Both the position numbers and the translations under genes were made by a program. DNA of 64,000 bases. It comes from Eledone cirrhosa (lineage: Eukaryota). A model generated the notes under the pieces. That model saw only the letters and a program-made list of their open reading frames with translations. It ran no database searches and was not told where the DNA came from. The first letter of the stretch is position 1. The number at the start of each line of letters is the position of its first letter. Below, piece by piece: positions 1-64,000 of the stretch. The stretch is from NCBI GenBank assembly GCA_964016885.1, contig OZ024763.1, forward strand, positions 28,768,001 to 28,832,000, written 5' to 3'.

Positions 1-26010: not shown

Positions 26011-26145
26011 ATGTATATATGTGTATGTATATTTGGCTGACTGTCTTTGTTTATGTAAGTGGGTTTTTTGTATATTATATTTTTGTGTGTACGAGATTAT
26101 ATATACATATATATATATACATATATATGTATATATATATATATT

Positions 26146-26190
<45 letters not shown>

Positions 26191-26597
26191 GTGTGTATGT
26201 CACTCTATGAGTCTGTCTGTGTGCATGTGCGTGTCTGTGTATACGTCTCTCTGTGTATGTTTGTGCGTGTGTGTGTGTGTGTGCGTCTCTGTGTGAGTAT
26301 GTCGGTGTATATATGTGTGTGTCGGTATGTGTCTTTGTGCGCGTGTCTGTGTGTATGTGTGTATGTGTGTGTGTGTCTGTGCATATATATGTGTTTTCGT
26401 GTGTGTGTGTGTGCACGTGCATGCCTGTGTGTGTGTGTGTGTGTGCACATGCATGCCTGTGTGTGTGTGCATGCGTCTGTGTGTCTGTGTGCGTATGTGT
26501 GTGTGTGTCCGTATATATGTGTGTACGTGTGTGTTTGTGTGCATGCCTCTCTCCCTGTGTGCGTGTCTGTGTATCTTTCTGTGTGTGTATGTGTTTG

Positions 26598-27700
26598 TCT
26601 GAGTGTGCCTGTTTGTGTGTGTATGTGTCTCTGTATATAGGTGTTTGTGCGTCTGTGTGTCTGAGTGTGTCTCTGTATATGGGTGTTTGTGCGTCTGTGT
26701 GTCTGAGTGTGTCTCTGTATATGGGTGTTTGTGCGTCTGTGTGTCTGAGTCTGTCTCTGTATATGGGTGTTTGTGTGTCTGTGTGTCTGAGTGTGTCTCT
26801 GTATATGGGTGTTTGTGCGTCTGTGTGTCTGAGTGTGTCTCTGTATATGGGTGTTTGTGCGTCTGTGTGTCTGAGTGTGTCTCTGTATATGGGTGTTTGT
26901 GTGTCTGTGTGTCTGAGTGTGTCTCTGTATATGGGTGTTTGTGTGTCTGAGTGTGTCTCTGTATATGGGTGTTTGTGTGTCTGTGTGTCTGAGTGTGTCT
27001 CTGTATATGGGTGTTTGTGTGTCTGAGTGTGTCTCTGTATATGGGTGTTTGTGTGTCTGTGTGTCTGAGTGTCTCTCTGTATATGGGTGTTTGTGCGTCT
27101 GTGTATCTGAGTGTGTCTCTGTATATGGGTATTTGTGTGTCTGTGTGTCTGAGTGTGTCTCTGTATATGGGTGTTTGTGTGTCTGTGTGTCTGAGTGTGT
27201 CTCTGTATATGGGTGTTTGTGTGTCTGTGTGTCTGAGTGTGTCTATGTATATGGGTGTTTGTGTGTCTGTGTGTCTGAGTGTGTCTCTGTATATGGGTGT
27301 TTGTGTGTCTGTGTGTCTGAGTGTGTCTCTGTATATGGGTGTTTGTGCGTCTGTGTATCTGAGTGTGTCTCTGTATATGGGTATTTGTGTGTCTGTGTGT
27401 CTGAGTGTGTCTCTGTATATGGGTGTTTGTGCGTCTGTGTGTCTGAGTGTGTCTCTGTATATGGGTGTTTGTGTGTCTGTGTGTCTGAGTGTGTCTATGT
27501 ATATGGGTGTTTGTGTGTCTGTGTGTCTGAGTGTGTCTCTGTATATGGGTGTTTGTGTGTCTGTGTGTCTGAGTGTGTCTCTGTATATGGGTGTTTGTGC
27601 GTCTGTGTATCTGAGTGTGTCTCTGTATATGGGTATTTGTGCGTCTGTGTGTCTGAGTGTGTCTCTGTATATGGGTGTTTGTGCGTCTGTGTGTCTGAGC
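26598..27700. repeat. 42-bp minisatellite, about 26 copies
   Basis: CTGAGTGTGTCTCTGTATATGGGTGTTTGTG(T/C)GTCTGTGTGT. Confidence 0.95.
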
Positions 27701-28297
27701 GTGTGTGTGTGTGTGTTATCTGTGCGTGTCTACGTGATCGTGTTTACGTATATGCTATAGATTATGTCCGTGTGTCATACTTGCATGTGTACAGTTAAGT
27801 TATTTATAATTTATGTAACATTTAACACTCGCTATCATTTCATCATGGCGACTGTGTTACGATATTCGTTCAGAAACTATACAAAAACAAAAACCATAAA
27901 AATAATAAAAAAAACCACCAAAGAAATCAAAAACATAATATATTTTTCCATAAAAGTATGTCGACGAAAAAATTCAGAAGAAAAAAATTGCTATAAAGTT
28001 ACAACCAAATAACTACTTCTATCTCTTTCTTCTCTTCCAAAATATAGATAACTTGATGCCACAATGATTATGAGAATTTATAATATTGGTGTTAGTTTAA
28101 GTAGATGAATGGAGGAGAGATTTTGTGAATATGTGATAGACTGTTACTAAGACTGAAGGGGAAATTGTAAAAGATTCATCATAACCTTAGGACATTGAAA
28201 AGTAAAATATAAAAAAAATATTTAAAGATATGAAGCGATAAATTAATAGATAGAAAAAGGTGTAAATGAACTGACTGAGGAAATTTATAAACAGAAG

Positions 28298-28341
<44 letters not shown>

Positions 28342-28512
28342 GAATCTATGTATATATATATATATATATATGTATATGTATATATATATCTGTATGTATG
28401 TATATATGTGTGTATGTATGTATATATATATATATATATACATATATATATCTGTTTGTATGTATGTATGTATATATATATATATGTATGTATATATATA
28501 TATCTGTATGTA

Positions 28513-28549
<37 letters not shown>

Positions 28550-28572
28550 ATGTATATGTATGTATGTATATG

Positions 28573-28611
<39 letters not shown>

Positions 28612-28718
28612 GTATATATATGTATATATATATATGTATGTATATGTATGTATATATATGTATGTATGTATATATATATGTATGTATGTATGCATATATA
28701 TGTATGTATATATATATG

Positions 28719-28750
<32 letters not shown>

Positions 28751-28929
28751 TATGTATGTATATATATATGTATATATGTAAATATATATGTATAAGTATA
28801 TATGTACATACATATATGTATATATACATATGTATATATATATACATATGTATATATACATATATGTATATACATATATATGTACATACATATATGTATA
28901 TATACATATGTATATATGTATATATATAC

Positions 28930-29031
<102 letters not shown>

Positions 29032-29116
29032 GTATATATATACATATATACATATGTATATATACATATATGTATGTACATATATATGTATATACATATA
29101 TGTATATATACATATG

Positions 29117-29420
<304 letters not shown>

Positions 29421-29742
29421 GTTTAGATAGATAGATAAATAGATAGATATTCAATTTAAACATATATAAGTAATACAATATAAAGATGCACATATCATGA
29501 TATATATATATGTTTAGAGTTGTTTCTCAGCTGTGTCAGTCAAGGTAAAGAAACCAGAGGGCAACACCATCACTACATATATTTGAAATATTGAAACAGT
29601 TATTCATAACTGTAACAAAATGAAAGGTTACCTCCCCTTCTTTCTCTGAAAAAGCCCCTAAAAATCCACCATATCGAAACAACAACAACTGCAATGATGC
29701 CAAAAACACTATCACCAACGTATCTATACATATATGTGTGTG

Positions 29743-29822
<80 letters not shown>

Positions 29823-29857
29823 ATATTCGCTATTATATATATATATATGTATGTATG

Positions 29858-30049
29858 TAACGAAGGAAATGTGGTAAGGAACCAGGTGGACCATAAAGCA
29901 CCAAAGTACTCAATACATAGGGTAGTAGGGTGGGTAATAGGAACGAGTAGGTCCCCGACAGCTGAGCTCAAGCCGTTTTGACGGCTAATTCTCAGAATTA
30001 GCCGTCGAAACGGCTTTAGCTCAGCCGTCGGGGTCCTACTCGTTCCTAT
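29858..30049 (-). mobile_element. Penelope-like pLTR remnant, family C, with a 113-bp near-palindrome
   Basis: Arms 29937-29992 and 29994-30049; contains GTC GAAA CGGCT..AGCCG TC GGGG; the terminal segment is the reverse complement of 18470-18553. Confidence 0.65.
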
Positions 30050-30134
30050 ATATGTATGTATATGGATAGATTGATAGAAATGTACATGAATAGATCGAAA
30101 GATAGATAGCTAGAAACATACATACATACATGGT

Positions 30135-30440
30135 CGTGGTTGCCAACTCGTTTTCGAGTACGGCTACTACTTTATATCCATGTAGGATAACCCCTACTGA
30201 TGCGATGAAGGAGTCTGACTTTTTAGTCCAGCCAGCGACGTGAAAACTCTGGTACAAACACTACACTTGTGACAATTACTGACACATAGTGCTGGGCCCA
30301 TGGTACCATGTGACGACAAGTGCAGAGAGATCTCCAGATATAAAGCAATGCCTGTGCCGTGAAGCTTTTATAGTGAGCACAAAGCCAGTCCCACTCTCTT
30401 AACCAAGATGATATTTACCAAAAAGAAGAACAAGTCAACA
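30135..30440 (-). mobile_element. Dispersed repeat with RTE-like 3' hairpin (CTCG-TTTT-CGAG)
   Basis: 30135-30340 matches 42708-42913 in reverse; 30345-30440 resembles 51666-51776. Confidence 0.6.
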
Positions 30441-30644
30441 TACATACATACATACACGCATACATACATACACACATACATACATACATACATACATACA
30501 TACACACATGCATACATACATACATACATACATACATACATACATGCATACACTCACACATACATACATACATACATACATACATACATACATACATACA
30601 TACATACATACATACATACATACATACAAACTAGTTGTGTATGT

Positions 30645-32065
30645 ATTATCATCAGAAGCACCACCGATAACACCAGCATCATCACCAGCAGCAACACCAT
30701 CAACAACAACACCACTACCCTCTACACCATCAACACTAACAACAACATCAGCTTCAAAACCACCGCCAACAACAACACCATCGACAACAGCAACACCAAC
30801 ACCAACAAAAACACCCTCACCGTCAACATAACCACCACCACCAACACCACCACCATCGCCAACACCAGCACCATCGCCAACAACAACGCCATCGCCAACA
30901 ACAACACCATCGCCAACACCACCACCATCACCACCAACAACAGCATCATCACAAACACCACCACCAATACCACCAGCAGCAAAACCCACAGCAACACCAA
31001 CGACACCACCAACAACAACGCCACCAACAACACCACCACCAGCAACACCATCAACAACAACAATACCACGACCATCACCACCAACAACAATACCACCACC
31101 GTCAATACCATCAACAACAACAATACCACCACCACCACCACCAACACCACCATCAACACCATCAACAACAACACCAACAACACCACCAACAACACCACCA
31201 ACAACACCAGCACTAACAACATCACACCACCAGCAACAACTTCACACCAACACCATCACCAACAACACCACCACCACGAGCAACAACAACAACACCAACA
31301 CCAACGCCACCAGCAGCAACATCACACCATCACCAACAACACCACCACCGCCAGCAACAACAACAACACCAACACCACCATCAACAACATCACACCACCA
31401 CCAGCAACAACGTCATACCATCACCACCCAACAACACCATCAACATCACCACCAACACCAACACCAACAACACCAACACCACCAACAACATCACACCACC
31501 ACCAGCAACAACATCACACCAACAACACCACCAACACCAACACCACCAACAACACCAACACCACCATCAACAACACCATCAACACCAACACCAACAATAC
31601 CATCAACACCACCACCAACACCAACACCACCAACAACATCACACCACCACCAACAGCACCATCACACCATCACCAACAACACCACCAATACCAACACCAC
31701 CCAACAACACCATCAACACCACTACCAACAACACCAACACCACCCAACAACACCATCAACACCACCACCACCAACAACACCACCAACACCATCAACAACA
31801 CCATCAACACCACCACCAACAACAACATCACCAACAACAACATCAACAACACCAACAACAACAACACCAACAACAACACCAACAACAACACCACCAACAA
31901 CAACACCAACAACACCATCAACCACAACACCAACAACAATACCAACAACACCACCACCATCAACACCACCACCAACACCATCAACAACACCATCAACACC
32001 ACCACCAACAACACCACCACCACCACCAGCACTACCACCACCACCACCACCATCAACACCATCAG
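30645..32065. repeat. (AAC/ACC)n compound microsatellite
   Basis: Low-complexity CAA/CAC triplets with frame slips. Confidence 0.9.
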
Positions 32066-32337
32066 CAAATCTCTGACGATGGTTTTTACAACAGTATGAT
32101 ATAATATCTGAGATTGGTGTAAAAAAAAAAAAGTAGGAGCAGGCAATAATATGAGAAAAGCGTAAGATATATTAGAACGATGTTAACAGGTCAACAACAT
32201 GTTGTTATCTGCATGATGTGTGGAAATGTCACAGGCGCATGAATACATCGTAATGAACACTGAAAGAAAGTGACTGACGGAGGGCTTCATAATTTATTCA
32301 TTTATCTATCGATTTATATATTTATACATTTATATAT

Positions 32338-32376
<39 letters not shown>

Positions 32377-32532
32377 TTTGTTTGTTTGTTTGTTTGTTTG
32401 TGTGTTAGTTTTTGAGTTTATTTATTTAAGGTACTTGACGGCTTTCTTTTCAAAATATATTTTTATTTATGGATGTTGAAGCGCACTGAAATATTCTGAA
32501 ATTAGACATCGCTTTCCTTTTTTCTTTGCACG

Positions 32533-32620
<88 letters not shown>

Positions 32621-32623
32621 AAT

Positions 32624-32809
<186 letters not shown>

Positions 32810-32822
32810 TTAAATGTGTGTG

Positions 32823-32879
<57 letters not shown>

Positions 32880-32925
32880 ATATGTATCTATGTGTGTATG
32901 TGAATAAATTTCTCGCTCTCTCCCA

Positions 32926-32996
<71 letters not shown>

Positions 32997-33074
32997 CATA
33001 CAGAAACACAGACATATAAATACGGGTGTACATGCACATATATATTAATATATATATTTGTGTATATATATGGG

Positions 33075-33133
<59 letters not shown>

Positions 33134-33377
33134 AGATATATATATATATATTTGTATGTGTATATATATATGCATGCATATATATATATACGAATGTATA
33201 TATATATATATATTTGTATGTGTATATATATATATGTATATATGCCTGCATATTTATATATATATATATATATAATATACAAATGTATATATATATATAT
33301 ATATATATTGTGTTTCATGATTTCGTGGGCTGAGATTCCGATTCTCGATTATTTATTTATATATATATAATATACGA

Positions 33378-33410
<33 letters not shown>

Positions 33411-33614
33411 TATATATACACACACAGAGAGAGAAGTATGTATGCGTACACAATCATGTGTATAAATGGTTGTATCTGGACATTCATTGATTGATATTGA
33501 TCTGAGATATGATACACAGGTGAAAAAATATCGCGAGATAAAATGATCCCTCAATTGCGAGAGACTCTTTCATGTCAAGGTAACCATTATAAAGGGAAGT
33601 AACTAGTGACTGAC

Positions 33615-33684
33615 CTGTTGGATACCTTTCAAACGAGACATTTGTTGAAACCGGTTCTTTAGAAATTTGTGCATTCTCTCTCAT
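33615..33684 (-). CDS. Candidate exon (MRENAQISKEPVSTNVSFERYPT)
   Basis: Ends at a good donor CAG|GTCAGT; unique sequence; the acceptor or start is uncertain. Confidence 0.25.
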
Positions 33685-33759
33685 TAGATATCTCGCTTAA
33701 ATCAACTATGATTGTTGGATTGAAATACACACCTTGTGGTATGTCTATCTACTGATGTA

Positions 33760-33793
<34 letters not shown>

Positions 33794-33809
33794 ATGTGTG
33801 TGTGTGTAC

Positions 33810-33872
<63 letters not shown>

Positions 33873-34164
33873 ACCCACATTATATATATATTTATATGTT
33901 TACAATTATATATACATATATATATATATATCTGTATATGTATATGTATATATATTTATAATATATATGTATATATATATATATATATAATATGTATATG
34001 TATATATACATATATATATATGTATATATATATATTTATATATATCATCATCATCATCGTTTAACGTCCATCTTCCACGCTTGCATATATGTATGTATAT
34101 ATATATATGTGTGTCTGTGTATATATACGTATATATATATATACACATATATACATATACATAC

Positions 34165-34218
<54 letters not shown>

Positions 34219-34354
34219 GTGTGTGTGTATACCCTTTATTCTTTCCTTACCTTATAAAATTATATGTATTTTCACAAAAACGTATTCTGTCTCTTATATA
34301 TTCCATGTGCCATTACCAACCTCAATTTTCTCTATAACCTTCACTTTGTGTAGA

Positions 34355-34397
<43 letters not shown>

Positions 34398-34419
34398 CAA
34401 GGCGACGAACTGGCAGAGT

Positions 34420-34556
34420 GGTTAAGACGTCGGATAAAATGCTTTACGGTCTTCGTCCCACCCCATGGCACGCTTTGAGTTCACATCCCACCGGAGTCAA
34501 CTTTACCTTTCATCCTTTCGAGGTCGATAAATAAAGTACCAGTCCAGTACTGGAGT
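34420..34556 (+). mobile_element. Older, diverged SINE family 1 relative
   Basis: TGGCAGAGTGGTTAAG head and CCTTTCATCCTTTCGAGGTCGATAAATAAAGTACCAG. Confidence 0.7.
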
Positions 34557-34699
34557 CTATTCTTCATCTATAGAAAGAAATCGACTGAATTCAGACCTGA
34601 AGATGGTTGGGCTCCGCCATGTTTAAAATTACCCTAGATACACCATTTGACGGTGCCTCTATAACTCCACAAGGAGTTATGGCATCTTTATCCTCTATT

Positions 34700-35498
34700 G
34701 GTGGATTGGCAGTATCGGTAGAGGGTCGGACGCCATGCTTTGCTGCATAGAGTTACGGCCCTTGTCATTCTGAATTCAAATCCCGCCGAGGTTAACTTTG
34801 CCTTTCATCCTTACGGGGTCGATAAAATAAAGTACCAGTAATGCACTGGGTAATTGCTGGCCTTGTGCTTAAAGTAGAAACAATTATTTTAAGAGGGTCG
34901 GTGGATTGGCAGTATCGGTATAGGGTTGGACACCATGCTTTGCTGCATAGAGTTACGGCCCTTGTCATTCTGAGTTCAAATCCCGCCGAGGTTAACTTTG
35001 CCTTTCATCCTTACGGGGTCGATAAAATAAAGTACCAGTAATGCACTGTAATAATTGAATTGCTGGCCTTGTGCCTAAAGTAGAAACAATTATTTTAAGA
35101 GGGTCGGTGGATTGGCAGTATCGGTAGAGGGCCGGATGCCATGCTTTGACGCATCGAGTTACGGCCCTTGTCATTCTGAGTTCAAATCCCGCGAGGTTAA
35201 CTTTGCCTTTCATCCTTACGGGGTCGATAAAATAAAGTACCAGTAATGCACTGGGATAATTGAATTGCTGGCCTTGTGCCTAAAGTAGAAACAATTATTT
35301 TAAGAGGGTCGCTGGATTGGCAGTATCGGTAGAGGGTCGGATGCCATGCTTTGACGCATCGAGTTACGGCCCTTGTCATTCTGAGTTCAAATCCCGCCGA
35401 GGTTAACTTTGCCTTTCATCCTTACGGGGTCGATAAAATAAAGTACCAGTAATGTACTGGGGTAATTTCTGGCCTTGTGTCAAAAGTAGAAACAATTA
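34700..35498 (+). mobile_element. Tandem tetramer of SINE family 1
   Basis: Units start at 34700, 34900, 35106 and 35311, joined by the identical linker TTTAAGAGGGTC. Confidence 0.92.
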
Positions 35499-35939
35499 TA
35501 TATATATATTTACAGTTTAGATTATTTTCGCATTACCAATAGTTTCGTGGACGTAAATATGAAGTGATTAAAACATTAGAGAGCGCGAGATAATTTTCTT
35601 AGCGATGTTTGTTCCAGTGTTCTGTTCCATAAACACCAGCATTACCACAAACTGCAACCTCACCACCGCCTACATATACCCAAACACTGCTACCATCAGC
35701 TTCCTTCAACCACAAACACCTACACCACCACCAACACAACTATTTTAACCCTAACCATCGCTACCATCAATTCTCTAACCAGCAACAGCAACGACAAGAG
35801 CACAACAACAACCACCACCACTAGCACCATCAGTACACCATCGAAACTACCACCATCGCTCTACCACCACCACCAACACAACTATTTTAACCCTAACCAT
35901 CACAACCATCAATTTTCTAACCAGCATCAGCAGGATTAG

Positions 35940-36780
35940 GGCTACCACCACCACCACCACCACCACGCTATATACCACCGCCACCACTAGCACCACCACA
36001 CCACCACCACTACCATCAACACCACCACCACCACTAGCACCACCACGCTACATACCACCACCACCACCACTACTACCATCAACACCACCACCACTAGCAA
36101 CACCACACCACACCACCACCACTAGCACCACCACCACACCACCACCACCACCACTAGCACCACAACAACACCACCACGCTACATACCACCACCACCACCA
36201 CTAGCACCACAACAACACCACCACGCCACATACCACCACCACCACCACTAGCACCACAACAACACCACCACGCTACATACCACCACCACCACCACTAGCA
36301 CCACAACAACACCACCACGCTACATACCACCACCACCACCACTAGCACCACCACACCACCACCACTAGCACCACAACAACACCACCACTAGCACCACCAC
36401 ACCACCACCACGCTACATATCACCACCACCACTAGCACCACAACAACACCACCACACCACATACCACCACCACCACCACTAGCACCACAACAACACCACC
36501 ACGCTACATACCACCACCACCACCACTAGCACCACAACAACACCACCACGCTACATACCACCACCACCACCACTAGCACCACAACAACACCACCACGCTA
36601 CATACCACCACCACCACCACTAGCACCACAACAACACCACCACGCTACATACCACCACCACCACCACTAGCACCACCACCACTAGCACCACAACAACACC
36701 ACCACGCTACATATCACCACCACTAGCACCACCACACCACCACCACGCTACATACCACCACCACCACCACCACCACCATT
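35940..36780. repeat. About 47-bp minisatellite within (CAC)n
   Basis: ACTAGCACCACAACAACACCACCACGCTACATACCACCACCACCACC repeated. Confidence 0.9.
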
Positions 36781-36850
36781 AAGAAACGTGATTGTTAATC
36801 TGTTGTTTTAAGCCATCAGAACAAAAGATCGTTTCTCGCTCACGTCTCAC

Positions 36851-36912
36851 AATGCAACGCTGCACATTCTAATCACTGTCATGCAGATTACCAGTGCAGT
36901 TGCATAATTGCA
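36851..36912 (-). CDS. Candidate internal exon (CNYATALVICMTVIRMCSVA)
   Basis: Acceptor TTATTCCAG, donor TT|GTGAGA, only one open frame; a unique island between microsatellites. Confidence 0.3.
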
Positions 36913-37256
36913 CTGGAATAACACCAACAGCAGCACCACCAGCAGCACCACCAGCACCATCAGCAGTACCAACACCAGCACCAGCACCAGCACCAGTACT
37001 AACACCAACACCAGCACCACCAGCAGCACCACCAGCAGTACCAGCACCAGCAGCAACAGCAGCACTAACACCAACACCACCAACACCACCCCCAGCAGTA
37101 CCAACACCAGCAGCACCACCAGCAGTAGCACCAGCACCAACACCAGCACCAACAACAGCACCACTAGCAGTACCACCACCAGCACTATCAGCACCACCAC
37201 CAGTTCCAACACCACCAACACCAGCACCACCGTCAATAACAGCAACACCAGTATCT

Positions 37257-39200
37257 TGTGTGTCTGTGTGTGTGGCTGGGAGTGTGCGTCTGTATGTGTC
37301 TGTGTGTGTGGCTGGGAGTGTGTGTCTGTGTGTGTGGCTGGGAGTGTGTGTCTGTGTGTGTCTGTGTGTGTGGCTGGGAGTGTGTGTCTGTGTGTGTCTG
37401 TGTGTGTCTGTGTGTGTGGCCGGGAGTGTGCGTCTGTATGTGTCTGTGTGTGTGGCTGGGAGTGTGTGTCTGTGTGTGTGGCTGGGAGTGTGCGTCTGTA
37501 TGTGTCAGTGTGTGTGGCTGGGAGTGTGTGTCTGTGTGTGTCTGTGTGTGTGGCTGTGTGTCTGTGTGTGTCTGTGTGTGTGGCTGGGAGTGTGTGTCTG
37601 TGTGTGTGGCTGGGAGTGTGTGTCTGTGTGTGTGTGTCTGGGAGTGGGTGTCTGTGTGTGTGTCTGTGTGTGTGGCTGGGAGTGTGTGACTGTGTGTGTG
37701 TCTGTGTGTGTGGCTGGGAGTGTGTGTCTGTGTGTGGATGGGAGTGTGTGTCTGTGTGTGTGACTGGGAGTGCGTGTCTGTGTGTGTGTGGCTGGGAGTG
37801 TGCGTCTGTATGTGTGTGGCTGGGAGTGCGTGTCTGTGTGTGTGGCTGGGAGTGCGTGTCTGTATGTGTCTGTGTGTGTGGCTGGGAGTGTGTGTCTGTG
37901 TGTATGGCTGGGAGTGTGCGTCTGTATGTGTCTGTGTGTGTGGATGGGAGTGTGTGTCTGTGTGTATGGCTGGGAGTGTGTGTCTGTGTGTTTGTGTGTA
38001 TGGCTGGGAGTGTGTGTCTGTGTGTTTGTGTGTGTGGATGGGAGTGTGTGTCTGTGTGTATGGCTGGGAGTGTGTGTCTGTGTGTTTGTGTGTGTGGATG
38101 GGAGTGTGTGTGTGTGTGTCTGTGAGTGTGTGTCTGTGTGTGTCTGTGTGTGTGGCTGGGAGTGTGCGTCTGTGTGTGTCTGTGTGTGGCTGTGAGTGTG
38201 TGTCTGTGTGTGTCTGTGTGTGTGGCTGGGAGTGTGTGTCTGTGTGTGTCTGTGTGTGTGGCTGTGAGTGTGTGTCTGTGTGTGTGTGTGTCTGGGAGTG
38301 GGTGTCTGTGTGTGTGTCTGTGTGTGTGGCTGGGAGTGTGTGACTGTGTGTGTGTCTGTGTGTGTGGCTGGGAGTGTGTGTCTGTGTGCGTGGCTGTGTG
38401 TCGCTGTGTGTGTGGATGGGAGTGTGTGGCTGGGAGTGTGTGTCTGTGTGTGGATGGGAGTGTGTGTCTGTGTGTGTGACTGGGAGTGCGTGTCTGTGTT
38501 TGTGTGGCTGGGAGTGTGCGTCTGTATGTGTGTGGCTGGGAGTGCGTGTCTGTGTGTGTCTGTGTGTGTGGCTGTGAGTGTGTGTCTGTGTGTGTGTGTG
38601 TCTGGGAGTGGGTGTCTGTGTGTGTGTCTGTGTGTGTGGCTGGGAGTGTGTGACTGTGTGTGTGTCTGTGTGTGTGGCTGGGAGTGTGTGTCTGTGTGCG
38701 TGGCTGTGTGTCGCTGTGTGTGTGGATGGGAGTGTGTGGCTGGGAGTGTGTGTCTGTGTGTGGATGGGAGTGTGTGTCTGTGTGTGTGACTGGGAGTGCG
38801 TGTCTGTGTTTGTGTGGCTGGGAGTGTGCGTCTGTATGTGTGTGGCTGGGAGTGCGTGTCTGTGTGTGTGGCTGGGAGTGTGTGTCTGTATGTGTCTGTG
38901 TGTGTGGCTGGGAGTGTGTGTGTGTGGCTGGGAGTGTGCGTCTGTATGTGTCTGTGTGTGGCTGGGAGTGTGTGTCTGTGTGGGTGGCTGGGAGTGTGCG
39001 TCTGTATGTGTCTGTGTGTGTAGCCGGGAGTGTGTGTCTGTGTGTGTGGCTGGGGGTGTTTGTGTGTATGGCTGGGAGTGTATGTCTGTGTGTGTGGCTG
39101 GGAGTGTGTGTCTGTATGTGTCTGTGTGTGGCTGGGTGTGTGTCTGTGTGTGTGGCTGGGAGAGTGTTTGTGTGTGTGTGTGTGGCTGGGAGTGTGTGTC
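37257..39200. repeat. GGCTGGGAG-(TG)n minisatellite with a 310-bp internal duplication
   Basis: Recurring GGCTGGGAGTGTG; 38268-38560 is repeated at 38578-38870. Confidence 0.92.
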
Positions 39201-39702
39201 TGTGGGTGTATGTGTGTGTCTGTGTGTGTCTGTGTGTGTGTATCGTTGTGTGTCTGTGAATGTGTGCCTGTGTGTGCGTCTGTGAATGTGTGTCTGTGTG
39301 GATTGTGTGTGTCTATGAATGTGTGTGTGTCTGTGAATGAGTGTATGTGTGTGTGTGTGTGTCTGTGAATGTGTGTCTGTGTGTGTCTGGGCTATGTGTG
39401 TATGTGTGGATGTCTGTAAATGTGTGTGTGTCTGTATATGTGTGTGTCTGTGTGTTTGTGTCTGTGTGTCTGTGTCTGTGAATCTGTCTATGTGTGTGTG
39501 GACTGTGTGTATCTGTGTGTCTGAGACTGTGTGTGTATGTGTGTCAGTGTGTGACTGTATATATGTGTGTGTGTAACTATGTATATATGTGTGTGGCTGT
39601 ATATATATGTATCTGTGCGTGTTGGTGTAATGGTGGGTATAGCATTTTCACTTAGCGTCTTTATAGCAGTATTGTTTATGAAGATGAAATTATATAACAG
39701 GA

Positions 39703-39768
<66 letters not shown>

Positions 39769-39844
39769 ATGTGTGTATATATGTGTGTGTGTATATATAT
39801 ATGTGCGTGTGTGTGTGTGTATCTATATGCGTGTATGTATATAG

Positions 39845-39906
<62 letters not shown>

Positions 39907-39927
39907 ATATGTATATGTATATATACA

Positions 39928-39976
<49 letters not shown>

Positions 39977-40071
39977 GTGTGTGTGTATATATATATGTGT
40001 GTCTATACATGCGTGTGTATATATATATGTGCGTGTGTGTGTGTGTATATATATATGTGTGTATGTATATA

Positions 40072-40106
<35 letters not shown>

Positions 40107-40142
40107 GTGTGTGTGTGTGTACGTGTGTCTGTCAACGGGTAT

Positions 40143-40246
40143 ATGAAATTTGTCCCCCAAAAATGTGTACACACTTCAACAGCATTCTAATAAATTTTTC
40201 CTCTACTTGTAATTAAAGTGTGTATACATTTTGGGGGAACACCCTG
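40143..40246. mobile_element. About 100-bp Tc1/mariner-type MITE, second copy
   Basis: TGTCCCCCAAAAATGTGTACACACTT ... AAGTGTGTATACATTTTGGGGGAACACCCTG-TA; shares internal AACAGCATTCTA with the 18240 copy. Confidence 0.65.
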
Positions 40247-40351
40247 TATATATAAAGGATCGATCGACTTTTGTCAAATCGGACCGAGGAAACAATGTTT
40301 CCGTTGGTCTTTCCAATTGCTAGTACTCTCTATCGGTCGCAACTCCAAGTA

Positions 40352-40430
40352 GAAGGAGCAACGTGAAATAAATTATCTTGCTCAAGGACATAACGCATCA
40401 CCCGGTTCGGGAATCGAACTCACAACCTCA
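40352..40430 (-). mobile_element. SINE family 2 head/CORE fragment
   Basis: GGAGCAACGTGAAAT..TTGCTCAAGGACA..GGAATCGAACTC. Confidence 0.6.
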
Positions 40431-40435
40431 CAACC

Positions 40436-40683
<248 letters not shown>

Positions 40684-40698
40684 TATATATATATATAT

Positions 40699-40919
<221 letters not shown>

Positions 40920-40930
40920 TATATATATAT

Positions 40931-40989
<59 letters not shown>

Positions 40990-40990
40990 C

Positions 40991-41063
<73 letters not shown>

Positions 41064-41080
41064 CATATATATATATATAT

Positions 41081-41131
<51 letters not shown>

Positions 41132-41132
41132 C

Positions 41133-41211
<79 letters not shown>

Positions 41212-41216
41212 CATAC

Positions 41217-41523
<307 letters not shown>

Positions 41524-41526
41524 TAC

Positions 41527-41711
<185 letters not shown>

Positions 41712-41712
41712 A

Positions 41713-42612
41713 GAAGATCACAGAAAATTGATTACTCCACTAATAATTATTTTATAAATAGTTGTTCCGTAATTAATTAATTATTTCATTAGTATAACAT
41801 CCCTTGTGAAACAGGTTTATGTTTTGAAGTTCTGCCCGATCTGCTGAAAGGGTTTGAATTTTGAAATTTAAACTTGTCTAGGCACCAGGCAGTTGCCATT
41901 TTACGTCTGTAAGTATAGATTTAATATTTAAAATTCTCTAGATCGATACAGACGGACTATATGTACTTGAATTAAGGTATTTCTATCTGGCTAAAAAATT
42001 ATTGTCATTTTGCAAAAAAAACACAGTAGTGTTGATCATATATTTTTTAATTTTAAATTTCTAAATTGTAATGTAATGCTCAGAAGTATTTTTCTTAGAG
42101 CTTAATGTTTGTAAATGACTACTAAACTGAAATTATCTGCTCCTACGGTCGAGCTGAATACATAATCACATATTCACGGCTGTTATTTCTAGCGCCATGG
42201 ATATGAGCCAGAATGCTGAGAAGGTCGTGTGCAAAAGCACATGTATTAGGCTTGCGACAGATCAGTCTTAAGATACTATCTTAAGAGAAGTGATTTTAAT
42301 TTCTGGGTGCCTGCCGAAGATCACAGAAAATTGATTAATCCACTAATAATTATTTTATAAATAGTTGTTCCGTAATTAATTAATTATTTCATTAGTATAA
42401 CATCCCTTGTGAAACAGGTTTATGTTTTGAAGTTCTGCCCGATCTGCTGAAAAGGTTTGAATTTTGAAATTTAAACTTGTCTAGGCACCAGGCAGTTGCC
42501 ATTTTACGTTTGAATTAAGGTATTTCTATCTGGCTAAAAGATTATTGTCATTTTGCAAAAAAAAACACAGTAGTGTTGAACATATATTTTTTAATTTTTA
42601 ATTTCTAAATTG

Positions 42613-42616
<4 letters not shown>
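41713..42616 (-). mobile_element. Unclassified direct-repeat (1.5-mer) element, probably retrotransposed; one repeat lacks a 60-nt intron
   Basis: Repeats 41713-42072 and 42316-42616 are near-identical except for 41907-41966, which reads GTACAT...CTTACAG on the minus strand; (TA)n on both sides. Confidence 0.7.
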
Positions 42617-42681
<65 letters not shown>

Positions 42682-42707
42682 CATATATATATGTATATAC
42701 ATATATA

Positions 42708-42911
42708 TATCTGGAGATCTCTCTGCATTTGTCGTCACATGGTACCATGGGCCCAGCACTATGTGTCAATAATTGTCACAAGTGTAGTGTTTGTACCAGA
42801 GCTTTCAAGTCGCTGGCTGGACTAAAAAGTCACACTCGTTCAGCGCATCAGTAGGGGTTCTCCTACATGGATATAAAGTAGTGGCCGTACTCGAAAACGA
42901 GTTGGCAGCCA

Positions 42912-42913
<2 letters not shown>
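42708..42913 (+). mobile_element. Second copy of the 30135 dispersed repeat
   Basis: Reverse-complement match over about 205 bp. Confidence 0.7.
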
Positions 42914-42993
<80 letters not shown>

Positions 42994-42997
42994 GTAC

Positions 42998-43070
<73 letters not shown>

Positions 43071-43125
43071 CATACATATATATATACATATATACATATA
43101 TATATATACATACATATATATATAC

Positions 43126-43160
<35 letters not shown>

Positions 43161-43177
43161 CATACATATATATATAC

Positions 43178-43212
<35 letters not shown>

Positions 43213-43315
43213 CATACATATATATATATACATATATATATATACATATATATATATACATATATATATATACATATATATATATACATATATATATATA
43301 CATATATATATATAC

Positions 43316-43346
<31 letters not shown>

Positions 43347-43445
43347 CATACATATATATATATACATATATATATATACATATATATATATACATATATA
43401 TATATACATATATATATATACATATATATATATATACATATATAC

Positions 43446-43492
<47 letters not shown>

Positions 43493-43553
43493 CATATATA
43501 TATATACATATATATATATACATATATATATATACATACATATATATATATAC

Positions 43554-43604
<51 letters not shown>

Positions 43605-43677
43605 CATATATATATATACATATATACATATATACATATATATATATACATATATATATATACATATATATATATAC

Positions 43678-43722
<45 letters not shown>

Positions 43723-43765
43723 CATATATATATATACATATATATATATACATATATATATATAC

Positions 43766-43870
<105 letters not shown>

Positions 43871-43947
43871 TGTGTGTGTGTGTGTGTGTCCTATACATCT
43901 TCTATTTCTTCACCAACCAATACTGATTACTTGGAAATATATATATA

Positions 43948-44080
43948 TAGTTACGTCCCTTTACGATCTGAGTTCAAATCCCGCCGAGGTTGACTTTGCC
44001 TTTCATCCTTACGGGGTCGATAAAATAAAGTACCAGTAATGCACTGGGTAATTTTCTGGCCTTGTGCCTAAAGTAGAAAC

Positions 44081-44085
<5 letters not shown>
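43948..44085 (+). mobile_element. 5'-truncated SINE family 1 copy
   Basis: Matches the consensus from TAGTTACGTCCC to the tail. Confidence 0.85.
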
Positions 44086-44148
<63 letters not shown>

Positions 44149-44151
<3 letters not shown>

Positions 44152-44607
44152 AAGTTTTATTTAAATTGTTGGGTTAACAACGTGTAAATATTTATAACTG
44201 ATATAAAAGCACTCAACAAGTTTTTGGAGTATATTTACGATATTAAATAAATGGAAACTATATTTATAAAACCATATTTATTTCATTATATATATTTCAG
44301 GGATATCATATTAAAAATATGTTATGCCTTCCTCAGACAAAATACAATATAAACAGTCTTATAAATAGATAGATTCGACATACCTTTCAACTTCGACTTC
44401 TATTTGAAAAGTTGATTTGGTAGTACCAAATCAACTTTTCAAATAGAAGTCGAAGTTGAAAGGTATGTCGAATCTATCTATTTATAAGACAGTTTATATT
44501 GTATTTTGTCTGAGGAAGGCATAACATATTTTTAATATGATATCCCTGAAATATATATAATGAAATAAATATGGTTTTATAAATATAGTTTCCATTTATT
44601 TAATATC

Positions 44608-44610
<3 letters not shown>
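44149..44610 (-). mobile_element. Penelope-like pLTR remnant, family E, with a 375-bp palindrome
   Basis: Arms 44236-44422 and 44424-44610 with one visible mismatch and a 1-nt spacer; unique terminal segment 44149-44235; (TA)n flanks. Confidence 0.75.
44503..44566 (+). ncRNA. Minimal type I hammerhead ribozyme (family E); mirror copy on minus at 44280-44343
   Basis: ATTTTGT CTGAGGA [AGG..CATATT-TTT-AATATG..CCT] GAAA T-ATAT-A TA ATGAAAT; stem I includes two GU pairs. Confidence 0.72.
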
Positions 44611-44643
<33 letters not shown>

Positions 44644-44994
44644 ATACTTGGGGAGGCTCATATTTGTGTAATAATTGTTTCTACTTTTGGCACAAGGCCA
44701 GCAATTATCCCAGTGCATTACTGGTATTAATATTGCCAGGATTAATAACAGAACACACTCACTGTTTGGTTGGTTTTCGCTTCTGTGTCTTTTATATCGG
44801 TTAATTTAATTTATTCGGTCCTCAATGTTGCCATTGACTGACCAACGGTCAAAAATACATATAATATAGACACAAACATATATATATAGTCTAACAAAGT
44901 TCTTTCGTTGCGCATCTGCAACATGGTCAGTGGTGCTATTATGTTTCCTCCCCTTGCATTGTATGCCTACGGTTGCATATCAAAAACCTCGCAA

Positions 44995-45060
<66 letters not shown>

Positions 45061-45061
45061 T

Positions 45062-45482
45062 ATGAAGAGAGAAGAAACATTTAGATATAATTAGTAATAA
45101 AATTTATCATACCTAAACTGTTCCTAAATTCCTCGACTACGTAGTTTCGTGGCATAAACAAAAACAATATATCAAAGATATAGAGTCCTTGCGAGGTCTG
45201 CCGACTTATCAAGAGGATACCTCATTTTACTAGTCTCAAGAACGCGTCTACACGACGTGAGAAAGAATCCCAAAAGGCGGAGGGGGAGATAGTCACGCGA
45301 TATAACGGTCGAGAAACAGAGCTAAGCCTCTTATAACCCCGAAGAAAATACCACGGAGGCGGAGGGGGTATTTATATCGAGGCCGTAGAAGAGGTGGTGA
45401 AGAAGGCGAGAAGTATGAGTAATGGAAGCCTTCCAGCTGTCCCCACACTTCAAAGATTGCTCGACCAGAGGGAGTTATTAAC
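45062..45482 (-). mobile_element. Probable Penelope-like remnant, family F, with a degenerate hammerhead at 45131-45216
   Basis: Minus strand: CCTC TTGATAA [long stem II] GAAA C-TACGTA-G TC GAGG; two core substitutions, palindromic loop 3, GUC cleavage triplet. Confidence 0.5.
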
Positions 45483-45722
45483 AATATAATTAGAAACACA
45501 CAGATACATGCGGACACACATATATATATATATATATATCTGTGTGTATGTGTGGTTGAGCAACCCTGTACCCTATGTTTATAAACATACATATATGCAT
45601 GTATTTTAAGCCTGCAATATTATCACAGATACTTGGGTATCAAGCTACGAACTGTGTACACATGTATTTCAGTGTCGTTACACTTCATCAATACTCCGAC
45701 GTATGAAAGATCGTAAATCTTC

Positions 45723-45771
<49 letters not shown>

Positions 45772-45966
45772 TTATTTATTTATATATAATATATATACAC
45801 ATATACGTTTAAACTAGCATATAGGCAAACACACACACAGAAAATGACAAGGAGAAAAAATCCTATATATATATATATACACACATACCATGTATATATA
45901 TATAAAAATTTGTCAGCATTTTCTTTTCCTTTTTACTAATATACATATGTATATATACATTTTTAT

Positions 45967-46118
45967 ATAGGAGGTGAGTTTTATTGTAGTACAATAAAGC
46001 AATGCAGATATCGAATAAGAAGCACTCTACAGTTTGTAGGACTGGAGTATACATAATATATAAGAACAAAAGATGGTTAAAATACATGGAACTCTTTTAA
46101 CCATCTTTTGTTCTTATA
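45967..46118 (-). mobile_element. Family A pLTR terminal fragment with short inverted arm
   Basis: Reverse complement of 10637-10725 followed by forward 10619-10660; contains an extra hairpin TTATTGTAGTACAATAA absent from the 10.7 kb copy. Confidence 0.7.
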
Positions 46119-46204
46119 TATACATTTATATATATAGATAAATGTATACATTTATATATATATAGATACATGTACATATATATACATATATATATATGCA
46201 CATG

Positions 46205-46286
<82 letters not shown>

Positions 46287-46371
46287 TAATTGGAAATCAG
46301 TAAAATCGAATCTCTGGCGGTTTGCAAATAAATTCGGCCTACTTATATGAAGTAAATATATATATATATAT

Positions 46372-46530
46372 AGTGACGAAACATAAGTCAATTGCATGAA
46401 CTCATAATCCTTTATTTACTGCTATATATATTTCGATGATAGCCATTGAATGGCTATGACCTCATCAGGCAGTTAGTCAGTTCTTAGATATGCCAGCTCT
46501 GTGTTTATAGTGTTGATGGTATCAGAGCCT
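46372..46530 (-). mobile_element. Family D pLTR remnant with intact hammerhead at 46418-46473
   Basis: Same core as 19037-19092; stem II contains the perfect hairpin ATAGCCAT-3nt-ATGGCTAT. Confidence 0.75.
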
Positions 46531-46540
46531 ATGTTTTAGT

Positions 46541-46593
46541 CCAGAATTAGCCGTCAAAACGGCTTGAGCTCAGCCGTCTGGGTCCTACTCGTT

Positions 46594-46597
<4 letters not shown>
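46541..46597 (+). mobile_element. Family C fragment abutting the family D copy
   Basis: CAGAATTAGCCGTCAAAACGGCTTGAGCTCAGCCGTCTGGGTCCTACTCGTTCCTA matches 29993-30048. Confidence 0.7.
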
Positions 46598-46644
<47 letters not shown>

Positions 46645-46675
46645 CACGATAAATTAACGGAGGCATAGGCCCTCG

Positions 46676-46714
46676 CTATTCCCTGTAAATAATGTGCTCA
46701 AAGGGGAAGAGAGC
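46676..46714 (-). CDS. Candidate short terminal exon ([12 protein letters not shown])
   Basis: Strong acceptor CTCTCTCTCTGCTGTGTTACCTTTTCAG; the reading frame is uncertain. Confidence 0.25.
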
Positions 46715-46840
46715 CTGAAAAGGTAACACAGCAGAGAGAGAGATAGTGCGTTATCGATAATACAGGGGGAAAAAACCACCAGTGTATGGAATCTATTCAA
46801 CATATATGTATATATATATATATATATATATGTGTATATG

Positions 46841-46937
<97 letters not shown>

Positions 46938-46962
46938 ATATATATATATATATGTGTGTGTA

Positions 46963-47017
<55 letters not shown>

Positions 47018-47042
47018 TTGTATATGTATATATATATATATA

Positions 47043-47225
<183 letters not shown>

Positions 47226-47609
47226 ATATATATATATATATATACAACACATATATATATATATATATACACACATATATATATATATACACATATATAT
47301 ATATATACATACATATATATATATATGTATGTATATATTAAAGGCAATGATGTGGAGAAAAAAATGTTGGCAGTGGTGGAATACAAACTCAGTGCTTGAA
47401 AGGATGAAAGTTTATACTGAAATGTAAATATTCCATCAAATACTTTGTCACACATCAATCCTTTAATGTCAACATGTTTTGGTCATTAGTCTAGACTAAT
47501 GGCATCTAATCTAGATGTTTCTGTCTGTGTGTGATAGCTCACACTTATGCAGGTTTAGCTGGCCTCATCCATTCTGTCCGCCGCCTCCACTTAACCACCT
47601 AGCCAGCAT

Positions 47610-48672
47610 ACCATCCAGCCAGTTACCTAGATATAGAGCCACACAACCACACCACCTCCACCCGACCACCCTGCCAGTTATCAACCCTGCCCTCCATTCA
47701 ATGACCCTGCCCACTAACCAGCCAGTTACCTAGATATAGAGCCACACACCACACCACCTCCACCCGACCACCCTGCCAGTTATCAACCCTGCCCTCCATT
47801 CAATGACCCTGCCCACTAACCAGCCAGTTACCTAGCTATAGAGCCACACAACCACACAGCCCTCCAAGTCAAACTACCATCCACCCGACCACCCTGCCAG
47901 TAATCAGCCCTGCCCTCCACCCAATGACCCTGCCCACTGTCAAACCCTGCCCGCTAACCAGCCAGTTACCTAGCTATAGAGCCACACAACCACACAACCC
48001 TCCAAGCCAAACTGCCATCCACCCGACCACCCTGCCAGTTATCAACCCTGCCCTCCACCCAATGACTCTGCCCACTGTCAAACCCTGCCCGCTAACCAGC
48101 CAGTTACCTAGCTATAGAGCCACACAACCACACAACCCTCCAAGCCAAACTGCCATCCACCCGACCACCCTGCCAGTTATCAACCCTGCCCTCCACCCAA
48201 TGACTCTGCCCACTGTCAAACCCTGCCCGCTAACCAGCCAGTTACCTAGCTATAGAGCCACACAACCACACAACCCTCCAAGCCAAACTGCCATCCACCC
48301 GACCACCCTGCCAGTTATCAACCCTGTCCTCCACCCAATGACCCTGCCCACTGTTAAACCCTGCCCGCTAACCAGCCAGTTACCTAGCTATCGAGCCACA
48401 CAACCACACAGCCCTCCAACCCAAACTGCCATCCACCCGACCACCCTGCCAGTTATCAACCCTGCCCTCCACTCAATGACCCTGCCCGCTGTCAAACCCT
48501 GCCCATTAACCAGCCAGTTACCCAGTTATAGAACCACACAACCCTCCAAGCCAAACTGCCATCCACCCGACCACCCTGCCAGTTATCAACCCTGCCCTCC
48601 ACCCAATGACCCTGCCCACTGTCAAACCCTGCCCGCCAACCAGCCAGTTAGCTAGCTATCGAGCCACACAAC
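47610..48672. repeat. Tandem repeat: two units of about 101-106 bp, then about six 138-bp units
   Basis: CCAGCCAGTTACCTAG..CCACCCGACCACCCTGCCAG..ACCCTGCCC; period 138 (47924 to 48062). Confidence 0.92.
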
Positions 48673-48928
48673 CAGCTAGCTATTGGCCAGCCAGCAAGCC
48701 CTCGGACAGCCTGCTAACTATCTATCCAACCAAATAGATACATAACTATCCAGCCGTCCAGTTAGCTCTATAGCCAGCCAGCTATTTACCCAGTTAGCTA
48801 CTGTGTATAGTCGTAGGTACTGTTTAGAATTTTCCTTTCAGTCTTTGTACAGCAGTAATAATGAGAAAATTAGTTATAGAATCATTAGAAAATCTGACTG
48901 ATAAAATGACAAATCAGTCAATTATATT

Positions 48929-49025
48929 GGTGGCCTCCCCACAGCCCCGGCGGGCAGAATGGAGAAGGCGTTTCCCCGGAGGGAGACGCGCTGGAAAAGC
49001 CATTCCAGCTCGCGAGGCTCACACC
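48929..49025 (+). ncRNA. HDV-like ribozyme remnant (5' P1 strand missing), probably from a LINE 5'UTR
   Basis: P2 GGTG, P3 GCC, L3 TCCCCAC, P3' AGC, P1' CCCGGC, GG, P4 GAATGG/CCATTC enclosing a 9-bp hairpin, C-TCA, P2' CACC. Confidence 0.5.
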
Positions 49026-49032
49026 TGCGGCT

Positions 49033-51158
49033 AGCCAGCTCAGCGCCTATGGTGGTGAGTAGGGAGGTAGCCCTAGGTCCGGGGACACCAGAAGTCTCCA
49101 CTGCTACAGGTAGCCAGGTATGTGCCTATGGTGGTGAGTAAGGAGGTAGCCCTAAAGCCGAGGACACCAGAAGTCTCCACTGCTAGGGATAGCCAGCTCA
49201 GCGCCTATGGTGGTGAGTAAGGAGGTAGCAGCCCTAGGGCCGAGGACACCAGAAGTCTCCACTGCTACAGGTAGCCAGCTCAGCGCCTATGGTGGTGAGT
49301 AGGGAGGTAGCCCTAGGGCCGAGGACACCAGAAGTCTCCACTGCTAGGGGTTGCCAGCTCAGCGCCCGGGTGGTGAGTAGGGAGGTAGCCCTAGAGCCGA
49401 GGACACCAGAAGTCTCCACTGCTAGGGATAGCCAGCTCAGCGCCTATGGTGATGAGTAGGGAGGTAGCCCTAGGGCCGAGGACACCAGAAGTCTCCACTG
49501 CTAGGGGTAGCCAGCTCAGCGCCTATGGTGGTGAGTAGGGAGGTAGCCCTAGGGCCGAGGACACCAGAAGTCTCCACTGCTAGGGGTAGCCAGCTCAGCG
49601 CCTATGGTGGTGAGTAAGGAGGTAGCCCTAGGGCCGAGGACGCCAGAAGTCTCCACTGCTAGGGATAGCCAGCTCAGCGCCTATGGTGGTGAGTAGGGAG
49701 GTAGCCCTAGGGCCGAGGACACCAGAAGTCTCCACTGCTAGGGGTAGCCAGCTCAGCGCCTATGGTGGTGAGTAAGGAGGTAGCCCTAGGGCCGAGGACG
49801 CCAGAAGTCTCCACTGCTAGGGATAGCCAGCTCAGCGCCTATGGTGGTGAGTAGGGAGGTAGCCCTAGGGCCGAGGACACCAGAAGTCTCCACTGCTAGG
49901 GGTAGCCAGCTCAGCGCCTATGGTGGTGAGTAAGGAGGTAGCCCTAGGGCCGAGGACGCCAGAAGTCTCCACTGCTAGGGATAGCCAGCTCAGCGCCTAT
50001 GGTGGTGAGTAGGGAGGTAGCCCTAGGGCCGAGGACACCAGAAGTCTCCACTGCTAGGGGTAGCCAGCTCAGCGCCTATGGTGGTGAGTAAGGAGGTAGC
50101 CCTAGGGCCGAGGACGCCAGAAGTCTCCACTGCTAGGGGTAGCCAGCTCAGCGCCTATGGTGGTGAGTAGGGAGGTAGCCCTAGGGCCGAGGACACCAGA
50201 AGTCTCCACTGCTACAGGTAGCCAGCTCAGTGCCTATGGTGGTGAGTAGGGAGGTAGCCCTAGGGCCGAGGACACCAGAAGTCTCCACTGCTAGGGGTAG
50301 CCAGCTCAGCGCCTATGGTGGTGAGTAAGGAGGTAGCCCTAGGGCCGAGGACGCCAGAAGTCTCCACTGCTAGGAGTAGCCAGCTCAGCGCCTATGGTGG
50401 TGAGTAGGGAGGTAGCCCTAGGGCCGAGGACACCAGAAGTCTCCACTGCTAGGGGTAGCCAGCTCAGCGCCTATGGTGGTGAGTAAGGAGGTAGCCCTAG
50501 GGCCGAGGACGCCAGAAGTCTCCACTGCTAGGGGTAGCCAGCTCAGCGCCTATGGTGGTGAGTAGGGAGGTAGCCCTAGGGCCGAGGACACCAGAAGTCT
50601 CCACTGCTAGGGGTAGCCAGCTCAGCGCCTATGGTGGTGAGTAAGGAGGTAGCCCTAGGGCCGAGGACGCCAGAAGTCTCCACTGCTAGGGGTAGCCAGC
50701 TCAGCGCCTATGGTGGTGAGTAGGGAGGTAGCCCTAGGGCCGAGGACACCAGAAGTCTCCACTGCTAGGGGTAGCCAGCTCAGCGCCTATGGTGGTGAGT
50801 AAGGAGGTAGCCCTAGGGCCGAGGACGCCAGAAGTCTCCACTGCTAGGGGTAGCCAGCTCAGCGCCTATGGTGATGAGTAAGGAGGTAGCCCTAGGGCCG
50901 AGGACACCAGAAGTCTCCACTGCTAGGGGTAGCCAGCTCAGCACCTTTGGTGGTGAGTAGGGAGGTAGCCCTAGGACCGAGGACACCAGAAGTCTCCACT
51001 GCTAGGGGTTGCCAGCTCAGCGCCCGGGTGGTGAGTAGGGAGGTAGCCCTAGGACCGAGGACACCAGAAGTCTCCACTGCTAGGGGTAGCCAGCTCAGCG
51101 CCTATGGTGATGAGTAAGGAGGTAGCCCTAGGGTCGAGGACACCAGAAGTCTCCACTG
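49033..51158. repeat. 79-bp GC-rich satellite, about 27 copies, with 158-bp dimeric structure
   Basis: Unit GCCAGCTCAGCGCCTATGGTGGTGAGTA(G/A)GGAGGTAGCCCTAGGGCCGAGGAC(A/G)CCAGAAGTCTCCACTGCTAGGGGTA. Confidence 0.97.
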
Positions 51159-51476
51159 TCAAGGGTACATCCGCAAACCTGTCGGAGAGCGACCGGTATT
51201 TGAAGAGTTAGCTACTTATCCACTCAATTAGCTAGCTATTTAGCCATTCATCCAACTAGCTATATAGTCAGCCAGCCAGTGTGCCCACAGGCCAGCCAGC
51301 TACTCGGCCTGCTATCTAACGAGGGACCAGCCAGCTAGCCCGTCGGTCATTCAACCAGTCAAATATCAAGATCTATATCAAAGGTGTTACCCTGTGTGTG
51401 GTCTTGTAATAAGGATGGAGTGTGGCAGTTCAGCTTGCTACCCTGAACTTTAAGGAGGATATCTGTGTGTGTGTGC

Positions 51477-51528
<52 letters not shown>

Positions 51529-51579
51529 AGATACATACAGATTCTTGTGACATATATATATATACATATTTATGTATGT

Positions 51580-51787
51580 GATGATGATAATGGCTGCCCC
51601 CTCGTTATCGAGTATGGCCATTGCACGATATAACATCATTACTAATTATCGTTTAATGCTATCGTGCAATGCCTGTGCGTGAAGATTTTTTTTAAAGTGA
51701 GGAAATACTGTGCACTGAGCCAATCCCACTCTCTGGGCGACAGTAGCTATATCTCGAAAAGAAGAAAAGATCAACATCAGCGGTATC
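51580..51787 (-). mobile_element. Old RTE-like 3' end fragment
   Basis: (GAT)n tail then GGCTGCCCCCTCGTTATCGAGTATGGCC hairpin; partial homology to 30135-30440. Confidence 0.5.
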
Positions 51788-51861
51788 TATTTATGTATGT
51801 ATATATATGTATACATACATAAATATATATATGCATACAACATAAATATATATATATATAT

Positions 51862-51939
<78 letters not shown>

Positions 51940-52065
51940 GTATTTAAATATATATATATATATATATGCATATAAATACATATATATATATATATTTATA
52001 TATATGCATATAAATATATATATATATATATACATAGTTATGTATGTATATATATACAGTATATA

Positions 52066-52114
<49 letters not shown>

Positions 52115-52829
52115 GTGTTTATATATGTATATTATATGTGTGAATATATAATGTATATATTTATAAATACATGTATAATGTATATATATATACATACACA
52201 CATATACATATATATATACACACACACACACACACCCACATGCATATACACAAAAGAAACCAAACCTGATAAGGTATCAAGTTTTGTTAAATAGATTTAA
52301 AGATTTAGATATATGGTGATAATATACAGGATTACTAGATAACTCTAAATACCAATATATATTACAAACACTTTCAATATATTTATATATAGCTAGCTTG
52401 TGTATATAGGTGGCTTAATAGATAGTGGGGTTGGTTTACGGTTGGAAGGTCTTGAGTTCGATTCCTTCTCGTCCTATGTGTCCTTGTTTTGGAGCAAGAG
52501 AGTTTATTTCACTCAGTTGACGAAAAATAAAAATTATTTTTCTTCTTTTTATTTGCCTTCTTCTTTTTTGGCTTCTTCTTCTTCTTCTTCTTCTTTCTTT
52601 TTCTTTTTCTTTTTCTTCTTCTTTGCCTTCTTCCTCTTTGCCTTCTTCTTCTTTGCCTTCTTTGCCTTCTTTGCCTTCTTTGCCTTCTTCGCCTTCTTTG
52701 CCTTCTTCGCCTTCTTTGCCTTCTTCGCCTTCTTCTTCTTCTTCTTCTTCTTCTTCTTCTTCTTCTTCTTCTTCTTCTTCTTTGTTATTATTTGTTTTGA
52801 GAACAAAACCTTAACGTCAGTATGAATGA

Positions 52830-53735
52830 AAGGTTACAGCCGGTTTGAACTGAAATAGGTGAGAAAATTCTCGCCGGTTACAACCGCTATAAACTGGAAA
52901 AGGTGAGATAATTCTGGCCGGTTACAACCAGTTTAAACAGGAAGAGGAGAGAATTCTGGCCGGTTACAGCCGGTTTGAACAGAAAGAAGGGAAAGAATTC
53001 CGGCTGGTTACATCTGAAAGAGGTGAGATAATTCTGGCCGGTTACAGCCGGTTTGAACTGAAAGAAGGGAAAGAATTCCGGCTGGTTACATCTGAAAGAG
53101 GTGAGATAATTCTAGCCGGTTACAGCCGGTTTGAACTGAAAGAAGTGAAAGAATTCCGGCTGGTTACATCTGAAAGAGGTGAGAGAATTCTGGCCGGTTA
53201 CAGCCGGTTTGAACTGAAAGTGGTGACAGAATTCCGGCTGGTTACAGCTGAAAGAGGTGAGAGGATTCTGGCCGGTCACGGCCGGTTTGAAACGAAAGTG
53301 GTGACAGAATTCCGGCTGGTTACAGCTGAAAGAGGTGAGAGAATTCTGGCCGGTTACAGCCGGTTTGAAATGAAAGTCGTGACAGAATTCCGGCTGGTTA
53401 CAGCTGAAAGAGGTGAGAGAATTCTGGCCGGTTACAGCCGGTTTGAACTGAAAGTGGTGACAGAATTCCGGCTGGTTACAGCTGAAAGAGGTGAGAGAAT
53501 TCTGGCCGGTTACAGCCGGTTTGAACTGAAAGTGGTGACAGAATTCCGGCTGGTTAAAGCTGAAAGAGGTGAGAGAATTCTGGCCGGTTACAGCCGGTTT
53601 GAAACGAATGTGGTGACAGAATTCTGGCCGGTTACAGCCGGTTTGAAACGAATGTGGTGACAGAATTCTGGCCGGTTACAGCCGGTTTGAAACGAAAGTG
53701 GTGACAGAATTCCGGCTGGTTACAGCCGGTTTAAA
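52830..53735. repeat. 78-bp minisatellite made of two related subunits
   Basis: GAATTCTGGCCGGTTACAGCCGGTTTGAA.. alternating with GAATTCCGGCTGGTTACA.CTGAAAGAGGTGAGA. Confidence 0.93.
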
Positions 53736-53771
53736 TACTAACAGATTAAGTTGTTCATAGATAGAGTTCAA

Positions 53772-53905
53772 GTTACGTTCCTTTACGATCTGAGTTCAAA
53801 TCCCGCCGAGGTTGACTTTGCCTTTCATCCTTACGGGGTCGATAAAATTAAGTACCAGTAATGCACCGGGTAATTGCTGGCCTTGTGCCTAAAGCAGAAA
53901 CAATA
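53772..53905 (+). mobile_element. 5'-truncated SINE family 1 copy
   Basis: Matches the 3' two-thirds of the consensus. Confidence 0.85.

Positions 53906-64000: not shown

What the first reader, a model, noticed from the sequence alone, without database searches (positions are those of the whole stretch)
41713..42616. Direct-repeat element with one spliced and one unspliced copy of a 60-nt GT-AG intron, followed by a small ORF
Seen: the two repeats differ by exactly 41907-41966. The breakpoints cannot slide, and the minus strand reads CAA|GTACAT...ATACTTACAG|ACG, a canonical intron. In transcript orientation the upstream repeat is spliced and the downstream one retains the intron. Seven nt after the acceptor is an ATG in the context AAAATGG, opening a 36-codon ORF (MATAWCLDKFKFQNSN(L/P)FSRSGRTSKHKPVSQGMLY*) that is intact in both repeats. 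The 243-bp spacer is hairpin-rich (TCTTAAGATA-C-TATCTTAAGA; TGTGC-AAAA-GCACA). Established: Penelope carries a short intron in its pLTR and PLEs form partial tandem repeats. Inference: a Pol II-transcribed, spliced, reverse-transcribed small mobile element of about 600-bp unit length, captured from a partially spliced RNA or from two templates. It has no recognisable hammerhead and may be an undescribed class.
Basis: partly seen in the sequence, partly recalled or inferred. Interest (0 to 1): 0.75.

Follow-up and report, generated by a model that had tools for sequence, protein, structure and literature searches.

The report
Long-armed hammerhead retrozyme, chance-looking intron
This is one copy of an abundant, protein-free jumping repeat that carries a predicted self-cutting hammerhead RNA with two unusually long arms and is likely pasted in by Penelope-type enzymes; the 60-base 'intron' lies on the opposite strand, is missing in this copy only, and is more likely a one-off deletion than a splicing product.

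Summary
The sequence observation holds: the repeats differ by 41907-41966, GT...AG on the minus strand, no sliding. The reading mostly fails. The RNA strand is the plus strand, and it does carry a type I hammerhead (42306-42489) whose stems II and III are stretched to about 90 and 70 nt; stem I and the C3-G8/U3-A8 pair covary over 25 copies. The element is one copy of a 514-621-nt tandem, TA-targeted, non-coding superfamily (at least 1,519 motif hits) with two fixed ends, mirror arms, and copy ends that pile up at the predicted cut (31 vs 1). Two copies are fused directly to a Neptune-type Penelope element. The 'spliced' junction occurs once against 300 retained; GT, AG and ATG are lost in sister subfamilies; the donor lacks -1G and +5G. 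I give about 25% to antisense splicing, 70% to a skip or deletion. Verdict: variant of animal non-LTR retrozymes. This scan has already noted similar long-stem and two-armed retrozymes elsewhere in this genome.

The parts
41713..42616 (+). One insertion of the tandem non-coding element (about 1.6 units, 904 bp with the 60-nt gap); RNA sense is the plus strand; both ends in (TA)n
42306..42489 (+). Complete type I hammerhead: stem I 42306-42313 with 42482-42489; core CCGAAGA 42314-42320 (U4C variant); long stem II insert; GAAA 42411-42414; long stem III; GUC triplet 42479-42481
42481..42482 (+). Predicted self-cleavage site (between these bases); family copies pile up just inside it
   Evidence: hammerhead numbering (established)
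41713..41886 (+). 5'-truncated hammerhead (lacks the 5' strand of stem I and C3/C4); its cut position would be 41878/41879
41879..42481 (+). One full cut-to-cut monomer, 603 nt, retaining the 60-nt segment
   Evidence: inference from the two GUC positions
41907..41966 (-). 60-nt segment, GT...AG on the antisense strand; donor CAA|GTACAT lacks -1G and +5G; on the plus strand it covers most of a hairpin
42509..42510 (.). Junction that lacks the 60 nt; unique in the genome
41905..41957 (+). Predicted hairpin; the gap starts 2 nt inside its 5' arm and ends 9 nt past its 3' arm
41789..41899 (-). 36-codon frame, antisense to hammerhead stems I-III; not conserved (second copy 42392-42502)
42133..42133 (+). 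Fixed end S1 of the family (predicted first reverse-transcription start); internal in this copy
42610..42619 (+). Fixed end S2 (predicted second start, about 60-80 nt from S1), joined to (TA)n; internal twin at about 42069-42075
42138..42196 (+). Superfamily-wide block: GCTC/GAGC hairpin plus 16-nt invariant motif; possibly a promoter element (untested)
41707..41715 (+). Nine bases matching an S2 start, overlapping the left end by GAA: possibly a tiny second arm (tentative)

Best explanation
The element is a non-coding tandem repeat with a predicted self-cleaving type I hammerhead on the plus strand (a retrozyme variant) that is likely copied into (TA)n by Neptune-type Penelope reverse transcriptases, and the 60-nt gap is likely a one-off skip or deletion whose GT-AG ends on the antisense strand are coincidence. 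Steps: (1, inferred) tandem copies are transcribed on the plus strand; (2, predicted from structure and copy ends) the hammerhead cuts each unit after GUC; (3, inferred) cut linear RNA gives short copies that stop at the cut, while circles or uncut multimers give copies longer than one unit; (4, shown as a genomic pattern, enzyme inferred) copying starts at two fixed sites, usually one per arm, primed in (TA)n; (5, inferred) in this copy the first 170 nt copied lost 60 nt across a hairpin, during copying or later.
For: Hammerhead: RNAalifold finds stems I and III unaided in 25 copies; 13 of 32 pairs change on both sides, 6 of 8 in stem I, 93.6% of cells paired vs 17-51% when slid; C3-G8 swaps with U3-A8 (10 vs 14), GAAAC 25 of 25, GUC 24 and GUA 1. 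Plus strand folds lower than minus in 15 of 15 monomers. Arm ends: 31 in the 44 nt before the cut zone's edge vs 1 in the 44 nt after, 91 arms of 59 loci picked by coordinate. 122 of 130 fixed ends touch TA; 31 of 49 two-armed loci pair S1 with S2, none S1 with S1. Direct fusions to PLE family B at 2 of 97 loci, each with matching divergence in both halves (1.6% vs 1.7-2.4%; 3.0-3.7% vs 3.7-4.1%). Gap: 1 spliced junction vs 300 retained; 40 other hits where the donor G is absent, 27 of the 30 inspected starting ATAC/ATAT in a subfamily spread over many loci; GT+AG in 60 of 64 close and 0 of 58 diverged monomers; 16 other deletion calls, 5 without microhomology, none GT-AG; chance of GT-AG on either strand 0.79% per deletion; donors lacking both -1G and +5G are 6 of 1,990 human introns.
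Against: The gap uses the best-matching of 24 GT sites on the minus strand (6 of 9 to the U1 consensus) and a good TTACAG acceptor; within this family alone (about 200 loci, about 17 deletions by extrapolation) chance expects only about 0.13 GT-AG and 0.04 GTR-YAG gaps. The breakpoints are not at the hairpin base and share no microhomology. The focal core is U4C, reported to lower activity in vitro, with U.U at the base of stem II. No excess of A-to-G on the plus strand; T-to-C is higher (22 vs 42; hand estimate p about 0.05), a weak trend the other way. The pile-up of ends could reflect stalling at stem I rather than cleavage, and the loci were chosen for holding the donor region. Unit and PLE B share no clear homology (11 of 300 shuffles as high). 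No RNA data.
Confidence: 0.68

Rival explanations
1. Same retrozyme, but the gap is a real spliceosomal excision from an antisense transcript that was written back into this one copy (as a splint or second template during copying, or by later recombination with a cDNA).
For: Exact GT-AG ends with no sliding; best donor match on that strand and a YAG acceptor; about half of loci hold both orientations, so antisense RNA should be made (41 of 79 loci with inversions); the only copy broken at the acceptor is this one.
Against: Donor lacks -1G and +5G (0.3% of human introns); single event among about 300 junctions; sites not conserved; the AG is the reverse complement of a plus-strand stem arm; the copy's ends are those of an ordinary plus-strand-templated insertion; across the superfamily about one chance GT-AG gap is expected (extrapolated).
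Confidence: 0.25
2. One reading: a Pol II, spliced, sORF-coding small element of a new class whose transposition RNA is the minus strand, caught partly spliced.
For: GT-AG gap just before an ATG; 5' repeat spliced and 3' repeat retained in that orientation; Penelope has a 5'-UTR intron; 36-codon frame intact in most close monomers.
Against: Hammerhead, fold and fixed 3' ends all mark the plus strand; in D. virilis Penelope the intron and hammerhead are on the same strand; frame falls to 10 codons at 89-91% identity and ATG is absent in 55 of 58 diverged monomers; 1 of 301 junctions spliced.
Confidence: 0.03
3. The junction is an assembly or polishing error rather than a real allele.
For: Unique in the assembly; no listed contig of three public runs bridges it.
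Against: Those runs are one sample of unknown kind and possibly another individual, contigs drop rare forms and 50 pieces were not shown; the repeat with the gap carries its own private substitutions like any aged copy.
Confidence: 0.04

Closest known systems
Animal non-LTR retrozymes (Cervera and de la Pena 2020, PMC7229834, passages and parts 2-4 of 6 read; Li, Clavereau and Pollet, bioRxiv 10.64898/2026.07.22.740005, parts 1-3 of 5 read)
   Same: Non-coding, low-GC tandem units, one type I hammerhead per unit, dispersed monomers to multimers, co-existing with PLEs; axolotl HHR_Amex2 also has U.U at the base of stem II.
   Different: Units 514-621 nt against 150-450 (within the 51-972 range of Li et al.); stems II and III both long instead of a 4-bp stem II and 1-2-bp stem III; U3-A8 and U4C cores; no homology to a pLTR found; fixed paired ends, mirror arms and direct fusions with an autonomous PLE are not described in the parts read.
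PLE hammerhead variants (Cervera and de la Pena 2014, PMC4209133, parts 1-2 of 4 read)
   Same: U3-A8 core swap (Schistosoma Cercyon); large helix III (fungal and protist PLEs); larger helix II.
   Different: Here both arms are long in one metazoan motif; in D. virilis Penelope the intron abuts helix I on the same strand, here the GT-AG segment is antisense.
Neptune/Naiad-type Penelope-like elements (Craig et al. 2021, PMC8557442, passages and sections 6, 15 read) and Poseidon PAc (Frangieh et al. 2024, PMC11167929, parts 1-2 of 4 read)
   Same: Partial tandems, inverted 5'-truncated arms, (TA)n targeting, two internal RT start sites that define a tail.
   Different: No RT or GIY-YIG frame; tail 60-80 nt rather than 30-40; the element needs a helper (family B has the CX4CxxC linker of Neptune/Nematis).

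Membership tests
Non-LTR retrozyme | Tandem units, one type I hammerhead per unit | tested here: met
   periods 514-621 nt in 122 monomers
Non-LTR retrozyme | No protein-coding capacity, low GC | tested here: met
   no conserved frame; hammerhead region 32% GC
Non-LTR retrozyme | Canonical helix sizes with loop 1-loop 2 contact, unit 150-450 bp (2020 description) | tested here: not met
   stem II insert 90 nt here (shorter in sisters), stem III loop region about 60 nt, unit 603 nt; size is inside the 51-972 bp range of the 2026 preprint
Non-LTR retrozyme | At least two consecutive complete hammerheads ('active' copy) | tested here: inconclusive
   not met by this copy (one complete, one cut); met by other loci such as L008, L021, L113
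Non-LTR retrozyme | Self-cleavage | not testable with these tools
   indirect only: arm ends 31 vs 1 around the predicted cut, in U4C-type (16 of 39) and UUGARAA-type (14 of 38) copies alike
Non-LTR retrozyme | Expressed as linear and circular RNA | not testable with these tools
   no RNA holder listed; copies longer than one unit fit circles or uncut multimers
Penelope-like element (autonomous) | RT plus GIY-YIG frame | tested here: not met
   no such frame in the unit or sisters; PLE sequence meets the element only as neighbours or inner-end fusions
Penelope-like element (insertion signature) | Partial tandems, inverted arms, two terminal start sites, (TA)n targets | tested here: met
Penelope pLTR intron | Intron on the sense strand, same strand as hammerhead, before the RT start codon | tested here: not met
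   segment is antisense to the hammerhead; no RT frame follows
Spliceosomal (U2) intron | GT...AG ends | tested here: met
Spliceosomal (U2) intron | Donor with -1G or +5G | tested here: not met
   CAA|GTACAT; both missing in 6 of 1,990 human introns; host donors not measured
Spliceosomal (U2) intron | Junction reads in RNA; conserved or recurrent use | tested here: inconclusive
   no RNA run available; not conserved and not recurrent in DNA

The most novel reading that the evidence does not exclude
The 60-nt gap is a true splicing event on the antisense RNA of a retrozyme that was written into the first-copied part of a new insertion, so the Penelope enzyme that mobilises these RNAs can use or be guided by RNA of both polarities; together with the direct retrozyme-Neptune fusions this would name the helper enzyme and show it handling two different RNAs in one insertion.
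Probability: 0.22. Interest if true: 0.68.

Novelty: new variant of a known kind. Interest (0 to 1): 0.42.

Why it matters
The papers read propose, but do not show, that Penelope-like elements mobilise animal retrozymes. This family offers testable genomic footprints: copy ends at the predicted cut, paired start sites, and two copies fused end to end with one named autonomous family. The intron itself matters little unless antisense splicing is shown; as it stands it is a caution that a clean GT-AG gap in one repeat copy can arise by chance.

Tried and rejected
Rfam scan: no hammerhead, only simple-repeat matches. No RNA holder listed; three contig sets from one sample, kind unknown, showed no joint over 41907-41966 and no listed bridging contig: no evidence either way. 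tRNA-like reading of the conserved block: ARAGORN found 0 genes, dropped. HDV, twister, pistol or hairpin ribozyme readings of that block: compared by recall only, no fit, dropped. Homology of the unit to autonomous PLEs: none among 40 GIY-YIG loci, only neighbouring sister repeats; 3'-end similarity to family B weak. RNA-editing scars as a strand marker: no plus-strand A-to-G excess. Plus-strand splicing from the perfect GTAAGT at 41909: the gap does not fit it and no other copy breaks there. Deletion catalogue: of 17 calls two are one event in both arms of L213, and L172 and L268 may be reference effects; none was removed before the GT-AG count. Literature: no paper held all of 'intron loss, retrotransposon, antisense, spliced, Penelope'; searches listed no paper on this family, on cephalopod retrozymes or on retrozyme-PLE fusions, judged from listings; supplements were not seen and may hold such cases.

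Full report
Observation. The two repeats align as 41713-41906 with 42316-42509 and 41967-42075 with 42510-42619; the gap is 41907-41966, GT...AG on the minus strand, with no microhomology, and the 36-codon frame is present twice. The insertion sits between long (TA)n tracts. There are five substitutions and one A-run indel between the repeats; two of the substitutions checked are private to the left repeat or unresolved and three to the right, as expected for ageing after insertion.

It is a family. A DNA search of the own 3.0-Gb animal genome gave 117 matches from 40 of 900 candidates. The exact intron-retaining donor junction occurs 300 times; 51 of these places on C1 fall in 33 loci, so about 200 loci in all (my extrapolation). 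A 16-nt motif plus hairpin occurs 1,519 times exactly and marks sister subfamilies 58-97% identical with monomers of 514-621 nt (122 monomers). None carries an RT frame. That the host is a cephalopod is taken from earlier scan notes and recall, not tested.

Which strand is the RNA. Number the unit from window 42133 downwards (U2). Copies begin at two fixed sites, S1 (U2 1) and S2 (U2 about 59-81), and end at variable points, often in an inversion. In 97 loci, 122 of 130 fixed ends touch TA; 31 of 49 two-armed loci pair S1 with S2, 4 pair S2 with S2, none S1 with S1. Autonomous PLEs here likewise put their fixed 3' ends in TA, so the fixed ends are RNA 3' ends and the sense strand is the window's plus strand. 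The plus strand folds lower than the minus strand in 15 of 15 monomers, with z of -1.4 to -8.9 against +1.3 to -4.8 (8 shuffles each). Two internal RT start sites are what Frangieh et al. found in vitro for Poseidon.

The hammerhead. On the plus strand, 42306-42313 pairs with 42482-42489 (stem I); CCGAAGA follows at 42314; GAAA lies 90 nt later at 42411; a long hairpin (stem III) leads to GUC at 42479-42481. In 25 copies chosen across subfamilies RNAalifold recovers stems I and III unaided. With the hammerhead structure named, 93.6% of 799 cells pair, 13 of 32 pairs change on both sides, 6 of 8 in stem I and 3 of 3 in stem II; slid controls pair 17-51% (related sequences inflate the shuffle control). 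The core pair is C-G in 10, U-A in 14, U-G in 1; GAAAC is invariant; the triplet is GUC 24 times and GUA once. U3-A8 is a known PLE variant; U4C, as in this copy, lowers activity in vitro yet works in a viroid in vivo. Among 91 arms of 59 loci taken in coordinate order, 31 end at U2 216-259 and 1 at 260-303; the predicted cut is 255/256 and three arms end at 255. This holds for U4C-type and UUGARAA-type copies (16 of 39, 14 of 38). Stalling at stem I is an alternative, and the loci were selected for holding U2 157-178. The '36-codon frame' is the antisense of stems I-III.

The helper. [quoted passage not shown] Of 185 loci, 37 have PLE DNA nearby, mostly across a TA spacer; four join without one. 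In L271 a retrozyme arm and a family B arm meet at their inner ends through about 10 nt of microhomology, with both outer ends in TA; in L272 family B runs directly into retrozyme sequence. Divergence matches within each fusion. Two sister-subfamily loci (L213, L226) join family A-like DNA. I read these as co-insertions; independent insertions later joined by deletion are possible. No clear homology links the unit to B.

The gap. The spliced junction is found once, exactly or with two mismatches, and this is the only copy broken at the acceptor. Forty other hits lack the donor G; 27 of 30 inspected read AT there, a subfamily that has spread to many loci and mostly also lacks the ATG. GT and AG together are present in 60 of 64 close monomers and 0 of 58 diverged ones; the frame drops to 10 codons at 89-91% identity. 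So intron and frame are not parts the element needs. In 276 arms there are 17 deletion calls of 20 nt or more; only this one is GT-AG, five others also lack microhomology, and one starts at a perfect GTAAGT yet ends in TT. A random deletion of 20-250 nt in the unit is GT-AG on either strand in 0.79% of cases and GTR-YAG in 0.25%. For splicing: the donor is the best of 24 on that strand and the acceptor is good, and inverted loci should make antisense RNA. Against: the donor lacks both -1G and +5G, as 6 of 1,990 human introns do, the AG is the complement of a plus-strand stem arm, the event is single, and a spliced antisense RNA has no ordinary route into a plus-templated cDNA. The gap removes most of a hairpin but not at its base. 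I put skip or deletion at about 0.7 and antisense splicing at about 0.25.

Mechanism, with status. Shown in DNA: tandem units, conserved hammerhead fold, two fixed TA-linked ends, end pile-up at the cut, fusions with PLE B. Predicted: self-cleavage after 42481. Inferred: plus-strand transcription, circles or uncut multimers as templates for long copies, Neptune-type RT as copier, a skip or deletion for the gap. Of 164 private substitutions in multi-repeat loci 139 are in one repeat, 15 in all and 10 in some, which fits one template per insertion followed by ageing but does not prove a circle. No plus-strand editing signal was seen (A>G 22, T>C 42).

Comparison and novelty. It works like an animal non-LTR retrozyme and meets the sequence-level tests except helix sizes and the 2020 size range; cleavage and circles are untested. 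It is not an autonomous PLE and the gap is not a Penelope-type pLTR intron. My searches listed no paper on this family or on such fusions; supplements were not seen. Earlier notes of this scan describe several two-armed retrozymes in this genome, a 591-nt U3-A8 repeat and a U3-A8 motif with long stem III, possibly this superfamily; sequence look-ups found none. Verdict: new variant of a known kind, interest 0.42.

Noticed in passing
L271:1603-3813 and L272:4357-8022: Retrozyme copies fused without a TA spacer to Neptune-type PLE family B, with matching divergence in both halves; candidate direct evidence for the helper element.
   Followed up: yes
L226:933-1997 and L213:1130-2400: Sister-subfamily copies joined directly to family A-like PLE end sequence; different subfamilies may use different helpers.
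   Followed up: partly
window 41909-41914 (+): Perfect donor GTAAGT on the RNA strand 30 nt after the cut; sisters have GTGAGT, more distant ones lack it. No copy was found spliced from it.
   Followed up: partly
window 42178-42193; L062, L143, L146, L152; window 15643 and 16001: The 16-nt motif recurs in otherwise unrelated hammerhead-bearing repeats on the same strand as the core, and in non-repeat-looking DNA; possibly a host promoter element.
   Followed up: partly
L247:1499-2003, L127, L172: Three other deletion calls also start with GT on the cDNA strand (4 of 17 with the focal one); a copying bias at template AC is possible.
   Followed up: no
U2 413-426 (window 41708-41721 equivalent): Small second cluster of copy ends at the hammerhead core, including this copy (4 of 28 ends beyond 260 in the unbiased set).
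   Followed up: partly
window 2958-7916 (-): LINE-like element: endonuclease (PF03372), RT (PF00078) and zf-RVT frames plus a 506-aa upstream frame without Pfam match.
   Followed up: no
window 34700-35499, 47615-48674, 49032-51158, 12170-12821: Tandem arrays of 205, 102/138, 79 and 48 bp units; the 205-bp unit looks SINE-derived (recall).
   Followed up: no
L052:4809-7622, L054:1775-5062: Long open Neptune-type PLE frames (938 and 1,096 aa stop to stop), candidates for in vitro work.
   Followed up: no
L020, L052, L062, L117, L152, L153, L155, L164: Many other hammerhead-like motifs of ordinary size in flanking repeats of the fetched loci.
   Followed up: no
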